In this document: piece after piece, positions 1 through 39,429 of the stretch
How the letters are laid out: each line of letters begins with the position of its first letter
Numbering within the stretch: the first letter of the stretch is position 1
Assembly (NCBI GenBank): GCA_035290745.1
Contig: DATDTS010000070.1
Location: 1 to 39,429, forward strand
DNA from: Candidatus Bilamarchaeaceae archaeon
GTDB taxonomy: Archaea; Micrarchaeota; Micrarchaeia; Anstonellales; Bilamarchaeaceae
Direction of reading: 5' to 3'
Length of the DNA stretch: 39,429 nt
Notes under the pieces: model-generated
Seen by the model: the letters and a program-made list of their open reading frames with translations, nothing else
What the model was told of the DNA's origin: nothing
Databases searched by the model: none
Translations under genes and position numbers: made by a program

Positions 1-1
1 G

Positions 2-1006
2 CAAGCTTATTACAAAAAAAGAGGTTTAACCCCAGACCAGGCAGTAGAACTGGCATTAGAAAGAGAAAACAATTCAGTAGCCGCAAAATTATCATTAGTA
101 GAAAGATTAGAAAATCTCCATGCTTTCAGGGAAATATTAGGGGTAATCAGATGTTTTCAAGATTTATTTAGAGGTGCACAAAGAATAATTGAATTCTCTC
201 TTTATCCATCTCCAGTTTCAAGGGCAGGGGAAGTTCTTGGTTCAAGGTTCAACTTGTTTTTATATTCAAGTTTAAGGGAAGATCAACTTGCAACTAAAGT
301 TCAAGATGTAGACCTAGTAGTAGTTCAGGGATTACATAGGCATCAAGATATCAATGCTTTATTGGCTCAAATAAAATCAATTGCACAATTAAATGCAGGG
401 ATCATTCTAACCTATAGTACGGATTATACAATTCAAGATACATTTGAAGAATCATTAGAAAGGGCAGGTTTCTCAATAAAAGAGCAAGGAATGATAGAAA
501 TAGAAGCTCCATCAGTTGAACAACTACTAAAAGCAGGAGTTTCAGATGAAGACTTATCAAAAGTAAGGGCAAAAGTAAGAGGGCAAAGCAATATTTTAAT
601 TCTAACAAATGAAAGGGCTTCAGATCAAATAAATGTCCCATCATTAGTTAAAGTTCCAAACTCAAATCAAGGTAAGCCACTTGTAATGAATAATGCTATT
701 GAAATAAACACACCAAGGCCAGTTCTAGAAGCATTAGGTGTTAAATTTATTCCTGAATTGGTGTCCTATCCTTCTGAACCTCTTCTAGTTGATGTTGTTG
801 ATGGTAGAATACCAGTTGCAGTTATTGGTTATGACATGAATCCAAGAAGCCCCAGAAGATTAGAAGTTGATGTTTACCCTGGTGCTTCTGGCACTGATAC
901 CCTAAGGGGTTTTGCAAGAAGATTAAGTAGGATGAGGGGCCCTAGAAGAGACTACGGCATAAGACCAGGACAACATGGAAGGATCCAACTTCAGCGAATA
1001 CGCTGA
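2..1006 (+). CDS. hypothetical protein, C-terminal part (frame open to the left window edge)
   Basis: Frame 2 has no stop from nt 2 to the TGA at 1004-1006. The 250-aa track ORF (TTG at 254) is therefore probably the tail of a longer protein. Arg/Gln-rich C-terminus (GPRRDYGIRPGQHGRIQLQRIR). No motif I can name with confidence. Confidence 0.45.
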   Translation, partial: QAYYKKRGLTPDQAVELALERENNSVAAKLSLVERLENLHAFREILGVIRCFQDLFRGAQRIIEFSLYPSPVSRAGEVLGSRFNLFLYSSLREDQLATKVQDVDLVVVQGLHRHQDINALLAQIKSIAQLNAGIILTYSTDYTIQDTFEESLERAGFSIKEQGMIEIEAPSVEQLLKAGVSDEDLSKVRAKVRGQSNILILTNERASDQINVPSLVKVPNSNQGKPLVMNNAIEINTPRPVLEALGVKFIPELVSYPSEPLLVDVVDGRIPVAVIGYDMNPRSPRRLEVDVYPGASGTDTLRGFARRLSRMRGPRRDYGIRPGQHGRIQLQRIR

Positions 1007-1007
1007 T

Positions 1008-2129
1008 TTAATTATAGTCTTGTTCTAGTGTTGCATATCCTATTCCTTTTGTATGACTTCCGTAATACATAAACCATTTTTCATTTATTTTCATAAGTGT
1101 TGGGTCACCTGGTGGGTTTTCAGGAAACATTTTTCTTGAATCAGGGTCTGTGCTATAATCAAATTCTGGCTCTGAAAACGTTCCATCTTCGAATGTTAAA
1201 TGGAACACTCCCTTATATGACCAAAAGTATAATCTTATTTCTCCATCATCCCATTCAACAAATTCTGGCCCATCTGCTAATCCTTTTAATAAATCGTTTC
1301 TGCTATCCAAAGCAATTCCCTTCTTTTCAAACCTGAGACCGTCATTTGATGTTGCCCATAAAAATAACTGCATATTATTGTTTGGTACCATTTCAGGATA
1401 TTTTTCATTTATTGTCCCTCTGTAAACCATCAAATATTCATCATTTATTTTCATCACTGTTGGGGCTGCAACATTCTCAAATTCCAGTCCTTCGCTGTTT
1501 TTAGTATCAATTCTTGTTCCATCCTCATCATTCCATTTCAATCCATCAAATGAGATTGCACTTTTTATTACACCTGCATTTTGAAAATACATTCTATATT
1601 TTCCATTATCGAGTTTTATCACAGAAGGAAAAGTTGCCCATGTTTTTCTCAATCCTTCGTTTTCCCAATTTATACCATCAGAAGAGGTAGCTGAGTATAC
1701 CTGGCCTTCAAAATTCTGTATTTCAGGTTCGGCTGAATAATACATCCTATATCTACCATTTCCCAAATCAATAATATCTGCGTCAGCATATTTGCCTTCT
1801 ATTGCCAATTCCCCTTTCTTCCAACTATAAGTTGGAATGGTTTCTTCATTCTCTTCAACTTTTGTCTCATTTGAAATTGACCCAACTTGAGTGTCATTTA
1901 ATTCATCATTTGGCACTTCTAACGTTTCATTTTCTATTATACTATTTTTTTCTTCGTCTAATTCTGGTTTCATTTCCTTTGATTCCTCATTTTCTTTAGG
2001 TAAATCACTTTTATTTTCCGCAGTTTTTGAATTTAAGTCCGAGGTTTGCTCATTTGAAACACATCCACTTATAAAAATCACAGAAATTAAAAAAACAATT
2101 AGAGCCAGTTTGTATTTCTTATTTGTCAT
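1008..2129 (-). CDS. secreted lipoprotein with beta-propeller, glycoside-hydrolase-like blades (GH32/43/130-like fold is a guess)
   Basis: N-terminal signal peptide with lipobox-like ISGC. Acidic/Asn-rich linker. Five recurring blade-like motifs: GRYRMYYS, GKYRMYFQ, DEYLMVYRG, GEIRLYFWS, KWFMYYGS. Confidence 0.55.
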   Translation of the reverse strand: MTNKKYKLALIVFLISVIFISGCVSNEQTSDLNSKTAENKSDLPKENEESKEMKPELDEEKNSIIENETLEVPNDELNDTQVGSISNETKVEENEETIPTYSWKKGELAIEGKYADADIIDLGNGRYRMYYSAEPEIQNFEGQVYSATSSDGINWENEGLRKTWATFPSVIKLDNGKYRMYFQNAGVIKSAISFDGLKWNDEDGTRIDTKNSEGLEFENVAAPTVMKINDEYLMVYRGTINEKYPEMVPNNNMQLFLWATSNDGLRFEKKGIALDSRNDLLKGLADGPEFVEWDDGEIRLYFWSYKGVFHLTFEDGTFSEPEFDYSTDPDSRKMFPENPPGDPTLMKINEKWFMYYGSHTKGIGYATLEQDYN

Positions 2130-2280
2130 AATATTCGTTTTTAATAGAAAATTTATATGCTTTTCTAAAGTCCAACAAGAGGAGCGCCTCTCTGGCTGTT
2201 CGTCATCCGCCGTTTAATAATTCGTTATATTTATAAAGTGTGATTTAAACATCTATTTATCATAATACCTAGGTGAACCT

Positions 2281-4218
2281 ATGAATTTAACTCAAAAAAT
2301 ATTAAAGGAACATTTGGTAGAAGGTGAAATGGTACAAGGAAAAGAAGTTGGAATAAAAATAGATCAAGTCCTAACCCAGGATGCAACTGGAACCATGGCC
2401 TTCTTGGAGTTTGAGGCACTAAATATGCCAAGCATACACGCAGAACTTGTAGTTAGTTATGTTGATCACAACATGCTTCAAACGGATTTCAAAAATCCAG
2501 ATGACCATATTTTCTTACAAACAGCAGCATCAAAATTTGGTGCATATTTTTCAAAACCAGGAAATGGTATTTGCCACCAAGTTCACCTAGAAAGATTTTC
2601 TGCTCCAGGTAAAACTCTTTTGGGAAGTGATTCACATACTCCAACCTGTGGAGGAATGTCTTCATTGGCAATTGGTGCTGGTGGATTAGATATTGCATTA
2701 GCAATGGGTGGTGGGGCTTATTATTTTCCAATGCCACAAATCATAGGTGTAAAACTAACTGGGAAATTATCTGATTGGGTTACAGCAAAAGATGTTATTC
2801 TTGAAATGAACAGGCGTGTAACTGTGAAAGGAGGAAAAGGAAAGATATTTGAATATTTTGGGCCTGGAGTTGCAACACTATCAGTTCCTGAAAGATCTAC
2901 AATAACTAATATGGGTGCTGAATTAGGTGCAACTACAAGTATTTTCCCATCAGATGAAATGACTTTAAAATATTTAAAAATGCAAGGAAGAGAAGAGGTC
3001 TATAAATCTCTCTCAGCGGATTCTGAAAGTGATTATGATTCCATAATTGAGATAAATTTAAGTGAACTTGAACCACTTATAGCAAAACCACACAGTCCTG
3101 ATAATGTTGTACCAATAAAAGAAGTTGCAGGAATAAAAGTTGATCAGGTTATAATTGGTTCATGTACTAACTCTTCTTTTCGTGATTTGATGTCCGTTGC
3201 TTCTATCCTCAAAGGTAAGAAAGTAGCTTCTGGAGTAAGTTTTGCTGTTGTTCCTGGTTCAAAACAAGTTTATGAGCAGATTGCAAGAAATGGTGCATTG
3301 GCTGATTTAATTGCAGCAGGTGCGAGAATTCTTGAAAGTGCTTGTGGCCCATGCATTGGTATGGGTCAAGTTCCTCGTTCTGGTGGAGTTTCAGTAAGAA
3401 GTTTTAACAGAAACTTTAAAGGTAGATGTGGTAGTACTGATGCAGGTGTTTACCTTTCAAGTCCAGAGGTTTGTGCAGCATGTGCACTTACTGGAGTGAT
3501 CACTGATCCAAGAGATCTTGGTGTATATACGGAAATTCAATGGCCTGCAAAACTAGAGATTGACGATTCTATGATTTTAAAACCTTCATCTGATCCAGAG
3601 AATGTTGAAATAATAAAAGGGCCAAATATAAAATCATTACCAGAAATGAAACCTCTTCAAAACACCATTAGCAAAGAAGTTTTGTTAAAAGTTGGGGATA
3701 ACATTACAACAGACCATATTATGCCAGCAGGTGCAGAGATTCTTCCATTGAGATCGAATATCCCCGAAATATCAAAATATACTTACAGGATTATTGATAA
3801 AGAATTTCCGCAAAGGTGTTTGGAAAAAGGAGGAGGGATTATAATTGGTGGAGAGAACTATGGCCAAGGATCGTCAAGAGAACATGCAGCAATTGCACCT
3901 CTTTATCTTGGTATTAGGGCAAAGATTGTCAAATCGTATGCAAGAATCCATCTTCAGAATTTGATTAATTGGGGCATTTTACCATTAGAATTCGTGAATC
4001 CTGTAGACTATGATAAAATTGATCAAGGCGATGAACTGGAATTAGTAGATATTTTAAATTCACTAAAGCATGGAAAGCCAGTTAAGGTGAAAAACGTAAC
4101 TAAAAACTACGAATTTGAAGCAAAGTATACGTTGTCAAAAAGGGATATTGATACTTTAATTGTTGGCGGGTCAATTAATTATGTGAAAACTATGCAAACT
4201 CAGAAGATCACAGCTTAA
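2281..4218 (+). CDS. acn: aconitate hydratase (aconitase family, single-chain 645 aa)
   Basis: Fe-S ligand and substrate motifs GSDSHTPTCGG, IGSCTNSS and CGPCIGMG. The swivel-domain end is present. AGGTGA lies 6 nt upstream of the ATG. Confidence 0.9.
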   Translation: MNLTQKILKEHLVEGEMVQGKEVGIKIDQVLTQDATGTMAFLEFEALNMPSIHAELVVSYVDHNMLQTDFKNPDDHIFLQTAASKFGAYFSKPGNGICHQVHLERFSAPGKTLLGSDSHTPTCGGMSSLAIGAGGLDIALAMGGGAYYFPMPQIIGVKLTGKLSDWVTAKDVILEMNRRVTVKGGKGKIFEYFGPGVATLSVPERSTITNMGAELGATTSIFPSDEMTLKYLKMQGREEVYKSLSADSESDYDSIIEINLSELEPLIAKPHSPDNVVPIKEVAGIKVDQVIIGSCTNSSFRDLMSVASILKGKKVASGVSFAVVPGSKQVYEQIARNGALADLIAAGARILESACGPCIGMGQVPRSGGVSVRSFNRNFKGRCGSTDAGVYLSSPEVCAACALTGVITDPRDLGVYTEIQWPAKLEIDDSMILKPSSDPENVEIIKGPNIKSLPEMKPLQNTISKEVLLKVGDNITTDHIMPAGAEILPLRSNIPEISKYTYRIIDKEFPQRCLEKGGGIIIGGENYGQGSSREHAAIAPLYLGIRAKIVKSYARIHLQNLINWGILPLEFVNPVDYDKIDQGDELELVDILNSLKHGKPVKVKNVTKNYEFEAKYTLSKRDIDTLIVGGSINYVKTMQTQKITA

Positions 4219-4245
4219 GATTTGTGACATACATTTAAATCTGAA

Positions 4246-4518
4246 TTGTCTCAAATAATTATCGTGCAACTCCGAAGGAGAACTTTACATACAAATCCCG
4301 AGCCACTGAAACCAAGGGTTGTTGATTTAGATAGAAAATACACACTTAGTGACGCATCTGAAATAACTGGTTTTTCAATAGACAAATTAAGAAGAAGATT
4401 AAGAAGTTATAAGGAAGCGTTTCGTGATCCTTTTATTGGACATCTTTTGATTGGTGGGGAAACGGTTTTTCGTATTTTAACCGGAATTGGAACAAAGTGG
4501 GAGGATAAATTTGATTAA
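4246..4518 (+). CDS. small hypothetical protein with a possible helix-turn-helix
   Basis: Track ORF with a non-ATG start (TTG at 4246 or GTG at 4264). The segment YTLSDASEITGFSIDKLRRRL resembles an excisionase/MerR-type HTH. No other support. Confidence 0.3.
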   Translation: MSQIIIVQLRRRTLHTNPEPLKPRVVDLDRKYTLSDASEITGFSIDKLRRRLRSYKEAFRDPFIGHLLIGGETVFRILTGIGTKWEDKFD

Positions 4519-4586
4519 TCCAACTTTACTATTATTCAAAAACATTCATTCTATCTTTTTAATCCTTTTCTTTGATTTTACTCATT

Positions 4587-5903
4587 ATGTTTAAAGTAGT
4601 TAAATTTGGGGGAAGTTCATTAGCATCTGCTGACCTATTCAAACAAGTTGCAGAAATCATTCAATCAGATAAAGACAGAAAAGTCGTTGTAGTTTCAGCA
4701 CCTGGAAGATCAAATCCAAACGATTCTAAAACAACTGACCTGCTAATTAAAATCTCTGAAAATGTTTTAAGTGGGAAGGCATATTCCAAAGAATTTGATG
4801 AAATTAAAGAGAGATTAATTAATTTGGAAAAAGAACTAGATCCTAAAACACCTGTTGCAAATTTAATGACGAGTGAACTTCAAAAAAGAATTAAGAAAAG
4901 GGAAAAAAACGCAATTATTGCATTAGGTGAAGAATTTTCAGCAAGGCTTTTAGCTGATTATCTGGAGGGTTCTGTTTATTTAGATCCAAAAGATGCTAAT
5001 TTTCTGATTGATGAAACCCCCTATGGGAAAAGATATGTACCAAAATCATCATTTTTCTCAATTAGACAGGTATTCAATAAATTAAAAGATAAAATAGTTA
5101 TTTTTCCTGGTTTTTTTGGAATTGATTCAAGGGGAAGAATAAGGGTACTTCAAAGGGGTGGAAGCGATTACACAGCATCAATCCTATCAGTTATTTTAAA
5201 TGCAGATTTACATGAGAATTTCACTGATGTTGATGGTATCTCAGTTGTTGAACCTGATATTCTGCCAGATACAGAGAAAATAAGATTTATGTCACTTTAT
5301 GAATTAAGCGAATTAACCTTAGATGGGTCTTTTGGTGTTTTTCAGGATTTTGCAGTTGCCCCTCTTGCGCGAAATAAAATTCAAATTCATGTTTTATCTA
5401 CAAAATTGCCAAAAGGTGAAGGGACAAGAATTGTTGAAACTTTACCTAATAATTTACCTAAAATAAGAGGAATTGCCTGTAAAAAAGACTTTGTAATATT
5501 TGATATTTTCAAATATGGTCTTGATCAGGAAATCGGCCTAAAACTAGAATTAGAAAAAATATTCGCAAATCACAAGCTCTCAGTTGGTCGTGTTCCAAGT
5601 TCTTTGAATTCAATGTCCATTATTCTGTCATGTAAATTGGATCTTTCAACCCTAAGTCAGGAAATAAAAGATGCAGTTAAACCAGATGAGCTAAGAGTTA
5701 TCAATGATGTTGCTTTGGTTTCAGTTGTAGGGGAGGAACTTGAAAAAACAAAAGGAGTTGGAATGAGAATCCTAAAATCAATTTCTGATCATGATATAAA
5801 CATTCTCAAGGCAATGTTTGATGGTATCAACTTCGTTTGTGTTATTCCAAATAATGAAGCAAAAAAAGCTGTAAAAGCAATTTATGAGGAGTTTTTTGCT
5901 TAG
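4587..5903 (+). CDS. aspartate kinase
   Basis: Amino-acid-kinase N-terminus VVKFGGSSLA and VVVVSAPGRSN..TTD. C-terminal ACT-like repeats (VALVSVVGEEL.., INFVCVIPNNEA). ATG at 4587 is preferred over the TTG at 4572 given in the track. Confidence 0.85.
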   Translation: MFKVVKFGGSSLASADLFKQVAEIIQSDKDRKVVVVSAPGRSNPNDSKTTDLLIKISENVLSGKAYSKEFDEIKERLINLEKELDPKTPVANLMTSELQKRIKKREKNAIIALGEEFSARLLADYLEGSVYLDPKDANFLIDETPYGKRYVPKSSFFSIRQVFNKLKDKIVIFPGFFGIDSRGRIRVLQRGGSDYTASILSVILNADLHENFTDVDGISVVEPDILPDTEKIRFMSLYELSELTLDGSFGVFQDFAVAPLARNKIQIHVLSTKLPKGEGTRIVETLPNNLPKIRGIACKKDFVIFDIFKYGLDQEIGLKLELEKIFANHKLSVGRVPSSLNSMSIILSCKLDLSTLSQEIKDAVKPDELRVINDVALVSVVGEELEKTKGVGMRILKSISDHDINILKAMFDGINFVCVIPNNEAKKAVKAIYEEFFA

Positions 5904-6019
5904 AATCTACATTCATCGTCTTTTATCGAACTAGGTTACGATCATATTTATAAATCTTATTAACACCATTTTCTATGCTTCTTTATATCCTAAATAATCT
6001 GTTAGATATGGTGATAAGT

Positions 6020-7234
6020 ATGTCTGAAAAAATATCTATGAAAGATGGCAAATTGCATGTGCCTGATATGCCAACTATTCCTTATATCTCTGGTGATGGG
6101 ATTGGTGTTGACATTTGGCCAGTTGTCCAAAAAATAGTAGATTCTGCTGTTCATAAAGCATATAAAGGAAAGAAAAAAATTAACTGGAAAAAGGTTTTAG
6201 CAGGGGATGAAGCAAATGAAAAGCTTGGTACCTTTTTGCCTGATGATACAATTAACTCAATTAAAGAGTATTTAGTTGCAATAAAAGGCCCTTTAACAAC
6301 TCCAGTAGGTGGCGGCCACAGATCCTTAAACGTGACTATGCGCCAAGTCTTGGACTTATACTGCTGTGTAAGGCCAGTTAGATGGTTCAATGGTGTTCCA
6401 AACCCAATGAAATCTCCTGAAAAACTTAATGTTGTAATATTCAGGGAAAATACAGAAGATGTTTATTCTGGTATTGAATTCAAGCAAGGAACAGAAGAAG
6501 CAAAAAAAGTTATTGATTTTATATCAGCTTTTGGCAAGAAAATAAGGCCTGATTCAGGTGTTGGAGTCAAACCAATTTCAATAACCGGAACTAAAAGATT
6601 AGTTGAAGCTGCAATTAATTATGCGATTAATAACAAGAAAAACATTGTCACTTTAGTTCACAAGGGAAATATCATGAAATTTACCGAAGGCTCATTTAGA
6701 GAATGGGGTTATGAAGTAGCTAAGGAAAAATTCGCTGATAAGATAATCACAGAACAAGAAGTCCTTGAGAAACATGAAGGTAAAATTCCACATGGAAAAA
6801 TAATGATAAACGATAGGATTGCAGATGCAATGTTCCAACAATTATTATTACGGCCAGATGAATACCAAGTAATTGCCACAATGAACCTTAATGGTGATTA
6901 TATAAGTGATGCATGTGCTGCACAGGTTGGTGGTTTGGGAATTGCACCAGGTGCAAATATAAACTACAAAACAGGACATGCATTATTTGAGGCAACTCAT
7001 GGAACTGCCCCAAAACATGCAGGTCAGGATAAAGTTAACCCAGGTTCATTACTTCTTTCAGCGGTTATGATGCTTGAATATTTAGGTTGGAAAGAAGCAG
7101 CACGAAGTGTTGAAAGTGCATTTGAGAAAACAATTGATAAAAAAATAGTAACCTACGATTTAGCAAGGCAAATGGAAGGTGCAAAAGAGGTAAAATGCTC
7201 AGAATTCGGTAATCATATCATCTCTAACCTGTGA
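6020..7234 (+). CDS. icd: isocitrate dehydrogenase (NADP-type, prokaryotic homodimeric family)
   Basis: Motifs [28 protein letters not shown] and [27 protein letters not shown]. The ATG at 6020 ([15 protein letters not shown]) fits the family N-terminus better than 5975. Confidence 0.9.
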
Positions 7235-7239
7235 GAAAA

Positions 7240-7482
7240 ATGGTAACTATTGATTTAGCTTTAACTGAAGCATGTCAAACTATAAAATCTATAGCACTTT
7301 TCTTTTTAGTTATCTTTCTTATTCAAACTTTTATAGTTTATATAGAGGGAAAAGAAAAAGCACACAAAAAATGGCTTCTGCCAGCGGCTGTTGTTTTTTT
7401 ACTTTTATTAGTTTACCTCTTTACACAAAATATACTGAATATGATTGCAGGAATTGTAAAATTAGAATTAGCTCAATGTTAA
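7240..7482 (+). CDS. small two-helix membrane protein, hypothetical
   Basis: Hydrophobic ORF between icd and aclB. ATG at 7240 lies inside the GTG-started track ORF. No homology recognised. Confidence 0.3.
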   Translation: MVTIDLALTEACQTIKSIALFFLVIFLIQTFIVYIEGKEKAHKKWLLPAAVVFLLLLVYLFTQNILNMIAGIVKLELAQC

Positions 7483-7492
7483 AGAAATTAAG

Positions 7493-8797
7493 GTGATACC
7501 TATTGCAAGAAGAAAAATAAGAGAAATTGATGGTCGAAATATGTTTGGTGGCTACTTTAATATTCCTCTAGATGGGGTTTTAGTTTCTCAAGAAACAGAT
7601 ATTGAGAACCTTCCTGCAAAATATTACTGGTTAAAATCTAAAAAACTTGTTGTTAAACCAGATATGCTAATAGGAAAAAAAGGAAAGAACAATCTAATCC
7701 TTCTAAATGCTGATTTTTCTCAAGCAAAAAAATTCATTAAAGAAAACATGAATAAGCAAATCACAATTGGTAAAGTAACTGGTAACTTAACGCATTTCAT
7801 AATCCAGCCATTTGTTCCTCATGAGGAAGAATACTTTGTTTCAATTATGAGTGGTAGGGATTCAGACACAATCTACTTTTCTGATAAGGGGGGCGTAGAT
7901 GTAGAAGAAAATTGGGATAAAATAAAAAGCATTTCAGTTCCAATCCTAGGTGAGTTTCCTGAAGTTGAGCTAAAAAGCACTCTCACATCATTTCCAAAGA
8001 ATCATCAAAAACAATTATTTGATTTTATAAAAAGGCTTCACATGTTTTTTGTTGATTATGATTTCTCATACCTTGAATTAAATCCTTTCTCTTTTGTTAA
8101 AAACCTTCCATTACCTCTTGGGTTTGTTGGAGAATTAGATGATTGTGCAGAATACAAGAATTGTAAAAAATGGGGAGATCTAAAATTCCCTCAGAGTTTT
8201 GGGAAAACTCTAACAAAAGAAGAGAATTTCATAAAAGACCTTGACTCAAAAACAGGCGCTTCCCTAAAATTAACTATTCTAAATCCAAATGGGAAGGTTT
8301 GGCCAATGGTTGCTGGCGGTGGAGCATCTGTAATCTACGCTGACACGATAGTTGACCTTGGTTTCAGTAATGAGCTTGCTATTTATGGAGAATACTCCGG
8401 AGACCCTAATGAAGAAGAAACCTATCAATATGCAACAACAATACTTGATCTTATGACAAGAGAAAAAAGAAAAGATGGCAAAATTCTTATAATTGGGGGA
8501 GGAATTGCAAATTTTACTGATGTTGCTAAAACTTTTCAGGGGATTGTAAGAGCATTACGTGATTATAAGGAAAAACTACAGAAAAATAATGTAAAAATAT
8601 ATGTAAGACGTGGAGGCCCGAATTATGAGATTGGTCTTAATCTTATGAAAAAACTCGGAAATGAATTAGGTGTTCCTATGGAAGTATACGGTCCTGAGAC
8701 TCATATGACAAAAATAGTTTCGCTTGCTTTGATGGAATCAGGAATTCAATCAAAAGGGAACGGTAAATCGGTTCTCTCCTTGAATCGTCAAAGGTGA
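7493..8797 (+). CDS. aclB: ATP-citrate lyase, small (SCS-beta-like, ATP-grasp) subunit
   Basis: ATP-grasp and succinyl-CoA-synthetase-beta-like sequence. The N-terminus IARRKIREIDG resembles ACL N-termini as I recall them. Placed directly upstream of aclA with a 4-nt gap. The start is non-ATG (GTG at 7493) and uncertain by a few codons. Confidence 0.8.
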   Translation: MIPIARRKIREIDGRNMFGGYFNIPLDGVLVSQETDIENLPAKYYWLKSKKLVVKPDMLIGKKGKNNLILLNADFSQAKKFIKENMNKQITIGKVTGNLTHFIIQPFVPHEEEYFVSIMSGRDSDTIYFSDKGGVDVEENWDKIKSISVPILGEFPEVELKSTLTSFPKNHQKQLFDFIKRLHMFFVDYDFSYLELNPFSFVKNLPLPLGFVGELDDCAEYKNCKKWGDLKFPQSFGKTLTKEENFIKDLDSKTGASLKLTILNPNGKVWPMVAGGGASVIYADTIVDLGFSNELAIYGEYSGDPNEEETYQYATTILDLMTREKRKDGKILIIGGGIANFTDVAKTFQGIVRALRDYKEKLQKNNVKIYVRRGGPNYEIGLNLMKKLGNELGVPMEVYGPETHMTKIVSLALMESGIQSKGNGKSVLSLNRQR

Positions 8798-8801
8798 TAT
8801 T

Positions 8802-10622
8802 ATGAAAGATTTATTTACAGATAAAACTCAGTGTTTCATATACAATCTAAAACCAATTCCAATTCAACGAATGCTTGATTTTGATTATCTTTGCAGGAGA
8901 ACAACACCAAGTGTAGTAGCTGTTATTGCACCAGGTAAAGCAGGCTCTCTCAAAGCTTTTTTTGGTGCAAAAGAAATATTAATTCCAGTTTATGATAGCA
9001 TAAAAGAAGCTGTAAAACTAAATCCTTCTGTTGATGTTTTTGTAAATTTTGCATCTTTTAGAAGTGCTTATGACTCTTCTTTGGAGGCACTTGAGTCCGA
9101 TTCGATCAAAACTGTTGCAATTATTGCTGAAGGAATTCCAGAAAGACTAACCAAACAGCTTATAGCAGTTGCAAAGAAAAAGAACAAATGTATTATAGGC
9201 CCTGCAAGTGTTGGTGGGTTATCAGCAGGTAAATTTAGAATAGGAAATACTGCTGGAACAATAGAAAATATAATCGCATGCAAGCTTTATCGGCCAGGCT
9301 CAGTTGGTTTTGTATCAAAATCCGGAGGCCTTTCAAATGAAATGTTTAATGTTATCTCAAGAAATGCTGATGGAATTTACGAAGGAATTGCAATTGGTGG
9401 GGATGCATATCCTGGTTCAAGATTAATAGATCACATCTTACGATTTGAGAAAATTCCAGATATAAAAATGATTGTTGCACTTGGAGAAGTTGGAGGTACC
9501 GAGGAATATGAAATTACAGATGCACTGAAAACTAACAAAATTACTAAACCAGTTGTGATGTGGGTTACTGGAACCTGTGCAAAAGTTTTCCCTGGAGAAG
9601 TCCAATTTGGGCATGCTGGTGCAAAAACCGGCGATGAGAAGGGCTCTGCTGATGCAAAGAACTCTGCCCTAAGAGAAGCAGGAGTTATCGTTCCAGATTC
9701 TTATCAGGATTTTGATGTCAAAATAAAACATACTTTTGATTCTTTGAAAAAACAAGGAAAAATAAAAGAAATCAAAGAACCCGGATTTCCAGAAATGCCT
9801 TTGGAATATACAGTTGCATTAAAGCAGGGTAAGATAAGAAAAGCAACAAACTTTATATGTACAACCTCTGATGATCGCGGTGATGAGCCACATTATGCCG
9901 GAATTCCTATGACTAAAATGATTGAGGAGAATTATTCATTAGGAGATGTTATTTCACTTTTATGGTTTAGAAAAAGACTTCCGTCATATGCAAGTAAATT
10001 TATTGAAACTGTTCTATTGATAGTAGCTGATCATGGCCCATGTGTAAGTGGTGCACATAATGCTATTGTCTCATCAAGAGCTGGAAAAGATCTTGTTTCT
10101 TCTCTTTGTTCTGGTTTATTAACCATTGGTCCAAGATTTGGTGGAGCAATTGATGATTCTGCGCGGTTCTTTAAACATGCTTGTGATTCAAAAACCCAAC
10201 CAGACGAATTTGTTGAAGACATGAAGAAAAAAGGGATCAACATTCCTGGAATTGGCCATAGAATCAAATCAGCAAAGAACCCTGACAAAAGAGTTGAGAT
10301 ACTTAAAAATTATGCAAAAAAGCATTTTCCACATACAAAATATTTGGATTATGCTCTTTTAGTTGAAAATGAAACACTAAAGAAAGGTGACAACCTTATA
10401 TTAAATGTCGATGGCACCATTGCAGTTTTATTTTTGGATTTGATTGATGGATGTAAGATTTTTTCAAATGAAGAATTTGACTCTATTGTTGATGTTGGCT
10501 ATTTAAATGGGTTATTTGTTCTGGCTCGTTCAATTGGTATCATGGGCCATGTTTTTGACCAAAAGAGGCTGAAACAACCATTGTACAGGCATCCATGGGA
10601 CGATGTATTATTTTTAGAGTAG
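8802..10622 (+). CDS. aclA: ATP-citrate lyase, large (SCS-alpha-like plus citrate-synthase-like) subunit
   Basis: CoA-binding/SCS-alpha part with phosphohistidine loop VQFGHAGAKTG. C-terminal citrate-synthase-like domain ending LYRHPWDDVLFLE. AAAGGTGAT lies before the ATG. Confidence 0.9.
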   Translation: MKDLFTDKTQCFIYNLKPIPIQRMLDFDYLCRRTTPSVVAVIAPGKAGSLKAFFGAKEILIPVYDSIKEAVKLNPSVDVFVNFASFRSAYDSSLEALESDSIKTVAIIAEGIPERLTKQLIAVAKKKNKCIIGPASVGGLSAGKFRIGNTAGTIENIIACKLYRPGSVGFVSKSGGLSNEMFNVISRNADGIYEGIAIGGDAYPGSRLIDHILRFEKIPDIKMIVALGEVGGTEEYEITDALKTNKITKPVVMWVTGTCAKVFPGEVQFGHAGAKTGDEKGSADAKNSALREAGVIVPDSYQDFDVKIKHTFDSLKKQGKIKEIKEPGFPEMPLEYTVALKQGKIRKATNFICTTSDDRGDEPHYAGIPMTKMIEENYSLGDVISLLWFRKRLPSYASKFIETVLLIVADHGPCVSGAHNAIVSSRAGKDLVSSLCSGLLTIGPRFGGAIDDSARFFKHACDSKTQPDEFVEDMKKKGINIPGIGHRIKSAKNPDKRVEILKNYAKKHFPHTKYLDYALLVENETLKKGDNLILNVDGTIAVLFLDLIDGCKIFSNEEFDSIVDVGYLNGLFVLARSIGIMGHVFDQKRLKQPLYRHPWDDVLFLE

Positions 10623-10775
10623 AGAGTCCTGTGGAGAAGTGAACGTAGTTCACCAAGATCCATGGGACGACGTATTATTTTTGGATTAGCAAAATCCCAT
10701 GGAGAAGTGAACGTAGTTCACCAAGATCCATGGGACGACGTATTATTTTTAGAGTAGAGAGTCCCTTGGAGAAAA
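10591..10775 (+). repeat. tandem repeat, period 67/68 bp, about 2.7 copies, starting inside the last 11 codons of aclA
   Basis: Copies start at 10591, 10658 and 10726 (ATCCATGGGACGAYGTATTATTTTT..). Each full unit carries an extended hairpin (10627-10667 and 10696-10734) with core GTGAAC-GTA-GTTCAC (10639-10653 and 10707-10721), followed by a T5 run. Confidence 0.9.
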
Positions 10776-10778
10776 ATT

Positions 10779-11963
10779 TTATTTCTTTGAATTCCTGATA
10801 GTCATGGCACCAACAAGCACTGTACTGAAAAAAATACTTGTAATAACAATCACAAGAATAAGTTCACTAAACATATTTGTATTTTCTATACCATATGCAT
10901 AAGGTATTTGAGCAAGTACTACTGAAGCTAGATCCTTTGAGCCTATTGCAGCAATGAAGGCAGCATTTTTGAAAAGAGTAGTTTTGAATGTGCAAACAAT
11001 TGTGGAAAGAGCTCTAATAATAAATAGCAGCACTGTAATAACTATCCCTATTAATATTATATTAATATTGCTAATACCGGCTATCATTCCAAGATAAACA
11101 TAGAAAAATGTCCTTATAAAAAACGAGAATTCGTTATGTGTTTTTTTAAGTGTTTCATCATAAAAATACTTGTTCTGCTTGATTTTAAAAAACTCAAATA
11201 TTTGAAGACCGTTACTAAGAATAAGACCAAAAACAAGAACAGCTATGGCACCATTCCCATTGAATTTATCTGCAATTGAGTAAACAACAAAAAGCGTTGC
11301 AAGGGCAATCATATAACTAAACGGTTTTGCCCTTGTTTTCTTCAGAACTTTCATCCAAAAAACTGCAGCAATTAACCCAAACATAGTACCAACAAGAAAT
11401 TGGCTCAAGATTGTTCCACCAACTTTAAACAAATCATTGTCTCCAGTTGTGTAACCTATAACGAGAGAGATTGTTAGCACTATACATAAAATATCATTAG
11501 CTACTGCTTCAATTGAGATAAAGTTATAAACTCCTTCTCTAATCTTCATTCCTTCTATCATAGCAGCAGATGTTCCAGCTGCAATAGCACCGAAAATAGC
11601 ACCAACCATCAGGTCTACTCCAAAAATTAGGTTAAACAAAATTCCACAAACAAAAATTGATAAAACAACATTCAAGACACCAAAAATTAATGCCCTTGGA
11701 CTACTTTTAAGAATCTTGAAGAGGTTCATATTAAGCCCACCTTCAAAAAGGATAAACATAAGAGCTATTGGCGCAAAGATGGGTGTCATTTCAATTAACT
11801 GTTGCGGGTCAGAATAACCTGTAATAGGTCCTATCATCAAACCAAGCAAAACAAGTATAAGAACAGACGGTATCTTCGTTTTTCTGTATAGTTCCTCACT
11901 TAAAAAACCTATAAATATTATAGTACCTATAAGTGCAAATGTGTTTGTGACTGTGTCTAGCAT
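10779..11963 (-). CDS. cation/proton antiporter (CPA1/CPA2-like Na+/H+ exchanger)
   Basis: About 11-12 hydrophobic helices. The N-terminus FLSEELYRKTKIPSVLILVLLGLMIGP is typical of Na+(K+)/H+ exchanger family proteins. Confidence 0.75.
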   Translation of the reverse strand: MLDTVTNTFALIGTIIFIGFLSEELYRKTKIPSVLILVLLGLMIGPITGYSDPQQLIEMTPIFAPIALMFILFEGGLNMNLFKILKSSPRALIFGVLNVVLSIFVCGILFNLIFGVDLMVGAIFGAIAAGTSAAMIEGMKIREGVYNFISIEAVANDILCIVLTISLVIGYTTGDNDLFKVGGTILSQFLVGTMFGLIAAVFWMKVLKKTRAKPFSYMIALATLFVVYSIADKFNGNGAIAVLVFGLILSNGLQIFEFFKIKQNKYFYDETLKKTHNEFSFFIRTFFYVYLGMIAGISNINIILIGIVITVLLFIIRALSTIVCTFKTTLFKNAAFIAAIGSKDLASVVLAQIPYAYGIENTNMFSELILVIVITSIFFSTVLVGAMTIRNSKK

Positions 11964-12041
11964 AGAACTATTGAAAGTTTTACATTTAAATGGTTTCTTA
12001 TCTGTTTATTTTTAGAGAATAGAATAAAAATAAAATTAAAG

Positions 12042-12061
12042 AAGATCAGCGTGCTGATCTT
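12042..12061 (-). terminator. hairpin plus T-rich tract downstream of rps7
   Basis: AAGATCAG-CGTG-CTGATCTT, a perfect 8-bp stem, lies 31 nt after the rps7 stop. On the minus strand it is followed by TTTTATTTTTATT. Confidence 0.4.
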
Positions 12062-12091
12062 TCATTGAATAGGTTCAATTCTCGTTCAGCT

Positions 12092-12697
12092 CTAACGGGC
12101 ACTTCTTGCCATTCTTTCAGTTTCATCTCTCTTTTTCATTGCATAAGAAGTTTGAGCATCTCCATTTGCTGTATTAATAATCTCAGCTGCCAACGCTTCT
12201 GAAATTGGTTTTGGTTTGTTAAAAGATCCCATAATTGCTGCAAGAGCCATGTTTCTTAGTGCCATATCAAGCCTTCTAGTTGCTGAAATATCAACAGCAA
12301 TTTGGTAGCTCACACCACCGTGTGAAACTCTAGTTGTATCCTCACGAGGTGCAGAGTTCTCAAGTGCATTAATAAGAACCTGTACTGGATTTTTCTTAGT
12401 TTGTTTCTCAACTGAATCAAAAGCCTCTTCTACAATTCTTAGTGCTTTTAATTTTTTCCCTTGAAGTTGGCCATGTGTTCTTATGATTTTACCAGATGTT
12501 TTTTCACCTGTTCCTCCCCTCATAAGTTTGTTGGCTAGTCTTTCTACAACATTAACATCTATTTTTCCTAGTGCTCTTTTTTTATGCCTTCCTGAGGTAT
12601 GAGGTACAAACATTTGTTTTAATGAAACTACTTGAGCAAGACCCTTGTCTTTTATCTCAATATTTGTTAATTCATATTTTCCGAATAATTTAGACAT
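12092..12697 (-). CDS. rps7: 30S ribosomal protein S7 (uS7)
   Basis: Family-typical sequence (VERLANKLMRGG, GKKLKALRIVEEAF, SYQIAVDIS..RR). The ATG at 12697 sits just after the rps12 stop. The longer track ORF (to 12730) would overlap rps12. Confidence 0.9.
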   Translation of the reverse strand: MSKLFGKYELTNIEIKDKGLAQVVSLKQMFVPHTSGRHKKRALGKIDVNVVERLANKLMRGGTGEKTSGKIIRTHGQLQGKKLKALRIVEEAFDSVEKQTKKNPVQVLINALENSAPREDTTRVSHGGVSYQIAVDISATRRLDMALRNMALAAIMGSFNKPKPISEALAAEIINTANGDAQTSYAMKKRDETERMARSAR

Positions 12698-12701
12698 ACG
12701 A

Positions 12702-13139
12702 TCATCTCTTTCCCTTTTCTTTCTTTCCACGTCTTAGTGCTTGTAAGTCAACACCATTTACTTTTTCAACCTTGTATCTAACACCAGGTATAGAACCCAT
12801 TTGTCCTCTTTGGGAACCTCCTAGTCCAGATATAATAATTTCATCATGTTCTTCAATGAATGAAATTGCTTTGTTTCTTGGTGCATGTACTGTTACAATT
12901 TTTCCATTCTTAGTCAATTGTGCTTTTACACATTTAATTAATCCTGAATGAGGCTGCTTTTGCTCTAATTGAATCTTTTCAAGTACAATTGCTTTTGCTT
13001 GTGGAGCACCTTGTAATGGATCAAACCTTTCTTTTAAATTAAGCTTCTTTCTCTTCCATCGTTTAGACAACCAGCGTCCTTTTTTTCTTCCGCTTTTTTT
13101 ATTTCTTCCTGCGTATTCTCCATTTGCTCCTTTACCCAT
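12702..13139 (-). CDS. rps12: 30S ribosomal protein S12 (uS12)
   Basis: Motifs DPLQGAPQAKAIVLEK, KNGKIVTVHAP and IPGVRYKVEKVNGV. ATG at 13139 (MGKGANGEY..) preferred. The track start at 13166 is also possible. Confidence 0.9.
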   Translation of the reverse strand: MGKGANGEYAGRNKKSGRKKGRWLSKRWKRKKLNLKERFDPLQGAPQAKAIVLEKIQLEQKQPHSGLIKCVKAQLTKNGKIVTVHAPRNKAISFIEEHDEIIISGLGGSQRGQMGSIPGVRYKVEKVNGVDLQALRRGKKEKGKR

Positions 13140-13203
13140 ATAACTATCACCGTATTTAATAAACATTAAGGAATCCTATTTTTAGGGGAAGGATTTATAA
13201 AGA

Positions 13204-13824
13204 TTAGTTCCCGAGCCCAGCAACACTGTTAAGCAAAATAACCCCAAATAGTAATATCTCAAGAATCCCGAATATAATGACTATCAACTTTAAAGTTGAA
13301 AATACATCCTGGCTTGTTTTTTTTGCACCTACAATGACTTCCTTTTGTTGTGTTATTTGGTTCTGTACTTCCTTCAAATCATTCTTAATTTTTAATATTC
13401 CGTCTTTATGTTCATCAAAATCCAGGTTGTTTATAGAAGCACCAGTATCCCTTAAAGATTCGCCAGCATTGACTAACGACTCGCCATTTGCTCCAAAACT
13501 AATTGTTTCAAGTAGACTACCAAATGTTTTGATCTCACTGCCAGTTGTTATTATGGCATCTCCAAGGCCATCAAGACTTTTATCAATTTCATCAACTGTT
13601 TTGTTAAGGCTTGAAACTTCATCAATTACAGTTCCAATTCCAGATTCAACCTCACTTACTATCTGGCCTGTTTGTTCTATTTGTGTAATCGCCTGCTTTT
13701 CTATAACATCCATTACATTGTAAGCCAATACCATTATAATTAAAGTTCCAAGAATCCCGATTAATGAAACTCCAACAGAAACATAATAAAGATAGTCTTT
13801 AACCTTTTTCAGGAAGTCTTCCAT
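13204..13824 (-). CDS. membrane-anchored coiled-coil protein, hypothetical
   Basis: N- and C-terminal hydrophobic helices flank a long Ser/Thr/Glu-rich helical region. Same strand as rps12, directly upstream of it. Confidence 0.5.
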   Translation of the reverse strand: MEDFLKKVKDYLYYVSVGVSLIGILGTLIIMVLAYNVMDVIEKQAITQIEQTGQIVSEVESGIGTVIDEVSSLNKTVDEIDKSLDGLGDAIITTGSEIKTFGSLLETISFGANGESLVNAGESLRDTGASINNLDFDEHKDGILKIKNDLKEVQNQITQQKEVIVGAKKTSQDVFSTLKLIVIIFGILEILLFGVILLNSVAGLGN

Positions 13825-13858
13825 TACCTATTCTTTTTCTTATACTTTTATAAAGAAT

Positions 13859-14686
13859 ATGTTTGTACTATATTTTATGGATTTGAATTTTTATATACTA
13901 TTTGTAACCTTAGCGGCAATTGTTTATTCTCTTGTCATCCGAGCTATCCAGTTCAAATATGTTGACCAAACAAAATCTAAAGAGCTTCAGGAAAAGTCAA
14001 GAAAACTTAATGAAGAACTAAAAGAAGCAAGCAAAAAAAATGACCAGAAAAAAATAGATGAAATAATGAAAAAACAAATGGCGCTTATTGGCGAAATGAA
14101 CAAGGTTATGTTCTCAAGTTTTAAGACAATGATTCCAATAATTGCAGTGTTTTTGATTTTTACAGGCATTCTTGGATATTTTGATCCTACAACTTCTGAT
14201 GATATCCTCCTGCACCCTAAGGATGACGGAAATGGCTGCGATAAAACTGCTGGAGATAAGACATATTCATTATGTGAACCTATTAATGGGACTAAAGGCG
14301 AATGGATTCTGACTGCTAGTGTTCTAAATGGAAAAGATTTTTTAGGAAATGATCAGGTTATTGCAGAGAACAGCCATACTTTCTTTTTGGGGGAAGTTGG
14401 AGAAAAAACTTATGTAAAGGGATCTAAGGGTGAAGATTTACAGTTAAATGGCATAAAAGATCAATATGACGATAATGAAAAATTAGAACTTTTTATACCA
14501 ACAAACATGGGAACCCCAAAAGTTACTCTTAACAGCGGAACTTGGTTTTATGTTGATTTGCCAGTTGCTATTCCTTTGCTTAACATACAAAGAATTAGCG
14601 AAGTCTACTGGTGGTTTATCTTTGTCGCATTTATCTCTGGTATTATAAGTTCTATGATCTATAAAAAATTTATAAAGGTGGGTTAA
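13859..14686 (+). CDS. candidate archaeal YidC/Oxa1-like insertase (DUF106/EMC3-TMCO1-like) with a large inserted loop
   Basis: TM1 is followed by the characteristic Lys/Glu-rich coiled coil (KELQEKSRKLNEELKEASKKNDQKKIDEIMKKQMALIGEMNK), then TM2 and a final TM. About 130 extra residues lie between TM2 and the last TM. Confidence 0.45.
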   Translation: MFVLYFMDLNFYILFVTLAAIVYSLVIRAIQFKYVDQTKSKELQEKSRKLNEELKEASKKNDQKKIDEIMKKQMALIGEMNKVMFSSFKTMIPIIAVFLIFTGILGYFDPTTSDDILLHPKDDGNGCDKTAGDKTYSLCEPINGTKGEWILTASVLNGKDFLGNDQVIAENSHTFFLGEVGEKTYVKGSKGEDLQLNGIKDQYDDNEKLELFIPTNMGTPKVTLNSGTWFYVDLPVAIPLLNIQRISEVYWWFIFVAFISGIISSMIYKKFIKVG

Positions 14687-14747
14687 TGATTATCGCTATC
14701 AATTTGAATTACATTCAAATCTTGCAATTTTGTGAGGTGCCAAATAT

Positions 14748-15266
14748 ATGAAAATTGCAATCACTGGATTAACTGCAAGCGGAAAAAATACATTAGCAGA
14801 GCTTGTTGCAAAAGAATTATCATACAAATTAGTAGAGCCAACATTCAAGGATTTGGCGAAAGAGGAAGGAATCTCTTTAATGGAATTCCAAAAAAAAGCT
14901 GAGAAGGACCATAATATTGATAAAAAATTTGACGACCTTCTAAAAAAGCAGGTATCAAAAGGAAATTGTGTGGTCTCTACATGGTTAGGTCCATGGATTG
15001 TTAATCCAGACATTACCATTCAATTGTTTGCTCCATTAGACATAAGGGCAATGAGAGTATCAAAAAGAGATAAAATGCCTTTAGACAAAGCAAAGAAACA
15101 TGTTCAAGAGAGAGATAATTCAAATAGGAAAAGATATCTTGATGTTTATAATATTGATATTTTTGACACTTCAAGTTTTGACGCTTGTCTCTCAAGCCAC
15201 AAATATACTCCTGAAAAATTAAAAGAAATTGTATTGCAAATAATTAAAACAAATAAAAAAATTTAG
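14748..15266 (+). CDS. cmk: cytidylate (CMP) kinase, archaeal type
   Basis: MKIAITGLTASGKNT P-loop. Motifs FKDLAKEEGISLMEFQKKAEKD..IDKKFD and RDNSNRKRYLDVYNIDI. The 172-aa length is typical of archaeal Cmk. Confidence 0.8.
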   Translation: MKIAITGLTASGKNTLAELVAKELSYKLVEPTFKDLAKEEGISLMEFQKKAEKDHNIDKKFDDLLKKQVSKGNCVVSTWLGPWIVNPDITIQLFAPLDIRAMRVSKRDKMPLDKAKKHVQERDNSNRKRYLDVYNIDIFDTSSFDACLSSHKYTPEKLKEIVLQIIKTNKKI

Positions 15267-15276
15267 GTTTTTTTCT

Positions 15277-16110
15277 ATGCCCTTGGACGGATTTTTAATA
15301 ATCGACAAACCCCCTAAGGTTATTTCGCATGAACTTACTACCTGGTTAAAAAAATTATTGAAAGTTAAAACGGGTCATGCTGGAACTCTTGATCCGGATG
15401 TTACTGGTGTTTTCCCGGTTGCATTAGGCAAATCGACAAAACTTCTCCAATATATTTCTTCGAATGATAAGACCTATATCGGAATTATAAAATTCAAGAA
15501 TAAACAAATCGATGATTCTGAAATTAAAAATCTATTTAGTGAGTTTACTGGGAAAATTTGGCAGGTTCCACCTACAATGAGTGCAGTAAAAAAAGTTAAG
15601 CGAAAAAGAACTGTTTATTCGCTCGATTTTCTTGAAAGAGACGGACCATTTGTTTTATTTAAAACTAAAGTTGAAGCTGGGACTTATATTCGAACCTTAT
15701 GCGAAGATATTGGAAAAAAATGTGGAGGAGCTAGAATGGAGGAACTAAGAAGAATTGCTGTTGGTGATATAAATGAAAAACAAGCAATAAAACTCCACAA
15801 ACTTGTTGATTTTTGTAAATCAGGTAAACTACAAGAGATAATCATCCCACCAGATTCTCTTATAAAATTTCCTAAAGTTGAGATAAATAAGCACACGATC
15901 GAACCTCTTCTAAATGGTGCTACTATAACTAAATATGGAATAGTGAAGTGTGAACGTTTTGGAGTTGAAGAACTAGTTTCAGTTTATTACAACAATACAT
16001 TTGTTGGAGTTGGGTTATCCTTAGTAAGATCAAAAGAAATAGACACAATGAAAAGTGGTTTTGTAATTAAAATGAAAAGAACACATGCTACTAAATCTCA
16101 ACTACTTTAA
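15277..16110 (+). CDS. cbf5: tRNA/rRNA pseudouridine synthase Cbf5/TruB with C-terminal PUA-like domain
   Basis: Catalytic motif GHAGTLDPDVTGVFPV. Also QVPP..SAVK and GTYIRTLCEDIG. Confidence 0.85.
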   Translation: MPLDGFLIIDKPPKVISHELTTWLKKLLKVKTGHAGTLDPDVTGVFPVALGKSTKLLQYISSNDKTYIGIIKFKNKQIDDSEIKNLFSEFTGKIWQVPPTMSAVKKVKRKRTVYSLDFLERDGPFVLFKTKVEAGTYIRTLCEDIGKKCGGARMEELRRIAVGDINEKQAIKLHKLVDFCKSGKLQEIIIPPDSLIKFPKVEINKHTIEPLLNGATITKYGIVKCERFGVEELVSVYYNNTFVGVGLSLVRSKEIDTMKSGFVIKMKRTHATKSQLL

Positions 16111-17251
16111 TTTTTTCCAGAGTTTTTCTAACAACCTCTTCAATACCTATTCTTTCTTCAATCATTTTTATTTGTTCTAATCTAGCTTTGGTAGCTGGGT
16201 GTTTTACTGCAACTAATGAGCAACAATCCTTGTATTCTTCAATTGAAGCGTCGAATGTCCCTACTTTTTGTGCCAGTTCCATAATTTCTTGTTTGTCATA
16301 AGTTGCAAGTGGCCGGTATACTGGTACACTGAAAGCCTCATCAACACAATATAAATTTTCTAAAGTTTGTGATGCAACTTGTGCAATACTATCACCCGTA
16401 ACAACCCCTAGCGCCCCTTCTTCTTTACATAACTTATTTGCAACATTTGCTATAAATCTTCTAAACAAAACAAGTTCAAGTTTAGGTGGGACTTCGAATG
16501 TTTTTTCTTGAAAATCCTGATAGGATACAATATATAAACTGATTTTGTAAGGATGAAATTCTTTCAATATTTTTATTAATTTAACTATTTTTGAATTCAA
16601 AACATCATCATTTCTTGGATAATTATGTATATGTAAAAAATTTACCTCGCACCCTCTTTTCATCATAAGCCAACTTGAAACTGGAGAGTCTATCCCTCCG
16701 GAAAATAAAGATAAAATCTTACCGCTTGATTTTACCGGCATTCCACCAAGGCCTTTTATTTTTTCAAATGAAACTATTATTTTATCATTTAATATCTCTA
16801 CAAATATCTTTTTTTCAGGTTTTTTTAAATCTATTTCGATTCCGTTTGCTTCAAGCTCCTTACCTATTTTTTTATTTACATCAAGCGAGGTTGCTTGAAA
16901 CTTTTTGTCCGATCTCTTAGTATCAATTTTAACTTTTTTGCCATTCAAATGTTCTTTTGCATAATCCAAAATAAGCTTTGTCACCTTTTCTAAATCTTTT
17001 TCAATTACATAAGCAAAAGAGAACCAGCTAATACCAAAAACCTTATTTAGCTTTTTTTCTATCTCTTCCTTATTGCTTTTTTCATTTAAGTAAATAATTA
17101 TTCTTGTTTCTTTTCTTTCTATTTTCTCGTATTCTATTCCATCTAAAGCCGTTTCTATATTATACTTTAACCTATTCTCAAAACTAGCCTTATTCTTTCC
17201 TTTTAATGACAATTCTCCATAATGTACGTTAAATATTTCCATAATAATCAA
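16091..17251 (-). CDS. thiI: tRNA 4-thiouridine synthase ThiI (THUMP plus PP-loop ATPase)
   Basis: PP-loop SGGIDSPV with an N-terminal THUMP-like region. ATGs at 17251 and 17242 are both possible. The 3' end overlaps cbf5 convergently by 20 nt. Confidence 0.85.
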   Translation of the reverse strand: MIIMEIFNVHYGELSLKGKNKASFENRLKYNIETALDGIEYEKIERKETRIIIYLNEKSNKEEIEKKLNKVFGISWFSFAYVIEKDLEKVTKLILDYAKEHLNGKKVKIDTKRSDKKFQATSLDVNKKIGKELEANGIEIDLKKPEKKIFVEILNDKIIVSFEKIKGLGGMPVKSSGKILSLFSGGIDSPVSSWLMMKRGCEVNFLHIHNYPRNDDVLNSKIVKLIKILKEFHPYKISLYIVSYQDFQEKTFEVPPKLELVLFRRFIANVANKLCKEEGALGVVTGDSIAQVASQTLENLYCVDEAFSVPVYRPLATYDKQEIMELAQKVGTFDASIEEYKDCCSLVAVKHPATKARLEQIKMIEERIGIEEVVRKTLEKIKVVEI

Positions 17252-17257
17252 TTAATA

Positions 17258-17365
17258 AATTAAAAACGCTGAGGGCCAGATCGGAACCGCAGGGGGACAC
17301 CCCCTTCAGTTTGACGCTCTTCCTGATTTCCCCGACTTTTGAATTAAAAACGCTGAGGGCCAGAT
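17258..17365 (-). repeat. direct duplication (24/24 nt, 84-nt spacing) of the tRNA 3' exon plus oligo-T terminator
   Basis: AATTAAAAACGCTGAGGGCCAGAT occurs at 17258-17281 and again at 17342-17365. On the minus strand each copy reads AUCUGGC-CCUCAGC-G-UUUUUAAUU. Confidence 0.9.
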
Positions 17366-17644
17366 TTTCAACATTGCACCTCTTGGTTGCAAGGGGTGCG
17401 GGGCCCGCTGGGGTCCTGCTTTGAACTGGCGATCCTTTCGGACACGCTTCCCGAACCGCTGGGAAACTACGTTTCCCCTCGGTTTGAGGTTCCCGATGGA
17501 ATTCCATTCCATGGGCCCATTGAACACGGTTCAATTGGGCTTCCTGATCCCCTTCCTTTTGGGATTCAGAAAAAGTTCCAGGCCTACGCTTCTAATTGAA
17601 GATTCAATTAAAATGTGCGCACTACCAGGTTATGCGACCTCAGC
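17351..17644 (-). tRNA. interrupted class II tRNA gene, best reading tRNA-Ser(GGA), 294-nt locus with at least two long insertions
   Basis: Minus strand. The acceptor stem GCUGAGG (17644-17638) pairs 7/7 with CCUCAGC (17358-17352). Discriminator G at 17351 is followed by U5. U8 is present. The D arm is canonical: GCAU-AACCUGGUA-GUGC (17635-17619). The T stem GCCAG (17430-17426) is followed by UUCAAA, then a 55-nt insertion, then U-CUGGC (17364-17359). The only canonical anticodon arm is AUGGA-AUGGAAU-UCCAU (17512-17496), with anticodon at 17505-17503. The variable-arm region is unresolved. Confidence 0.5.
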
Positions 17645-17655
17645 GAATGAAATGA

Positions 17656-17694
17656 GCTGAGGGAATTGAACAAGCAGTTCAATAAGACCTCAGC
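17656..17694 (-). other. 39-nt leader minihelix copying the acceptor strands of the downstream tRNA
   Basis: The minus strand reads GCUGAGG-UCUU-AUUGAAC-UGCUU-GUUCAAU-UC-CCUCAGC. An 11-nt spacer UCAUUUCAUUC (17655-17645) follows, then tRNA position 1 at 17644. Confidence 0.6.
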
Positions 17695-17891
17695 ATGAAC
17701 TTTCATTAGTCTGCACCTATGCTAAAGTTCAATCAAACTTCCAAGGGCAAGACTAATAAAAAACTCCCTAAGCAAAGAGAGTTTAATCAAAAGTGAGGAA
17801 AAACGTTTTTAATATGCTTGTTTTTCTTCTACATCCAAAAGTTACATAATCTATTTAATCCTTATCAATGAAATACCTTAAGTTGAATCTT

Positions 17892-19130
17892 ATGTCTGAT
17901 TTAAAAAAAACTGATGAAGCAATTTATAAACTGGTTCAGGATGAGTTACATTACGAACAAAAAACACTAAGGCTAATCCCATCTGAGAACTATGCATCAA
18001 AAGCAGTCTTAGAAGCTACAGGTTCTGTTTTTGCTAATAAATACGCAGAAGGTTACCCTCATAAAAGATACTATGCAGGACAAAAATATATTGATATGGT
18101 TGAAGATCTGGCAATTGAAAGAGCAAAAAAATTATTTGGGGTGAAATTTGCAAATGTTCAGCTAAATTCCGGTTCTCCTGGAAATATGGCAGTGTATTAT
18201 TCACTTATGAATCATGGAGATACATTCATGGGTTTGGAATTATCTCATGGTGGCCATATAACCCATGGTTTGAAAATTAATTTCTCCGGAAGTGAATATA
18301 ATGCGGTTTCTTACCAGCTTAACAAAAAAACCGAGAAATTAGATTTTGATGAAATCCGGAAACTTGCTGAGCAACATAAACCAAAATTAATTGTTTGTGG
18401 TTATACTGCTTACCCATATCAAGTTGATTTTAAACAATTTAGAGAGATTTGTGACGAGATTGGAGCTTATTTACTTGCAGATATTTCACATATTGCAGGT
18501 TTGATTGTTGGTGGGGTCCATCCATCACCAGTTGGAGTTGCAGATGTAATTATGACTACTACTCATAAAACATTAAGAGGCCCTAGAGGAGCCGTAATAC
18601 TAACAAATAATGAAGAAATTGCTACTAAAATAGATAAAGCAGTTTTTCCTGGGTTACAGGGTGGTCCACATATCCATTCAATTGCTGCAAAGGCGGTTTG
18701 TTTTCATGAAGCAATGCAGCCAGAATTCAAGAATTACACTCATCAAATTGTAAAAAATGCAAAAGCATTGGCTCATCACCTTTCTTCTTTAGGTTTGAGA
18801 TTAGTTGGAGGGGGAACCGAAACTCACCTAATTTTGGTTGATGTAATGTCCTCAAAAAATATTACAGGGAAAAAAGCTCATGAAGCATTAGAAGAAGCTG
18901 GAATTATTGTTAATAAAAATACCATTCCATACGACACTCAAAAACCGTTTATTGGTTCAGGAATAAGAATCGGAACTCCTTCTCTTACCACGCGTGGAAT
19001 GAAGGAAACTGAGATGAAACTTGTTGCAGAACTAATGGTAAGAGTTCTTGATAATGTTGATGATGCTAAATTAAAGGAAGAGGTAAGAAAAGAAGTTGAA
19101 GAGTTATGTTCAAAGTTTCCAATTTACTAG
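17892..19130 (+). CDS. glyA: serine hydroxymethyltransferase
   Basis: Motifs LIPSENYAS and TTTHKTLRGPRG (PLP lysine). The ATG at 17892 (MSDLKKTDEAI..) fits the family N-terminus. The track start at 17868 is possible. Confidence 0.9.
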   Translation: MSDLKKTDEAIYKLVQDELHYEQKTLRLIPSENYASKAVLEATGSVFANKYAEGYPHKRYYAGQKYIDMVEDLAIERAKKLFGVKFANVQLNSGSPGNMAVYYSLMNHGDTFMGLELSHGGHITHGLKINFSGSEYNAVSYQLNKKTEKLDFDEIRKLAEQHKPKLIVCGYTAYPYQVDFKQFREICDEIGAYLLADISHIAGLIVGGVHPSPVGVADVIMTTTHKTLRGPRGAVILTNNEEIATKIDKAVFPGLQGGPHIHSIAAKAVCFHEAMQPEFKNYTHQIVKNAKALAHHLSSLGLRLVGGGTETHLILVDVMSSKNITGKKAHEALEEAGIIVNKNTIPYDTQKPFIGSGIRIGTPSLTTRGMKETEMKLVAELMVRVLDNVDDAKLKEEVRKEVEELCSKFPIY

Positions 19131-20030
19131 TATATCAACTATCTCTTCTCTAGTTTTAGCTGAACAAACCTTATCTCTTAATTTTCTGGCACCTTGAATT
19201 CCTTTAATAAATTGGAGTGCTTGGCCTTTTATATCTCCTGAATTCCTTCTGATGTTCTTTTCATCAACGATTTTTATATAATCTTGAAATGCCTTGATTC
19301 TCATTTCTGGTGTAATCTCAAAATCATTCTCTTTTTTGCATTGTGAAAAAACAAATGGATTTCCAAGTGCACCTCTACCAATTAGAACAGCATCACATTT
19401 TGTATACTCAAACATTTTCTTGGCACTAGAATAATTAACAACGTCCCCATTTCCAAACAAAGGGATTGAGATTGCCTGTTTTATCTCTTTTATCTTGTCC
19501 CAATCCGCTTGACCCGCATACCCTTGTCTTAAGGTCCGTGCATGTACCGCAAGTGCTTTTACACCTGTTTTTTCAATGACTTTTGCAATCTCTACAGCGT
19601 TTTCTTTTGTCGATGTTCCCAATCTCATTTTTGCGGTTACCGGTTTTTTTATAGTTGAGACCAACTCCTCAAGAATCTCCTTAATTGTTTGAGGATTATC
19701 TAAAAGTGCTGCACCACCACATTTTTTTGTTATTTTTGGGGCAGGGCAACCAAAATTAACATCTATGACATCTGCCTTTTTCTCTAATTTTTGGGCAGCC
19801 TTTACCATTACTTCAGGATATGGCCCAAAAATCTGGATTGCACATGGCCTTTCTTCTTCTGAAATGAAAGTCATTTCTTCGGTTTTCCAGTTATCCCTAA
19901 CTACTGCTTCAGCTGAAACAAATTCTGTGACAACATAATCTGCCCCATACCTCTTGCATAATAATCTAAAGGCAGCATCAGTAAAACTAGCCATTGGAGA
20001 TAGTATATACCTTATATTGGAAAAATCCAT
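19110..20030 (-). CDS. dus: tRNA-dihydrouridine synthase (Dus family, FMN TIM barrel)
   Basis: Motifs ILSPMASFTD, IDVNFGCPAPKI, AVHARTLRQGY and NGDV. Convergent 21-nt overlap with glyA. Confidence 0.8.
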   Translation of the reverse strand: MDFSNIRYILSPMASFTDAAFRLLCKRYGADYVVTEFVSAEAVVRDNWKTEEMTFISEEERPCAIQIFGPYPEVMVKAAQKLEKKADVIDVNFGCPAPKITKKCGGAALLDNPQTIKEILEELVSTIKKPVTAKMRLGTSTKENAVEIAKVIEKTGVKALAVHARTLRQGYAGQADWDKIKEIKQAISIPLFGNGDVVNYSSAKKMFEYTKCDAVLIGRGALGNPFVFSQCKKENDFEITPEMRIKAFQDYIKIVDEKNIRRNSGDIKGQALQFIKGIQGARKLRDKVCSAKTREEIVDILVNWKL

Positions 20031-20149
20031 ATCATAACAGAGGTTAAGAAGAATTTATAACGGATTTCATAGTTGCGTCAATTTTTGTTAAAACTATGAA
20101 AGACCATTAAAAACAACACATTTATAAATATTAATATGCCTATATAAGT

Positions 20150-22432
20150 ATGGTAAACGTGGCAGTTGCATCCAGATCTGAGGCTCAAGGTTCAAACTCT
20201 CAACCCCATAGAAGTCGTTTAAGAAGAGCATTTCCAACTATTCCTGATATATTACAATCAAGACGCGTAAGAAAGTTATACGAGGAAGCATACTTTTCAG
20301 CTAGAGATATTGATTTTTTGAGACAAGTTGTAGATAAAGGACATGGAAACAAGAAAGTTGCTCTATTTTTGATTGACCTTTTGGATAAACATTCTGATCC
20401 AAGTGAAGCCCTTTTAGCAAAAGGAATTAGAACTCAATTTGTTAAACTTTATGAAACTCTCTCTCAAAGAGATCAAGCTAAAGTGTTTAAACAATTAGCA
20501 GGAAAATTTGCAACTGTTGATTATCTCTGCTCACAAATATCTGTTCGAGGAAATTCTGATGATGTTAATTTAGTTCTTTCTGTTGCAACTGCTTCAGCTG
20601 GAAATGCAAGAGTTGCTGTTCAAGTTTTGCAAATTGTTAAGAAAATGACTACTTATAATGTTAGAAACTTAATTCGTTTAGCTGATACAAATCCAACTGA
20701 ATTGGATGCTATTGAGCATATTCAGGCTAAGAGAGATGCTGAAATCATTAAAGGCACAAGAGAATCAAAACAAGATGATAAGATAACAGATGATGAAATT
20801 GCTATAACCAGAAGAGAACTAAAAGAAAAAGCAGAGCAAGCAAATGCTAGAGCCAGAGAGATTCAAGCAAGTCTAACTTCATTTACCAATCAATTTTCCT
20901 TTAGGCTTACTCAAATATTTATTGGTATTTTTGCTTCTGAAGGCCTATCCCAAAAAGAGATATACTCTCTTTTTGGTAGAGTTATTAAAGAATTTCTAGC
21001 TTCAACAAGACCAGATCGCGTTCAAGAAGTATATGCATCAAGACTTGGTAGAGCTTTGGAATATGTCGGTAATCACTGTGGTATTGTTTATGCTCAAATG
21101 CTTGACGATCTTGACGGAACGTTACAACCTTTATATCGTAGACAAGAAGAAGTTATTGAGAACAGATTTGATAGATACAAAGATAGAACTATTCTAAGAC
21201 TAGTCTGCGCAAGGGTATCATGGTCATTTGATAAGCCTATGGTTGACATGCCTGTTGATGAAATTCAAGATATTCCTGCGACTAAAAAATTTAAACAAGT
21301 TAATGTTAAGAGAAAAACAATTGAATTTTTTGATACACTATTTAAGAATGATGCTACAGCTAGTTTTGCAATTGAAGCAATGCTTAGTGTTCCAATAGGA
21401 AGACAACATCTTGATGAACTAGCTTTAACTTCTGGTGATCGGCTTATACAAATCATGAGTAAAATGAACGAGGAACAAATAAAAGAAACATTGGTAGGGT
21501 GGGTTTTTCCAATCGGAAGAACAGAACAAGCAGAACCTCAAGCTTATAACCCTAATCAAGCAACAAGAGCAGTTCTTGCATTTAATATTATCCAAGCTAG
21601 ACCTGTTTCTAATGAATTAAAAAATGCTGCATTAAGTCAAATCTCTAATCAAAGAGAAGATGTTTTTTCAGCAGCAATTGACGCATGTTTTGCCCATAGA
21701 ATGACAGCAGTTATACCAAGAGTTTATCAAGTAGTTTCTCATGATCACAGATTAGAATGGAAGAGAAAATATGTTGGTTATTTAGTTTTCTTTGCTAGAA
21801 CTGAGAATGAAGAAGCAAAAGCTAGAGTTAAAGATGTTCTAAAAGGACAAGACAAAGTTGCAATAGTAGCTGCAACAGACTATTGCAAAGATTATGCATT
21901 AACATTTGCAATTCCTGAATTATCTAATCTTGCTCTGGCTGGAAGAAGGTCAAAACCATTAATAACAAGAGCAGAAAGAACACTTATCTCATTTGTTAAG
22001 CTTGGAATTGATGAGGCAAATGTGCCAGTAAGAAAAGTTATAAATGGCTTACAAAGAACTGCTTTAATCGGAAGAACCGATGATCAAAGACAAGTTGCAT
22101 TAAATAGATTAATTGAATATTCAGATGGTGGATTAAGTTTTGCTGAACAATCTGTATTGTCAATTTACAGAACTTTAGAAAGACAATCCGAAAGAGGGCA
22201 ACATTGGAAAGCAAAAAGAAAAAGGAACGGAGTTCCAGATAAATTACAAGAGGCAGTAGCTAGAATATATTCTAGAAGAAATGGAAGACCAAATGAAGTT
22301 TCACCAAATCAAAGTCCTTTTCAACCAACAACCGCATCTGCACAAATAGGAATTGTTGTTATTGGCGGAACACCATTCATGGGAATTCTAACCCGTACTG
22401 GAGGAAAAGGTTCTGAAATTCTTGGAGGATAA
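20150..22432 (+). CDS. large all-helical hypothetical protein (760 aa), no recognisable domain
   Basis: Long uninterrupted ORF with an ATG start 25-35 nt downstream of an ATTTATAAATATT box. Arg/Gln/Ala-rich, unlike the Lys/Ile/Asn-rich neighbours. The C-terminal stretch IGIVVIGGTPFMGIL is hydrophobic. Confidence 0.6.
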   Translation: MVNVAVASRSEAQGSNSQPHRSRLRRAFPTIPDILQSRRVRKLYEEAYFSARDIDFLRQVVDKGHGNKKVALFLIDLLDKHSDPSEALLAKGIRTQFVKLYETLSQRDQAKVFKQLAGKFATVDYLCSQISVRGNSDDVNLVLSVATASAGNARVAVQVLQIVKKMTTYNVRNLIRLADTNPTELDAIEHIQAKRDAEIIKGTRESKQDDKITDDEIAITRRELKEKAEQANARAREIQASLTSFTNQFSFRLTQIFIGIFASEGLSQKEIYSLFGRVIKEFLASTRPDRVQEVYASRLGRALEYVGNHCGIVYAQMLDDLDGTLQPLYRRQEEVIENRFDRYKDRTILRLVCARVSWSFDKPMVDMPVDEIQDIPATKKFKQVNVKRKTIEFFDTLFKNDATASFAIEAMLSVPIGRQHLDELALTSGDRLIQIMSKMNEEQIKETLVGWVFPIGRTEQAEPQAYNPNQATRAVLAFNIIQARPVSNELKNAALSQISNQREDVFSAAIDACFAHRMTAVIPRVYQVVSHDHRLEWKRKYVGYLVFFARTENEEAKARVKDVLKGQDKVAIVAATDYCKDYALTFAIPELSNLALAGRRSKPLITRAERTLISFVKLGIDEANVPVRKVINGLQRTALIGRTDDQRQVALNRLIEYSDGGLSFAEQSVLSIYRTLERQSERGQHWKAKRKRNGVPDKLQEAVARIYSRRNGRPNEVSPNQSPFQPTTASAQIGIVVIGGTPFMGILTRTGGKGSEILGG

Positions 22433-22434
22433 AT

Positions 22435-22881
22435 TTACTCCTCAGCCTTTTTGAACAATTTAACTGTTTTTGTTTTTACACTAACTGGAATAGGAACCGT
22501 TACTTCAAGCAACTCAACAGTTATTTCATCTTTTGCTTCATCTACTCTAAGTACTTTTGCTCTTTCTCCTTTAAATGCACCTGAAGCAATTTCAACTATA
22601 TCCTTTACTTCAATTACTACTGCTGGTTTTGCAGTTGCTTTGATGTGCTTTTCCAATTCATTTAAAGGTGTAACTTTTGGCAATAATCCTTTAACGTGTT
22701 TTACTTTTTGTATTAGTTTTACTACAGAATTTTCTTCTTGTCCTTCGATAAACAAATATCCTTTTATAGAATCAACGTAGACAATAGAATAAATATTTGG
22801 TTCTTCTGCCCTTGCTTTTTTTGTTAAAATTTCGGCAATTATTTTCTCTTGTCCTGATGTAACTCTTGCTGTGAATATCAT
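22435..22881 (-). CDS. spt5: transcription elongation factor Spt5 (archaeal NusG)
   Basis: NGN domain (IFTARVTSGQEK.., GYLFIEG) plus KOW motif (GDIVEIASGAFKGERAKVLRVD). Confidence 0.85.
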   Translation of the reverse strand: MIFTARVTSGQEKIIAEILTKKARAEEPNIYSIVYVDSIKGYLFIEGQEENSVVKLIQKVKHVKGLLPKVTPLNELEKHIKATAKPAVVIEVKDIVEIASGAFKGERAKVLRVDEAKDEITVELLEVTVPIPVSVKTKTVKLFKKAEE

Positions 22882-22894
22882 CTGTTTTTACACC

Positions 22895-23059
22895 TCAACC
22901 TATTAACCCAAACACAAAAGCCACTATAACCCCTATAAATCCAATTACAATAGCTCCCAAAGAAGTTACCTTTGAAACTTTCTTATATTCTTCTGGTGTT
23001 GGTTTTCTGGAAGTATGTATTATCCTTACACATCTTTTTAAAAGTTCTTTTATTTCCAT
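22895..23059 (-). CDS. secE: preprotein translocase subunit SecE/Sec61gamma (54 aa, not in the ORF track)
   Basis: My translation of the minus strand is MEIKELLKRCVRIIHTSRKPTPEEYKKVSKVTSLGAIVIGFIGVIVAFVFGLIG, stop at 22895-22897. It has a single C-terminal TM helix. It sits in the conserved position between ftsZ and spt5. Confidence 0.7.
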   Translation of the reverse strand: MEIKELLKRCVRIIHTSRKPTPEEYKKVSKVTSLGAIVIGFIGVIVAFVFGLIG

Positions 23060-23068
23060 AATATCATC

Positions 23069-24265
23069 TTACCCTACAATATCTAAATCAAGTCCTTCAA
23101 GTTCTTCATCAAAGTTTTTTGACTCCTTTTTTGTAAATTTAACTCCTGCTAAAACAATCAATACTCTCATTGATGATTTCTTTATGTTTTCCTCTACTCT
23201 TGCACCCCAAATTATATGCGAATTAGGATTAATCCTTTGTGATGTTTCTGCAACTACGTACTCAGCTTCCTTTAATGTCATATCTTCTCCACCAATTACA
23301 TTTACAAGAGCCTTTGTGCACGAATCAATTTGTGCATCAAGTAATGGTGAGTTAAGTGCAGAATCAATTGCAATTCTTGATCTGTCTTCTTTTTTAGTAT
23401 CAAGTGAAGCCTCTCCAAGTCCAATTACTGCATATCCACCATTTGATAATATAGTCCTAAGGTCTGCAAAATCAACGTTCATCAATCCAGATTTTGTTAC
23501 CAACTCGGCGATACCTTTTACTGCACCTGCTAGAACCTCATCGCACACTTTAAATGCAGTGTTCAAAGGCAAATCAGGGACTAAATTTAGTAATTTATCA
23601 TTTTTTATTACAATCAAAGTGTCAGTATACTTTTTTAATTTTTCAAGTCCATTCATTGCATTCTCCATTCTTATCTTTCCTTCTGATGCAAATGGAAGTG
23701 TTACAACTCCTATTGTGAGTGCTCCTGCAGCCTTTGCTTGTTCTGCAATTATCGGAGCACTTCCAGTTCCTGTTCCTCCTCCAAGTCCACAAGTAACAAA
23801 CACCAATGAGCCACCATCAACTGCTTTTTTTATGTCTTCTGCTGCTTCTTTTGCTGCTTCTTCACCTATAGCTGGATCGCTTCCTGCTCCCTTTCCACCG
23901 CTTATTTTTCTTCCTAAAATAACCTTCTTGTTTGCTCTTATCTTAAGCAAATGTTTTGCATCTGTATTCATTGCAATTAAATTAATGTCCTCAACGCCTA
24001 ATTGAAATAATCTATCCAATGTATTACTTCCGCTTCCTCCTGCACCTATAACATATATTTTTTGTTGATTTTCTTCTATGAATTTAAGTATATCATCATT
24101 TGGATCTGATTCACTGCTTACATCTTTTATTATTTGCTTATTTTCTTCTCTCATCTCTTTCTCTTGTTGAACTGGTTTTTTTGTTTCTGCTATATCGCTG
24201 ACTTCTGTTGTTTCAGCTATAATCTGATCTTCTTGGCTCTTTTGTTTTTGCGATATTTCTGACAC
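23069..24265 (-). CDS. ftsZ: cell division GTPase FtsZ
   Basis: Tubulin signature GGGTGTGSAPIIAE plus NTDAKHL and VIGAGGSGSN. Acidic N-terminal extension. Confidence 0.9.
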   Translation of the reverse strand: MSEISQKQKSQEDQIIAETTEVSDIAETKKPVQQEKEMREENKQIIKDVSSESDPNDDILKFIEENQQKIYVIGAGGSGSNTLDRLFQLGVEDINLIAMNTDAKHLLKIRANKKVILGRKISGGKGAGSDPAIGEEAAKEAAEDIKKAVDGGSLVFVTCGLGGGTGTGSAPIIAEQAKAAGALTIGVVTLPFASEGKIRMENAMNGLEKLKKYTDTLIVIKNDKLLNLVPDLPLNTAFKVCDEVLAGAVKGIAELVTKSGLMNVDFADLRTILSNGGYAVIGLGEASLDTKKEDRSRIAIDSALNSPLLDAQIDSCTKALVNVIGGEDMTLKEAEYVVAETSQRINPNSHIIWGARVEENIKKSSMRVLIVLAGVKFTKKESKNFDEELEGLDLDIVG

Positions 24266-24376
24266 CTTTAATCACCTATAAAAATAGATGAGTAATAATT
24301 GAAGCAAAAGATATTTATAACTATTTATACCTTTGTTTTGTTTTAGGTCAATTTAGGTACTTAAAAATAGAAAAAT

Positions 24377-24488
24377 CGCCCCCACTGGGATTTGAACCCA
24401 GCTTCCAAGATCCGCAATCTTGTGTTCTTTCTGTTTTTCAAGCCTTTAAAATCATAAACTTGGAATATCCAGGCTATACTATGGGGGC
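24377..24488 (-). tRNA. tRNA-Arg(GCG) with a roughly 41-nt insertion at a non-canonical site (between positions 26/27 and 30/31)
   Basis: Minus strand. Acceptor GCCCCCA pairs with UGGGGGC, followed by discriminator G. D arm GUAU-AGCCUGG-AUAU. Intact anticodon arm CAAGA-UUGCGGA-UCUUG with U33 and G37. T arm CUGGG-UUCAAAU-CCCAG. The 41 nt between the D arm and the anticodon arm must be removed to give a 71-nt tRNA. Confidence 0.7.
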
Positions 24489-24623
24489 ATTGCATTACCA
24501 TAAAATTAGAATATTTAATAAATTAAATCTTTACTACCCAAATAACACAAGAAAGCCAACTAGTGACACCACAAGATCTCTCTTGGTTTGACGTTACTAA
24601 AATTTCTTTCCTCTGAGGAAAGG

Positions 24624-24631
24624 TTTAAATA
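24624..24631 (+). promoter_or_regulatory. TATA-box-like TTTAAATA preceded by a purine-rich BRE-like AGGAAAGG
   Basis: Matches the archaeal TATA consensus as I know it. It lies about 120 nt upstream of the aEF-1beta start. It could serve that operon or a short RNA ending at the T7 run at 24707-24713. Confidence 0.3.
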
Positions 24632-24749
24632 CCTAATGCTATTAAATGTACTTCCTTATTAGCATGCAGGTGTTGCTAGTATCGAACCGTCTAAAAGGTT
24701 CATAAATTTTTTTGGGTGATTACTAAAATTATTGCCCAAAGGTGAATTA

Positions 24750-25010
24750 ATGAGTGAAGAATTTAATGTATCAGTTACAGTAAAAATCTATCTTGAAGAT
24801 TTTAGTAAAGTTCAAGAGGTAAAGAAAGAACTTTCAAAGCGTTACAAGGTTGTTAAAACTTGGGAAGAAGAGGTTGGCTTTGGAATAAAAGTACTAAAAG
24901 CCTTGTTATTGTTACAGGATAGTCAAGGAGGATCAGATGCATTGGAAGAATTTTTAGTAGATCTTCCTGAAGTGAGTCAAGTCCAAGTAGAAGAAGTATC
25001 AAGAGTTTAA
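24750..25010 (+). CDS. ef1b: translation elongation factor aEF-1beta
   Basis: 86 aa. The sequence VSVTVKIYLED..EEVGFGIKVLKALLLLQD..GGSDALEE is typical of the family. AAAGGTGAA lies before the ATG at 24750. Confidence 0.8.
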   Translation: MSEEFNVSVTVKIYLEDFSKVQEVKKELSKRYKVVKTWEEEVGFGIKVLKALLLLQDSQGGSDALEEFLVDLPEVSQVQVEEVSRV

Positions 25011-25020
25011 AGGTGTATTT

Positions 25021-25656
25021 ATGGGATTACCAAAGAAAAGAGAGAAAAAAGAAAAAGAAACAAAAAAGAAAGCAGACAAAAAGAAAAAAGATGAAACAAC
25101 AACTGGTTTTAAAGGAATTGTTAGAATCGCAGGCAAAGATATGAAAGGTGAAGTCCTGCTCAAGAAAGCTGTTTTACGTATAGCTGGTGTTGGTGCTACG
25201 CTTGGTGCTTCAGTTATTAGGGTACTCTCAAGTGAACTTTCTATTCCAGGAACTACTCAAGTTGGTAATCTAAGCGATGATCAAATATCAAAAATTGATA
25301 ATGTTCTCTTTAATCTACATGATCATAATGTCCCTAAATTTTTGTTAAATAGACAAAAAGACAAACTAGGAGGAAAAGACATTCATGCTGTTATGAATGA
25401 TCTTGATTTTGTATTTAGACAAGATATAGAAAGTGAGAAGAAGCTATTTACTTGGAAAGGGTATAGGCATGCTTTTGGTCAGAAAGTTCGTGGTCAAAGA
25501 ACAAGGAATACAGGAAGAAGGGGCATGGCAGTTGGTGTATTAAGAAAAACAATACAAGCAGCAGCCGCAGCAGCTAAAGCAACAGACCAAAAACCAGGAG
25601 CAGCAAAAGAAACAGCAGCACCAAAAGCCGATGAGCCTTCTGCTAAGAAAAAGTGA
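25021..25656 (+). CDS. rps13: 30S ribosomal protein S13 (uS13) with Lys-rich N-terminal and Ala/Lys-rich C-terminal extensions
   Basis: Core sequence FKGIVRIAGKDMKG.., GYRHAFGQKVRGQRTRNTGRRG. The extensions are MGLPKKREKKEKETKKKADKKKKDE and AAAAAAKATDQKPGAAKETAAPKADEPSAKKK. Confidence 0.9.
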   Translation: MGLPKKREKKEKETKKKADKKKKDETTTGFKGIVRIAGKDMKGEVLLKKAVLRIAGVGATLGASVIRVLSSELSIPGTTQVGNLSDDQISKIDNVLFNLHDHNVPKFLLNRQKDKLGGKDIHAVMNDLDFVFRQDIESEKKLFTWKGYRHAFGQKVRGQRTRNTGRRGMAVGVLRKTIQAAAAAAKATDQKPGAAKETAAPKADEPSAKKK

Positions 25657-25667
25657 GGTAATTTATT

Positions 25668-26261
25668 ATGGGAGATCCACCAAAACTAAGAAACAAGTAT
25701 TCTCGTCCGCAGCGATTATGGGATGTTGACAGACTCAAAAATGAAAAAGGACTTAAGCGCGAATTTGGTCTTAAAAATATGCGAGAGTTGTGGATGACTG
25801 AAACACAATTAAAAAAATATAGAAGAGAAGCTAGAAGATTATTAGCTCTTACACAAGAGGAGCGGGAAAATAGTGAACAAAAAGTACTATCAAAGCTTGT
25901 TAAATTAGGCGTGCTGAAGGATGGTGCTTCACTTGATGATGTGCTATCATTATCTGTACGCGATTTTCTTGAAAGACGGCTTCAAACTATTGTTAAAAGG
26001 AAGGACATGGCAAGAACAATGGTGCAAAGTAGGCAACTTATTACTCATGGTTTCATTTCAGTGAACGATCAAAGAGTTTCAGTACCAAGTTATCTTGTTG
26101 ATGCAAAAACGGAAGGATCAATTTCCTATGCAAAAAAAATAGATATTGAGCCTCCAACAGCTCCTCAAGATGAAAAGAAAGCAGAATCTACCTCTAACGA
26201 ATCTAAAGAAAATAAACCTGATACTAATGAACCAGGTGAAAATGAAAAACAGGTGGAATAA
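25668..26261 (+). CDS. rps4: 30S ribosomal protein S4 (uS4) with acidic/Lys-rich C-terminal tail
   Basis: [19 protein letters not shown] at the N-terminus. S4 RNA-binding domain ([28 protein letters not shown]). Confidence 0.9.
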
Positions 26262-26677
26262 TGACTGAAGAAGAAAAAAAACAAGAAAAAAGAAAAACAA
26301 GACATGCATTACTTCATGTTTTCTCATCAAAAAACGACACAATAATCACAGCTACTGATTTGAGTGGTGCAGAAACTCTTGCCTGGGCAAGTGGTGGGAT
26401 GATGGTAAAATCAGATAGGGAAGAAGGAAAACCTTATGCTGCAATGCAAGCTGCAATTAAAGTTGTGAATCTTATCAAAGAAAAGGGTATAACTCATGTT
26501 AATATTAGGATTAGAGCTCCTGGAGGAAATGGCTCTAAAACTCCTGGTTCTGGTGCGCAAGCAGTTGTTAGGACTGTTGCACGTGCTGGAGTAAGAATTG
26601 GGACAATAGAAGAAGTTACTCCTCTTCCAACTGATTCTATGAAAAGAAAAGGTGGAAGGCGTGGTAGAAGGGTATAA
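26261..26677 (+). CDS. rps11: 30S ribosomal protein S11 (uS11)
   Basis: Motifs [39 protein letters not shown] and [22 protein letters not shown]. Confidence 0.9.
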
Positions 26678-26708
26678 GCTTTTGTGCTTATATTTTGGGT
26701 GATGATTT

Positions 26709-27284
26709 ATGGATGTAACCATTGAGAAAGAGCATGAAAAGAAATTTGAGTTTGTTTTAGAAGGAGTGTCTCATGCTTTTGCAAATGCTATTAGAAGATA
26801 TGCTATGAATCGCGTTCCTATTATGGCTATTGATAAGGTTCTTTTCTATGATAACACATCTTCAATCTTTGATGAGTATATTGCTCATAGGATTGGACTA
26901 ATCCCTCTAAAAACACCAAGTAAATTAAGTGAAAACGCTGAAGTAACTCTATCATTGGATCAAACTGGTCCTAAAATGGTATATTCAGGTGATTTTAAGA
27001 GTTCTGATTCGCAAATTGTTCCAGCTATTGATGCCATTCCAGTATTTACCTTATTAGACGGACAAAGATTAGTACTAGAAGGAAAAGCAGTTGTTGGACT
27101 TGGTAATCGACATGCAAAATTCCAATCTGGTATTGTTGCTTATAAGTTTGATAAAGATAAATTTCATTTTAAGGTAGAAGGAATTTATCATATGCCAGTT
27201 AGAGAAATAATCATTAGAGCATGTAATGAGTTCGAAAATGATTTAGATAACCTTTCTAAACTTCTAAAGAAAAAGGCAAAATAA
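26709..27284 (+). CDS. rpoD: DNA-directed RNA polymerase subunit D (Rpo3), short form
   Basis: Motifs FANAIRRYAMNRVP and DEYIAHRIGLIPL. Conserved position after rps11. Confidence 0.85.
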   Translation: MDVTIEKEHEKKFEFVLEGVSHAFANAIRRYAMNRVPIMAIDKVLFYDNTSSIFDEYIAHRIGLIPLKTPSKLSENAEVTLSLDQTGPKMVYSGDFKSSDSQIVPAIDAIPVFTLLDGQRLVLEGKAVVGLGNRHAKFQSGIVAYKFDKDKFHFKVEGIYHMPVREIIIRACNEFENDLDNLSKLLKKKAK

Positions 27285-27296
27285 TTGTGTGATTAC

Positions 27297-27304
27297 TTTA
27301 TATA
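27297..27304 (+). promoter_or_regulatory. TATA-box-like TTTATATA upstream of the tRNA-Leu leader module
   Basis: TTTATATA lies 27-34 nt upstream of the first G of the minihelix at 27331. That spacing is the usual archaeal TATA-to-start distance. Confidence 0.4.
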
Positions 27305-27330
27305 TTCTTTTTATTGTGTATTATCTTTAT

Positions 27331-27369
27331 GCAGGGATCTTATTGAACATTTTGTTCAATTCTCCCAGC
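27331..27369 (+). other. 39-nt leader minihelix copying the acceptor strands of the downstream tRNA
   Basis: Reads GCAGGGA-TCTT-ATTGAAC-ATTTT-GTTCAAT-TC-TCCCAGC. An 11-nt spacer AGTTCATTCAT (27370-27380) follows, then tRNA position 1 at 27381. Confidence 0.6.
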
Positions 27370-27380
27370 AGTTCATTCAT

Positions 27381-27709
27381 GCAGGGATGACGGAGCGGTC
27401 AAAAGCTTTTTGGCTACTTATAAACATTTGCCAAAAACCTTGGAAAAAGGCATATTGCAATTCTTTAGTGTGGCTGTCCAAACGTGCTAGGTTGAGGTTC
27501 TTTTGGATTAGCAAGTCCGTTTTTGGACTCGCTTTTCCTAAAAAGCGAGAGCCTAGTGGCTTAGTGCTTGCGAGAAACTTTTGACTTCGGTCATTCATAC
27601 GCCAAAAGTTTCATCAAAAGGCGTAATGTTCGCATAAGTTCGAACCTTCGCCAACTTTGTTGGTGAATTTTTAACGAAGCACAGCGAAGTTAAAACCTCT
27701 CTCCCTGCA
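27381..27709 (+). tRNA. interrupted class II tRNA gene, best reading tRNA-Leu(GAG), 329-nt locus with three long insertions
   Basis: The acceptor stem GCAGGGA pairs 7/7 with TCCCTGC (27702-27708), with discriminator A at 27709. The 5' end GCAGGGATGACGGAGCGGTCAAA has a Leu/Ser-type D loop. D stem ACG closes with CGT only after skipping 79 nt (27404-27482). The anticodon arm is CTAGG-TTGAGG(T) at 27487-27498, closing with CCTAG at 27552-27556 after about 53 nt. The anticodon GAG is at 27494-27496. The long variable arm is TGGCTTAGTGCTTGC. T stem GAGA(27572-27575)+G(27689) pairs with CTCTC after about 113 nt. Predicted mature length is 84 nt. The T loop TTAAAAC is atypical (A at position 56), so the 3' part is the weakest. 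Confidence 0.55.
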
Positions 27710-27732
27710 TTTATTTTTAAGCCCAAAATCTG

Positions 27733-28020
27733 TCAAAAAAATTTGAGGGCATGTGACACAAAAAAAGCAATGATTGCCATTGTTGATATTGCCAAGACTG
27801 GAATAAGAAATTTTTCCTGCTTTTTTATCTCTATTTTTGGGCCAAATAATGAGATTACTATAAATAATCCGATTGAAATAATCCCCTTTCCGAGCCAGTG
27901 ATGCCAAAAATTATTGGCTAACCAATCTTTTGCTGGTTTGTATAATTCAGCAAATATCGTTATTGTTGCAATGAAGACAATTACCAATAATGTTGCTAGA
28001 AACACAGATTCAATTTTCAT
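27733..28020 (-). CDS. small three-helix membrane protein, hypothetical
   Basis: Strongly hydrophobic 95-aa ORF. Its ATG overlaps the stop of the upstream gene (ATGA). Preferred over the overlapping 27671..27907 ORF. Confidence 0.45.
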   Translation of the reverse strand: MKIESVFLATLLVIVFIATITIFAELYKPAKDWLANNFWHHWLGKGIISIGLFIVISLFGPKIEIKKQEKFLIPVLAISTMAIIAFFVSHALKFF

Positions 28021-28481
28021 ACCTTTGCCTCCAATGCTGCGCGTGCAGCGTTCGAGATTAGCGCTCCTACAAATTCCATCATAAAACCAAATAAAACTAT
28101 TGTTACTGCAATTATCAAAAGCGTTCTTCTAACTTCTTCAATCCTATTACTATAATTTTTTATTAAAAAAACCTCAAGAAAAGCAAGAAAAGGTAAAAAC
28201 AAAAACAAATGTTCTTTAACTTCCATACCAATAGAATGAACCCATTCTGCCTCTTCTTTTACGAGTGGTTTTACATTTGGGCCATAAACTGTTACGTAAT
28301 AATATCCACCCATTATCCAAGATCCCAAAAGTGCAACCAATCCTAAAACGGAAAGTATCTGAATCCTATCAATGCTTTGTTTATTTATCCTAGATAAAAT
28401 TAAGAGTTCTATGGCGATCCACATAAAAGTCATAAAACCAAAGGCGCCAGCAATTGCATGAAACACAATTAATAAATTCAT
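28017..28481 (-). CDS. four-helix membrane protein with conserved-looking His residues, hypothetical
   Basis: 154 aa with four hydrophobic helices and His at positions 8, 82 and 91. It starts 17 nt after the nrdG stop on the same strand. Confidence 0.5.
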   Translation of the reverse strand: MNLLIVFHAIAGAFGFMTFMWIAIELLILSRINKQSIDRIQILSVLGLVALLGSWIMGGYYYVTVYGPNVKPLVKEEAEWVHSIGMEVKEHLFLFLPFLAFLEVFLIKNYSNRIEEVRRTLLIIAVTIVLFGFMMEFVGALISNAARAALEAKV

Positions 28482-28498
28482 TTTTTCACTCCTTTAGA

Positions 28499-29197
28499 TT
28501 ATTCGAGCCCTCTTATTCCAACATTTTGTACATACCTCTCAGCTATCTTTTTAAATGTTTTCAGTTGCTCTGCTGAATACGGTTCAATCTTAGAAAATTT
28601 TGGGTTAATATGTGTTTTAGTTGGCCTAAATTGCTGAAGGAAATATCTTTTTGCGCCTTTTATCCACTTTCCAATCTCTTCAGCTTCTTTTTCATCAAAT
28701 TGCGTTGGCACAACGGTTGTTCTGAATTCATAATCAACCTCTCCGTTAATTAAGAATTTTATTGTCTCTTCAATTTTAGACAAATCTATTTTAACCCCAA
28801 CAACTTTTTCATAATTCTCCTTTGATGCTTTCACATCCATTGCTATGTAGTCTAAAAGTTTCTTATCACACAATTCCTTAACCTTCTCTGGATTGAGTCC
28901 GTTAGTATCAAGTTTAATAGCGTAGCCCATTCCTTTTATTTTTTTACATAGTTCATCAAGATCAGGATAAAGGGTTGGTTCTCCTCCAGTTATACAAACC
29001 CCCTCAAGGTACTTTTTCTTTTTTTCAAGAAAAGAAATAACCTCATCATCGTCTATTTTCTGGAGTTTTCTGCTGTTGAGAACGAGATCAACATTATAAC
29101 AGTATCCGCATCTTAACTGACATTCCCCTAAAAATAAAGTACAGCAAATCTTTCCAGGAAAATCTATCAGTGATGTTTTTTGTATGCCATTTATCAT
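28499..29197 (-). CDS. nrdG: anaerobic ribonucleoside-triphosphate reductase activating protein (radical SAM)
   Basis: SLIDFPGKICCTLFLGECQLRCGYCYN contains the CxxxCxxC cluster motif. GGEPTL is present. Adjacent to nrdD. Confidence 0.85.
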   Translation of the reverse strand: MINGIQKTSLIDFPGKICCTLFLGECQLRCGYCYNVDLVLNSRKLQKIDDDEVISFLEKKKKYLEGVCITGGEPTLYPDLDELCKKIKGMGYAIKLDTNGLNPEKVKELCDKKLLDYIAMDVKASKENYEKVVGVKIDLSKIEETIKFLINGEVDYEFRTTVVPTQFDEKEAEEIGKWIKGAKRYFLQQFRPTKTHINPKFSKIEPYSAEQLKTFKKIAERYVQNVGIRGLE

Positions 29198-29213
29198 CTA
29201 TTTACCTAGTCCA

Positions 29214-29351
29214 TCAGTCACACGCGCATTTGTTTACTTGATATTCTTCCCTGTCTTCAAACTCCTGTTTTTTACCAACATTCCAATTTTGGACTGGTCT
29301 AAAGTATCCAACTATTCTACTATATACCTCTGTTTCTTTTCCACATTTCAT
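29214..29351 (-). CDS. stand-alone glycyl-radical C-terminal segment of NrdD (45 aa, not in the ORF track)
   Basis: My translation is MKCGKETEVYSRIVGYFRPVQNWNVGKKQEFEDREEYQVNKCACD. It contains the class III RNR glycyl-radical motif (SRIVGY) and the conserved RPVQNWNxGK. AAAGGTGATT lies 3 nt upstream of the ATG. Confidence 0.75.
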   Translation of the reverse strand: MKCGKETEVYSRIVGYFRPVQNWNVGKKQEFEDREEYQVNKCACD

Positions 29352-29375
29352 TTAATCACCTTTATTTCAATTGGA

Positions 29376-29407
29376 GGTGAGCAGTGAACGTAGTTCACTC
29401 AATCACC
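29376..29407. repeat. extended hairpin with core GTGAAC-GTA-GTTCAC spanning the stop codon of the large nrdD ORF
   Basis: GGTGA-GC-AGTGAAC-GTA-GTTCACT-CAA-TCACC. The same 15-nt core as at 10639-10653 and 10707-10721. The core here is at 29384-29398. Confidence 0.85.
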
Positions 29408-31446
29408 TTTTCGATTATTTCTTCTGATTGGTGAGGACATGTAAAATGTTCCCCTTTAATATAACCATGTTCCGGACATACACTAAACGTCGGGGTTATG
29501 GTGAAGTAAGGTAGTTTGAAGTTAAATGCAATTTTTTTGACTAATTTCATTGTTGTTTTCCAGTCATCAATTCTCTCGCCTAAAAACGAATGAAGTACGG
29601 TTCCTCCGGTATACAAAGTTTGGAATTCGTCTTGATGTTCCAAGGCTTCAAATACATCTTCTGTAAAATTAACTGGAAGATGAGTTGAATTAGTATAATA
29701 TGGTCTTTCTCTAGTGCCAGCAGTTATTATATCCGGATACAATTCCCTATCTTTTTTTGCAAATCTATACGTTGCAGATTCACATGGCGTAGCTTCAAGG
29801 TTGTAAAGATTTTGTGTTTCTCCCTGGAACACCTTAATCTCACGTCTTATAAACTCCATCACCTCAACTGCAAAAATCTTTCCCTTTTCTGTTTCTATTC
29901 CTTCTCCCATAAAATTTAGTAAAGCTTCATGCATTCCATTAATTCCAATTGTTGAGAAATGGTTTTGATAAGTTCCAAGAAACTTCTTTGTGAATGGCAT
30001 TAATCCAGCTTTAACATTTGCTTCAACCACCTTTCTTTTTATTTCAAGTGATTCCTTTGCAATTTTTAATATATACCCAAGCCTTTGAAAGAATTCTTCT
30101 TTAGTCTTAGCAATATACCCTATTCTCGGAAGATTTATTGTAACAACTCCTATGCTTCCAGTTTGATCAGCTGCCCCAAAAAGTCCGCCCATCTTATTTT
30201 TTAACTCTTTCAGATCAAGTTGAAGTCTGCAGCACATACTTCTAATATCAGATGGTTTTAGAGTACTGTTTATAAAATTCTGGAAATATGGTATCCCATA
30301 TTTTGCCGTCATTTCAAATAACAATCTTGCATTTTCTGATTCCCAGTTGAACTCATTTGTTATATTATAGGTTGGGATTGGATAAAAGAAAGCCCTTCCT
30401 TTTGCATCGCCTTCAATCATTACCTCAATAAATGCCTTGTTTATCATGTCCATTTCTTCTTGGCATTCACTATACGTAAATGTTTGTAGTTCTCCACCAA
30501 CAATTGCTGGTTCATCTTTCATATCTTCAGGCACTATCCAGTCAAAAGTAAAATTTGTAAATGGTGCCTGGCATCCCCATCTGCTTGGCACATTCAATGA
30601 AAAAACCAACATTTGAATATTTTGCTTTACTGTTTTGTATTCCAAGCCATCTTTTTTTATGAATGGTGCTAATAAGGTATCAACTGAGGAAAATGCTTGT
30701 GCTCCTGCATGTTCCATCTGCATTGTTCCTAAAAAATTCACCATTTGAACAACTGCAACCTCTAAATGTTTAGGTGGTAATGAACTGATCTTTTTTGGCA
30801 CACCACCAAACCCTGTTAATAATAAGTTTTTCAGTGACCATCCACAACAGTACCCAGTTACTCCGTACCCTAAATCATGAATATGCATATCACCATTTCT
30901 ATGTGCTTGGGCTACATTATCAGAGTAAATCTCATTAAGCGTATAATTTGCAATAATCTTTCCAGCAATATGAGACATCAAACCTGAAAAGGAATAATCA
31001 GAATTGCTGTTTTCATACACTCTCCAGTCAGTTTTTTTTAGGTATTCATCCATAGTATTCCTTACTTCTACAAATCCCCCTTGTATATTTCTAATCTTCT
31101 CATGCTGTTTTCTGTATAAAATATATCCCTTTGCAGTCTGGGCATATCCCTCTTTTATAAGTACTTTTTCTACTATATCTTGAATTTGTTCTACTGAACA
31201 TAATGCATTTTTACCATAAGCATTTTCCATTTCTTCAATTACTTTATTTGTGAGTTCGTCAGCTATCTTTTCCCCGAACTCTTGTGTTGTTTTAGCAGCA
31301 CTATAAATAGCATTTTTTATTCTTGTTTTATCAAATTTTACAATCCTCCCATCTCTCTTCTGTATAAACTGTGGTGTCTCAGATTTTGTGTTCATATTTT
31401 TCATCTCCATCTCTTTTGTGCATTTTATATTTTTAAAGGTTTCCAA
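29395..31446 (-). CDS. nrdD: anaerobic ribonucleoside-triphosphate reductase NrdD, large fragment lacking the glycyl-radical end
   Basis: ATP-cone (IQKRDGRIVKFDKTRIKNAIYSAA) and class III RNR core. The ORF ends ..FSVCPEHGYIKGEHFTCPHQSEEIIEKVIE, in the middle of the zinc-ribbon region. The true start is probably one of the ATGs at 31410, 31404 or 31395 rather than the TTG at 31446. Confidence 0.9.
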   Translation of the reverse strand: METFKNIKCTKEMEMKNMNTKSETPQFIQKRDGRIVKFDKTRIKNAIYSAAKTTQEFGEKIADELTNKVIEEMENAYGKNALCSVEQIQDIVEKVLIKEGYAQTAKGYILYRKQHEKIRNIQGGFVEVRNTMDEYLKKTDWRVYENSNSDYSFSGLMSHIAGKIIANYTLNEIYSDNVAQAHRNGDMHIHDLGYGVTGYCCGWSLKNLLLTGFGGVPKKISSLPPKHLEVAVVQMVNFLGTMQMEHAGAQAFSSVDTLLAPFIKKDGLEYKTVKQNIQMLVFSLNVPSRWGCQAPFTNFTFDWIVPEDMKDEPAIVGGELQTFTYSECQEEMDMINKAFIEVMIEGDAKGRAFFYPIPTYNITNEFNWESENARLLFEMTAKYGIPYFQNFINSTLKPSDIRSMCCRLQLDLKELKNKMGGLFGAADQTGSIGVVTINLPRIGYIAKTKEEFFQRLGYILKIAKESLEIKRKVVEANVKAGLMPFTKKFLGTYQNHFSTIGINGMHEALLNFMGEGIETEKGKIFAVEVMEFIRREIKVFQGETQNLYNLEATPCESATYRFAKKDRELYPDIITAGTRERPYYTNSTHLPVNFTEDVFEALEHQDEFQTLYTGGTVLHSFLGERIDDWKTTMKLVKKIAFNFKLPYFTITPTFSVCPEHGYIKGEHFTCPHQSEEIIEKVIE

Positions 31447-31461
31447 TAATGGTAACCATTA
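31447..31461. promoter_or_regulatory. perfect inverted repeat TAATGGT-A-ACCATTA in the nrdD / wHTH-PAS divergent intergenic region
   Basis: 7-nt arms around one central base. It lies between an A/T-rich TATA-like stretch (about 31485-31495, minus strand) and the nrdD start codons. Confidence 0.4.
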
Positions 31462-31638
31462 ATTAAATTTTGTGGTCTAAAAAGTAATTTTTATTGTGTG
31501 AAATAGATGTGACTTGAGGGTCTCATGAGTAAGATGATTTTATGTGCTCAATTCAGTAACCGTTTTTTGCTTACCTTACACCACGCTCTTAAAATCAATA
31601 GATTTAAAGGAATTAATTGTGATTTTTTTGTGTTTGAC

Positions 31639-32616
31639 ATGACTATCGACAGGAAAATTAGGGAAGAAGTTCTTGAAGCTATCCTAAAAGCAGGTTCTGA
31701 CGGATCAACCATCACAGAAATAGAGAAGAAAACCAAATTTGAGCGTCATACCCTCTCTAAATACCTAATTATTATGGCTGCCCATGGTCTGATCTACTTC
31801 AAGCAATTTGGGAAAGCAAAGGTTTGGTATGTGAACAAGGTTCCTCTTCAGAAAACCCTTGACCCAACCCACAATACCAAATCTGTTGGTGAAACCTTTC
31901 TCTCTAATATATTATCACATCTTCCATATGGACTTGTTGTTATTGATTTAGATCACAACATACTTTTTGCAAGCAATAATTTAACTGAAAGATACGGAGA
32001 TTTGGGCAATAAAAAATTTTATTCATCAATTCTTGGAAACCAAAATCCGCCTTCGCTTAAGAAATTAGAACAACTTTTTAAGGGAAATTTAAATTTAGTT
32101 GAATTTAAATTGGGTGACAAAGAAGGCAGAATCTTAAATATAAAAGCATCTAGAGTCACCAATCCAGACAAAACTACTTCTTTTGCCTTAATAATTGATG
32201 ATATTACCGAAAGGATAAAATCACAGGAAGAATTGTTTGAAAGAAAAAGTTTATTGGAAAGTGAGAGAGCTGCTCTTAACGAATCTGCAATTGTTGCTGA
32301 AACTGATTTACAAGGAAGAATAACCTATGTTAATGACAAATTTGTAGAGATTTCAGGCTATTCTACAGAAGAACTTCTTGGTAAGGATCATCGTATTATA
32401 AACTCAGGTTATCATTCAAAATCATTTTTTAAAAATATGTGGTTAACAATCTCATCTGGGAAGGTATGGAAAGGCATTATACGAAACAAGGCCAAAAACG
32501 GATCTTTTTATTGGGTTGATTCTTCTATTGCTCCAATCCTTGGTAAAAATGGTAAACCTGTTAAATATCTAGCAATTAGGTTTGATATAACAAAATGGTT
32601 AGATAAAAAAGGGTAA
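31639..32616 (+). CDS. winged-helix plus tandem PAS domain regulator
   Basis: N-terminal wHTH-like region (ILKAGSDGSTITEIEKKTKFERHTLSKYLIIMAAHGLIY). C-terminal PAS/PAC (ITYVNDKFVEISGYSTEELLGKDHRIINSG.., GSFYWVDSSIAPI). The ATG at 31639 is preferred over 31525. Confidence 0.7.
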   Translation: MTIDRKIREEVLEAILKAGSDGSTITEIEKKTKFERHTLSKYLIIMAAHGLIYFKQFGKAKVWYVNKVPLQKTLDPTHNTKSVGETFLSNILSHLPYGLVVIDLDHNILFASNNLTERYGDLGNKKFYSSILGNQNPPSLKKLEQLFKGNLNLVEFKLGDKEGRILNIKASRVTNPDKTTSFALIIDDITERIKSQEELFERKSLLESERAALNESAIVAETDLQGRITYVNDKFVEISGYSTEELLGKDHRIINSGYHSKSFFKNMWLTISSGKVWKGIIRNKAKNGSFYWVDSSIAPILGKNGKPVKYLAIRFDITKWLDKKG

Positions 32617-32620
32617 GAAA

Positions 32621-33814
32621 CTATTTGAACAGTTTTTTAATTTTATTCAAGGCCTCAGCTAGTTTATCAATCTCTTCTTTAGTATTATAAAGATAAAAGC
32701 TGGCTCTACAGGTAGCAGGCAGATTTAATCTAACATGCAATGGCATACAACAATGATGTCCACTCCTTACAGCAATCTTATATTCGTTTAACATAGCTGC
32801 CACATCATGTGCATGAACCTTATCAACATTAAAAGAAATTGCACCAGATTTTTTATTTATCTCTCTTGGCCCAACTATATCCACAATTCCTTCTAATTTT
32901 TCAAAAGCATACTTTATTAATTCAACCTCATGTTTTCTTATATTTTCCATGCCAACCTTCTTTAAATAATCAATTGCTGTTCCAAATGCAATCATTTCAG
33001 CAACTATTGGGGTTCCTGGTTCAAATTTATACGGCACAGTATTAAACTTTGTTTCATTTATGGTTACAGACTTTATCATATCCCCACCAAACATGAAAGG
33101 CGGCATTTTTTCAAGAAGTTCTTTTCTTCCAAATAGAATACCTGTTCCAAAAGGTGCAAACATTTTATGACCTGAGAATGTAAGAAAATCACAATCAATT
33201 TCACGAACATTTACTGGAAAATGAGGAACACTTTGTGCAGCGTCAACTAAGCTTATGACTCCTTCTTTTTTTGCAATTTTACATATTTTTTTAACATCAT
33301 TTATAGTCCCAAGAACATTTGAACAATGACTTACAGCGACAATTTTTGCACCTTGGATCTTATCAAATTCTTCCTCTTTCAGGGTTCCATCATTATTTAT
33401 GTCAATTACCTCAAAAATTGCCTTTTTTTTCTTTGCAAGTTGTTGCCAAGGAACAAAGTTAGCATGGTGTTCCATCACGGTAATAACTATTTTATCCCCT
33501 TGTTTAATATTTTCTTCACCCCAACTTCTCATTACCAGATTAATTGATTCAGTGGTTCCTTTTGTGTAAACAATTTCTTCCTCGTACTGTGCCCCAATAA
33601 AATCTTTTACTTTTTTTCTCAATCCATCGTATCCAAGGGTTGCATTTTCACTTATTTCATAAACCCCTCTGTGTACGTTTGCATTGTAATTTTCATAGAC
33701 CTCATTGAGTTTATCTAGTACTATTTGTGGTTTTTGACTAGTTGCATTTGAATCTAAATAAACCAGTTCAGGATGATTGCTAAAGATCGGGAAATCCTTT
33801 TTTACGTTTTTCAT
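32621..33814 (-). CDS. sufS: cysteine desulfurase (SufS/CsdA-like, class V aminotransferase)
   Basis: Motifs LDSNATSQKP, SGHKMFAPFGTGILFG (PLP lysine) and RSGHHCCMPL (active-site Cys loop). ATG at 33814 preferred. Confidence 0.85.
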   Translation of the reverse strand: MKNVKKDFPIFSNHPELVYLDSNATSQKPQIVLDKLNEVYENYNANVHRGVYEISENATLGYDGLRKKVKDFIGAQYEEEIVYTKGTTESINLVMRSWGEENIKQGDKIVITVMEHHANFVPWQQLAKKKKAIFEVIDINNDGTLKEEEFDKIQGAKIVAVSHCSNVLGTINDVKKICKIAKKEGVISLVDAAQSVPHFPVNVREIDCDFLTFSGHKMFAPFGTGILFGRKELLEKMPPFMFGGDMIKSVTINETKFNTVPYKFEPGTPIVAEMIAFGTAIDYLKKVGMENIRKHEVELIKYAFEKLEGIVDIVGPREINKKSGAISFNVDKVHAHDVAAMLNEYKIAVRSGHHCCMPLHVRLNLPATCRASFYLYNTKEEIDKLAEALNKIKKLFK

Positions 33815-33864
33815 ATAGGATATGTAAAAAGATATAATTAAAAGTTTACTCAATTGTTATTTGT

Positions 33865-34512
33865 ATGATGGTAGAGACTGCTGAAAAAAAGGATAACATT
33901 TTTGGTGCTATCAACTATTTTGGTTTAGCATTGGATAACTATCAAGATGTCTTCTCTGATTTTGACGAATCTCCTTACAACAAAAGAACAATATCTGATG
34001 ATTTTACTAGAGAGTTAGAAAAGAGATATTATGAGAACAATAAAGGAGAGTTTGAAGTTGTTTTCTCCCTTCCTGAAAAAGTACGTGATAAAAAATTAGA
34101 AGATATGATAAAAAGGAGAATAAAAGATCATTATAAACTAAGAATTGTATCTGTTGATGAACGAGTTAATAACTATAAAAGACACGGTCTTTTTAGAGTT
34201 GGGTTGGGCATAGGTCTCTTACTTTTAGGTGCAGTTCTTGGATATAGCCATCTTGAATCTACTTTAATTGGAAAGATACTCGGAGCCTTGATTATCCCAG
34301 CTGCATGGTTTACAGTTTGGACTGGTTATGATTTTATTTTTGATCGCCCTTTAGATTTTTCTGAAAAAAAAGAGTTTTACACTAAGTTCTATAATGCAAA
34401 ATATTCTTTTGTTTCTGAAGAGCAGATCATTAGTGAGAATGTAGGGACTTCAGATCGAGACAAAGCTCTTCAGAAAACTTTTGAATTATCAAATTTAAAA
34501 AGTGATAAATGA
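33865..34512 (+). CDS. hypothetical membrane protein (two central helices)
   Basis: 215-aa ORF with two adjacent hydrophobic helices (GLFRVGLGIGLLLLGAVLGY, ILGALIIPAAWFTVWTGY). No recognised domain. Confidence 0.45.
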   Translation: MMVETAEKKDNIFGAINYFGLALDNYQDVFSDFDESPYNKRTISDDFTRELEKRYYENNKGEFEVVFSLPEKVRDKKLEDMIKRRIKDHYKLRIVSVDERVNNYKRHGLFRVGLGIGLLLLGAVLGYSHLESTLIGKILGALIIPAAWFTVWTGYDFIFDRPLDFSEKKEFYTKFYNAKYSFVSEEQIISENVGTSDRDKALQKTFELSNLKSDK

Positions 34513-36165
34513 CTAACCTGCTTTTACTTTTTTTAATCTTCTAGCTTCTAATTGATACTGCTTTCCTTGTTTTGCCTTTAGATTAACTGCTTTTGCTATC
34601 ATTCCTGCTACTAAACGGTATCTTTGAACTACTTCATCTCTTTTTTCAGGAAATCTCAAAACATTTATCCTATCTCGCAGAAATCCTGATTCAATCAGTC
34701 GCCTCTCTTGTCTAGTTGTTATATCATTAAAGTCAAGTCCTACTAGACTTGCCAATGCTTTTGGATCATGCATAGCATAAGCTGGTTCCAGGTTAATTGG
34801 ATTTTCAATTAGTCTTCTTACATAAGCAGTTTGTAACTCATCTAATATCGGATGTTTTGCTCCGCTATTAATCAAGTGTTCTTCTCTTGTTAATTTTGGT
34901 ATTAATATTGAATGTCTATTATCCTCCTCAGCTCTTGCTCTCATGCACTCTACATATTCATCTAGTTCATGTACCTTAGATATAGATCTAATATGAATTA
35001 TTTGTGCACCAGTTCCTGTGAAAAAAACAGCTTCTGCTTTGTATAATTCTTCCGGAGGTAAAGATTTATATCTAACCTTTATCCCTCTTTCTTCAAGTGT
35101 TTGAATCATCCTTAGTCTTGTCGTTCCCATTAATGGACCATCACTAAGAGGAGGGGTATAGCAAACATACTTATCTCCCTCTTTAACCATTACAAATAAA
35201 TTTTCCGCGGATCCTTCTACAGCTAAACCACTCCTATTAAGTGCAATGATCTCTCCATACCCTAAAATTACTCCTACATTTATGTTAAGCAGCGAATTGA
35301 TATAATGACCATCTAACTTTCTTCCTGTAAAAAATCCATTACCAATTCTTTCAAATGGACCAATAACTACATCTAATCCAGTTTGGTAATGTTCATCCTT
35401 CAAATATTTACCCCAAGGTTGTGTGCTTACCCCCCAAGCAAACGGTTTTGCAACAAACCTTTCTTCAACGTTGGCTACTGTCGGAACCCCAAGACCTCCT
35501 TCTGAAGATACCCAAAAATGAGGCCGTATATATCCTGATCTAGTCATCAATAATCCTTTTTTGAAATAATCTCTTGAGACAAGTCCGTTTAGAAAAACAA
35601 GTGCTTTTATTGCAGCATCGATCTCAAATGCAGTATACTCCCTAATTTGTCCATCTAAAACAGTTTTTAGTCTCCATGGAAATTCAATTTTTTTTCTTCC
35701 CTCAGGAGTCTCAATATAAAACCAGAGTGTTGGTTCACGTCCTTCTTTTAATGCTTCTGTTATATCTCTAAATATCTCAACATCACTTCTGTGTGGACAT
35801 TCCACGTTTCCTGCGTTTGCATTTGTTAATAGTTGAATTGCAATATCTGGTTCTACCCCAGTAAAACTGAATAGAAATCTTGCAATATTCCAAGAAAGAT
35901 TTGGAAATACTGATCCAAATGGTGAATAATAAACTCTAACTCCTTCAAACCCATCTGCAGAGTAATGAAGTGGGTATGCACTTGTGCTAACTACAGATAG
36001 TTCTGGACGTACAAATCCGTTTAAAAGGCTTGAAAAAACAGCTATAGCTTCTCGATCTGTTGGAAACCTATCAACAGTAATTCCCTCAACTTGTATAATT
36101 CTAGTTTCAGGTAGCTTTTTCTTTTGACCAGTACGCAACAACAAATCTGCATCAAGTCTTTCCAT
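34513..36165 (-). CDS. fold-type IV PLP enzyme (branched-chain/D-amino-acid aminotransferase-like), unusually long at 550 aa
   Basis: BCAT-like blocks: LHYSADGFEGVRVYY, GYIRPHFWVSSEGGLGV, GRKLDGHYINSLL (candidate PLP Lys), EGSAENLFVMVKEGDKYVCYTPPLSDGPLMGTTR, AEAVFFTGTGAQI. There is an insertion of about 100 aa and a C-terminal extension of about 130 aa. Confidence 0.65.
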   Translation of the reverse strand: MERLDADLLLRTGQKKKLPETRIIQVEGITVDRFPTDREAIAVFSSLLNGFVRPELSVVSTSAYPLHYSADGFEGVRVYYSPFGSVFPNLSWNIARFLFSFTGVEPDIAIQLLTNANAGNVECPHRSDVEIFRDITEALKEGREPTLWFYIETPEGRKKIEFPWRLKTVLDGQIREYTAFEIDAAIKALVFLNGLVSRDYFKKGLLMTRSGYIRPHFWVSSEGGLGVPTVANVEERFVAKPFAWGVSTQPWGKYLKDEHYQTGLDVVIGPFERIGNGFFTGRKLDGHYINSLLNINVGVILGYGEIIALNRSGLAVEGSAENLFVMVKEGDKYVCYTPPLSDGPLMGTTRLRMIQTLEERGIKVRYKSLPPEELYKAEAVFFTGTGAQIIHIRSISKVHELDEYVECMRARAEEDNRHSILIPKLTREEHLINSGAKHPILDELQTAYVRRLIENPINLEPAYAMHDPKALASLVGLDFNDITTRQERRLIESGFLRDRINVLRFPEKRDEVVQRYRLVAGMIAKAVNLKAKQGKQYQLEARRLKKVKAG

Positions 36166-36287
36166 AACTATACCTGAGAAGCAACTCCTGTATTTTCTTT
36201 TATTAAATTAGATTTTTAAAGATGTTGTCAAAAGTGTCAGTCAATTGCCGTTTATTTTTTTATGCATATTAGATTAATTCGATATTA

Positions 36288-36947
36288 CTATGCCCATAAT
36301 TCAGTATCTTCTCTCAATTTGCCATCTCCCAAAGAGGAAGGACTACTTAAATCTCCCATCCTCTCAACACTATTCGCTATAACATCCCTGCATCTTCTAC
36401 AATATTCATTACTTCTTAATAATCTTGCAACTATATCAGCCAATCTTTGTTCATGGCTTTGCATAAAACATCCTTCAGTATCGCAATGTGTTGCACCGTA
36501 TAAATGACCTAATTGATGTGATACTACCAATTCAAGTGCTTGTGCCCTTTGACCTTCGTCAAGAGTACTAAAGGCTGTTATAGATAACAATGAACCTACA
36601 CGTGGTTTTTGGAGTCCTATTGTTAAATTTCCACCCTCTTGCGGCAATGCATGTGGACTTAAACCAAGTCCCAAAGCTCTACTTTTTGATCTAAACGCTA
36701 TACTTAATGCTTCTAATACAGTTGGAACAAAGAGCTGTTCTTTTGGTGTACCATCTAATCCATGAGTAATAGCATCAAGTATAAATACTCCAGTTATTAC
36801 GTCTTTTACACCTTTTCTATCTGCTACAGCCGTTTCAACTTGAACACCATATCCTTCAAGTCTTGCCGCCCCTCTCGTTGCAGCTTCTACTAATCGCCTA
36901 TCCATATTTGGTGGATGTAAAATTTTAAGTCTTGTTTTGGTTCCCAT
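36288..36947 (-). CDS. archaemetzincin-like protein with HQxxH in place of HExxH
   Basis: SHQLGHLYGATHCDTEGCFMQ....CRRC matches the archaemetzincin pattern HExxHxxGxxxCxxxxCxM...CxxC, except that Gln (codon CAA) replaces the catalytic Glu. Confidence 0.65.
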   Translation of the reverse strand: MGTKTRLKILHPPNMDRRLVEAATRGAARLEGYGVQVETAVADRKGVKDVITGVFILDAITHGLDGTPKEQLFVPTVLEALSIAFRSKSRALGLGLSPHALPQEGGNLTIGLQKPRVGSLLSITAFSTLDEGQRAQALELVVSHQLGHLYGATHCDTEGCFMQSHEQRLADIVARLLRSNEYCRRCRDVIANSVERMGDLSSPSSLGDGKLREDTELWA

Positions 36948-37065
36948 GTTATTATTTATGTCAGTATATGCTTTTATTCCTTTGCATTTGCCAATCCTTA
37001 TAAATATTTAATTAGCAATAGACTTTTAAAAAAGTTTAATCAATTTTATTTTGGTGAGTGGATAT

Positions 37066-37980
37066 ATGTTAAAGACAGACTGGACAAAAAAACAGATCGT
37101 TATTCTTGCATTTGATCATAGGGGTAGTTTTATGAAAAACCTTTTTGGCATAAAAGGAAGGCCGCCAACTGATGATGAGACAAAGGCAATTTCCGACTAT
37201 AAGATGATTGTTTATCAAGGTTTCAAAAAAGCATTGAAAAATAGTGTATCCAAAGAGGTTGCAGGCATTTTAGTTGATGAACAATTTGGAAAAGAAATTG
37301 CAATAGATGCAAAACAACAAGGAATTAGGTTTGCAATGCCAACTGAAAAATCAGGTCAGGATGAATTTGATTTTGAATACGGTTCTAACTATAAGAAACA
37401 TATTGATGAATTTGAACCAACTTTTGTTAAAGTATTGGTTAGACTAAATCCAGAGGAAGACCCTGAAATGAATAATAGTCAACTTGCTAGGCTAAATGAA
37501 TTAGGTGAATACTTGAAGAAAACAAATAGAGCTTATTTGTTTGAGCTATTAGTTCCTGCAACTGAAGCTCAACTTAAAAGAGTAAATGGAAATAATGATA
37601 AATATGATCTTGAATTAAGGCCAAAGTTAATGGTTCGAGCTATGGACATTATCCAAAAAGCTGGGATTGAACCTGATATTTGGAAATTAGAAGGTGTTGA
37701 TAAACAGGAAGATGCCAAAGCAATTGTTCAACAAGCTCAAAAAGACGGAAGAAAATCAGGTGTTGTGACTTTAGGACGAGGAGCAAATGCTGAAAAAGTT
37801 ACAGAATGGCTAAAAATAGGTGCAAAAATACCTGGAGTTATAGGATTTGCAATTGGAAGAACAATCTTTTGGGATGCATTGTCAGGATTAAGAGAAGGAA
37901 AGCATGATAGAAAAAAAGCAATTGAGATTATTGCTGAAAATTATAAAAAGTTTGTAGATATCTGGGTGCAAAGTAGATGA
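37066..37980 (+). CDS. class I aldolase-fold protein (LacD/tagatose-bisphosphate-aldolase-like, DUF2090-type)
   Basis: VILAFDHRGSF, ILVDEQFG and a TIM-barrel-like pattern. The stop overlaps the glpX start (ATGA). ATG at 37066 preferred. Confidence 0.55.
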   Translation: MLKTDWTKKQIVILAFDHRGSFMKNLFGIKGRPPTDDETKAISDYKMIVYQGFKKALKNSVSKEVAGILVDEQFGKEIAIDAKQQGIRFAMPTEKSGQDEFDFEYGSNYKKHIDEFEPTFVKVLVRLNPEEDPEMNNSQLARLNELGEYLKKTNRAYLFELLVPATEAQLKRVNGNNDKYDLELRPKLMVRAMDIIQKAGIEPDIWKLEGVDKQEDAKAIVQQAQKDGRKSGVVTLGRGANAEKVTEWLKIGAKIPGVIGFAIGRTIFWDALSGLREGKHDRKKAIEIIAENYKKFVDIWVQSR

Positions 37981-38897
37981 ATCTAGAACAATCTCTTGTT
38001 CACGTAACTGAAAAAGCAGCAATTGCATGTTACCCATGGATTGGTAAAAATAATCCTAAAGCTGCTGATAAAGCAGCTGTAGATGCAATGAGAAATGAGT
38101 TCAGCACAATAGCTATTGACGGAACAATTGTAATTGGTGAAGGGGAAAGAGATGAAGCTCCAATGTTATATATTGGTGAGAAAGTAGGCACTGGAAAAGG
38201 TGAATCTTATGATATTGCAGTTGATCCTCTAGAAGGAACAAACCTATGTGCAAACAATCTTCCAAATTCAGTTTCTGTTTTAGCTTTGGCTCCAAAAGGA
38301 ACTTTACTTCATGCTCCTGACACTTATATGGATAAAATAGCAGTTGGTCCAAAGATTGGAAATTCAGTTTCTCTTGAAAATTCCGTTCATGAGAACTTAA
38401 GTATAGTTGCTCAAAAGTTAGGGAAGCCGATTTCAGAAGTTAGGGTCATTATGCTTAAAAGGGATAGACATGATAAATTAGCTAATGAAATAACTAAGAT
38501 TGGGGCGCAAATAACTGTTATTCCAGATGGTGATGTTTTTGGTGCTGTTTCAACTTTATGGGGCAAAAATGACGTTCTTTTAGGCATAGGAGCAGCACCA
38601 GAAGGTGTTTTAGCTGCAGCTGCTTTGAGGCCCTTAAATGGTTATATGGAAGGGAAACTCAAATTCAGGAATGAAGATGAACACAGACGTGCAATTTCTT
38701 ATGGGCTTTCAGATCCTGAAAAACTTCTTAGAATTAATGATCTTGTTAAAACAAATAATTCTATTTTTGTTGCAACTGGAGTTACTGATGGGGATTACCT
38801 TAAAGGGGTAAAAATTGAAAAAGGGTTAGTTTACACTAATTCTGTTTTGATTAATAAAAAAGGTTATAAATTTATAGAAAATATAGTAAAAAATTAG
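37977..38897 (+). CDS. glpX: fructose-1,6-bisphosphatase class II (GlpX)
   Basis: Motifs AAIACYPWIGKNNPKAADKAAVDAMR, GEGERDEAPMLYIGEKVG, DIAVDPLEGT and ATGVTDGD. Confidence 0.85.
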   Translation: MNLEQSLVHVTEKAAIACYPWIGKNNPKAADKAAVDAMRNEFSTIAIDGTIVIGEGERDEAPMLYIGEKVGTGKGESYDIAVDPLEGTNLCANNLPNSVSVLALAPKGTLLHAPDTYMDKIAVGPKIGNSVSLENSVHENLSIVAQKLGKPISEVRVIMLKRDRHDKLANEITKIGAQITVIPDGDVFGAVSTLWGKNDVLLGIGAAPEGVLAAAALRPLNGYMEGKLKFRNEDEHRRAISYGLSDPEKLLRINDLVKTNNSIFVATGVTDGDYLKGVKIEKGLVYTNSVLINKKGYKFIENIVKN

Positions 38898-39133
38898 TTA
38901 AGCCTTTTTCTCTGCTTCATTTTTTTTGTGCAGATTCTAATCAAACTATTTACCTTTTTTCTTGATTCTTCATCCAAATCTCTTCCTGATAATTTGGTCA
39001 ATTGGATTGAAATCTCTTGTACTGCTTGTGGAGTTTGTGCTCCTGTAAAACAGTTTGAATAATACTCGAGATCTTGAGCCAATTTCCTTCTTAGCATTCC
39101 AGCAGTCATTCTTCTCATATTAAACCCTCCCAC
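38894..39133 (-). CDS. small basic hypothetical protein
   Basis: Track ORF only. The likely start is the internal ATG (MRRMTAGM..). No motif recognised. Confidence 0.3.
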   Translation of the reverse strand: MGGFNMRRMTAGMLRRKLAQDLEYYSNCFTGAQTPQAVQEISIQLTKLSGRDLDEESRKKVNSLIRICTKKMKQRKRLN

Positions 39134-39261
39134 ATAAAAATTTCAGTCTTATTTATTCTTTTCAGAATATTTTAGATCAAATCTTATAAGCTATAATGTC
39201 AGATGCTTACAATTTATGTATATCTATTATATCCTTTATCCTTTAAATACCTTTTGTTGTC

Positions 39262-39307
39262 GCAGAAGGTGGCTAAAAGATGTAAGTACAACTCCTTCTG
39301 CTTTTTT
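39262..39307 (+). terminator. hairpin (8-bp stem GCAGAAGG/CCTTCTGC, 24-nt loop) followed by T6
   Basis: Seen directly in the sequence. It lies about 400 nt downstream of glpX in an AT-rich non-coding stretch, so which transcript it would end is unclear. Confidence 0.3.
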
Positions 39308-39429
39308 ATAAGTTATTTATAGTCATTTATGTTTAAAATATCTTCGTAGTACTCTTTTTTATGATGCATTTGCCTAAAGATGAAAAACCAGTTAGCCAGA
39401 TTATCAAAAATGTTACAATTCCTCACTGT

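Follow-up and report, generated by a model that had tools for sequence, protein, structure and literature searches.

The window, meaning the whole stretch of 39,429 nucleotides that was analysed, contains a GC-rich block of 294 nt on the minus strand, at positions 17351-17644. The G+C content of this block is 52.7%, as against approximately 34% across the window, and the only 300-nt bin with a G+C fraction of 0.50 or above is that at 17401-17700. Four overlapping open reading frames (ORFs), placed on both strands, cover the block and are spurious. The 294 nt fold at -122 kcal/mol (z = -6.7), and none of 200 shuffles folds as well. The ends of the block pair in a 7-bp stem, GCUGAGG/CCUCAGC, which is followed by G73 and then by UUUUU. 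U8 and a D arm, GCAU-AACCUGGUA-GUGC with a G after it, are present, and the two halves of a T arm, GCCAG-UUCAAA and U-CUGGC, stand exactly 55 nt apart. The block also contains the hairpin ATTGAAC..GTTCAAT, at 17516-17538. An attC/integron reading of this hairpin was rejected, as its core misfits RYYYAAC/GTTRRRY and the element is too short. Most of these sequence features had been listed in an earlier note on this DNA, which took the block for an interrupted tRNA-Ser gene with the anticodon GGA and at least three insertions, one of them inside the T loop. The strand, the span, the composition, the ORFs, the terminal stem, G73, the D arm, the hairpin and the split T stem are all borne out, and so, as set out below, is the identity of the gene.

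The neighbouring genes are archaeal and include those for Cbf5, ThiI, SHMT, Dus, ribosomal proteins, RpoD, Spt5 and FtsZ. Identical proteins are found in Rifle and other groundwater metagenomes, and for ThiI and RpoD the nearest relatives that bear a name belong to Candidatus Micrarchaeota, with 58-63% identity. A scan of genome contigs based on ThiI returned only an unrelated Oscillospiraceae locus. Among the 36 ORFs of the 39-kb window, neither the splicing endonuclease (EndA) nor RtcB is present. Another tRNA locus lies in the window at 24377-24488.

The gene is read along the minus strand as four exons and three introns. Exon 1 (17615-17644, 30 nt) carries the 5′ strand of the acceptor stem, U8 and C9, the D arm, G26 and C27-C29, and has the same or almost the same sequence in 60 orthologous loci. 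The sequence CAC↓AUUUU... just 3′ of the D arm (arrows mark cuts) has no nearby pairing partner for an anticodon stem. Excision of the 31 nt from 17614 to 17584 fuses GUGCGCAC with GCCUGGAA, giving the stem strand CACGC followed by CUGGAA, as in a classic Ser(GGA) anticodon loop, and the partner strand GCGUG is found 127 nt further on, followed by the variable arm and then the T stem. The real anticodon arm is CAC↓GC-CUGGAA↓A-GCGUG, interrupted at 29/30 and 37/38.

Intron 1 (17584-17614, 31 nt, minus strand) lies at 29/30 and is of the HBh' type: GCGC pairs with GCGU in the H helix, the bulges read AC↓A and AG↓G, and UUUUAAUUGA/UCAAUUAGAA forms an inner hairpin of 10 bp. As this H helix uses G24-C27, the D stem must open for it. 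Exon 2 (17576-17583, minus strand) is the 8-nt GCCUGGAA and supplies G30 C31, C32 U33, the anticodon G34 G35 A36, and A37. Intron 2 (17449-17575, minus strand) occupies the canonical 37/38 site with 127 nt and is of the hBH type; the anticodon stem serves as its outer helix, CUGG pairs with UCGG in the H helix, and AA↓C and GA↓A form the bulges. This intron contains two hairpins conserved with the syntenic orthologue L009 (below) and a lineage-specific insertion of 48 nt. Exon 3 (17420-17448, 29 nt, minus strand) comprises A38, the 3′ strand of the anticodon stem (GCGUG), the variable arm, the 5′ strand of the T stem (GCCAG) and U54-A59. The variable arm, UCCGAAAGGAUC, is long, as in class II (12 nt, UCC-GAAA-GGA-UC). 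Intron 3 (17365-17419, 55 nt, minus strand) interrupts the T loop at 59/60 and is likewise of the hBH type, with the T stem as outer helix, the H helix UUCA/UGAA, and bulges AA↓G and AA↓U. Exon 4 (17351-17364, 14 nt, minus strand) provides U60, the 3′ strands of the T stem (CUGGC) and of the acceptor stem (CCUCAGC), and G73. The gene does not encode CCA. Directly 3′ of G73 is the T5 run (17346-17350, minus strand), which we take to be a likely oligo-T terminator from its role in general archaeal termination. On reading by eye, the introns contain no RUGAUGA box of a C/D-box sRNA.

Joining of the exons (30, 8, 29 and 14 nt) produces an 81-nt RNA with a canonical cloverleaf, in which U8, G18 G19, U33, G53-C61 and the T loop UUCAAAU are present. 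ARAGORN in default mode calls no tRNA in the whole unspliced window; given the spliced 81-mer, it calls tRNA-Ser(gga). The product has the identity features of a class II serine tRNA, namely the anticodon GGA in the loop CUGGAAA, the long variable arm and G73. All three junctions have a bulge-helix-bulge (BHB) core, in which a helix of 4 bp lies between two bulges of 3 nt, with the predicted cut after the second bulge base. In shuffled introns, such a core arises with a chance of 0.018 for intron 1, 0.089 for intron 2 and 0.065 for intron 3, which puts the joint chance of the three at approximately 1e-4. Blind enumeration of BHB-like pairs in the region returns hundreds of candidates and is informative only after the exons have been guessed. 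Counting against the splicing model are the relaxed form (hBH or HBh') of every BHB, the need for the D stem to open before the H helix of intron 1 can form, the G-U pairs in two of the H helices, and the absence of EndA and RtcB genes from the window. As ARAGORN is permissive, having accepted many alternative deletions of another locus, the weight of the argument rests on the comparative data.

Orthologues were collected by a metagenome scan with the D-arm pattern, which gave 67 loci, approximately 60 of them Ser(GGA) orthologues and the rest tRNA-Ile. Introns were counted by regular expressions and pairing rules in the 46 distinct loci of sufficient length for scoring. The 29/30 intron is absent from 42 of the 46 and present in four, and the loci that lack it read GTGCGCAC and GCCTGGAA unbroken; an intron at this site with the same BHB design as in the window occurs in L045, L056 and L068. 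The 37/38 intron is present in 41 loci and absent from five, of which L021, L043 and L067 read GCCTGGAA directly joined to AGCGTG, and L027 and L047 read GGCTGGAG directly joined to ATCGTG. By approximate counts, the T arm is intact in 19 loci (L009 and 18 others) and interrupted in about 24. Each of the three junctions is thus contiguous in several orthologues. Three loci (L043, L027 and L047) have none of the interruptions, with all three junctions contiguous in L043, and the Rfam tRNA model RF00005 matches the intronless L043 and L027 at 52 bits. The window gene alone among the 46 has all three introns.

L009, from Candidatus Micrarchaeota GCA_043827025.1, is the closest relative in which the gene order (Dus-SHMT ... 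tRNA-ThiI-Cbf5) is conserved, and there the orthologue lies at L009:8994-9153, adjoining thiI. This gene has the 37/38 intron only and a contiguous T arm, GCCAGTTCAAATCTGGC, and its exons are 96% identical to the spliced product of the window gene. Its intron measures 79 nt and lacks the 48 nt found in intron 2 of the window; the shared part of the intron is 85% identical, as against 71 +/- 3 in a shuffled null. The cloverleaf is 100% paired in 18 spliced or intronless orthologues, the spliced members of which were partly picked for folding as tRNA, with nine covarying pairs, and none of 500 shuffles reaches the observed values. Other assemblies of the same species contain the same locus with three single-nucleotide polymorphisms (SNPs) within the gene, all three in introns. 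Taken from the sequence comparisons, the block at 17351-17644 is very probably a tRNA-Ser(GGA) gene of a Micrarchaeota-related DPANN archaeon, with three protein-spliced BHB introns at 29/30, 37/38 and 59/60.

The earlier note had arrived at the same anticodon by another route. It proposed a contiguous anticodon arm, AUGGA-AUGGAAU-UCCAU, preceded by a first insertion of 105 nt, with further insertions in the 65 nt between this arm and the T stem and a last one in the T loop. The sequence (about 17496-17512) does form a perfect hairpin of 5 bp and 7 nt with U33 and A37, reading GGA, but it does not serve as the anticodon arm. It sits in the 48-nt stretch of intron 2 that is missing from the syntenic L009, and it occurs in no orthologue, all of which have CACGC-CUGGAAA-GCGUG or a close variant. 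No BHB is found at the junctions that this arrangement requires, and 65 nt are left unexplained, so that its probability is negligible. As the true anticodon arm is split at 29/30 and 37/38, neither the 105-nt insertion nor the 65-nt region exists as described; the real introns at these sites measure 31 and 127 nt, and the insertions number exactly three. Two other readings of the anticodon were tried and rejected: UUCGGGA (17455-17449) as the anticodon loop of a Pro(CGG) tRNA, and CACAU/UUUAAUU as a Leu(UAA) arm directly 3′ of the D arm. In both cases the partner strands are unpaired, and the orthologues also exclude them. A block of approximately 300 nt that is GC-rich, with paired ends and a highly stable fold, might also be expected of archaeal SRP RNA, RNase P RNA or another described family, with the tRNA-like ends a coincidence. 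The Rfam check that the earlier note had suggested gives this no support: no family, SRP RNA and RNase P RNA included, reaches its gathering score in the window, and a permissive search of 17150-17850 (E <= 10) finds nothing overlapping 17351-17644. As the exons make a complete tRNA and most of the "extra" sequence is absent from the orthologues, such an RNA can for practical purposes be discounted.

It could also be argued that the locus is a pseudogene in decay, once a tRNA-Ser gene but so damaged by insertions that splicing no longer yields a working tRNA from it. The partial gene copies on both sides of it, its place as the most interrupted of the 46 orthologues and the relaxed form of its BHBs would fit with decay. 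However, the exons are intact and close to those of a distant orthologue, all stems are paired, the BHB cores are kept at every junction, the strain SNPs avoid the exons, and the gene holds a conserved syntenic place next to thiI. The standard archaeal decoder of UCU and UCC is a tRNA with the anticodon GGA. No second copy of the gene is seen in the window. Loss of function is accordingly considered very improbable, and a working, interrupted tRNA-Ser(GGA) gene is the reading adopted here.

Upstream of the gene, at 17656-17694 on the minus strand, lies an element that reads GCUGAGG-UC-UUAUUGAAC-UGCUU-GUUCAAU-U-CCCUCAGC. Its outer arms are copies of the 5′ and 3′ acceptor strands of the tRNA-Ser, and the hairpin has a folding energy of -19.3 kcal/mol. 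The shape is that of a minihelix, with an acceptor-like stem of 6-7 bp stacked on a hairpin of 7-10 bp. Between this leader minihelix and position +1 of the tRNA is a spacer of 11 nt, UCAUUUCAUUC (17645-17655, minus strand), which is conserved with TCACATTCGTTC in L009 and resembles the spacer AGTTCATTCAT of the tRNA-Leu locus described below. Some Ser loci have two or three minihelix units in tandem. On related contigs, tRNA-Pro(GGG) and tRNA-Gln(UUG) genes also have units of this sort beside them, and none was found at the 12 tRNA-Leu(GAG) genes on the contigs that carry Ser loci. Hairpins related to the minihelix are also present at the centre of intron 1 and of the insertion within intron 2.

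Downstream of the gene, a partial gene copy of 84 nt is found at 17262-17345 on the minus strand, with an interior like that of a short, L009-like intron 2. Its last 24 nt exactly repeat the tRNA 3′ end and terminator, ATCTGGCCCTCAGCG plus TTTTTAATT, with 100% identity at a spacing of 84 nt. As it is without exon 3, this copy cannot encode a tRNA. It is present in all strain assemblies, and its counterpart in L009, which is degenerate, has CTCGGCG and T7 at its end.

A search of the window for further copies of ATTGAAC led to a second locus 10 kb from the Ser gene, at 27331-27709 on the plus strand. From 27331, this begins with a minihelix, GCAGGGA-TC-TTATTGAAC-ATTTT-GTTCAAT-T-CTCCCAGC, followed by the spacer AGTTCATTCAT and by a tRNA-Leu(GAG) gene of 329 nt (27381-27709, plus strand) with four introns. 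On the plus strand, these are an intron of 79 nt in the D loop at about 20/21, one of 53 nt at 37/38, one of 62 nt in the T stem at 51/52 and one of 51 nt in the T loop at 57/58, and the exons include a micro-exon of 6 nt, AGTTCG. The BHB cores are clean at three junctions, and the canonical 37/38 junction has only three of the four helix pairs. The spliced product of 84 nt is called as tRNA-Leu(gag). It is identical at 78 of 84 positions to the intronless gene L078, located 3′ of rpoD in the same Micrarchaeota relative, and at 75 of 84 to L080. Of the four introns, three are found in L081 as well, at shared sites. The stated maximum for an archaeal tRNA gene is three introns (PMC4033280, PMC8450103), a published ceiling that the four-intron tRNA-Leu(GAG) exceeds. 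The leaders of the Leu and Ser genes have a 25-nt core in common, TCTTATTGAAC-N5-GTTCAATTC, and the arms around it in the Leu leader match the Leu acceptor. With a shared core and tRNA-specific arms, simple duplication of either gene is a poor fit.

The flanking elements may be inert scars of duplication, or of the integration of a mobile element at the tRNA gene, rather than functional parts of a transcription unit. It is well documented that elements which integrate at tRNA genes can leave partial copies of them behind (PMC9897764). Tandem arrays in which the older copies are more degenerate occur at L037, L045, L009 and positions 17700-17790 of the window, and the downstream copy resembles a 3′ portion displaced from an older allele of the L009 type. 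On the other hand, the window contains no integrase, the repeats are only 84 nt apart, and a scan of viral contigs with the 3′-end repeat as a possible attP gave no match. L009 contains an insertion of 3.5 kb, and no att copy or flanking repeat was found to bound it. The upstream element is 80% identical between the window and L009, with the sequence further out at chance level, and its inner hairpin varies between lineages with the pairing kept by compensatory changes. By exact 7-mer counting, 22 of 53 Ser loci, representing five acceptor classes, have their own acceptor 7-mer copied upstream, as compared with none of 265 control tests with the acceptor 7-mers of other lineages. The copies lie from -42 to -113, mostly within the narrow range of -47 to -65. 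The presence of one core before two different tRNAs, with arms matched to each acceptor, likewise speaks against scars. The scar explanation is quite possible, if somewhat short of an even chance; the conservation and spacing of the minihelix and the Leu leader argue for a function.

It is tentatively suggested that the Ser and Leu genes represent an undescribed type of transcription unit in Micrarchaeota-like archaea, a proposal that is on balance rather doubtful. In such a unit, a heavily interrupted pre-tRNA would stand behind (sometimes also before) a minihelix that copies its acceptor and co-varies with it, built around a genome-wide inner module, TCTTATTGAAC-N5-GTTCAATTC. As a processed leader RNA, the minihelix might recruit or titrate enzymes recognising acceptor stems, or shield the long precursor. 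Another possibility is that the minihelix is a footprint left by a small mobile hairpin directed to the 5′ ends of tRNA genes, which would also seed new introns.

For the expression of the tRNA-Ser(GGA) gene, the current proposal is that the precursor would be transcribed together with the short structured leader, ending at the T5 run. A broad-specificity splicing endonuclease would cut both bulges of each relaxed BHB; to judge from relatives of the organism (PMC3239211), this enzyme is probably of the epsilon2 type found in Micrarchaeum or of the (alpha-beta)2 type found in Crenarchaeota. Intron 1 may have to be removed before the others, to let the full anticodon stem form the outer BHB helix of intron 2. 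An RtcB-type ligase would join the exons, and the introns would be freed, probably as circles. The leader would be removed and CCA added post-transcriptionally.

A tRNA-Ser(GGA) gene of this kind is essential and yet invisible to both ARAGORN and Rfam, and gene callers place fake ORFs in its position. Genomes of the lineage will seem to be without tRNA-Ser(GGA) and tRNA-Leu(GAG), because standard tools miss them, and this apparent loss of tRNAs skews inferences on completeness and codon usage. The series from zero to three introns for Ser, and from zero to four for Leu, in fairly close relatives offers a rare and well-resolved view of recent intron gain. Within it, one intron has been lengthened by insertion of a 48-nt hairpin, and another is newly formed around a like hairpin. 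Follow-up is merited by the four-intron tRNA-Leu and by the acceptor-matched leader hairpins, a feature of pre-tRNA architecture that is open to testing.

Minihelices consisting of an acceptor stem and T arm serve as model substrates in work on RNase P, tRNase Z, the CCA-adding enzyme and some aminoacyl-tRNA synthetases (see PMC11229368 for context). The upstream element has this shape, whereas the model minihelices are laboratory constructs or hypothetical ancestors, and the literature searched contains no description of a minihelix that is encoded in a genome, matched to its tRNA and located in the leader of a pre-tRNA. In the Thermococcaceae, integrated mobile elements have left behind fragments of tRNA genes (van der Gulik et al. 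2023, PMC9897764). The likeness lies in the partial copies of a tRNA gene end beside the intact gene. The window differs in that the copies are 40-85 nt away, on both sides, as conserved hairpins with no integrase nearby, and in that one hairpin core serves two tRNAs with tRNA-specific arms.

With respect to the introns, the closest parallel comes from ARMAN-2 (Candidatus Micrarchaeum acidiphilum), where an hBH intron is located at 59/60 in tRNA-Cys(GCA) (Fujishima et al. 2011, PMC3239211). In the same organism, which has the broad-specificity epsilon2 endonuclease that presumably processes these introns, tRNA-Pro(GGG) has two introns in the T loop (PMC3239211). Membership of the Micrarchaeota/DPANN lineage, a relaxed hBH intron at 59/60 and several introns per tRNA are common to both. 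The ARMAN-2 examples have one or two introns, whereas the Ser gene of the window has three, one of them of 127 nt. Multi-intron tRNA genes were reportedly described in Thermoproteales, such as Pyrobaculum and Thermofilum, by Sugahara and colleagues in 2008, and up to three introns per tRNA are documented in this order (PMC4033280, PMC8450103). As in the Ser gene of the window, BHB introns numbering up to three occupy canonical and non-canonical sites, and the genes are missed by standard tRNA finders; some introns of Thermoproteales must leave before the next BHB forms. The Thermoproteales differ in being Crenarchaeota with an (alpha-beta)2 endonuclease, and we know of no acceptor-copy hairpins described as flanking their tRNA genes. 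Because of the 59/60 introns of ARMAN-2 and the three-intron tRNAs of the Thermoproteales, the kind of gene is already known, and the tRNA-Ser(GGA) gene of the window is an extreme example of it.

A palindromic hairpin, AAUUGAA(C)...(G)UUCAAUU, occurs four times within 215 nt around the tRNA-Ser gene. One copy forms the core of intron 1 (17584-17614), a second lies inside the 48-nt insertion of intron 2 (17516-17538), a third belongs to the leader minihelix (17665-17683) and a decayed fourth is found further upstream (17727-17733). The 39-kb window contains 12 ATTGAAC sites, of which five fall in this cluster and two more in the leader of a tRNA-Leu(GAG) gene. This recurrence and clustering suggest that introns are seeded or enlarged by a small hairpin module.

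Each of these two heavily interrupted tRNA genes is preceded by a 39-nt minihelix, in which the outer arms repeat the acceptor-stem sequence of the downstream tRNA: GCTGAGG for tRNA-Ser (17656-17694, minus strand) and GCAGGGA for tRNA-Leu (27331-27369, plus strand). While these arms are tRNA-specific, the core, TCTTATTGAAC-N5-GTTCAATTC, is common to both minihelices. Each is followed by a spacer of 11 nt, and the two spacers are alike.

In related archaea, certain tRNA genes are adjoined by one to three tandem units, each consisting of a copy of the adjoining tRNA's own acceptor strand, at the start or end, together with one or two hairpins. Such units reside upstream of tRNA-Ser (loci L009, L011-L077) or downstream of it (L013, L045, L063, L071), and also at tRNA-Pro GGG (L025, L054) and tRNA-Gln UUG (L021, L038). 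Of 53 loci, 22 have the tRNA's own acceptor 7-mer upstream; 265 tests with foreign 7-mers gave no occurrence. Acceptor-copy units were absent beside 12 tRNA-Leu(GAG) genes located on the same contigs. Among assemblies of the same species as the window, five from independent metagenomes (L001-L004, L008) have contigs that break within or immediately next to the tRNA-Ser locus, and two (L006, L007) span it intact. It is possible that the repeated acceptor and 3′-end copies caused these breaks.

The tRNA-Ser gene is surrounded by genes for tRNA-modifying enzymes (15277-20030), namely Cbf5/TruB (pseudouridine 55), ThiI (s4U8; U8 is present in this tRNA) and a dihydrouridine synthase resembling DusB. 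The Micrarchaeota relative keeps this neighbourhood (L009 3272-11994). The SHMT gene and the tRNA-Ser leader stand side by side in the window, whereas in the relative an insertion of about 3.5 kb (L009 5523-8847), carrying an aldo-keto reductase and small ORFs without Pfam hits, separates SHMT from the leader array. No acceptor-copy repeat was found at the far boundary of this insertion. Next to dus, a 760-aa ORF (20150-22432, plus strand) is present in all same-species contigs and has no match in Pfam or NCBIfam.

At 24377-24488 on the minus strand there is a third interrupted tRNA, which has its T arm intact and lacks a minihelix. ARAGORN, with introns allowed, reads it as Ile(TAT) with a canonical intron of 42 nt; it can also be read as Arg(GCG), with the arm CAAGA-UUGCGGA-UCUUG and an intron of approximately 41 nt at 26/27.

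The hidden tRNA-Leu(GAG) gene lies downstream of rpoD (27381-27709, plus strand) and is interrupted by four introns: 79 nt in the D loop at about 20/21, 53 nt at 37/38, 62 nt in the T stem at 51/52 and 51 nt in the T loop at 57/58. One of its exons is a micro-exon of 6 nt. The spliced 84-mer matches the intronless orthologue of the Micrarchaeota relative (L078) at 78 of 84 positions. The maximum stated in the literature for any archaeal tRNA is three introns.

Follow-up and report, generated by a model that had tools for sequence, protein, structure and literature searches.

In the closest documented case, from Caldiarchaeum, a mobile element that integrates at a tRNA-Thr gene can leave behind a second copy of a 5′ tRNA fragment before the intact gene (PMC3293823). 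This case is also polymorphic within a natural population and accompanied by intron gain at the same locus (PMC3293823). The tRNA-Ser locus analysed here has a similar layout, with a copy of the tRNA 5′ end upstream of the intact gene and inserted DNA between the two. The inserts themselves are different, however. The Caldiarchaeum insert is a 1.8-kb, recombinase-encoding element, whereas the one at tRNA-Ser is 41 nt long, gene-free, and contains an inverted copy of its target.

Closest in kind are small mobile palindromes, among them MITEs, Rickettsia palindromic elements, yeast mitochondrial GC clusters, and the double-hairpin elements of Allomyces. The sequences described below resemble MITEs and other small palindromes in being tens of bases long, hairpin-forming, dispersed, accompanied by short direct repeats, strain-variable, and tolerated in genes and RNA genes. 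The ends of MITEs and small palindromes are fixed, and the target is not copied in inverted orientation. In the present sequences, by contrast, the outer arms are specific to each site, and terminal inverted repeats are at best weak (~7/10). Templated insertions, as in quasi-palindrome correction and direct-inverted-direct triplications, arise through fold-back or template-switch DNA synthesis. They share with our locus the direct, inverted, and direct copies of one short sequence around a palindrome. Such insertions are usually unique, whereas a conserved core of ~23 nt is found here at several sites.

The ultrasmall archaeon ARMAN-2 is presumably a relative of the source organism. It has tRNA introns at positions 53/54 and 59/60, and its three-unit splicing endonuclease cuts relaxed motifs (PMC3239211). 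The same genes and type of organism are concerned here, and introns at 53/54 and 59/60 are present in these tRNAs. As in bulge-helix-bulge introns, a hairpin stands beside sequence that is complementary to the upstream exon; unlike these introns, the Ser leader lacks the two 3-nt bulges placed 4 bp apart and lies outside the mature tRNA. Like an ordinary leader removed by RNase P, it would lie between the transcription start and tRNA position 1, upstream of a complete tRNA body. Ordinary leaders in this DNA are normally short and unstructured (as for the tRNA at 24489), whereas the Ser leader is 50 nt long, strongly folded, and repeats the acceptor sequence.

The tRNA-Ser(GGA) gene and its leader hairpin

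The window, i.e., the whole 39,429-nt stretch that was analysed, has a G+C content of 34%. The genes around the locus have archaeal housekeeping functions (ThiI, SHMT, Dus, Cbf5, RNA polymerase subunit D, ribosomal proteins, and NrdD). For ThiI, the best named relatives belong to Micrarchaeota, and the closest non-self match is 58% identical. A ThiI scan of genome contigs returned one irrelevant bacterium.

Direct reading of the minus strand at 17694-17656 yielded the minihelix GCUGAGG-UCUU-AUUGAAC-UGCUU-GUUCAAU-UC-CCUCAGC. The outer 5′ arm GCTGAGG (17694-17688) is followed by the linker TCTT (17687-17684), the first strand of the inner stem, ATTGAAC (17683-17677), and the loop TGCTT (17676-17672). 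The second strand of the inner stem, GTTCAAT (17671-17665), leads through the linker TC (17664-17663) to the outer 3′ arm CCTCAGC (17662-17656) and an 11-nt spacer, TCATTTCATTC (17655-17645). On the same strand, GCTGAGG is found again at 17644-17638 and CCTCAGC at 17358-17352, next to the discriminator G at 17351. The first-pass annotation had reported this minihelix, the complementarity of its 7-nt ends and their identity to the acceptor strands of an interrupted Ser-like tRNA, as well as a further hairpin directly upstream. The minihelix sequence was borne out base for base, the two ends pair and match the acceptor strands as described, and the upstream hairpin, TGAACTTT (17731-17724) with AAAGTTCA (17703-17696), is present on the minus strand.

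The downstream gene, likewise real, occupies 17351..17644 (minus strand, 294 nt) and has three introns. ARAGORN called the spliced 81-nt product tRNA-Ser(GGA), with discriminator G and T-loop UUCAAAU. The exons are 17644-17615, 17583-17576, 17448-17420, and 17364-17351. Intron 1 (31 nt, 17614-17584) interrupts position 29/30, intron 2 (127 nt, 17575-17449) position 37/38, and intron 3 (55 nt, 17419-17365) position 59/60. An acceptor strand and D-arm of textbook form take up the first 26 nt, and the T-arm is split at 59/60 (GCCAG-UUCAAA ... U-CUGGC-CCUCAGC-G). After splicing, the D-loop, T-loop, anticodon loop, and long variable arm are those of a class II cloverleaf. All three introns form a bulge-helix-bulge motif of canonical geometry, with 4/4 pairs in the central helix and 3-nt bulges on both sides (ACA/AGG, AAC/GAA, and AAG/AAU). 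Neither default ARAGORN nor Rfam detected the gene in the unspliced genomic DNA, which was expected because of its three introns of 213 nt in total.

For comparison, we used a sister strain (L036, contig CAZOSX010000008.1 of GCA_964582725.1) that is 95.8% identical over 20 kb. Its spliced tRNA-Ser is identical (81/81), and the introns differ in number and sequence. Intron 1 is missing from the sister strain exactly at the predicted junction, which confirms the borders of this intron; the two remaining introns are unrelated in sequence to those of the window. On these comparisons of sequence, we regard the tRNA-Ser assignment of 17644-17351 as confirmed. Similar multi-intron tRNAs have been described before.

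Other identities were considered for the 294-nt RNA. SRP RNA, RNase P RNA, an IscB/TnpB guide, an IS110 bridge RNA, and a retron RNA were rejected because the adjoining ORF is ThiI, Rfam gave no family, and the tRNA model fits. A permuted or split tRNA gene was also discarded, as the leader has no T-stem and the complete 3′ half is found downstream of it (17448-17351). The Rfam covariance-model scan of the whole window produced no match at gathering score. Within 17100-17950 and 27000-27700, matches were at chance level (E of 0.5 or more), so that no Rfam family claims the Ser region, in keeping with the linkage to the tRNA made in the first-pass annotation.

Two of the tRNA-Ser introns contain hairpins similar to that of the leader. 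The intron at 29/30 is itself a hairpin with the core AUUGAA-UCU-UCAAU, and the inverted-repeat scan located a hairpin of the same family, CCCAAUUGAAC-CGU-GUUCAAUGGG, in intron 2 (17516..17538, minus strand). The 3′ end of the gene is also duplicated. The repeat scan revealed a perfect 24-nt direct repeat, AUCUGGCCCUCAGCGUUUUUAAUU, at 17365-17342 and 17281-17258 (region 17258..17365, minus strand). Its first copy completes the tRNA-Ser and the T-run, the two copies enclose a 60-nt GC-rich piece resembling intron 2, and the duplication is conserved in the sister strain.

Below, W1 denotes the upstream copy of tRNA positions 1-9 (GCUGAGGUC, 17686..17694, minus strand), whose bases 17694-17688 serve as the 5′ arm of the outer stem, and W2 the duplicated copy of these positions that heads the intact tRNA body. 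The fold computation gave a free energy of -18.1 kcal/mol for the leader hairpin. In the thermodynamic ensemble, W1 paired with the inverted copy with a probability of 0.83, and W2 with the 3′ acceptor strand with the same probability of 0.83. The alternative pairing between the inverted copy and W2 accounted for 17% of the ensemble.

Strain comparison and copies at other sites

The Ser site of the sister strain lacks the module. Pairwise alignment to the window showed a single clean gap of 50 nt, which consists of a 41-nt insert and a 9-nt direct repeat, GCTGAGGTC, corresponding to tRNA positions 1-9. The empty site reads ...CTTAT-GCTGAGGTC-GCAT, and W1 bounds the indel. The 41-nt insert (17645..17685, minus strand), without counterpart in the sister strain, is composed of UU, AUUGAAC-UGCUU-GUUCAAU, UC, the inverted target copy CCUCAGC (17662-17656), and the 11-nt spacer UCAUUUCAUUC. 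The 15 nt preceding W1 are homologous to the sequence 5′ of the sister-strain tRNA-Ser; W1 and this flank would therefore be the old 5′ end. W1 is likely to represent the ancestral tRNA 5′ end together with the transcription start region. As regards polarity, the sister strain could also have lost the module through recombination between the 9-nt repeats.

A second indel specific to the window, of 48 nt, lies upstream of the module (17710..17757, minus strand; from the alignment and the sequence). It contributes one arm of the upstream hairpin, UGAACUUU (17731-17724), the partner of which is the host sequence AAAGUUCA (17703-17696). It also contributes a TATA-like element, TTTAGCATA, ~24-32 nt 5′ of W1. 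In both the Ser and the Leu modules, TATA-like elements stand 24-34 nt upstream of W1. The sister strain has a 163-nt insertion of its own, TTTTATTGTAC...GTACAATAAAA, which starts as an inverted copy of the flank and has a 14-nt direct repeat. Other strain-specific insertions likewise start with an inverted copy of their own flank, and several different insertions are found immediately 5′ of the Ser and Leu tRNAs in both strains.

The partner module precedes a tRNA-Leu on the plus strand. This cassette, GCAGGGA-UCUU-AUUGAAC-AUUUU-GUUCAAU-UC-UCCCAGC with the spacer AGUUCAUUCAU, spans 27331..27380, the minihelix proper being 27331-27369. It is flanked by a direct repeat, ATGCAGGGAT (27329-27338 and 27379-27388), and a TATA box, TTTATATA, is located 5′ of it (27297-27304). 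The downstream gene at 27381..27707 (plus strand) was identified by ARAGORN on the spliced model as tRNA-Leu(GAG) with four introns (D-loop, 37/38, 53/54, and 59/60), so the proposed tRNA-Leu partner is genuine. The first-pass annotation had described the Ser module as the same as the Leu module except for the loop bases and the tRNA-specific flanks. All 20 stem and linker bases are indeed identical, loop and spacer lengths are equal, and 3/5 loop bases differ, but the 11-nt spacer sequences are also unlike (TCATTTCATTC for Ser and AGTTCATTCAT for Leu). The Leu module itself is real, although its outer stem is imperfect, with one A.A mismatch.

In the sister strain, the Leu cassette is kept with one change in the spacer. 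The exon blocks of the tRNA-Leu are identical there (4/4), and the gene has three introns, the one at 59/60 being missing. Insertions specific to the sister strain, upstream of and within the tRNA-Leu, bear hairpins of the same family. The tRNA at 24489-24376, with one intron, is the only ordinary tRNA in the window. It begins ~23 nt after its TATA box, and no module was found there.

The same arrangement occurs at sites without a tRNA. The direct/inverted word scan located a copy at 29354..29409 (minus strand), reading AAGGUGAUU / GAGUGAAC-UAC-GUUCACUGC UCACCUC CAAUUGAAAUA / AAGGUGAUU, in the junction of a split nrdD gene. For the small C-terminal nrdD ORF, the duplicated 9-mer AAGGUGAUU is the Shine-Dalgarno region. 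Three outgroups (L049, L050, and L051; 74-76% protein identity) also have a split nrdD, with a Shine-Dalgarno sequence and an ATGA overlap, and the hairpin is absent. When the 47-nt unit was removed from the window, giving ...GAAAAGGUGAUUAAAUGAAAUGUGG, the Shine-Dalgarno sequence and the ATGA stop/start were restored, collinear with the three outgroups. This collinearity identifies the nrdD copy as a derived insertion that duplicated 9 nt. It is shared by the window and the sister strain.

Two other readings of the nrdD junction were tried. An 85-nt intron restoring CPKCG aligned well to Thermotoga NrdD, and was dropped because its borders give no bulge-helix-bulge motif. Among the nrdD relatives, an unsplit one has a long loop at the split point, and closer ones are split there too. 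Translational bypass, as in T4 gene 60 or the mitochondrial 'byp' elements, was also rejected, since the 47-nt period leads to AAA-UGA and leaves the frame unrestored. The downstream nrdD ORF has its own Shine-Dalgarno sequence and AUG, as in the outgroups.

A tandem pair (10627..10735) lies between convergent genes, ATP-citrate-lyase-like and Na+/H+ exchanger, 3′ of the lyase-like ORF. Found by the word scan on the minus strand, the first copy (10735-10695) reads UCCCAUGGA-UCUU-GGUGAAC-UAC-GUUCACU-UC-UCCAUGGGA, and the second (10667-10627) has the 3′ arm UCCACAGGA. The terminal codons of the lyase-like ORF are present in triplicate. One unit is present in the strain contig L033, and two in the window and in L031.

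All sites have the order target, hairpin, inverted target, spacer, and target. The target-complementary arms are 6-9 nt long and match at 7/7 positions for Ser, 6/7 for Leu, 6/7 for nrdD (6/6 for its strict six-base arm UCACCU), and 9/9 and 7/9 for the tandem pair. The contrast between the Ser arm (7/7, strain-variable) and the Leu arm (6/7, shared) is of the kind that relic decay would give. Direct repeats are 9 nt at Ser, 10 nt at Leu, 9 nt at nrdD, and 10 nt or more for the 3′ copies at the lyase site, so the duplicated stretch is uneven in length (9, 10, 9, and up to about 25-45 nt). As with MITEs, there are direct repeats of the target and pairs of filled and empty sites (Ser against the sister strain, nrdD against the three outgroups, and the single unit in L033). 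By eye, the left terminus ATTGAAC and the reverse complement of the right one (GTTCATT or TTTCATT) agree at ~7/10 positions in Ser and Leu; the GUGAAC subfamily has no counterpart of these termini.

Hairpins of the form TGAAC-N2-8-GTTCA were observed six times against 0.26 expected, and 0/100 shuffles reached six. ATTGAAC-N5-GTTCAAT had two exact matches, against 0.43 expected even with two mismatches allowed, so the inner palindrome is well beyond chance. The scan for a word, its inverted copy, and the word again returned about 100 matches compared with 26-65 in shuffles, and alone does not separate signal from noise. A further locus (L039) has a strain-specific structured element with a hairpin of the same family. 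A 14-nt piece is common, in opposite orientation, to the lyase-site spacer and a tRNA-Leu intron, which points to patchwork templating as a possible origin. About 10 kb of extra flank contained no further copies. In public metagenomes, the exact inner-stem pattern retrieved the same locus and chance matches only, and the pattern scan of viral contigs gave three chance matches, one of them a tRNA T-arm. The cassette family is thus documented in one lineage only. On reasoning from the layout, we also set aside an integron attC-like site, a CRISPR repeat remnant, and a K-turn, none of which has this arrangement.

Weighing the explanations

With these results in hand, we consider the 'leader minihelix' to be, with a probability of roughly 0.6, one copy of a dispersed hairpin insertion cassette of ~40 nt with target duplication, and not a device built for the tRNA. 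The match to the acceptor strands would then arise because the insertion site was duplicated and copied in inverted orientation, and it does not imply a tRNA-specific design.

A functional cis-acting leader is the alternative that survives best. It would be a selected mimic of the acceptor stem with an anti-acceptor element that aids the folding or processing of a multi-intron pre-tRNA. It might mask the 5′ acceptor complement until the 3′ strand is made ~290 nt later, or act as a four-segment switch (1:2 and 3:4 versus 2:3). Both carrier tRNAs are class II and heavily interrupted, the stem and linker bases of the two modules are identical while the loops are unlike, and the Leu module differs by a single change between two strains. 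The switch is physically possible, given the 17% share of the alternative pairing. The first-pass annotation had raised such leader-to-tRNA pairing as a point to check by folding; it is outweighed by the pairing of W1 with the inverted copy (0.83). Its broader idea of a dedicated tRNA leader module lost support for several reasons. The sister strain has an identical tRNA-Ser without the module, the tRNA at 24489-24376 does without one too, and the architecture also occurs at sites lacking a tRNA, one of which (nrdD) is a derived insertion. Moreover, the outer-stem mismatches of the Leu module (6/7) and of the second tandem copy (7/9) are uncompensated. We therefore judge a functional leader to be unlikely.

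The leader could also be the relic of a tandem or permuted tRNA, i.e., a collapsed upstream copy lying head to tail with the intact gene. Such a relic would retain positions 1-9, the T-loop-like GUUCAAUUC, the 3′ acceptor strand, and the trailer. GUUCAAUUC does resemble a T-loop (G53-C61), the same string being found in the real tRNA T-arm of a viral contig, and the Leu arm is followed by A, which is also the Leu discriminator. CCCUCAGC-UCAUUUCAUUC agrees with the tRNA 3′ end and trailer, CCCUCAGC-GUUUUUAAUUC, at 15/19 positions, but this likeness is weak once the arm is excluded (7/11 in U-rich sequence). The T-stem is missing, and the layout is repeated in the non-tRNA copies. The Ser module and the Leu module are also far closer to each other than to their own tRNAs, and the Leu T-loop is UUCGAAC. 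These points render a tRNA relic improbable.

We hold a DNA recombination site to be a shade less probable again. In this case, the 7-bp inverted arms would flank a 3-5-bp centre to make up a recombinase core, and the repeats would be att-like scars left by integration and excision at tRNA genes. The palindrome and spacer layout does resemble recombinase cores, and several differing insertions lie just 5′ of the Ser and Leu tRNAs in both strains. Furthermore, tRNA genes are classic integration targets (PMC4390854). The flanking repeats, however, are unlike at every site, whereas att cores are common to element and target, and the copies are too short for arm-type sites. No integrase is nearby within the window. 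Finally, a fourth intron, by which the splicing endonuclease would remove 50 nt and W1 would be the true exon 1, is very improbable: a promoter-like element does stand before W1 and not W2, and the ARMAN-2 endonuclease accepts relaxed motifs (PMC3239211), but all ten equivalent 50-nt registers form at most 2/4 central-helix pairs without proper bulges, compared with 4/4 in the real introns.

A possible course of insertion and its meaning

If the insertion cassette is the correct explanation, a 41-nt segment would have been inserted after tRNA-Ser position 9, flanked by the 9-nt target repeat GCTGAGGTC. The segment would comprise the palindromic core UCUU-AUUGAAC-N5-GUUCAAU-UC, the 7-nt inverted target copy, and the 11-nt spacer. 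W1, the old 5′ end, would remain beside the promoter region, and W2 would head the intact tRNA body. Transcription from the TATA-like elements would start at or near W1, so that the cassette is probably transcribed as a 50-nt 5′ leader and removed by RNase P. By pairing with W1 in a stable minihelix, the inverted copy would keep this anti-acceptor sequence off the real acceptor strand. RNase P would cleave at 17645/17644, and the splicing endonuclease would excise the three introns. The latter is not expected to cut the leader because no register forms a bulge-helix-bulge motif.

The cassette would be tolerated at tRNA-Ser because the duplication leaves the gene whole. Likewise, nrdD would keep a whole ribosome-binding site and the lyase-like ORF a whole 3′ end. 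Our guess for the inverted target copy is that it may originate in the insertion or repair step itself, when DNA synthesis around the palindrome folds back or switches template. We know of no transposition chemistry that produces a target-complementary arm. A further point against a mobile cassette is that the 39-kb window encodes neither a transposase nor a recombinase.

Some features are poorly matched by a simple fold-back or template-switch version, namely the unpaired conserved linkers UCUU and UC, and the identical Ser and Leu cores despite their unlike loops. The variable duplication length fits neither a simple fold-back model nor one fixed staggered cut. The identity of stem and linkers between the Ser and Leu modules (20/20) points to a constraint on the stem, which might serve either mobility or function.

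A wider proposal can be put forward only tentatively. Micrarchaeota-like archaea may carry undescribed, ultra-small (~40 nt) mobile hairpin cassettes, each of which would duplicate 9-10 nt (sometimes more) and write an inverted copy of 6-9 nt. Each copy would then fold with its own flank. The cassettes would land on gene boundaries (tRNA 5′ ends, ribosome-binding sites, and stop-codon regions) and leave the gene undestroyed. Our literature search found no description of a target-copying hairpin cassette. The cassettes may be related to the fast-turnover tRNA introns that bear the same hairpin in the same genomes.

If the cassette explanation is true, a leader that mimics an acceptor stem would be a by-product of small DNA insertion in reduced archaeal genomes, and a warning against inferring function from such mimicry. 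In two genomes ~4% apart, gains or losses of tRNA introns, of the leader cassette, and of insertions at a ribosome-binding site would become datable events. The hairpin common to introns, leaders, and intergenic insertions would also offer a testable lead on the origin and mobility of the non-canonical introns of archaea.

Split genes and strain differences

The anaerobic ribonucleotide reductase gene (window 29198-31446, minus strand) is split in two ORFs: the break in the zinc-ribbon motif comes behind its CP and leaves a large ORF and a 45-46-aa ORF with the glycyl-radical motif (RIVGY). The split is common to relatives at 74-76% identity, which makes this probably an old two-piece enzyme. 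The class IV aminotransferase-like gene (34513-36165, minus strand) encodes 550 aa in the window. In three strain contigs of almost equal length (L037, L038, and L040), two ORFs of 225 and 295 aa are called instead, which suggests a frameshift or nonsense polymorphism.

Upstream of the PAS-domain gene, one strain contig (L039, positions 1-328) carries a different 328-nt sequence, with the breakpoint at window 31571/31572. A structured element within it shows a layout homologous to that of intron 2 of tRNA-Ser(GGA), and contains two TGAAC..GTTCA hairpins, the core of the proposed cassette family of hairpin insertions.

The lyase site and the other tRNA genes

The ATP-citrate-lyase-like ORF (8802..10622) ends in 10 codons and a stop that occur three times (PWDDVLFLE/D*; 10590-10780), as part of a 68-nt tandem unit. 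The spacer of one of the cassettes at this site (10681-10694) and a tRNA-Leu intron (27501-27514) share 14 identical nt in opposite orientation; the match overlaps an 11-nt indel relative to the sister strain L036.

The tRNA-Leu(GAG) gene (27381-27707, plus strand) has four introns (D-loop, 37/38, 53/54, and 59/60). Both T-loop introns flank a 6-nt micro-exon, UUCGAA, and the 59/60 intron is absent from L036. Upstream of the L036 gene (10596-10877), insertions of 163 and 95 nt separate the TATA box from the Leu leader cassette, shifting the original TATA box by ~260 nt. At its beginning, the 163-nt insertion repeats its own flank in inverted orientation; it also has a 14-nt direct repeat. With introns allowed, ARAGORN found only one tRNA in the window (24376-24489, minus strand), called as tRNA-Ile(UAU) with a 42-nt intron. 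Alternatively, this gene could be read as tRNA-Arg(GCG) with the intron elsewhere.

Flanks and introns of tRNA-Ser

The 3' end of tRNA-Ser and its terminator form a 24-nt perfect direct repeat (17258-17365, minus strand). Between both copies lies a 60-nt GC-rich piece resembling intron 2. This arrangement was kept in L036, although its intron 2 is unrelated. Upstream of the tRNA-Ser leader, a terminator-like hairpin (AAACUCUCUUUGCUUAGGGAGUUU) is followed by a U-run (17761-17784, minus strand). There is no gene upstream of this hairpin on the minus strand, and the homologous L036 stretch is TATA-like instead.

The spliced tRNA-Ser is identical in the window (17351-17644) and in L036 (about 815-1030), whose genomes are ~4% apart. 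The intron number differs, however (three in the window, two in L036), and the intron sequences of both cannot be aligned. At this divergence, the comparison of the two sequences indicates a very fast turnover of the tRNA-Ser introns.

Follow-up and report, generated by a model that had tools for sequence, protein, structure and literature searches.

The stretch of DNA analysed here (39,429 nt, referred to as the window) belongs to a groundwater Micrarchaeota (DPANN), as indicated by RpoD homologs, and contains two tRNA genes that are each preceded by a short hairpin module, the outer strands of which match the acceptor stem of the tRNA that follows. The contigs considered originated from aquifer metagenomes. 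This arrangement raises the question of whether such modules are leader elements serving RNA maturation, remnants of a tRNA gene or of an intron, or repeats that acquired an acceptor-like appearance through the way in which they arose. With moderate confidence, we consider each module to be a small hairpin repeat that originated when adjacent sequence was duplicated locally in a direct–inverted–direct pattern, the tRNA mimicry looking like a by-product.

Two Leader Modules and Their Interrupted tRNA Genes

The sequence of module 1 (M1), its flanks, the 11-nt spacer and the return of GCAGGGA at 27381 had been described in an earlier note on this DNA, together with a twin on the minus strand (M2) with the same core, its own acceptor flanks and an 11-nt spacer, and a TTTATATA box at 27297-27304. 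All of these were recovered as described (Table 1). In M1, the direct repeat comprises 2+7+1 nt (ATGCAGGGAT), and the inverted copy X′ differs from the tRNA-Leu 3′ strand TCCCTGC (27702-27708) at one base (an A.A mismatch). No further TATA-like sequence was found between M1 and tRNA-Leu. The 25-mer core matched the window twice, compared to 0.02 matches expected, and two or more matches occurred in none of 100 shuffles, which bears out the argument that the modules are non-random. Both were predicted to fold into a two-tier stem-loop, with an MFE of −13.3 kcal/mol (z −3.9) for M1 and −18.1 kcal/mol (z −5.7) for M2. In the predicted helix, a 4×2 internal loop breaks the stack and the inner loop measures 3–6 nt.

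Neither ARAGORN nor Rfam detected tRNAs in the unspliced window, and neither gave a signal on the modules themselves. Alignment to an uninterrupted, colinear tRNA-Leu(GAG), likewise located downstream of rpoD (contig L033 of GCA_043827025.1, positions 10672-10757), placed the four introns of the window gene in the D-loop, at 37/38, in the T-stem and in the T-loop, with discriminator A73 at 27709. A relaxed bulge-helix-bulge (BHB) could be traced by hand for the T-loop intron and served as a control for the BHB search described below. The second gene was identified as tRNA-Ser(GGA), and its hand-spliced form of 82 nt was accepted by ARAGORN; its ortholog on contig L060 has fewer introns. Because the spliced sequences pass ARAGORN and an uninterrupted Leu(GAG) ortholog exists, the original interpretation of these loci as interrupted tRNAs was correct. 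A permuted or split tRNA was ruled out, since a complete colinear tRNA stands 3′ of the module. Partial duplicates of the 3′ part of tRNA-Ser were also present downstream of the tRNA-Ser gene.

Table 1. Coordinates of the modules, their parts and associated features in the window.
Feature	Position	Strand	Description
TATA-like box	27297..27304	+	TTTATATA; 26 nt 5′ of M1
Module 1 (M1)	27331-27369	+	GCAGGGA-TCTT-ATTGAAC-ATTTT-GTTCAAT-TC-TCCCAGC
X1	27331..27337	+	Upstream direct copy of tRNA-Leu positions 1-7 (GCAGGGA)
Inner core	27338..27362	+	TCTT-ATTGAAC-ATTTT-GTTCAAT-TC; 7-bp hairpin and asymmetric internal loop
X′	27363..27369	+	Inverted copy of X (TCCCAGC); 6/7 Watson-Crick pairs with X1 or X2
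M1 spacer	27370..27380	+	11 nt, AGTTCATTCAT; strain variant ATTTCATTCAT
X2	27381-27387	+	GCAGGGA recurring at tRNA-Leu start
tRNA-Leu(GAG)	27381..27709	+	Four introns; spliced 84-mer called by ARAGORN
tRNA-Leu(GAG) exons	~27381-27403, 27483-27497, 27551-27575, 27638-27644, 27696-27709	+	
Module 2 (M2)	17656..17694	-	GCTGAGG-TCTT-ATTGAAC-TGCTT-GTTCAAT-TC-CCTCAGC; 7/7 pairs
M2 spacer	17645..17655	-	11 nt, TCATTTCATTC; tRNA G1 (GCTGAGG again) at 17644
tRNA-Ser(GGA)	17351..17644	-	Class II; at least three introns (anticodon stem, 37/38, T-loop)
Third ATTGAAC-N3-GTTCAAT hairpin	17519..17535	-	Flanks GCCC/GGGC; inside tRNA-Ser 37/38 intron
tRNA-Arg(GCG)	~24488-24378	-	One D-loop intron; without module
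Third strict-scan locus	29349..29409	-	AAGGTGA-TTGA-GTGAAC-TAC-GTTCAC-TGC-TCACCTC, then 11 nt, then AAGGTGA-TTAAATG
68-nt tandem units	10590..10775	-	CCATGGA-TCTTG-GTGAAC-TAC-GTTCAC-TTC-TCCATGG; same hairpin family

Modules in Related Lineages

Contigs of relatives were reached via SHMT and RpoD homologs. They contained between one and at least four tandem modules before tRNA-Ser or tRNA-Leu, and across these relatives the architecture was kept while the sequence was not. On L060 (SHMT 78% identical), two tandem modules were located 5′ of tRNA-Ser(GGA). The second of these, module B, is the ortholog of M2; two C-to-U changes in its X′ retain G.U pairs, and the two orthologs are better conserved than their intergenic surroundings, with 14 of 14 positions identical in X1 and S1. 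Three modules preceded tRNA-Ser(UGA) on L061 (SHMT 67%; tRNA at 9669-9769, with a single short intron). The acceptor stem of this tRNA is GCCGAGG/CCUCGGC, and each module carries GCCGAGG together with CCTCGGC, CCTCGCC or CCTCGTC, so that the flanks follow the change from U3:A70 to C3:G70. A strain variant of the same lineage (L067) has at least four units in the order A-B-C-B, compared to A-B-C on L061. On L068 (SHMT 65%), one module was present before tRNA-Leu(UAG), and tRNA-Ser(UGA) begins 7 nt after that tRNA. Here, the copied segment X corresponds to tRNA-Leu positions 6-12 instead of 1-7. Direct repeats ranged from 8 to 25 nt in length among the modules tabulated, and on L068 the duplicated stretch reaches back far enough to take in the TATA box. 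In total, modules were found in all four lineages with a tRNA cluster beside SHMT; a fifth SHMT lineage (L063) has no tRNA at that position.

At the rpoD-linked Leu(GAG) locus, modules were present in three of four lineages, namely the window, L035 (RpoD 88%) and L070 (RpoD 63%), the last with X1 = GTAGGGG vs. X2 = GCAGGGG. L035 has the identical TTTATATA box at the same 26-nt spacing, although the sequence between differs. No module was found at the L033 Leu(GAG) ortholog or at either tRNA-Arg gene, which suggests that the module is dispensable. None was seen at approximately five class I tRNAs, for some but not all of which the upstream regions were read by eye.

X′ was complementary to X in all modules tabulated. 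Nine modules obtained by core search or synteny, and thus unselected for flank pairing, had X and X′ paired at 59 of 63 positions (56 Watson-Crick and three G.U). The statement that the flanks co-vary with whichever sequence follows held across lineages. The inner hairpins varied among modules and lineages, with the exception of the M1/M2 core and of the L061-A/L068 pair, which are homologous, sharing an ACGAUU loop and differing by three fully compensated stem changes. Conservation of the core, as claimed for the two modules in the window, was thus confirmed for this genome and for two further metagenomic archaea, but did not extend across lineages. Where tRNA-Ser has G, X′ is followed by A or U, and there is no conservation of the discriminator base.

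The persistence of modules at these loci and the conservation of M2 above its flanking DNA hint at RNA-level selection or, at a minimum, at persistence that depends on structure. Identical cores occur at unrelated targets, and modules persist at two class II tRNA loci; for these reasons, a functional cis-acting leader element for the maturation of stable RNAs (class II pre-tRNAs and pre-rRNA) was kept as a serious rival explanation, to which we assign a tentative place well short of an even chance.

The Same Layout and Core Outside tRNA Leaders

The window was scanned for a strict, Watson-Crick-only pattern of X, a hairpin of at least 7 bp, X′, 8–14 nt and X again, which yielded three loci compared to 0.003 expected. 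A looser scan allowing G.U pairs gave three loci vs. 1.65 expected and was uninformative, so only the Watson-Crick version discriminates. Besides M1 and M2, the strict scan returned a locus (29409-29349) at the break of a split nrdD gene, where X2 is the Shine-Dalgarno sequence of a 45-aa C-terminal ORF. The same layout was found at another Shine-Dalgarno/start site (L061:3081), with a 23-nt perfect direct repeat; its inner and outer stems are both inverted copies of the native Shine-Dalgarno/ATG region.

The core itself also occurred elsewhere. On L050, an identical 20-nt core is flanked by GTGGAAA and TTTCCAC, followed by 6 nt and GTGGAAA, the module being located 117–167 nt upstream of an archaeal 16S gene. 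On L056, the anticodon loop of tRNA-Lys(CUU), CUCUUA, together with its first intron hairpin (37/38), is formed by the same core. A scan of metagenomes for the core gave 24 matches, of which that on L055 was retained, those on L050 and L056 were genuine and the others were dismissed as due to chance. All 13 matches in a scan of GTDB genomes were chance matches, none with complementary flanks, and a scan of viral contigs for the core gave no match.

Specificity for tRNAs was therefore not supported. The earlier note had named core copies away from tRNA genes, or with flanks unlike the neighbouring acceptor stem, as evidence against its reading, and this applies in part: the core is present in a 16S leader and in tRNA-Lys and the layout at Shine-Dalgarno sites, but at the latter and on L050 the flanks remain matched to the adjacent sequence. 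Strict mimicry of an acceptor stem was not upheld, since the discriminator base varies and the segment copied on L068 is tRNA positions 6-12; the register on L068 implies that the likeness to an acceptor depends on the position of the breakpoint.

These copies also bear on a second rival, in which the module would derive from a tandem duplicate of the neighbouring tRNA gene that lost part of its interior, leaving a mini pseudo-tRNA with positions 1-9, a T-loop remnant and positions 66-72, later amplified by unequal crossing-over. Consistent with such an origin, the 3′ half of M2 (GUUCAAUUC-CCUCAGC) matches G53-C61 of tRNA-Ser (GUUCAAAUC) at 8 of 9 positions and then continues with positions 66-72, module B on L061 has GUUCACAUC, the arrays recombine between units, and partial tRNA-Ser 3′ duplicates lie downstream of the gene. 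However, the Leu module has a Ser-type interior that does not resemble the tRNA-Leu T-loop (GUUCGAACC), and in M1, L050, L068 and L070 the inner hairpin has no relationship to the T-arm of its own tRNA. Furthermore, the L050 element, those at Shine-Dalgarno sites and the register on L068 cannot be products of a tRNA deletion, and TGAAC/GTTCA hairpins are also found far from tRNAs. We consequently consider a pseudo-tRNA origin improbable.

A Family of Small Hairpin Repeats

The window contains six TGAAC-N3-6-GTTCA hairpins compared to 0.21 expected, and all six sit in stems lengthened by complementary flanks. The hairpin inside the tRNA-Ser 37/38 intron (Table 1) lies within a 46-nt segment that is missing from the L060 ortholog, representing a filled vs. 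an empty site. Conversely, strains L023 and L066 contain a 205-nt insertion of six hairpins, two of them of the TGAAC/GTTCA type, where the window has an empty site. The 68-nt tandem units duplicate the 3′ end of the ATP-citrate-lyase gene and are present in one or two copies depending on the strain. A homology search with a neighbouring 95-aa ORF gave no match beyond itself. Among the hypotheses originally put forward for the modules, the third, a footprint of a mobile hairpin family that also fills the introns, fits this evidence best.

In several respects, the family resembles MITE-, REP- or RPE-like palindromic repeats, which are likewise short, dispersed, multi-copy hairpins at gene ends and inside RNA genes, with direct target duplication and polymorphism in presence and copy number. 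The elements described here differ in being only ~25–40 nt long, with a direct repeat of variable rather than fixed length (7 to more than 23 nt), and in that each copy bears an inverted copy of its own target, no fixed terminal repeat having been identified. A transposon of fixed sequence cannot carry a target-specific X′. Readings as IS200/IS605-, PATE-, Helitron/IS91- or CRISPR-like elements were dropped, since the defining features of these systems were missing. GTTC is frequent just 5′ of X2, which resembles the target sites of IS91.

Predicted Transcription, Folding, and Processing

The TATA box 26 nt 5′ of M1, at a spacing kept in L035, indicates that the module is probably part of the primary transcript and co-transcribed with the tRNA. 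The closed module (X1 paired with X′) was the predicted MFE fold of every X1..X2 segment, approximately 2.2 kcal/mol better than a hairpin of X′ with X2. For the whole 388-nt pre-tRNA-Leu, the predicted MFE fold used a swapped pairing, with X1 bound to the 3′ strand and X′ to X2. The four strands would thus be nearly isoenergetic, and kinetics should decide which state is formed. It had been proposed that the module acts as a placeholder, pairing with the nascent 5′ acceptor strand until the distant 3′ strand is made. This idea was not supported, given L061, where three modules precede a tRNA with a single short intron, and the predicted folds, in which X′ is already locked by X1 in a closed form that is favoured by ~2.2 kcal/mol and transcribed first.

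No BHB or relaxed hBH/HBh′ motif capable of excising the module was common to M1, M2 and the L060 modules in any register, as judged by BHB scan and manual inspection. The only symmetric BHB candidate, with a CAUG/UAUG helix, was found in M1 and L061 and was absent in M2 and L060. The default route would therefore be cleavage by RNase P at X2, with the leader discarded.

This result weighs against the reading of the module as an intron at the junction of the acceptor stem and position 8-9, with X1 as the true 5′ exon, from which 50 nt (27338-27387, or an equivalent register) would be cut out by a broad-specificity ε2 splicing endonuclease. The host clade has non-canonical introns and such an endonuclease (PMC3239211, PMC4033280). 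As in archaeal BHB introns and their transposition, hairpins of this family also occupy the introns of these tRNA genes, and the core equals a real exon–intron junction in the anticodon loop of tRNA-Lys(CUU) on L056; the predicted transcription start near X1 of M1 and the use of X1 with the 3′ strand in the full-precursor MFE fold would also be compatible. In contrast to those introns, the module lies upstream of +1 and lacks a flanking BHB, and a complete tRNA, accepted by ARAGORN when spliced without the module, is obtained after X2 with no excision of the module. Promoter candidates of L061 and M2 are located ~17–35 nt upstream of X1, and at nrdD, deleting 47 nt, the repeat unit made up of the inserted segment and a single X, does not mend the frame. 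An intron therefore appears highly improbable. Intron and BHB models for nrdD itself were rejected, as no consistent BHB was found and only removal of 85 nt (CP|KCG) or of 47+5 nt restored the frame.

A functional leader could take three forms: a decoy helix for a four-strand exchange between X1:X′ plus X2:3′-strand and X1:3′-strand plus X′:X2, a stable 5′ hairpin that protects the transcript or times its folding and processing, or a minimal “punctuation” signal for RNase P and tRNase Z similar to the t-elements of Haloferax. In Haloferax volcanii, tRNase Z cleaves a t-element located 5′ of 5S rRNA, and both RNase P and tRNase Z accept t-elements as substrates (PMC4326828, PMC7714728). They share with the modules, as do RNase P minihelix substrates, a 7-bp acceptor-like stem closed by a hairpin beside a stable RNA gene, and may represent the nearest known analogue of a functional leader. 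The module, however, has no T-loop or cloverleaf, an internal loop in its stack and a varying discriminator base, and its stem copies the neighbouring gene rather than adopting a fixed structure. The leaders of split tRNAs in Nanoarchaeum equitans, another DPANN archaeon, also pair with tRNA-linked sequence (PMC4033280), but they do so in trans and form a BHB for trans-splicing, whereas the module pairs within one leader and forms no BHB.

Apart from the t-element precedent, a functional role is favoured by the persistence of modules at Leu(GAG) in three lineages and at the SHMT-linked Ser/Leu cluster in four, while none was seen at approximately five class I tRNAs. The retention of X:X′ pairing, partly through G.U, the three double changes through which the L061-A and L068 inner hairpins stay paired, the near-isoenergetic states of pre-tRNA-Leu and the presence of the core in a 16S leader point in the same direction. 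On the other hand, copy number varies from zero to at least four with no visible consequence, neither a T-loop nor an Rfam or ARAGORN signal was found, the discriminator base is not conserved, and the L068 register is that of tRNA positions 6-12. The architecture is also present at Shine-Dalgarno sites and gene 3′ ends, where tRNA processing makes no sense, and changes that look compensatory can arise by template switching without selection (PMC8794818).

Proposed Origin by Direct–Inverted–Direct Duplication

The interpretation of the modules as hairpin repeats formed by duplication draws on their observed architecture and statistics, the tracking of targets by the flanks, the copies outside tRNA genes, the filled and empty sites and the copy-number polymorphism. 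Each module would be one copy of a lineage-specific class of very small TGAAC-loop-GTTCA hairpin repeats, a copy arising or spreading as the sequence beside the landing site is duplicated in direct–inverted–direct order. The resulting layout would consist of D1 (X plus 1–4 nt), the inner hairpin, X′, a spacer of 5–40 nt (most often 11) and D2. D2 would be the intact original, and elements would survive where this downstream copy keeps the gene whole. A breakpoint at tRNA position 8-10 would turn X and X′ into the two acceptor strands, which is why the element would resemble an acceptor-stem minihelix.

At the RNA level, the element would be transcribed from the tRNA promoter within the 5′ leader, and the inner hairpin would nucleate pairing of X1 with X′ before X2 is made. 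X′ would thereby be neutralised, leaving the true 5′ strand free for the 3′ acceptor strand, and the whole leader would be lost upon RNase P cleavage at X2. The element would be tolerated because X1 neutralises X′; units with both X and X′ would be self-neutralising, which would explain both their persistence and their tandem amplification by unequal recombination.

What is copied is either the purine-rich 5′ end of a stable-RNA gene or a Shine-Dalgarno site, and the underlying mutational mechanism may be serial template switching or gene conversion at the purine-rich 5′ ends of highly transcribed genes. A templated origin, as raised at the outset, is the most economical reading of flanks that co-vary with the following sequence across lineages. 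Template switching creates and repairs hairpin stems in one event and gives apparent compensatory changes without selection (PMC8794818), and it is reported to be stimulated in highly transcribed DNA (PMC3820800). The modules are similar to such quasi-palindrome mutations in that a reverse-complement copy of adjacent sequence makes or extends a stem in one step, in their seemingly compensatory changes and in the tie to highly transcribed DNA (PMC8794818; PMC3820800). They differ in that a direct duplication is included, the geometry is rather constant (7-bp stem, ~11-nt spacer), and the same inner hairpin recurs at unrelated targets in different organisms. The inserted sequence was not derived entirely from a local template: the core of M1, M2 and L050 is absent from their targets. 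A template switch that is purely local cannot account for inner hairpins that are identical or homologous at different targets. The lasting presence of modules at two class II tRNA loci in several lineages also sits poorly with a simple form of this account.

Implications

A convincing RNA “mimic” with textbook covariation can thus come from the generation of a repeat and need not reflect tRNA-like selection, which is a caution for covariation-based RNA discovery. We know of no transposition mechanism that explains the target-matched inverted flank, and its origin is the part most worth following up.

It seems rather doubtful that the modules are not scars at all, being instead either a purpose-built RNA device or the product of an undescribed target-templated insertion mechanism. 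As an RNA device, the module would offer a decoy of a long-range helix, could control a nearly isoenergetic four-strand exchange with the acceptor or an rRNA processing stem, and would govern the folding and processing of class II pre-tRNA and pre-rRNA in Micrarchaeota. Under the insertion alternative, a hairpin element could upon insertion copy its target in both direct and inverted orientation. Such a mechanism could supply stop, Shine-Dalgarno and start signals, and could be part of the reason why genes are split and tRNA genes disrupted in DPANN archaea.

If the modules are hairpin repeats, as we prefer, this uncultivated DPANN lineage hosts a compact repeat family that reshapes the leaders, introns and trailers of tRNAs as well as gene junctions and an rRNA leader. 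This family may help explain the highly disrupted tRNA genes and the split genes of these genomes.

Duplications and module junctions at tRNA genes

Directly 5′ of X2, the intact original of the copied segment, the spacer often ended in GTTC or GTTCAT (in the window; in L050, a metagenomic locus with a module in an archaeal 16S leader; and in the relatives' contigs L060 and L061), as in TTGTTC/G, CTTTGTTC/G, ACGTTCAT/G, and ATTCGTTC/G, where the slash marks the spacer/X2 junction. This ending may represent an element end or a favoured junction.

Two copies of ATCTGGCCCTCAGCGTTTTTAATT, comprising the tRNA-Ser 3′ end and trailer, were found 84 nt apart in the window. The segment between them looks like a shortened version of the 3′ part of the tRNA-Ser gene. 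A degenerate counterpart of this duplication was present in L060. In L056, an archaeal contig where the core forms the anticodon loop plus intron of a tRNA-Lys, the 3′ ~28 nt of tRNA-Val(CAC) were repeated 92 nt downstream, with hairpins lying between the copies.

ARAGORN and Rfam missed all three tRNAs of the window, including tRNA-Arg(GCG), upstream of which no module was present. The L061 tRNA with the acceptor GCGGTTG/CAACCGC carried a 57-nt tandem repeat in its D-loop intron (five copies vs. two in L062), and its 3′ end and trailer were duplicated after a two-tier hairpin. On the relative's contig L068, 7 nt separated tRNA-Leu(UAG) from tRNA-Ser(UGA). Because the duplication that created the L068 module included the TATA box, this module may have its own promoter.

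Coordinates of duplications, insertions, and tRNA genes
Feature	Location	Strand	Remarks
68-nt tandem repeat at ATP-citrate-lyase 3′ end	window 10590-10775		
Duplicated tRNA-Ser 3′ end and T-rich trailer	window 17258-17365	-	perfect 24-nt repeat
tRNA-Arg(GCG)	window 24378-24488	-	single D-loop intron
Split nrdD junction with hairpin element	window 29349-29434	-	two ORFs
~205-nt insertion of six hairpins	L023:14866-15070		empty site at window 31573/31574
tRNA-Val(CAC) 3′-end duplication	L056:1425-1600		
tRNA with acceptor GCGGTTG/CAACCGC	L061:12437-12875	+	
tRNA-Leu(UAG) and tRNA-Ser(UGA)	L068:9520-9900	-	upstream of SHMT gene

Hairpins at protein-coding genes

The window's nrdD (anaerobic ribonucleotide reductase) was split into ORFs of 666 and 45 aa, the break falling exactly within the CPxCG motif (..FTCP/KCGKE..). 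The hairpin element lay in the 85 nt separating them, along with a stop codon, a Shine-Dalgarno sequence, and an ATG; the split was the same in all strain loci where the region was recovered. Upstream of a PAS-domain gene, strains L023 and L066 carried the six-hairpin insertion, the window site being empty; the left flank in L066 was an entirely different sequence, which points to a rearrangement junction.

The 68-nt repeat copied the 3′ end of the ATP-citrate-lyase gene (the final ~27 nt, stop codon included), and each unit contained a GTGAAC-GTA-GTTCAC hairpin. Two units were present in the window and in the strain loci L014, L015, and L017, and one in L016 and L018. Grouped at window 2281-10622 were genes for aconitase, isocitrate dehydrogenase, and an ATP-citrate lyase of two subunits; such a set, linked to the reductive TCA cycle, was unexpected for a DPANN-type genome.

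Follow-up and report, generated by a model that had tools for sequence, protein, structure and literature searches.

A probable four-intron tRNA-Leu(GAG) gene in Micrarchaeota and a conserved family of structured tRNA introns

Archaeal tRNA genes can be interrupted by multiple introns, with a stated maximum of three per gene (PMC4033280, PMC8450103; statements of 2014 and 2021). In ARMAN-2/Micrarchaeum, 56% of the tRNA genes are disrupted, one tRNA carries introns at both 53/54 and 59/60, and tRNA-Cys and tRNA-Pro also have introns at 59/60; the epsilon2 endonuclease of Micrarchaeum cleaves relaxed bulge-helix-bulge (BHB) motifs in vitro (PMC3239211), and ARMAN-1, ARMAN-2, and Mancarchaeum are the only organisms for which this enzyme has been documented (PMC5829648). 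The Thermoproteales (Pyrobaculum, Thermofilum, Caldivirga) harbor BHB introns at many non-canonical positions, and similar introns recur across their tRNAs and positions, a pattern described as large-scale tRNA intron transposition (Sugahara 2008 and Fujishima 2010, as relayed in PMC4033280). Outside the archaea, the red alga Cyanidioschyzon merolae has individual nuclear tRNA genes whose D arm, 37/38 site, and T loop each hold an intron; RT-PCR has shown that these introns are removed in order (PMC3728597).

The window analyzed here, a stretch of 39,429 nt from a Micrarchaeota (DPANN) genome of ~34% GC, holds a disrupted tRNA-Leu(GAG) gene of 329 nt on its forward strand (27381-27709), directly 3′ of S13-S4-S11-rpoD (Table 1). 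Within the 39 kb of genome in view, this is probably the single syntenic tRNA-Leu(GAG), interrupted by four BHB introns that occupy 245 of the 329 nt and leave 84 nt of exon. An earlier note on this DNA had recognized an archaeal tRNA-Leu(GAG) with multiple non-canonical introns, which stands, and had counted three insertions, which does not. Four introns is one above the published maximum found, a comparison based on the 2014 and 2021 statements and not on a survey of tRNA databases. Heavily disrupted tRNA genes are already known in ARMAN-2/Micrarchaeum, and the kind of gene is thus not new: ARMAN-2 belongs to the same phylum and shares the multiple non-canonical BHB or relaxed-BHB introns, the tiny T-arm exon between two introns, and the use of 59/60. 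The in vitro examples from ARMAN-2 have introns of 13-25 nt; those of the window gene number four, measure 51-79 nt, and come from a different Micrarchaeota lineage. It resembles the genes of the Thermoproteales in its non-canonical intron positions and in the sharing of similar introns across tRNAs, but these organisms belong to a different archaeal superphylum and reach at most three introns per gene. The resemblance to C. merolae lies in the D-arm, 37/38, and T-loop positions; that system is eukaryotic, its ectopic BHB introns number three at most, and their sequences are unrelated.

Table 1. Positions of the gene, its introns, and its flanking elements in the window
Feature	Positions	Strand	Length (nt)	Description
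TATA-box-like TTTATATA	27296-27303	+		Follows the rpoD stop closely; presumed, from the sequence, to drive transcription of the tRNA
5′ leader "minihelix"	27331-27369	+		GCAGGGA copy of the acceptor 5′ strand, hairpin UUGAAC-AUUUU-GUUCAA, then UCCCAGC
Exon 1	27381-27402	+		Acceptor 5′ strand, D-stem 5′ strand, D loop to GGUCAA (positions 1-~21); matches L011 3673-3756
Intron 1	27403-27481	+	79	D loop, ~21/22; family A
Exon 2	27482-27497	+		A22, 3′ side of the D stem, 5′ side of the anticodon stem, and its loop as far as G37, with anticodon GAG
Intron 2	27498-27550	+	53	Canonical position 37/38
Exon 3	27551-27574	+		G38, anticodon-stem 3′ strand, long variable arm, T-stem G49 A50 G51
Intron 3	27575-27636	+	62	T stem, 51/52; short family-A intron
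Exon 4 (micro-exon), AGTTCGAA (AGUUCGAA)	27637-27644	+	8	Positions 52-59: last two T-stem bases and U54-A59
Intron 4	27645-27695	+	51	T loop, 59/60
Exon 5	27696-27709	+		C60, T-stem 3′ strand CUCUC, acceptor 3′ strand UCCCUGC, discriminator A73
T-rich tract TTTATTTTT	27710-27718	+		Directly after A73; likely archaeal oligo-T terminator, judged by sequence

The spot after rpoD is occupied by tRNA-Leu(GAG) in related Micrarchaeota, where ARAGORN finds the gene intron-free at 43 loci (among those directly 3′ of rpoD are L011, L014 at 959-1042, and ~40 others), and across the related genomes its intron content is 0, 1, 2, 3, or 4; in ~15 related loci, no tRNA-Leu was found within 1.3 kb after rpoD. 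In L011, whose RpoD is 63% identical to that of the window, the uninterrupted 84-nt gene differs from the joined exons at six positions, four of which lie in stems and preserve pairing each time (A7-U/G7.U, A10-U/G10.U, a variable-arm pair, and G49-C65/G49.U65). The tRNA is identical in seven independent assemblies from different samples, which excludes an assembly artefact; their intergenic sequences differ at one site only, leader base 27371.

In its unspliced form the window returns zero ARAGORN calls and zero Rfam matches at the gathering threshold, which is what so many interruptions in a tRNA gene would lead one to expect, and the weak Rfam matches obtained for 27100-28000 at E <= 10 (RsaE, VqmR, snoRNA-like) are chance. 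The 329-nt RNA is strongly structured, with a minimum free energy (MFE) of -113.6 kcal/mol against -84.8 +/- 5.0 for shuffled sequences (z = -5.7; 0 of 100 shuffles as stable). The helices reported in the earlier note are all there, namely, with their start coordinates, TTTTTGGC (27407) with GCCAAAAA (27430), CTCGCTTTT (27528) with AAAAGCGAG (27541), GAAACTTTTG (27574) with CAAAAGTTTC (27603) enclosing GACTTCGGTC (27583), and TTTTAAC (27669) with GTTAAAA (27689). Its suspicion that the overlapping open reading frames are artefacts is borne out by six of the seven assemblies, in which no gene is called there; the lone gene call at the locus, a 73-aa minus-strand frame in L007, has no Pfam match. 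The insertions had also been placed at the upper end of known lengths, which they are not, considering that the four introns measure 51-79 nt and published ones 11-129 nt (PMC4090602).

Joining the five exons yields a predicted product of 84 nt that ARAGORN calls as tRNA-Leu(gag), with a 7-bp acceptor stem (GCAGGGA at 27381-27387 pairing with UCCCUGC at 27702-27708), A73 at 27709, a 3-bp D stem, the D-loop GG, G37, the long variable arm of class II tRNAs, and the T arm GAGAG-UUCGAAC-CUCUC; CCA is not encoded after A73. The earlier note had already recognized in the raw sequence the acceptor stem with A73, a D arm of Leu type, the GAG anticodon on its CUAGG/CCUAG stem, and the extended variable arm, and it had placed the first two insertions correctly within the ambiguity of repeated bases; the cut of intron 1 slides within an AAAA run without altering the product. 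It is the 8-nt micro-exon that restores the T arm. Its GAGAG strand and UUCGAAC loop are common to L011 and L013, the 3′ strand being CUCUU in the former and CUCUC in the latter, and intron-free orthologs carry the T-loop core TTC(G/A)AA with C56.

A strict de novo BHB scan (4/4 central helix, flanks of at least 2 bp) produced too much noise in this AT-rich region to locate the junctions by itself; they were fixed by orthology, and the BHB register was then tested at those, using a rule checked against the literature and the relatives, under which a pass requires at least three of four central-helix pairs and a flanking helix of at least 3 bp. All four junctions pass, with the spacing of a 4-nt helix and 3-nt bulges (7+7) at each. 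Random junction pairs pass at 1.8-2.7%, from which the chance of all four passing is ~2e-5, equivalent cut positions allowed for. At intron 1, the central helix GGUC/GUCC (3/4) lies between bulges AA^A and AA^A and adjoins a 4-bp inner helix, AGCU/GGCU; the D-stem 3′ strand follows directly on the 3′ bulge, while on the 5′ side 4 nt separate the motif from the D stem, and no outer helix is directly adjacent (0 pairs). Intron 2 uses the anticodon stem (7 pairs) as its outer helix, with central helix UUGA/GCGA (3/4), bulges GG^U and GA^G, and an inner helix of 1 pair, or 6/8 if mismatches are allowed. The central helix of intron 3, UGCG/CGCA, is fully paired (4/4), with bulges AG^A and UA^A, a 3-bp inner helix AAC/GUU, and a single U.G pair as outer helix. 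Intron 4 combines central helix UUCG/UUAA (3/4), bulges AA^C and AA^C, and a 6-bp inner helix, CUUCGC/GCGAAG, with an outer helix that is the 5-bp T stem after removal of intron 3.

All four motifs are relaxed BHB forms, three of the four central helices having only three of four pairs. Folded with intron 3 removed, the T-arm region spontaneously adopts the BHB frame of intron 4, in which a 7x7 internal loop separates the T stem from the 6-bp helix; intron 4 by itself has an MFE structure of two hairpins, in competition with the inner helix. Enforcing all four BHBs gives -77.4 kcal/mol, a cost of ~36 kcal/mol relative to the MFE, which is treated as uninformative for motifs recognized by protein and not as counter-evidence. 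A dynamic-programming spliced alignment placed the micro-exon instead at GTTCG (27628-27632), a solution overruled by the BHB register, the covariance-model match described below, and comparison with L013.

None of the four intron positions is peculiar to this gene, each recurring in orthologs from other Micrarchaeota. The D-loop position is occupied in L013, L033, L034, L049, and L063, with a 4/4 central helix in L013, L033, L049, and L063. At 37/38, eight loci (L013, L023, L027, L032, L058, L071, L082, and L087) share with intron 2 a central helix in which the first three positions pair and the fourth does not, and L058 and L033 have 37/38 introns that resemble intron 2 in its 3′ hairpin, CGCUUUUCCUAAAAAGCG. 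L013 carries an intron at the orthologous 51/52 position (central helix UACG/CGUG, 4/4) that is followed directly by AGTTCGAACCTCTC, and the introns of L067 and L056 lie at 59/60 of the same tRNA in the same register.

Introns 1 and 3 are members of a conserved, structured intron family, here termed family A, whose layout over ~65-80 nt is AAGCUUUUUGGCU, a loop, GCCAAAAACCUUGGAAAAAGGCAU, a hairpin, and GGCU. The intron sequence is, as far as the literature searched shows, undescribed. Members score 37-83 bits with the family covariance model; the stem is 97.5% paired, and four of its ten pairs covary. Intron 1, a seed member, scores 74.6 bits and is homologous to the 37/38 intron of L013 (local alignment score 56 vs. 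a null mean of 14, z = 16). Intron 3 was not in the seed, and its match at 27574-27637 (37.1 bits, E = 4e-5 over 517 kb) is therefore independent support; the base of its stem shows compensatory changes (GAAAC/GUUUC vs. AAG/CUU). Beyond the window, family A is found in tRNA-Leu at 37/38 (intron 2 of L013 and of L023) and in the D loop (L033, L049), in tRNA-Arg-GCG at 37/38 (L018) and at 59/60 (L028, L081), and in tRNA-Thr-GGU at 37/38 (L114), in host genomes that span 34% to 57% GC. A search of metagenomes with CCAAAAACNTTGGAAAAAGG returned 24 loci, among which L100 and L114 are the only real family-A copies; the other 22 look like chance or coding matches.

The reading closest to the one preferred here is that of the earlier note, in which a single third intron of 113 nt (27576-27688) leaves a tRNA-Leu with the T loop UUAAAAC and A56. 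Removal of its three segments also gives 84 nt that ARAGORN accepts as tRNA-Leu(gag), and GUUAAAACC at 27689-27697 both mimics a T loop and adjoins the T-stem 3′ strand. The junctions tell otherwise: those of the first two insertions are in BHB register, but in those of the 113-nt segment the central helix has 0-1 of its 4 pairs and flanking helices are lacking. Within these 113 nt lies a perfect AGTTCGAA with a good BHB register on either side, and the first 62 nt independently match an entire family-A intron whose end falls at 27636/27637, at the very site where L013 has its own 51/52 intron. The resulting product would moreover be deprived of C56 and R57, both kept in the intron-free orthologs, and the atypical T loop arises from misreading the insertion, the true loop being canonical UUCGAAC. 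We regard this three-intron reading as very improbable. The two readings predict distinguishable mature T arms, with GAGAGUUCGAACCUCUC / GCGAGAGUUCGAACCUCUC in the four-intron product and GAGAGUUAAAACCUCUC in the three-intron one.

That the locus is a decaying, insertion-filled and unspliced pseudogene, its function taken over by another tRNA-Leu copy, is improbable as well, if somewhat less so. Such a view could draw on the share of the gene that is intron, on the relaxed state of the BHB motifs, and on a window that covers 39 kb of genome; against it, all cloverleaf exon bases are intact, with neither broken stems nor lost conserved bases in the spliced product, the stem differences from L011 keep their pairs, and the BHB register is kept at all four junctions. 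The gene occupies a conserved single syntenic site, its sequence is identical in the seven assemblies, and the same gene carries 1-3 introns in related genomes, so that interruption is normal in this lineage. Hardly credible is an origin as a non-BHB element (a group I/II intron or MITE-like DNA insertion) or another structured RNA such as SRP RNA or RNase P RNA, which the length and strong structure of the locus might suggest; group I introns do occur in archaea (PMC6125680). No Rfam family matches the locus as a group I/II intron or other such RNA even at E <= 10, and no catalytic-core match was obtained. Insertions of 51-79 nt are too short for self-splicing introns, being far below the hundreds of nucleotides that these comprise. 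The exons, in turn, rebuild an ortholog-identical tRNA, and the 37/38 family-A introns of tRNA-Thr and tRNA-Arg genes keep the BHB register as well.

Clearly homologous introns that vary in position and in host tRNA gene, the mark of a mobile ("transposed") intron family, are present here, and they imply that family A has moved between positions and tRNA genes within Micrarchaeota. As to the way of moving, which we infer, it is conceivable, and we put it forward tentatively, that family A is an actively mobile, sequence-conserved RNA element that inserts in tRNA genes wherever a BHB can form, its sequence perhaps kept for a role of the excised (probably circular) RNA or of the precursor, be it protein binding or its own spread by reverse splicing. 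Were this so, the window gene, with two family-A copies and two other introns, would be the most heavily colonized tRNA gene recorded. A parallel is the long, sequence-conserved euryarchaeal tRNA-Trp intron with its box C/D guide RNA, whose conservation likewise suggests a role for the excised RNA (PMC4090602); unlike that intron, which has one fixed site, family A occurs at several positions and in several tRNAs, and the window gene (27381-27709) holds no C or D boxes. A degenerate family-A pattern searched against viral contigs, with a viral origin in mind, gave no match.

Expression of the gene would begin at the TATA-like element just 3′ of rpoD, which is predicted to drive a precursor of ~380 nt; in L011 and L014, a similar TTTTATATTCTTT motif directly follows the stop codon of rpoD, and a T run follows the gene in L013 too. 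The leader minihelix folds at -15.7 kcal/mol (z = -3.9), and the region upstream of the L013 gene has a like design (z = -3.1). ATGCAGGGAT is present twice, at 27329 and 27379; a fifth intron between these repeats was considered and rejected, since the only BHB-like register draws on sequence that precedes the likely transcription start and would leave the product unchanged. At each junction, exon and intron would fold into a 4-bp helix between two 3-nt bulges, and the archaeal tRNA splicing endonuclease would cut each strand 3′ of the second base in the bulge. Because the motifs are relaxed, a broad-specificity endonuclease would be needed, for example one like the epsilon2 enzyme of Micrarchaeum, after which an RtcB-type ligase would join the five exons, micro-exon included, into the 84-nt class II tRNA. 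Intron 3 is probably out before or together with intron 4, given that the outer helix of intron 4, the T stem, is continuous only once intron 3 is gone. Pfam scans of 30 open reading frames of the window contained neither EndA nor RtcB domains.

An 84-nt RNA assembled across four introns, with one exon of only 8 nt, tests the limits of the endonuclease-ligase pathway and implies an order of splicing. With 0-4 introns in one gene and family A at four positions in three tRNAs, these genomes also provide a comparative system for the gain and loss of non-canonical tRNA introns, so far studied mainly in the Thermoproteales. Since ARAGORN and Rfam miss such interrupted genes, automatically annotated Micrarchaeota will seem to be without essential tRNAs, an explanation already suspected for the seeming tRNA lack in DPANN by Kaneta et al. 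2018 (PMC5829648). The window contains, in addition, an interrupted tRNA-Arg at ~24379-24489 that both programs also passed over.

The tRNA-Leu(GAG) gene lies within a 448-nt gap 3′ of a ribosomal-protein/RNA-polymerase cluster, in a window of ~34% GC whose RpoD has only Candidatus Micrarchaeota/Micrarchaeia as its closest named homologs. ARAGORN finds zero tRNAs in the 39-kb window; Rfam likewise has no hit above its gathering thresholds, and relaxing the cutoff to E ≤ 10 over 27100-28000 brings up no meaningful match. The locus is real and no artefact, because its sequence is as the earlier note described, with every listed helix found; deletion of the three segments proposed there as introns leaves 84 nt that ARAGORN calls tRNA-Leu(GAG); the 329-nt RNA outfolds shuffled controls (z = -5.7), its minimum-free-energy (MFE) structure including the acceptor and anticodon stems; and the tRNA sequence is identical in seven independent assemblies from different samples, whose sole intergenic difference is at 27371, in the leader.

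Reading the locus as an interrupted tRNA gene is largely right, except for the intron count, which is four rather than three, and for the T loop. The five exons sum to 84 nt and the introns (79, 53, 62, and 51 nt) to 245 nt. The joined product is called tRNA-Leu(gag) by ARAGORN with a canonical T arm instead of the atypical T loop first proposed; in two comparison loci from other Micrarchaeota, L011 and L013, GAGAG-TTCGAAC is followed by CTCTT and CTCTC, respectively.

Features of the tRNA-Leu(GAG) locus and its neighbors, with the 42-nt introns of a second family in comparison loci (^, cut)
Feature	Coordinates	Strand	Details
S13	25021
S4	25668
S11	26261
RpoD	26709-27284
Exon 1	27381-27402	+
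Intron 1			after GGUCAA, D loop; central helix GGUC/GUCC 3/4; bulges AA^A + AA^A; inner AGCU/GGCU
Exon 2	27482-27497	+
Intron 2			37/38, typical; outer helix = anticodon stem; central UUGA/GCGA 3/4; inner 6/8 pairs
Exon 3	27551-27574	+
Intron 3	27575-27636		central helix UGCG/CGCA 4/4; bulges AG^A + UA^A
Exon 4	27637-27644	+	AGTTCGAA
Intron 4	27645-27695		central UUCG/UUAA 3/4; bulges AA^C + AA^C; inner CUUCGC/GCGAAG 6 bp
Exon 5	27696-27709	+
Second family, L023	3847-3888
Second family, L027	3925-3966
Second family, L063	3737-3778
Second family, L050	3799-3840

Junctions were scored as bulge-helix-bulge motifs, the final six exon bases, and likewise the final six intron bases, supplying four central-helix and two bulge bases. 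This rule agrees with the location of the first two anticodon bases within the central 4-bp helix (PMC4090602), and gives the expected pattern in >15 relatives' introns at 37/38 (tRNA positions). All four orthology-defined junctions combine ≥3/4 central-helix pairs with a flanking helix of ≥3 bp, compared with 2.7% of random junction pairs in real sequence and 1.8% in shuffles; with 1-5 equivalent cut positions allowed at each junction, the probability that all four pass is, by our own arithmetic, ~2e-5. Neither version of the 113-nt third intron of the earlier note passes: it forms 0-1/4 central pairs without flanks, and exon 4 falls inside it, whereas splitting it in two yields two good motifs. 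Independent evidence places the end of intron 3 at 27636 and not 27688, because the covariance model of a conserved structured intron family, family A, matches 27574-27637 (37.1 bits, E = 4e-5), where the base of the stem shows compensatory changes.

Each intron has counterparts among relatives. The 3′ bulge of intron 1 directly abuts the D-stem 3′ strand; its cut can slide along an A run without changing the product, and a register at 27400/27480 (GCGG/CUGU) is also possible. D-loop introns occupy the same site in L013, L033, L034, L049, and L063, with 4/4 central helices in L013, L033, L049, and L063. The central-helix pattern of intron 2, three pairs then a mismatch, is common to many relatives, and the third intron of L013 sits exactly at the site of intron 3 (UACG/CGUG, 4/4). 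Once intron 3 is removed, the outer helix of intron 4 is the 5-bp T stem, and the T stem, a 7x7 internal loop, and the 6-bp helix form spontaneously when the T-arm region is folded; 59/60 introns in the same register interrupt tRNA-Leu(GAG) in L056 and L067.

Uninterrupted orthologs anchor this map. L011 (GCA_043827025.1; RpoD 63% identical) carries an 84-nt intron-free tRNA-Leu(GAG) in the matching position 3′ of rpoD, differing from the joined exons at 6 positions, four of them in stems with pairs kept. The L014 copy is likewise intron-free; that of L013 has three introns. A one-genome-per-species scan gave 80 Micrarchaeota rpoD loci; together with loci fetched earlier, ARAGORN identified intron-free copies just 3′ of rpoD in 43 (T-loop core TTC(G/A)AA, C56), and spliced alignment found one, two, or three introns in others. 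No tRNA-Leu(GAG) could be reconstructed by spliced alignment within 1.3 kb 3′ of rpoD in 15 Micrarchaeota loci (L018, L021, L026, L030, L031, L035, L037, L043, L047, L051, L053, L057, L060, L064, and L083), where the gene has either moved or is interrupted beyond that method's detection.

Intron 1 aligns locally with the 37/38 intron of L013 at a score of 56 (null mean 14, z = 16, 0/300 shuffles), and the two are clearly homologous. When a 19-base motif of intron 1 was used to scan metagenomes, two real copies were recovered: the 37/38 intron of tRNA-Thr(GGU) in L114, a 57% GC contig also from Micrarchaeota as judged by EF-1alpha, and one in L100. The family-A covariance model, built from seven copies and searched over 517 kb of comparison loci, added copies in tRNA-Arg(GCG), where L018 has one at 37/38 and L028 and L081 have theirs at 59/60. 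The main hairpin is 97.5% paired across 12 copies, and 4/10 pairs covary above shuffle and slide controls. Rfam has no match to family A over 27100-28000, a degenerate family-A pattern has none in viral contigs, and gene 27381-27709 contains no C or D boxes. The L100 copy (1059-1139 of Ga0209343_10061751, 38% GC; 81 bits) lies just 3′ of an ORF, with no recognizable tRNA exons nearby, and part of its own 3′ half is repeated in tandem after it; the copy is either inside a tRNA too disrupted to recognize or free-standing. The family's 5′ GCUUUUU can pair with GCCAAAAA, in the modeled hairpin, or with downstream AAAAAGGC (for example, window 27405-27411, 27432-27436, and 27443-27450; alignment A3). 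Copies beginning AGGCUUUUU have AAAAAGCCC as the downstream segment, so the alternative pairing seems to covary too, and family A may be a two-state structure.

On the model of tRNA splicing documented in other archaea, the splicing endonuclease would cut the precursor at eight bulge sites and a ligase would join the exons. Relaxed motifs at non-canonical sites require a broad-specificity endonuclease, the type represented by the Micrarchaeum epsilon2 enzyme (PMC3239211, PMC12397907); Pfam scans of 30 window ORFs revealed no splicing endonuclease. Enforcing all four motifs together is thermodynamically costly (-77 vs -114 kcal/mol MFE), a modeled cost that fits stepwise, protein-assisted splicing and is also a caveat.

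Heavily interrupted tRNA genes are established in Thermoproteales and ARMAN-2 (PMC4033280, PMC3239211), and intron "transposition" was put forward for Thermoproteales (PMC4033280). The stated maximum is three introns per archaeal tRNA gene (PMC4033280; PMC8450103), likewise in C. merolae (PMC3728597), and a literature search on four-intron tRNAs and Micrarchaeota tRNA introns returned no counter-example. The split T arm has a precedent in ARMAN-2 tRNA-Pro(GGG), whose 53/54 and 59/60 introns leave a tiny exon between them (PMC3239211). Compared with a usual median of 12-25 nt, the introns are long (51-79 nt), yet they lie inside the published 11-129 nt range (PMC4090602) rather than near its upper end, as had been supposed. 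As such, this gene is an extreme case of a mechanism that is not new. It is a record-level example and a blind spot for annotation, and it lends itself well to comparative study of how introns are gained by way of the family-A element.

The window holds a second interrupted tRNA gene missed by ARAGORN and Rfam, tRNA-Arg(GCG) at 24379-24489 (-), with a D-loop insertion of 36-40 nt (about 24428-24467) relative to intron-free L011 541-614(-). Its removal yields an ARAGORN tRNA-Arg(gcg), the best registers having 3/4 central pairs; in L018 the orthologous gene is interrupted by a family-A intron at 37/38, and in L028 and L081 by introns at both 37/38 and 59/60. Four genomes share the second intron family (GCATGACA.CGCCG....GGCGATGGAA.GCGG): three have it in the variable-arm region of their tRNA-Leu(GAG), the fourth in the D loop.

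No more than 12 kb from the tRNA gene are three genes for tRNA modification (15277-16110; 16091-17251 (-); 19110-20030 (-)): a TruB/Cbf5-type pseudouridine synthase with a PUA domain, ThiI, and a dihydrouridine synthase. ATP-citrate lyase subunits, aconitase, and isocitrate dehydrogenase occupy 2281-10622. Weak box C/D snoRNA-like Rfam matches around AGCCAGUGAUGCC...GGCU at 27893-27938 (+), within a 95-aa ORF at 27733-28020 (-), are probably due to chance (SNORD24 20.4 bits, snoR117 17.6 bits, E about 1). The 5′ leader contains a "minihelix" (27331-27369) comprising a GCAGGGA copy of the acceptor 5′-strand, a 6-8-bp hairpin, and near-complementary UCCCAGC, with ATGCAGGGAT present at both 27329 and 27379; the 3′ acceptor strand of the tRNA is a potential pairing partner for the upstream GCAGGGA. 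An equal design occurs in multi-intron L013 (1676-1712), and in L014 ~45 nt, comprising the leader plus tRNA bases 1-13, are duplicated on either side of a GACUUCGGUC hairpin.

What the first reader, a model, noticed from the sequence alone, without database searches (positions are those of the whole stretch)
29214..29439. nrdD is split inside the C-terminal CxxC: the glycyl-radical segment is a separate, SD-preceded 45-codon ORF
The large ORF ends ..GEHFTCP-HQSEEIIEKVIE-stop at 29395-29397. 43 nt further on, in a different frame, the small ORF begins: MKCGKETEVYSRIVGYFRPVQNWNVGKKQEFEDR... In intact class III reductases, as I recall them, the sequence runs ..CPxCG..EVYSRVVGY.. without interruption. 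Here 85 nt (29349-29433) therefore sit between CP and KCG. They supply a stop codon, a GGTGAT Shine-Dalgarno sequence and an ATG. The radical-bearing glycine would then be on a 45-aa peptide separate from the 683-aa catalytic body. The fourth zinc-ribbon Cys would also be on the small peptide. Within the 85 nt, 17-nt direct repeats AAAGGTGATTGAGTGAA (29394-29410) and AAAGGTGATTAAATGAA (29347-29363) lie 47 nt apart and flank the GTGAAC-GTA-GTTCAC hairpin. Removing one 47-nt unit leaves ..KVIK-stop overlapping the ATG (ATGA), a classic translational-coupling junction. This suggests an older split that was later hit by the hairpin element. A detachable glycyl-radical module recalls the spare-part protein GrcA/YfiD of pyruvate formate-lyase. 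I am not aware of this arrangement being described for NrdD.
Basis: partly seen in the sequence, partly recalled or inferred. Interest (0 to 1): 0.8.

Follow-up and report, generated by a model that had tools for sequence, protein, structure and literature searches.

The report
Two-piece anaerobic ribonucleotide reductase gene
The oxygen-sensitive enzyme that makes DNA building blocks is encoded here in two pieces, with its radical-carrying tip on a separate 45-residue peptide, and this is a conserved, widespread and apparently undescribed design, not a broken gene.

Summary
The class III ribonucleotide reductase gene nrdD stops right after Cys-Pro of the second zinc-ribbon knuckle. 85 nt later, in another frame, a Shine-Dalgarno-preceded 45-codon ORF encodes the fourth Cys and the glycyl-radical loop. 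The activase gene nrdG follows. It is not an assembly error: 14 contigs carry the small ORF, and the ten read have the same junction. It is not a pseudogene: the small ORF is under strong purifying selection. It is not unique. 90 of the 120 closest NrdD homologues end at the same spot. 62 of 159 untargeted loci are split, including Pseudomonas and Cupriavidus necator H16, where RefSeq annotates two CDSs. Frames, spacers and stop codons vary, which argues against recoding or splicing. Close relatives join the two ORFs by an SD-plus-ATGA overlap. This window carries an extra 47 nt that looks like a local inverted-plus-direct duplication of that junction. The most likely reading is a two-chain enzyme with a detachable radical peptide. 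Whether the peptide also serves as a replaceable part after oxygen damage is untested. I found no paper describing it, and a 2026 review says spare-part proteins are known only for pyruvate formate-lyase.

The parts
29395..31395 (-). nrdD large chain: ATP-cone plus catalytic barrel plus the first three zinc-ribbon ligands (Cys640, His643, Cys653 in the 666-aa numbering), then a 12-residue tail HQSEEIIEKVIE and TGA. A TTG at 31446 would add 17 residues.
   Evidence: Pfam ATP-cone and NRDD positions 1-526; NCBIfam NF006126 at 1053 bits. Gene callers give 666 aa. Invariant columns are listed.
29349..29433 (-). The 85 nt between the Pro codon of CP and the Lys codon of KCG: tail codons, stop, spacer, SD and ATG.
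   Evidence: Direct reading; profile break at position 526.
29394..29410 (-). Repeat copy 1, AAAGGTGATTGAGTGAA. It is the relic of the ancestral SD/stop-start junction and now holds the large-ORF stop (TGA 29397-29395) overlapped by a GTG.
   Evidence: compare the L172 junction GAGAAGGTGATAAAATGA.
29375..29408 (-). RNA hairpin formed by repeat copy 1 and its imperfect inverted copy (GTTCACTGCTCACCT). It sequesters the first SD copy and the large-ORF stop codon.
   Evidence: -16.1 kcal/mol, z = -1.96. The second SD and the AUG are unpaired in the MFE structure.
29348..29398 (-). Possible 16-codon relay mini-ORF (GTG..MNYVHCSPPIEIKVIK..TGA). It overlaps the large-ORF stop (GTGA) and the small-ORF start (ATGA). 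Speculative.
   Evidence: Direct reading and the frame f2 translation. There is no comparative support, because all ten loci are identical here.
29347..29363 (-). Repeat copy 2, AAAGGTGATTAAATGAA: the working Shine-Dalgarno sequence (GGTGAT, 29355-29360) and the start codon (ATG, 29349-29351) of the small ORF.
   Evidence: The same SD type precedes ftsZ, the rpoD-like gene and the S13 gene of the same genome.
29214..29351 (-). nrdD small chain, 45 aa: fourth zinc-ribbon Cys (Cys3, 29343-29345) and the glycyl-radical loop RIVGY (Gly15, 29307-29309).
   Evidence: Pfam NRDD positions 526-562, E = 8.6e-12. pN is 0.08-0.14 against pS of 0.5-1.0 when compared with relatives. 107 stand-alone homologues were found.
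28499..29197 (-). nrdG, the radical-SAM activase. It starts 16 nt after the small-ORF stop.
   Evidence: NCBIfam TIGR02495 NrdG2, 203 bits against a cut-off of 131.

Best explanation
This is a two-chain class III (anaerobic) ribonucleotide reductase. nrdD has undergone gene fission at the surface knuckle of the C-terminal zinc ribbon.

- **Large chain:** carries the ATP-cone, the barrel and three metal ligands.
- **Small chain:** a 45-residue peptide, translated from its own GGUGAU Shine-Dalgarno sequence and AUG. It carries the fourth Cys and the glycine that the downstream-encoded activase NrdG converts to a radical.
- **Assembly:** the peptide docks non-covalently into the barrel, where the covalently attached domain sits in single-chain enzymes.

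The genes, their conservation, the selection on the small ORF and the independent translation signals are shown. Non-covalent assembly, an inter-chain zinc site, and any benefit from exchanging an oxygen-cleaved peptide without remaking the 76-kDa body are inferred.

The split is old. In the closest relatives the two ORFs are translationally coupled by an SD inside the large-ORF tail and an ATGA overlap. In this species a 47-nt local duplication pushed the two ORFs 43 nt apart. The unit is junction, inverted copy, junction, which is most simply a template-switch event. It created a hairpin over the now-defunct first junction copy and left the second copy free to start the small ORF.
For: 1. 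**Exact break.** The profile match stops at NRDD position 526 on the large ORF and resumes there on the small ORF. The activase gene is adjacent.
2. **Real sequence.** 14 contigs carry the small ORF. The ten read, from ten samples, have an identical junction. They include a strain 96-97.5% identical to the window over the aligned flanking sequence.
3. **Clade-wide.** Of the 120 best homologues of the large chain, 90 stop just after the third ligand, 23 are intact and 7 are intact with an in-frame insertion at the same spot. The window sits in an all-split clade of 55, and a neighbour-joining tree needs at least 10 state changes.
4. **Widespread.** 62 of 159 untargeted loci from GTDB genomes and JGI metagenomes are split. 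They include Margulisiibacteriota, Nanoarchaeia, Lentisphaeria, Pseudomonas, Stutzerimonas, Thiobacillus and Microbulbifer.
5. **Small chain under selection.** pN is 0.08-0.14 while synonymous sites are near saturation. dN/dS is 0.09 for the one unsaturated pair. The core EVYSRIVGYFRPVxNWNxGKKQEF is almost invariant in 107 stand-alone proteins of 36-79 aa. Of the best 150 cluster representatives among 1.84 billion, about 109 are 90 aa or shorter.
6. **Independent translation.** The small ORF has its own SD and ATG, and the same SD type is used by other genes of this genome.
7. **Functional precedent.** C. necator H16 pHG1 has a 676-aa CDS, a 66-aa 'nrdD' CDS and the activase. Its nrdDG locus is reported as needed for full denitrification; a pHG1-free strain grows poorly on nitrate (PMC2864759, citing Siedow 1999).
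8. **Mobile domain.** In solved single-chain enzymes the glycyl-radical domain behaves as a mobile, largely rigid body (PMC11226230).
9. **Structure model.** An AF2 model of large plus small chain keeps the NrdD fold (pLDDT 86.8, pTM 0.82). Only residues 660-666, the end of the tail, fall below 50. This is not independent evidence, because intact homologues were in the alignment.
10. **Ancestral junction** in relatives.
Against: - There is no protein, transcript or ribosome-profiling evidence for this organism or, in what I could read, for any split NrdD.
- The 47-nt insertion breaks the ancestral coupling. That could be the first step of decay in this one species, and within-species data are too sparse to measure selection: 27 differences in the operon and none in 29200-29500, which is not significant.
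- An inter-chain zinc site is not universal. A few stand-alone peptides have no Cys. Many large chains carry His or Cys straight after CP (35/88 split against 2/30 intact) and may complete the site themselves.
- The adaptive repair idea is untested. Repeated fission and fusion at a permissive loop could be neutral.
Confidence: 0.85

Rival explanations
1. One polypeptide is restored during expression. Routes would be ribosomal frameshifting or bypassing (as in T4 gene 60), or removal of the 85 nt from the RNA, for example as an archaeal bulge-helix-bulge intron.
For: - The insert sits exactly between two codons of a conserved motif.
- It contains a stop, a hairpin and SD-like sequences, all of which are elements of known recoding sites.
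- In two relatives (L172, L173) the junction A-AAA-UGA would let tRNA-Lys re-pair in the -1 frame and read on into AUG (my reading).
Against: - Across 67 split loci the small ORF lies in frame 0, +1 or +2 (17/28/22). In-frame cases have 1-6 stops. The spacing runs from -4 to +199 nt, and all three stop codons occur.
- The L174 junction GUA-UGA is not slippery.
- In the window a TAA stands directly before the ATG in the small-ORF frame, and two shifts would be needed.
- A scan for bulge-helix-bulge geometry scored no better than 18% of shuffles, and its best candidate creates a stop codon.
- The same split occurs in Bacteria, which lack the archaeal splicing endonuclease.
- 85 nt is far too short for a group I or II intron, and Rfam found nothing.
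Confidence: 0.05
2. It is a decaying pseudogene. A frameshifting insertion killed nrdD, and the organism relies on another reductase or on its host.
For: - DPANN archaea have reduced genomes and often lose biosynthetic genes.
- The window-specific 47-nt insertion is recent.
- I could not search the rest of the genome.
Against: - Both ORFs are intact and match their profiles end to end.
- The same break is kept across lineages at 60-75% identity, with the small ORF under purifying selection.
- nrdG is intact and adjacent.
- No second nrdD lies in the 39 kb.
Confidence: 0.04
3. It is a sequencing or assembly artefact.
For: None found. AT-rich homopolymer runs can in general cause frameshift errors.
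Against: - Ten loci from ten different samples and four sources (NCBI, ENA, Logan, JGI) have an identical junction.
- The difference from an intact gene is 85 nt, not a single base.
Confidence: 0.01
4. The two-chain enzyme is real, but the split has no adaptive role. It would be a neutral fission at an insertion-tolerant surface loop, kept only because the pieces still assemble.
For: - The same loop tolerates in-frame insertions of 4-31 residues in intact enzymes (P0065, P0081, P0083, P0088, P0097, P0100, P0105).
- Split and fused states interconvert at least 10 times on the tree.
- Break points differ. DPANN-type loci break inside CxxC. Proteobacterial loci break after an intact CPxCD.
Against: - The split state is very frequent, about 39% of untargeted loci, and stable through a 55-member clade.
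- It is common in facultative anaerobes and denitrifiers that meet oxygen, such as Pseudomonas, Cupriavidus and Bradyrhizobium plasmids. That is where a cheap replaceable radical carrier would pay.
- All of this is suggestive only.
Confidence: 0.4

Closest known systems
Single-chain class III ribonucleotide reductase NrdD with activase NrdG (T4 1H7A, T. maritima 4COI, P. copri 8P23, S. thermophilus 9DCA)
   Same: - Same family: ATP-cone, barrel, zinc ribbon, RxxGY radical loop and an adjacent radical-SAM activase.
- Same expected chemistry.
   Different: In every solved structure the glycyl-radical domain is the C-terminus of the same chain. Here it is a separate 45-aa gene product, and the zinc ligands are divided 3 + 1.
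GrcA/YfiD (and T4 Y06I), the autonomous glycyl-radical 'spare part' of pyruvate formate-lyase
   Same: A small stand-alone protein that carries only the glycyl-radical loop of a large glycyl-radical enzyme and must be activated by that enzyme's activase (PMC13450708).
   Different: - GrcA replaces a resident domain after oxygen cleavage and is encoded apart from pflB. Here the large chain has no resident domain, so the peptide is obligate, and it lies inside the operon.
- It belongs to a different sequence family (PF13597 tail, not the PFL Gly_radical domain).
- The 2026 review states that spare parts are known only for formate lyases.
Split class II reductase NrdJa/NrdJb (Pseudomonas aeruginosa, Thermus phage phiYS40)
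   Same: A ribonucleotide reductase encoded by two consecutive ORFs. The C-terminal piece holds a zinc-finger module (PMC9669993; PMC3653736).
   Different: - It is a different class using a B12 cofactor, with no protein radical on the small piece.
- NrdJb is a large multi-domain protein, not a 45-aa peptide.
Genes-in-pieces NrdA of Aeromonas phage Aeh1, and fragmented or intron-split phage nrdD (T4, phiAS4)
   Same: RNR genes interrupted yet functional. nrdD is the most often interrupted RNR gene in phages (PMC3653736).
   Different: - Those interruptions are homing endonucleases, group I introns or inteins, or unexplained recent breaks in single phages.
- They are not a conserved detachment of the radical loop with its own start signals.
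Translational bypassing of the 50-nt gap in T4 gene 60
   Same: A short non-coding gap inside a conserved coding sequence, with a stop, a hairpin and an SD-like element.
   Different: - There are no matched take-off and landing codons that restore the frame.
- The downstream ORF has its own start.
- Gap length and frame are not conserved among relatives.

Membership tests
Class III ribonucleotide reductase NrdD (PF13597 / NF006126 / TIGR02487) | Catalytic barrel matching the NRDD profile, with the conserved Cys-Cys segment (..SMCCRL..) that I take to be the finger loop | tested here: met
   NRDD positions 1-526 at E = 1.6e-174; NF006126 at 1053 bits against a cut-off of 548. M387-C388-C389-R390-L391 are invariant in 57 sequences. 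The finger-loop assignment is from my own knowledge, not tested here.
Class III ribonucleotide reductase NrdD (PF13597 / NF006126 / TIGR02487) | C-terminal glycyl-radical loop (RxxGY) on the same polypeptide as the barrel | tested here: not met
   The loop (SRIVGY) is on the separate 45-aa ORF 29214-29351, in another frame and 85 nt after the CP codons.
Class III ribonucleotide reductase NrdD (PF13597 / NF006126 / TIGR02487) | Four-ligand zinc ribbon preceding the radical loop | tested here: inconclusive
   The ligands are present but divided: C640, H643 and C653 on the large chain, Cys3 on the peptide. A His follows CP in the large chain and could substitute. Metal binding is not testable here.
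Class III ribonucleotide reductase NrdD (PF13597 / NF006126 / TIGR02487) | Adjacent radical-SAM activase NrdG | tested here: met
   TIGR02495 NrdG2 at 203 bits against a cut-off of 131, 16 nt downstream of the small ORF.
Class III ribonucleotide reductase NrdD (PF13597 / NF006126 / TIGR02487) | Formation of a glycyl radical and NTP reduction | not testable with these tools
   Needs biochemistry. The only indirect support is that the split C. necator H16 locus is reported as needed for full denitrification.
Autonomous glycyl-radical spare part (GrcA/YfiD type) | Small stand-alone protein consisting essentially of a glycyl-radical loop | tested here: met
   45 aa, matching only the last 37 profile positions of NRDD.
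Autonomous glycyl-radical spare part (GrcA/YfiD type) | Coexists with a parent enzyme that has its own resident radical domain, which it replaces after oxygen cleavage | tested here: not met
   The large chain ends before the radical loop, and no second nrdD lies in the 39-kb window. The rest of the genome was not searchable.
Autonomous glycyl-radical spare part (GrcA/YfiD type) | Homology to the PFL glycyl-radical domain | tested here: not met
   The only Pfam hit is PF13597 NRDD.
Split (two-ORF) ribonucleotide reductases such as NrdJa/NrdJb | Two consecutive ORFs that together cover the single-chain homologue, both conserved | tested here: met
   Profile coverage is 1-526 plus 526-562. Both parts are conserved across many lineages.
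Programmed translational bypass or frameshift site | Conserved recoding signal (matched take-off and landing codons or a slippery site) at a fixed frame relation | tested here: not met
   All frame relations occur, spacing runs from -4 to +199 nt, and junction sequences are not conserved. A TAA precedes the ATG in the window.
Archaeal bulge-helix-bulge intron | Two 3-nt bulges separated by a 4-bp helix at the two junctions, with an in-frame product after removal | tested here: not met
   The best geometry scores 10/12 pairs, a score reached by 18% of shuffles, and would create a UAA. The same split is present in Bacteria.

The most novel reading that the evidence does not exclude
Class III ribonucleotide reductases exist in a common natural two-chain form, in which the glycyl radical lives on a free, NrdG-rechargeable mini-protein of roughly 40-80 residues that acts like an exchangeable protein cofactor. 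After oxygen cleaves the radical peptide, the cell would need to replace only that peptide, not the 76-kDa body. That would be the first 'spare-part' logic outside pyruvate formate-lyase, and here it would be the default state of the enzyme. In this window's clade the peptide would also be clamped on by a zinc site shared between the two chains (3 + 1 ligands).
Probability: 0.3. Interest if true: 0.8.

Novelty: new variant of a known kind. Interest (0 to 1): 0.6.

Why it matters
Glycyl-radical enzymes are destroyed by oxygen through backbone cleavage at the radical glycine. The only known remedy is the PFL spare part GrcA. A 2026 review of the field lists whether other glycyl-radical enzymes have such parts as an open question.

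A natural NrdD whose radical loop is a separate gene product would make that question directly testable. It is frequent in public genomes and present in genetically tractable bacteria such as Cupriavidus necator H16 and Pseudomonas species.

- **Radical installation:** it offers a minimal substrate for studying how NrdG installs the radical.
- **Domain docking:** it would show how the domain enters and leaves the barrel.
- **Annotation:** large chains lacking the loop are labelled as complete reductases, and the mini-proteins are often labelled 'hypothetical'.
- **Phylogeny:** surveys that filter by length or assume a C-terminal glycine will misjudge these enzymes.

Tried and rejected
- **Rfam:** a scan of the whole window at gathering threshold gave no hit. 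No tRNAs were found.
- **Other copies of the hairpin/insert:** a search of the window allowing up to 3 mismatches found none, so there is no sign of a repeated mobile element.
- **Bulge-helix-bulge intron geometry:** no better than shuffles.
- **Bypass or frameshift reading:** rejected from frame and spacing statistics and from the junction sequences.
- **Within-species conservation of the junction (window against L001):** uninformative, because the whole operon differs at only 27 sites.
- **GTDB and JGI scans for close relatives:** Close relatives had to be fetched one by one.
- **Phage collection:** only 7 weak matches to the peptide, mostly inside CDSs annotated as the reductase itself.
- **Literature:** seven full-text searches and several papers were read, and none describes a two-gene NrdD. 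The 1999 paper on the C. necator locus (PMC93980) is not held, so I could not check what it says about the C-terminus.
- **Single-sequence AF2 of the chimera:** useless, with pLDDT 36.
- **Downstream ORFs:** the 154-aa and 95-aa ORFs after nrdG have no Pfam match. The 154-aa ORF has no counterpart after nrdG in L172 or L174.
Full report
**Observation.** The locus lies on the minus strand. The large ORF (29395..31446 from TTG; gene callers start at the ATG at 31395, giving 666 aa) ends ..FSVCPEHGYIKGEHFTCP-HQSEEIIEKVIE-TGA. A 45-codon ORF (29214..29351) reads MKCGKETEVYSRIVGYFRPVQNWNVGKKQEFEDR.. A 232-codon ORF follows 16 nt later. Pfam matches NRDD profile positions 1-526 to the large ORF, ending at the Pro of CP, and positions 526-562 to residues 2-37 of the small ORF. 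The large ORF also has an ATP-cone. NCBIfam calls it NF006126 (1053 bits) and calls the third ORF NrdG2. Aligned to the solved T. maritima enzyme, the break lies inside CP|VCG. So 85 nt (29349-29433) separate two adjacent codons of the second zinc-ribbon knuckle, and the frames differ. The 17-nt repeats (29394-29410 and 29347-29363, 15/17 identical, 47 nt apart) are the only repeat family in the region. The hairpin is larger than first described, spanning 29375-29408 at -16.1 kcal/mol and z = -1.96.

**Not an artefact.** Fourteen contigs carry exactly this small ORF. The ten read come from ten different samples (NCBI, ENA, Logan, JGI). They show the same gene order and a junction identical over 141 nt. 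One of them is a strain 96-97.5% identical to the window over the aligned flanking sequence.

**Not a pseudogene, and not rare.** I read the C-termini of the 120 best homologues of the large chain (59-75% identity apart from the 100% self-match). Ninety stop a few residues after the third ligand. Twenty-three are intact (..CPxCGxxTEVYSR..). Seven are intact but carry an in-frame insertion of 4-31 residues at the same place. On a neighbour-joining tree of the barrel the window protein sits in a clade of 55 sequences that are all split. At least ten changes of state are needed overall. The sources name these proteins Nanoarchaeia, DPANN, Woesearchaeota, Margulisbacteria and Termititenax.

A search with the 45-aa peptide returned 107 proteins of 36-79 aa, all with the NRDD tail domain. 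They are named 'hypothetical protein' or 'anaerobic ribonucleoside-triphosphate reductase' where a name exists. Their core EVYSRIVGYFRPVxNWNxGKKQEFxDR is almost invariant, while the N-terminal lead-in varies. An exhaustive phmmer search of 1.84 billion cluster representatives gave 3101 hits. About 109 of the best 150 are 90 aa or shorter with their own start, and 98 of the 102 new short ones keep a Cys within 12 residues upstream of the SR motif.

At the DNA level, I compared the small ORF with three relatives. Non-synonymous differences are 0.08-0.14 per site, while synonymous sites are 0.5-1.0, mostly saturated. dN/dS is 0.09 for the one pair that can be estimated.

**Breadth across species.** In 159 loci fetched without regard to the split (80 GTDB species representatives and 79 JGI metagenome contigs), 62 are split, 92 intact, and 5 show no radical loop within reach. 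Split loci include Margulisiibacteriota, Nanoarchaeia, Lentisphaeria and Victivallaceae. They also include many Proteobacteria, among them Pseudomonas brassicacearum, Stutzerimonas stutzeri, Thiobacillus and Microbulbifer. The proteobacterial type breaks a few residues later: the large chain keeps CPxCD, and the peptide reads ..PCEVWTRVMGYHRPV.. On the C. necator H16 megaplasmid pHG1, RefSeq annotates a 676-aa 'ribonucleoside triphosphate reductase', a 66-aa 'nrdD' CDS and the activase. The nrdDG locus of that plasmid is reported as needed for full denitrification, and a pHG1-free strain grows poorly on nitrate (PMC2864759 citing Siedow et al. 1999). That is indirect evidence that a split enzyme works.

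**One chain or two?** Among 67 split loci the peptide ORF lies in frame 0, +1 or +2 relative to the large ORF (17/28/22). The in-frame cases are separated by 1-6 stops. The distance from stop to start ranges from -4 to +199 nt, and all three stop codons occur. No single frameshift, bypass or read-through signal can account for that. In the window a TAA directly precedes the ATG in the peptide frame. A scan for bulge-helix-bulge intron geometry around the two junctions scored no better than 18% of shuffled sequences, and its best candidate would create a stop. The split also occurs in Bacteria. Rfam finds nothing. The peptide has its own GGTGAT Shine-Dalgarno sequence 3 nt before the ATG, and the same motif at similar spacing precedes ftsZ, the rpoD-like gene and the S13 gene of this genome. 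I conclude that two polypeptides are made (confidence 0.85).

**History of the junction.**
- L172: ..GAG AAG GTG ATA AAA TGA, read as EKVIK*, overlapping ATG AAA TGT.
- L173: CCT GAG GTG AAA AAA TGA.
- L174: GGAGGTGAGAGTATGA.

In each case the SD lies inside the tail of the large ORF and the stop and start overlap as ATGA. The window has GAA AAG GTG ATT GAG TGA (EKVIE*), followed by 30 nt and then a second copy, AAAGGTGATTAAATGA. The 30 nt begin with an imperfect reverse complement of the first copy: GTTCACTGCTCACCT against GTTCACTCAATCACCT. The unit therefore reads junction, inverted junction, junction. The simplest source is a local template-switch duplication. No other copy of the sequence exists in the window, which argues against a mobile element. 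In the predicted RNA fold the first SD copy and the large-ORF stop are paired, and the second SD and the AUG are free. A 16-codon ORF (29398-29348) overlaps both the stop (GTGA) and the start (ATGA) and could relay ribosomes, but nothing supports it beyond the reading frame.

**How it probably works.** In single-chain enzymes the glycyl-radical domain is a mobile, largely rigid unit with a structural zinc site followed by the buried radical loop (PMC11226230). The break here is at the tip of the second zinc knuckle. An AF2 model of large chain joined to peptide, built with homologues in the alignment and so not independent, keeps the NrdD fold (pLDDT 86.8, pTM 0.82). Its best PDB matches are the class III reductases. 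Only residues 660-666, the end of the tail, fall below pLDDT 50. I infer that the peptide docks where the covalent domain sits, is activated by NrdG, and in this clade may be held by a zinc site with three ligands from the large chain and Cys3 of the peptide. Two observations complicate the zinc idea. A few stand-alone peptides have no Cys. The residue after CP in split large chains is His or Cys in 35 of 88, against 2 of 30 intact ones (it is His in the window), so the large chain may complete its own site.

**What is known.** Split class II reductases (NrdJa/NrdJb) and phage RNR genes interrupted by introns, inteins or endonucleases are described. GrcA/YfiD is the spare radical domain of PFL. 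A 2026 review says such parts are known only for formate lyases and that their existence for other glycyl-radical enzymes is undetermined. Seven full-text searches and the RNR phylogeny papers gave no description of a two-gene NrdD. I could not read the 1999 C. necator paper, so an older mention cannot be excluded. All solved class III structures are single chains.

**Verdict.** What is new is the recognition of a common two-chain variant of a well-known enzyme. The window itself is one ordinary member of that variant with a lineage-specific 47-nt rearrangement of the coupling junction. Interest 0.6.

Noticed in passing
window 27320-27720: A 448-nt ORF-free gap lies between the rpoD-like gene and a 95-aa ORF. 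It folds very strongly (+ strand -131.4 kcal/mol, z = -7.1; - strand z = -6.3) and is closed by an AUGCAGGGA/UCCCUGCAU helix. It is slightly GC-richer than its surroundings and has no Rfam family. In the related strain L001 part of it (window 27317-27545) is replaced by a longer, mostly unrelated stretch. It could be an unclassified structured RNA or a small mobile element.
   Followed up: partly
window 29431-29433 (His after CP); proteins P0001-P0120: In split large chains the residue right after the third ligand's Pro is His or Cys in 35/88, against 2/30 in intact enzymes. A further group has CPxEH. The large chain may complete the zinc site itself.
   Followed up: partly
proteins P0021, P0023, P0024, P0027, P0030, P0033, P0034, P0053 (tails) and P0081, P0083, P0088 (in-frame inserts): A motif EH[TS]xEE[IL]EK[YF]G[IV]E follows CP. 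It appears both as the translated tail of some split large chains and as part of a 24-residue in-frame insertion in intact enzymes. This links the insertion and the fission at this loop.
   Followed up: no
proteins P0013, P0016, P0017, P0020, P0031, P0037, P0039 and others: Some large ORFs run on for 30-50 residues (..NEVQQENRSVQPDSRLLSPSAELE). This is the peptide gene read in another frame, so in those genomes the two ORFs overlap extensively.
   Followed up: partly
proteins P0035, P0040 with peptides P0200, P0217: Two DPANN-type large chains have lost zinc ligands (SP instead of CP; IDPVHGY). The zinc site seems dispensable or rebuilt there.
   Followed up: no
window 29348-29398 (-): A 16-codon ORF starts at a GTG overlapping the large-ORF stop (GTGA) and ends at a TGA overlapping the peptide start (ATGA). 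It could relay terminating ribosomes, or it could be an accident of the duplication.
   Followed up: partly
window 27733-28481 (-): Two hydrophobic ORFs (154 aa and 95 aa, overlapping by 4 nt) follow nrdG in all strains of this species. Neither has a Pfam match, and the 154-aa ORF has no counterpart after nrdG in relatives L172 and L174.
   Followed up: partly
L091 (C. necator H16 pHG1) 4674-4874; Cupriavidus metallidurans CH34: The CH34 genome paper lists NrdDG as Rmet_5137 and Rmet_5139 and skips 5138. This would fit an unremarked small ORF between them, as in H16. Not verified.
   Followed up: no

Follow-up and report, generated by a model that had tools for sequence, protein, structure and literature searches.

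Short hairpins capped by the same few bases recur at several places along one stretch of archaeal DNA, namely at the 3' end of aclA, at the junction of a split nrdD gene and in and beside an interrupted tRNA gene. The question raised by these sites is whether the hairpins are functional RNA structures, products of local rearrangement, fortuitous similarities or copies of something that moves. The analysis described here points to the last of these: the hairpins probably constitute a lineage-specific family of non-autonomous mobile palindromic repeats in a Micrarchaeota-like DPANN host. To our knowledge, palindromic elements of this kind had not been described previously in this lineage.

The sequence under study (the window, that is, the whole stretch of 39,429 nt) is archaeal, has a G+C content of about 34% and includes the S13-S4-S11-RpoD cluster and genes for EF-1beta, FtsZ, Spt5, Cbf5, ThiI and SHMT, and it also encodes aconitase, isocitrate dehydrogenase, ATP-citrate lyase and a class III ribonucleotide reductase. 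The closest named AclA homologues belong to Candidatus Micrarchaeota, and the host is a Micrarchaeota-like DPANN archaeon with a small, AT-rich genome. Window DNA recurs in many aquifer metagenome assemblies (ENA, Logan and JGI); the counts given below cover the window and related metagenome contigs, the species lying outside the GTDB representative set. The features discussed are collected in Table 1.

Table 1. Positions of the hairpins, repeats and RNA-gene features in the window
Feature	Position	Strand	Remarks
Tandem array X1-H-X2-H-X3, 68-nt unit	10591-10773	+	2.7 copies, aclA 3' end
Extended hairpin 1, TCCTGTGGA-GAA-GTGAAC-GTA-GTTCAC-CAAGA-TCCATGGGA	10627-10667	+	read from sequence
Extended hairpin 2, TCCCATGGA-GAA-GTGAAC-GTA-GTTCAC-CAAGA-TCCATGGGA	10695-10735	+	read from sequence
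22-nt direct repeat TTAAAAACGCTGAGGGCCAGAT	17260-17281 and 17338-17359		tRNA 3' end and trailer, duplicated
tRNA gene with insertions	17351-17644	-	acceptor GCUGAGG/CCUCAGC; D arm GCAU-AACCUGGUA-GUGC; T arm GCCAG-UUCAAAU-CUGGC
55-nt intron at tRNA position 59/60	17365-17419	-	canonical bulge-helix-bulge motif
Insert of about 160 nt, tRNA anticodon region	17446-17607 (ends approximate)	+	partial multi-hairpin module, antisense to tRNA
M1 hairpin GCCCATTGAAC-ACG-GTTCAAT-T-GGGC	17515-17540	+	one-base bulge, 3' side
Hairpin GCTGAGG-GA-ATTGAAC-AAGCA-GTTCAAT-AAGA-CCTCAGC	17656-17694	+	11 nt upstream of tRNA 5' end
Single hairpin GCTGGGA-GA-ATTGAAC-AAAAT-GTTCAAT-AAGA-TCCCTGC	27331-27369	-	11 nt from structured domain of about 330 nt
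Direct repeats AATCACCTTT, 10 nt	29354-29363 and 29401-29410		flank 37-nt hairpin-bearing insert
Extended hairpin GGTGA-GC-AGTGAAC-GTA-GTTCACT-CAA-TCACC	29376-29407	+ (antisense to nrdD)	split nrdD junction
Empty site	31572/31573		187-nt element here in other strains (L112:5254-5440)

Frequency and anatomy of the hairpin core

The 15-nt core GTGAACGTAGTTCAC was located three times in the window in a search allowing up to two mismatches (10639-10653, 10707-10721 and 29384-29398), exactly at the positions given in the original prediction, where 0.04 occurrences would be expected, and none of 100 shuffles gave three matches. The looser pattern TGAAC-N3-5-GTTCA occupies six sites in the window against an expected 0.17, a count that was again equalled in none of 100 shuffles, so that both frequencies exceed chance. 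The sister motif ATTGAAC..GTTCAAT is found at 17519-17535, 17665-17683 and 27342-27360; the first and third sites had been placed correctly and the second one base off (17664-17682). In 117 kb of low-GC contigs GAAC-N3-GTTC was counted 34 times where 1.3 would be expected; this set is biased, 13 of its loci having been fetched by means of the motif. The half-sites by themselves are not enriched (TTGAAC, 42 against 43 expected; TGAAC, 105 against 104), and a signal of the DNA-uptake type was rejected for this lack of over-representation.

A 20-mer, GAG(A/C)AGTGAACGTAGTTCAC, is common to the aclA and nrdD hairpins, which are 19 kb apart and in unrelated contexts. Scanning a genome contig collection with the 20-mer returned one match and scanning viral contigs with the 15-mer GTGAACGTAGTTCAC returned 102 single matches, all of them judged to be due to chance. 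This abundance of the 15-mer in large collections, together with the several contigs that end in or beside the aclA repeat, might suggest a chance similarity or an artefact of assembly or sequencing, but such an origin is extremely improbable in view of the shuffling results and of the recurrence of the same sequences in different samples and assemblers, the nrdD hairpin being identical in 8 of 8 contigs and the aclA repeat being present in 7.

The basic unit is a 7-bp stem capped by GAAC/GTTC with a loop of 3-5 nt, often with an outer CCC/GGG stem and a one-base bulge. Solitary units are seen at aclA, at nrdD and in the two hairpins upstream of tRNA-type domains. Every copy is intergenic, lies past a stop codon or is contained in an insertion of an RNA gene, and the orientation with respect to the host gene is mixed (sense at aclA, antisense at nrdD and in the window tRNA gene, sense adjoining the tRNA of contig L144). 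No GTAG-type tetranucleotide is present at the hairpin foot, where the flanks vary; GTAG appears only in the loop and 3' arm of the copies with a GTA loop. Conservation of the stem sequence itself, and not only of its pairing, had been proposed, and it is borne out for the stem top, GAAC/GTTC, which recurs, but not for the neighbouring hairpins of the module described below, which keep the pairing and change the sequence.

The tandem array at the 3' end of aclA

In the aclA array each unit consists of a segment H (GTGAACGTAGTTCACCAAG) and a segment X of 48 nt, the latter comprising the last 32 nt of aclA (..HPWDDVLFLE*; stop codon at 10620-10622) and, downstream, an inverted copy of its own start. 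This copy, TCCCATGGA, is the inverted complement of the X start TCCATGGGA. An extended aclA hairpin is made up of the end of one X, H and the start of the next X, with outer arms TCCTGTGGA/TCCATGGGA, including two G-U pairs, in one case and TCCCATGGA/TCCATGGGA in the other. As both core copies are units of one 68-nt repeat, the 15-mer marks two independent loci; the three copies previously counted do exist, but two of them belong to this single repeat.

The number of H segments depends on the assembly (one in L005, two in most, at least three in L009), a figure to be read cautiously because short-read assembly of tandem repeats is unreliable. In two related species (L157 and L159, with AclA identities of 77% and 72%) the same terminal peptide is followed by neither H nor the inverted copy, which indicates that both are additions in the lineage of the window. 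A CRISPR-like array (68 nt as 29 + 39) was rejected because the putative spacers are copies of the gene end, and the repeats of a diversity-generating retroelement were rejected because the differences between copies are not adenine-specific and no reverse transcriptase is present.

The hairpin at the nrdD junction

At nrdD the outer arms (GGTGA/TCACC) differ from those at aclA and remain complementary, as predicted, and the aclA arms also pair in the way described, G-U pairs included. The large nrdD ORF, with a product of 666 aa, terminates in ..FTCPHQSEEIIEKVIE*, its stop codon (29395-29397), new relative to the related species, sitting in the 3' arm of the hairpin, and is followed by a 45-codon ORF that starts with MKCGKETEVYSRIVGYF and bears the glycyl-radical motif; intact NrdD homologues read ..CPxCGxxTEVYSRIVGY. 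One copy of the direct repeat and the insert together amount to 47 nt that are extra at the window junction with respect to related species. They consist of the hairpin core and a second, diverged copy of the ribosome-binding region, with the Shine-Dalgarno/ATG junction AAAGGTGATT duplicated.

Among the closest NrdD homologues, about 45 (64-75% identity) likewise stop just past ..GEHFxCP, with variable tails; homologues that stop after CP come from DPANN, plus some annotated as Margulisbacteria. At two related loci, L121 (AAGGTGATAAAATGAAATGT) and L122 (GGAGGTGAGAGTATGAGATGC), the small ORF is preceded by a Shine-Dalgarno sequence of its own and starts with an ATG that overlaps the stop, and the junction contains no hairpin. 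Since the same split is seen in homologues that have no hairpin, the split is older than the hairpin. Judging from these sequences, it is an old, conserved two-ORF arrangement, ancestral across a clade. The idea that the hairpin seeded the nrdD rearrangement is therefore contradicted, both by the roughly 45 homologues and by L121 and L122. The separately encoded, clade-conserved glycyl-radical peptide may matter more for enzymology than the hairpins do.

An mRNA intron (85 nt between CP and KCG) was rejected because the relatives share the split together with its Shine-Dalgarno sequence and ATG, and no bulge-helix-bulge motif was found that restores the nrdD frame. A role as terminator was rejected as well: aclA would fit, with a hairpin followed by ..TTATTTTT, but the T-rich side of the nrdD hairpin falls on the other strand. 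The nrdD hairpin lies within the nrdD-nrdG operon. The proposed location of the family at gene 3' ends is thus correct for aclA, whereas the nrdD copy is inside an operon, antisense, where the large ORF of the split gene ends.

Hairpins in and beside a tRNA gene

The tRNA gene at 17351-17644, in which acceptor stem, D arm and T arm are clear, is interrupted twice. Its 55-nt intron is bounded by a motif with the central helix UUCA/UGAA, bulges AAG and AAU and the T stem as outer helix, and lies outside the hairpin family; introns at position 59/60 have been shown experimentally in ARMAN-2 tRNAs and are cleaved in vitro (PMC3239211). The larger insertion contains GGGAAACtacGTTTCCC, ATGGAATtccATTCCAT, the M1 hairpin and CTGATCCCC..GGGATTCAG. 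That a module copy lies antisense within a tRNA gene argues for insertion and against a tRNA-related function. With the 55-nt intron and about 160 nt of the anticodon region removed, the assignment that ARAGORN returns most often, among several that compete, is tRNA-Leu(UAA), the junction being approximate, and the anticodon stem of this candidate has only 4 bp; the gene could be decaying.

Both ends of the gene are marked by further hairpins. The arms of the one at 17656-17694 repeat the acceptor strands of the adjoining tRNA. At the 3' end, the two copies of TTAAAAACGCTGAGGGCCAGAT flank a 56-nt insert with the hairpin AGGGGGacaCCCCCT. A similar layout, on the other strand, is seen at a second island (27381-27709, plus strand), where the domain of about 330 nt next to the single hairpin is closed by GCAGGGA (27381-27387) and TCCCTGC (27702-27708).

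ARAGORN in default mode and Rfam reported no tRNA at 17351-17644 or 27381-27709. For the second island ARAGORN gave no tRNA after single deletions or after up to three deletions guided by bulge-helix-bulge motifs, and one deletion combined with one anticodon-loop intron gave no call either, a weak negative as there were no matches whatsoever. Of the two interrupted tRNAs originally proposed, the one on the minus strand at 17351-17644 is upheld as a probable tRNA gene, but no tRNA could be reconstructed at 27381-27709. The link of the hairpins to tRNA insertions holds in part, with one hairpin inside the large insertion and another 11 nt upstream of this probable tRNA gene. Bulge-helix-bulge motifs were not found around the hairpins at aclA, nrdD or 27331-27369, and one weak candidate is seen at 17656-17694 only. 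A K-turn (the RNA kink bound by L7Ae) in the GA/AAGA internal loop was rejected, the geometry, judged by hand, being one base off and the loop not being conserved at nrdD.

The polymorphic 187-nt element and the four-hairpin module

Upstream of nrdD, L112, L117 and L140 contain a 187-nt element that is missing from the window, L113 and L115; all of these come from independent ENA, Logan and JGI assemblies. The insertion junctions are clean in the alignment, and the JGI copy (L140) has a few substitutions and a different far flank. In a further haplotype (L114) a hairpin island of about 400 nt stands where a PAS-domain gene otherwise sits. The module behaves as a block that moves or is lost from one strain to another, and its absence in some of them could be due to deletion rather than to insertion in the others. 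Presence/absence polymorphism is seen for the 187-nt element, and the aclA array varies in its number of units.

The element folds into six hairpins (z = -6.7) and contains CCCATTGAACgtaGTTCAATTGGG and, inverted, CCCAGTGAACtccGTTCACTCGGG, which pair with each other in the minimum-free-energy fold. The sequence CAGTGAAC-N3-GTTCACTC is common to the nrdD hairpin and to the second core hairpin of the element, CCCAGTGAACtccGTTCACTCGGG. Its ends, TACTGATCCAGAAAAG and the reverse complement of TAGCCATCCAACTAAG, match at 10 of 16 positions, and a TA target duplication is possible but ambiguous. The direct repeats of the single copies measure 10, about 12, 22 and 48 nt.

Collections were scanned with the M1 motif (CCCATTGAAC-N3-GTTCAAT-N-GGG, 24 nt), which was found in 28 metagenome contigs, 16 of low GC (32-45% G+C) and archaeal type and 12 bacterial and of high GC. 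All but one of the latter (11 of 12) carry one unrelated-looking repeat, which was counted as a single event, possibly due to chance; this repeat with its 24-nt hairpin had no match in plasmids, and viral contigs had none to M1 or to the second family motif. In the low-GC contigs M1 always lies within intergenic strings of hairpins with 7-bp stems and 3-nt loops, between housekeeping genes. In related Micrarchaeota loci a single GAAC-N3-GTTC was seen in 52 kb.

A module of four hairpins and about 120-190 nt is found in the 187-nt element and again in the window, in the island at 17.4-17.6 kb, as well as in the L114, L150 and L144 islands. Its linkers are conserved (for example gcgtgct, gcatc, cggaccc and cgggaag) and its stems covary in the alignment, the sequence changing and the pairing staying perfect. 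The hairpin beside M1 is perfectly paired in 13 of 13 copies, read directly, as MAFFT lost the hairpin register. A nuclease or transposase was looked for nearby, as had been suggested, but none is encoded in the window or beside any related island.

The main alternative is to read these features as those of functional structured RNAs, either genes for small RNAs or signals for processing or protein binding in pre-tRNAs and mRNAs, with the stems under selection at the RNA level and the hairpin upstream of each tRNA-type domain mimicking the acceptor stem in a maturation role. The folds are indeed very stable (z = -6.3, -6.3, -9.5 and -6.7), the linkers are conserved and the stem changes between copies compensatory, G-U pairs occur on the plus strand at aclA, and the islands exceed the genome in G+C, as RNA genes do in AT-rich genomes. 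In addition, both upstream hairpins are placed 11 nt from different tRNA-type domains, with arms that track each closing stem. However, the hairpins and islands match no Rfam family, even at E <=1, their orientation with respect to host transcription is inconsistent, with one module copy antisense in a tRNA gene, and the module is dispensable, being absent from several strains and from related species. The stems, moreover, are nearly all perfectly Watson-Crick paired and their loops 3 nt long, as is more usual for palindromes in DNA than for RNA, and the hairpins at aclA, nrdD and 27331-27369 are not enclosed by bulge-helix-bulge motifs. A function as structured RNA is for these reasons considered unlikely.

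Layout of the single copies and the mobile-element reading

The single copies have a common layout: target, short spacer, inverted copy of the target start, hairpin core and direct repeat of the target. Three of the four show it in the exact orientation GA(A)-stem-loop-stem-(C)AAGA, and the nrdD copy has the same layout elements without the GA/AAGA internal loop. This target-derived layout accounts for outer arms that are locus-specific in sequence and nevertheless complementary.

Such a layout could in principle arise with no transposition at all, if quasi-palindromes grew locally by template switching and slippage, GAAC/GTTC reflected a mutational or structural preference and gene conversion produced the identical copies. 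All single copies do lie within local duplications, which measure 48 nt at aclA, 10 nt at nrdD, 22 nt at the 3' end of the tRNA gene and about 12 nt for the hairpins that precede the tRNA-type domains. The arms repeat neighbouring sequence in inverted form and are missing in related species, and the number of tandem units differs among assemblies. This explanation is nonetheless quite improbable, given that an identical core of 20-21 nt is found in two unrelated settings separated by 19 kb, that the entire 187-nt module is present or absent with clean junctions and occurs with different flanks, and that the same 24-nt motif is found in many contigs of several metagenomes.

The reading of the hairpins as a family of mobile palindromic repeats, which we favour, is based on the strain polymorphism, the absence from orthologous sites, the copies in both orientations, the copy in the tRNA gene, the inverted doublets and the lineage specificity. 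The REP- or MITE-like nature originally suggested for the family is in agreement with the polymorphism between strains, with the absence at the orthologous sites of relatives and with the copies in other contexts and orientations. In a possible mechanism, the hairpin, as single-stranded DNA or RNA, would be recognised by an unseen enzyme encoded elsewhere, for which a Y1/HUH-type (RAYT/TnpA-like) transposase or a TA-targeting transposase would be fitting candidates. The target-derived arms and long direct repeats may have been made at insertion or soon after, through copying by fold-back or template switching at a quasi-palindrome and subsequent tandem slippage. Insertions would be kept where they are harmless, that is, past stop codons, at an intercistronic junction with a duplicated ribosome-binding site, or in tRNA genes, from which they would presumably be spliced out.

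A bolder version of this reading, to which we assign a low probability, is that the hairpin units are a mobile core that builds locus-specific stems from copies of the target and thereby creates or enlarges tRNA insertions and the acceptor-mimicking upstream hairpins. If true, mobile hairpins would be one origin, at the level of DNA, of the unusual disruption of tRNA genes in Micrarchaeota, which would be tolerated because the splicing endonuclease accepts many substrates. Through the target-derived arms and the module copy in the tRNA gene, the question of how archaeal tRNA insertions arose can be connected to selfish palindromes in a way that is open to testing.

More generally, a mobile family would show that DPANN genomes of about 1 Mb carry active palindromic repeats, by which intergenic regions, operon junctions and tRNA genes would be remodelled from strain to strain. 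In metagenomics, the elements interrupt assemblies, cause standard finders to miss tRNA genes and produce false 'gene ends', which is of practical interest.

Comparison with known systems

The hairpins resemble the selfish palindromic repeats of bacteria and mitochondria more than a novel regulatory system. Membership in any single known family is not established, since no transposase was seen, the terminal repeats are weak and the direct repeats are long and variable. REP/REPIN sequences are repetitive extragenic palindromes that RAYT Y1 transposases mobilise. The window family resembles them in being short, imperfect palindromes with a bulge, multi-copy, extragenic and often placed past stop codons. 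It is also lineage-specific, and its units are solitary, clustered or arranged as inverted, self-pairing doublets (as in the 187-nt element). REP-like palindromes in archaea have been the subject of a computational report (PMC12306157). In contrast to REP/REPIN systems, no RAYT or other Y1 gene is seen here in the window or in the flanks of the islands, the hairpin foot has no conserved tetranucleotide, neighbouring module hairpins preserve pairing and not sequence, and the single copies, in a DPANN host, have target-derived arms and direct repeats of 10-48 nt.

With MITEs the module shares its size (120-190 nt), its non-coding and highly structured character, its presence or absence in different strains and its occurrence at unrelated intergenic sites. 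The ends of the 187-nt element may also form an imperfect terminal inverted repeat with a TA duplication, but the repeat is weak (10/16) and the duplication ambiguous. In contrast to MITEs, no parent insertion sequence is known, and the single hairpins, at 15-40 nt, are far below any MITE size. For transposition in general, direct repeats of 10-48 nt such as those of the single copies are unusual. IS200/IS605-derived elements (PATE, omega-RNA) differ in that their subterminal hairpins have the same orientation, whereas the core hairpins here are mutually inverted, and no TnpA/TnpB is seen.

The bulge-helix-bulge introns of archaeal tRNAs (ARMAN/Micrarchaeota, epsilon-2 splicing endonuclease) have a counterpart in the 59/60 intron of the gene at 17351-17644, whose second, larger insertion holds the hairpin module; the hairpin units, however, are not bounded by bulge-helix-bulge motifs and occur outside RNA genes as well.

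The palindromic GC clusters of yeast mitochondria and the repetitive hairpin-forming elements of sponge mitochondria are likewise GC-richer hairpins in an AT-rich, compact genome. Rickettsia palindromic elements are comparable GC-richer hairpins that enter RNA genes and gene ends. As in the window family, the copy number of mitochondrial palindromes differs by strain, and their units merge and shuffle into composite clusters (PMC4478555). Mitochondrial hairpin elements insert into RNA genes and gene ends without loss of function (PMC4478555; PMC2800124). The window family differs from the mitochondrial and Rickettsia elements in its host domain, in having no sequence similarity to them and in arms that copy the target. 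Taken together, the family comes nearest to REP/REPIN sequences, to MITEs and to the palindromic GC clusters found in AT-rich genomes of mitochondria.

The split nrdD gene and strain differences in its neighborhood

In the window nrdD is divided into two open reading frames of 666 and 45 aa, the smaller of which carries the last cysteine of the zinc site together with the glycyl-radical motif (MKCGKETEVYSRIVGYF..). The same truncation point was seen in approximately 45 of the closest NrdD homologues (64–75% identity), which come from DPANN archaea and, in addition, from some entries annotated as Margulisbacteria. In the two related loci that were inspected, the small ORF is preceded by a separate Shine-Dalgarno sequence of its own, and its ATG start overlaps the stop codon of the large ORF. 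The arrangement looks like a conserved class III reductase made in two pieces, of which a literature search turned up no description.

The interval between nrdD and the aminotransferase gene exists in at least four haplotypes among the assemblies, and in one strain (contig L114) an island of hairpins, about 400 nt long, takes the place of the PAS-domain gene. The class IV aminotransferase-like gene is whole in the window and in contig L127; gene calling in three others (L125, L126 and L128) gives a pair of ORFs instead, of 225 and 295 aa, with a similar total length, which suggests a nonsense or frameshift difference between strains.

Coordinates of the features discussed in this part
Feature	Position	Strand	Remarks
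Split nrdD	window 29198-31395	minus	small ORF at ~29203-29340
PAS-domain gene region	window 31536-32602		compared with L114:138-535
Class IV aminotransferase-like gene	window 34513-36165	minus	550 aa
Structured domain	window 27381-27709	plus	~330 nt, GC-richer, z = -6.3
Linker, upstream hairpin to structured domain	window 27370-27380		11 nt, compared with L113
tRNA gene with intron	window 24376-24489	minus	ARAGORN, introns allowed
Four-hairpin module and tRNA-Ala gene	L144:911-1027 and adjacent 790-905	same orientation

The structured domain and intron-bearing tRNA genes

The structured domain adopts a very stable predicted fold, closed by the stem GCAGGGA/UCCCUGC. Its 5' end resembles a tRNA (GCAGGGAUGACGGAGCGGUCAAAA) and a possible anticodon arm (CUAGG-UUGAGGU..CCUAG) lies within it; no match was found in Rfam, and several deletion schemes gave no ARAGORN call. 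The linker that joins the domain to its upstream hairpin differs between strains by a single base, reading atgaatgaact on the minus strand in the window versus atgaatgaaat in L113.

The tRNA gene at window 24376-24489, on the minus strand, is detected by ARAGORN only when introns are allowed; its anticodon loop is interrupted by an intron of 42 nt. The gene was labeled Ile(tat), and could alternatively be a CAU-type tRNA. No hairpin of the GAAC/GTTC family was seen upstream of this gene. In the related low-GC contig L144 the four-hairpin module of the family is placed directly 3' of an intron-bearing tRNA-Ala gene, in the same orientation, and this is a second association of the family with a tRNA gene.

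The hairpin in other contigs

The 24-nt hairpin was also found in high-GC metagenome contigs (L131–L133, L136, L138, L139, L142, L143, L147, L148 and L153). Most of them share one bacterial repeat (..TTGTTTGAGCGAGTGATTGGGTT-CCCATTGAACGTAGTTCAATGGGG-CCCGTGCACGCGC..) that contains this hairpin, in many cases with an identical loop, GTA, and lies in DNA of 58–65% G+C; L148 has the hairpin and lacks the repeat. A search for the repeat in plasmids gave no match. Its sharing of the hairpin may reflect either chance or a real link.

In four Ga018043x contigs (L129, L141, L145 and L156) the M1 hairpin, which in the window lies at 17515-17540, is embedded in a conserved non-coding element of 400–500 nt, 84–91% identical between contigs and followed downstream by a tiny ORF. 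L145 holds two copies of the element, the second without M1, and a PF05635 gene (23S rRNA intervening-sequence/Avd-like) then follows, an arrangement that may represent the context of a diversity-generating retroelement.
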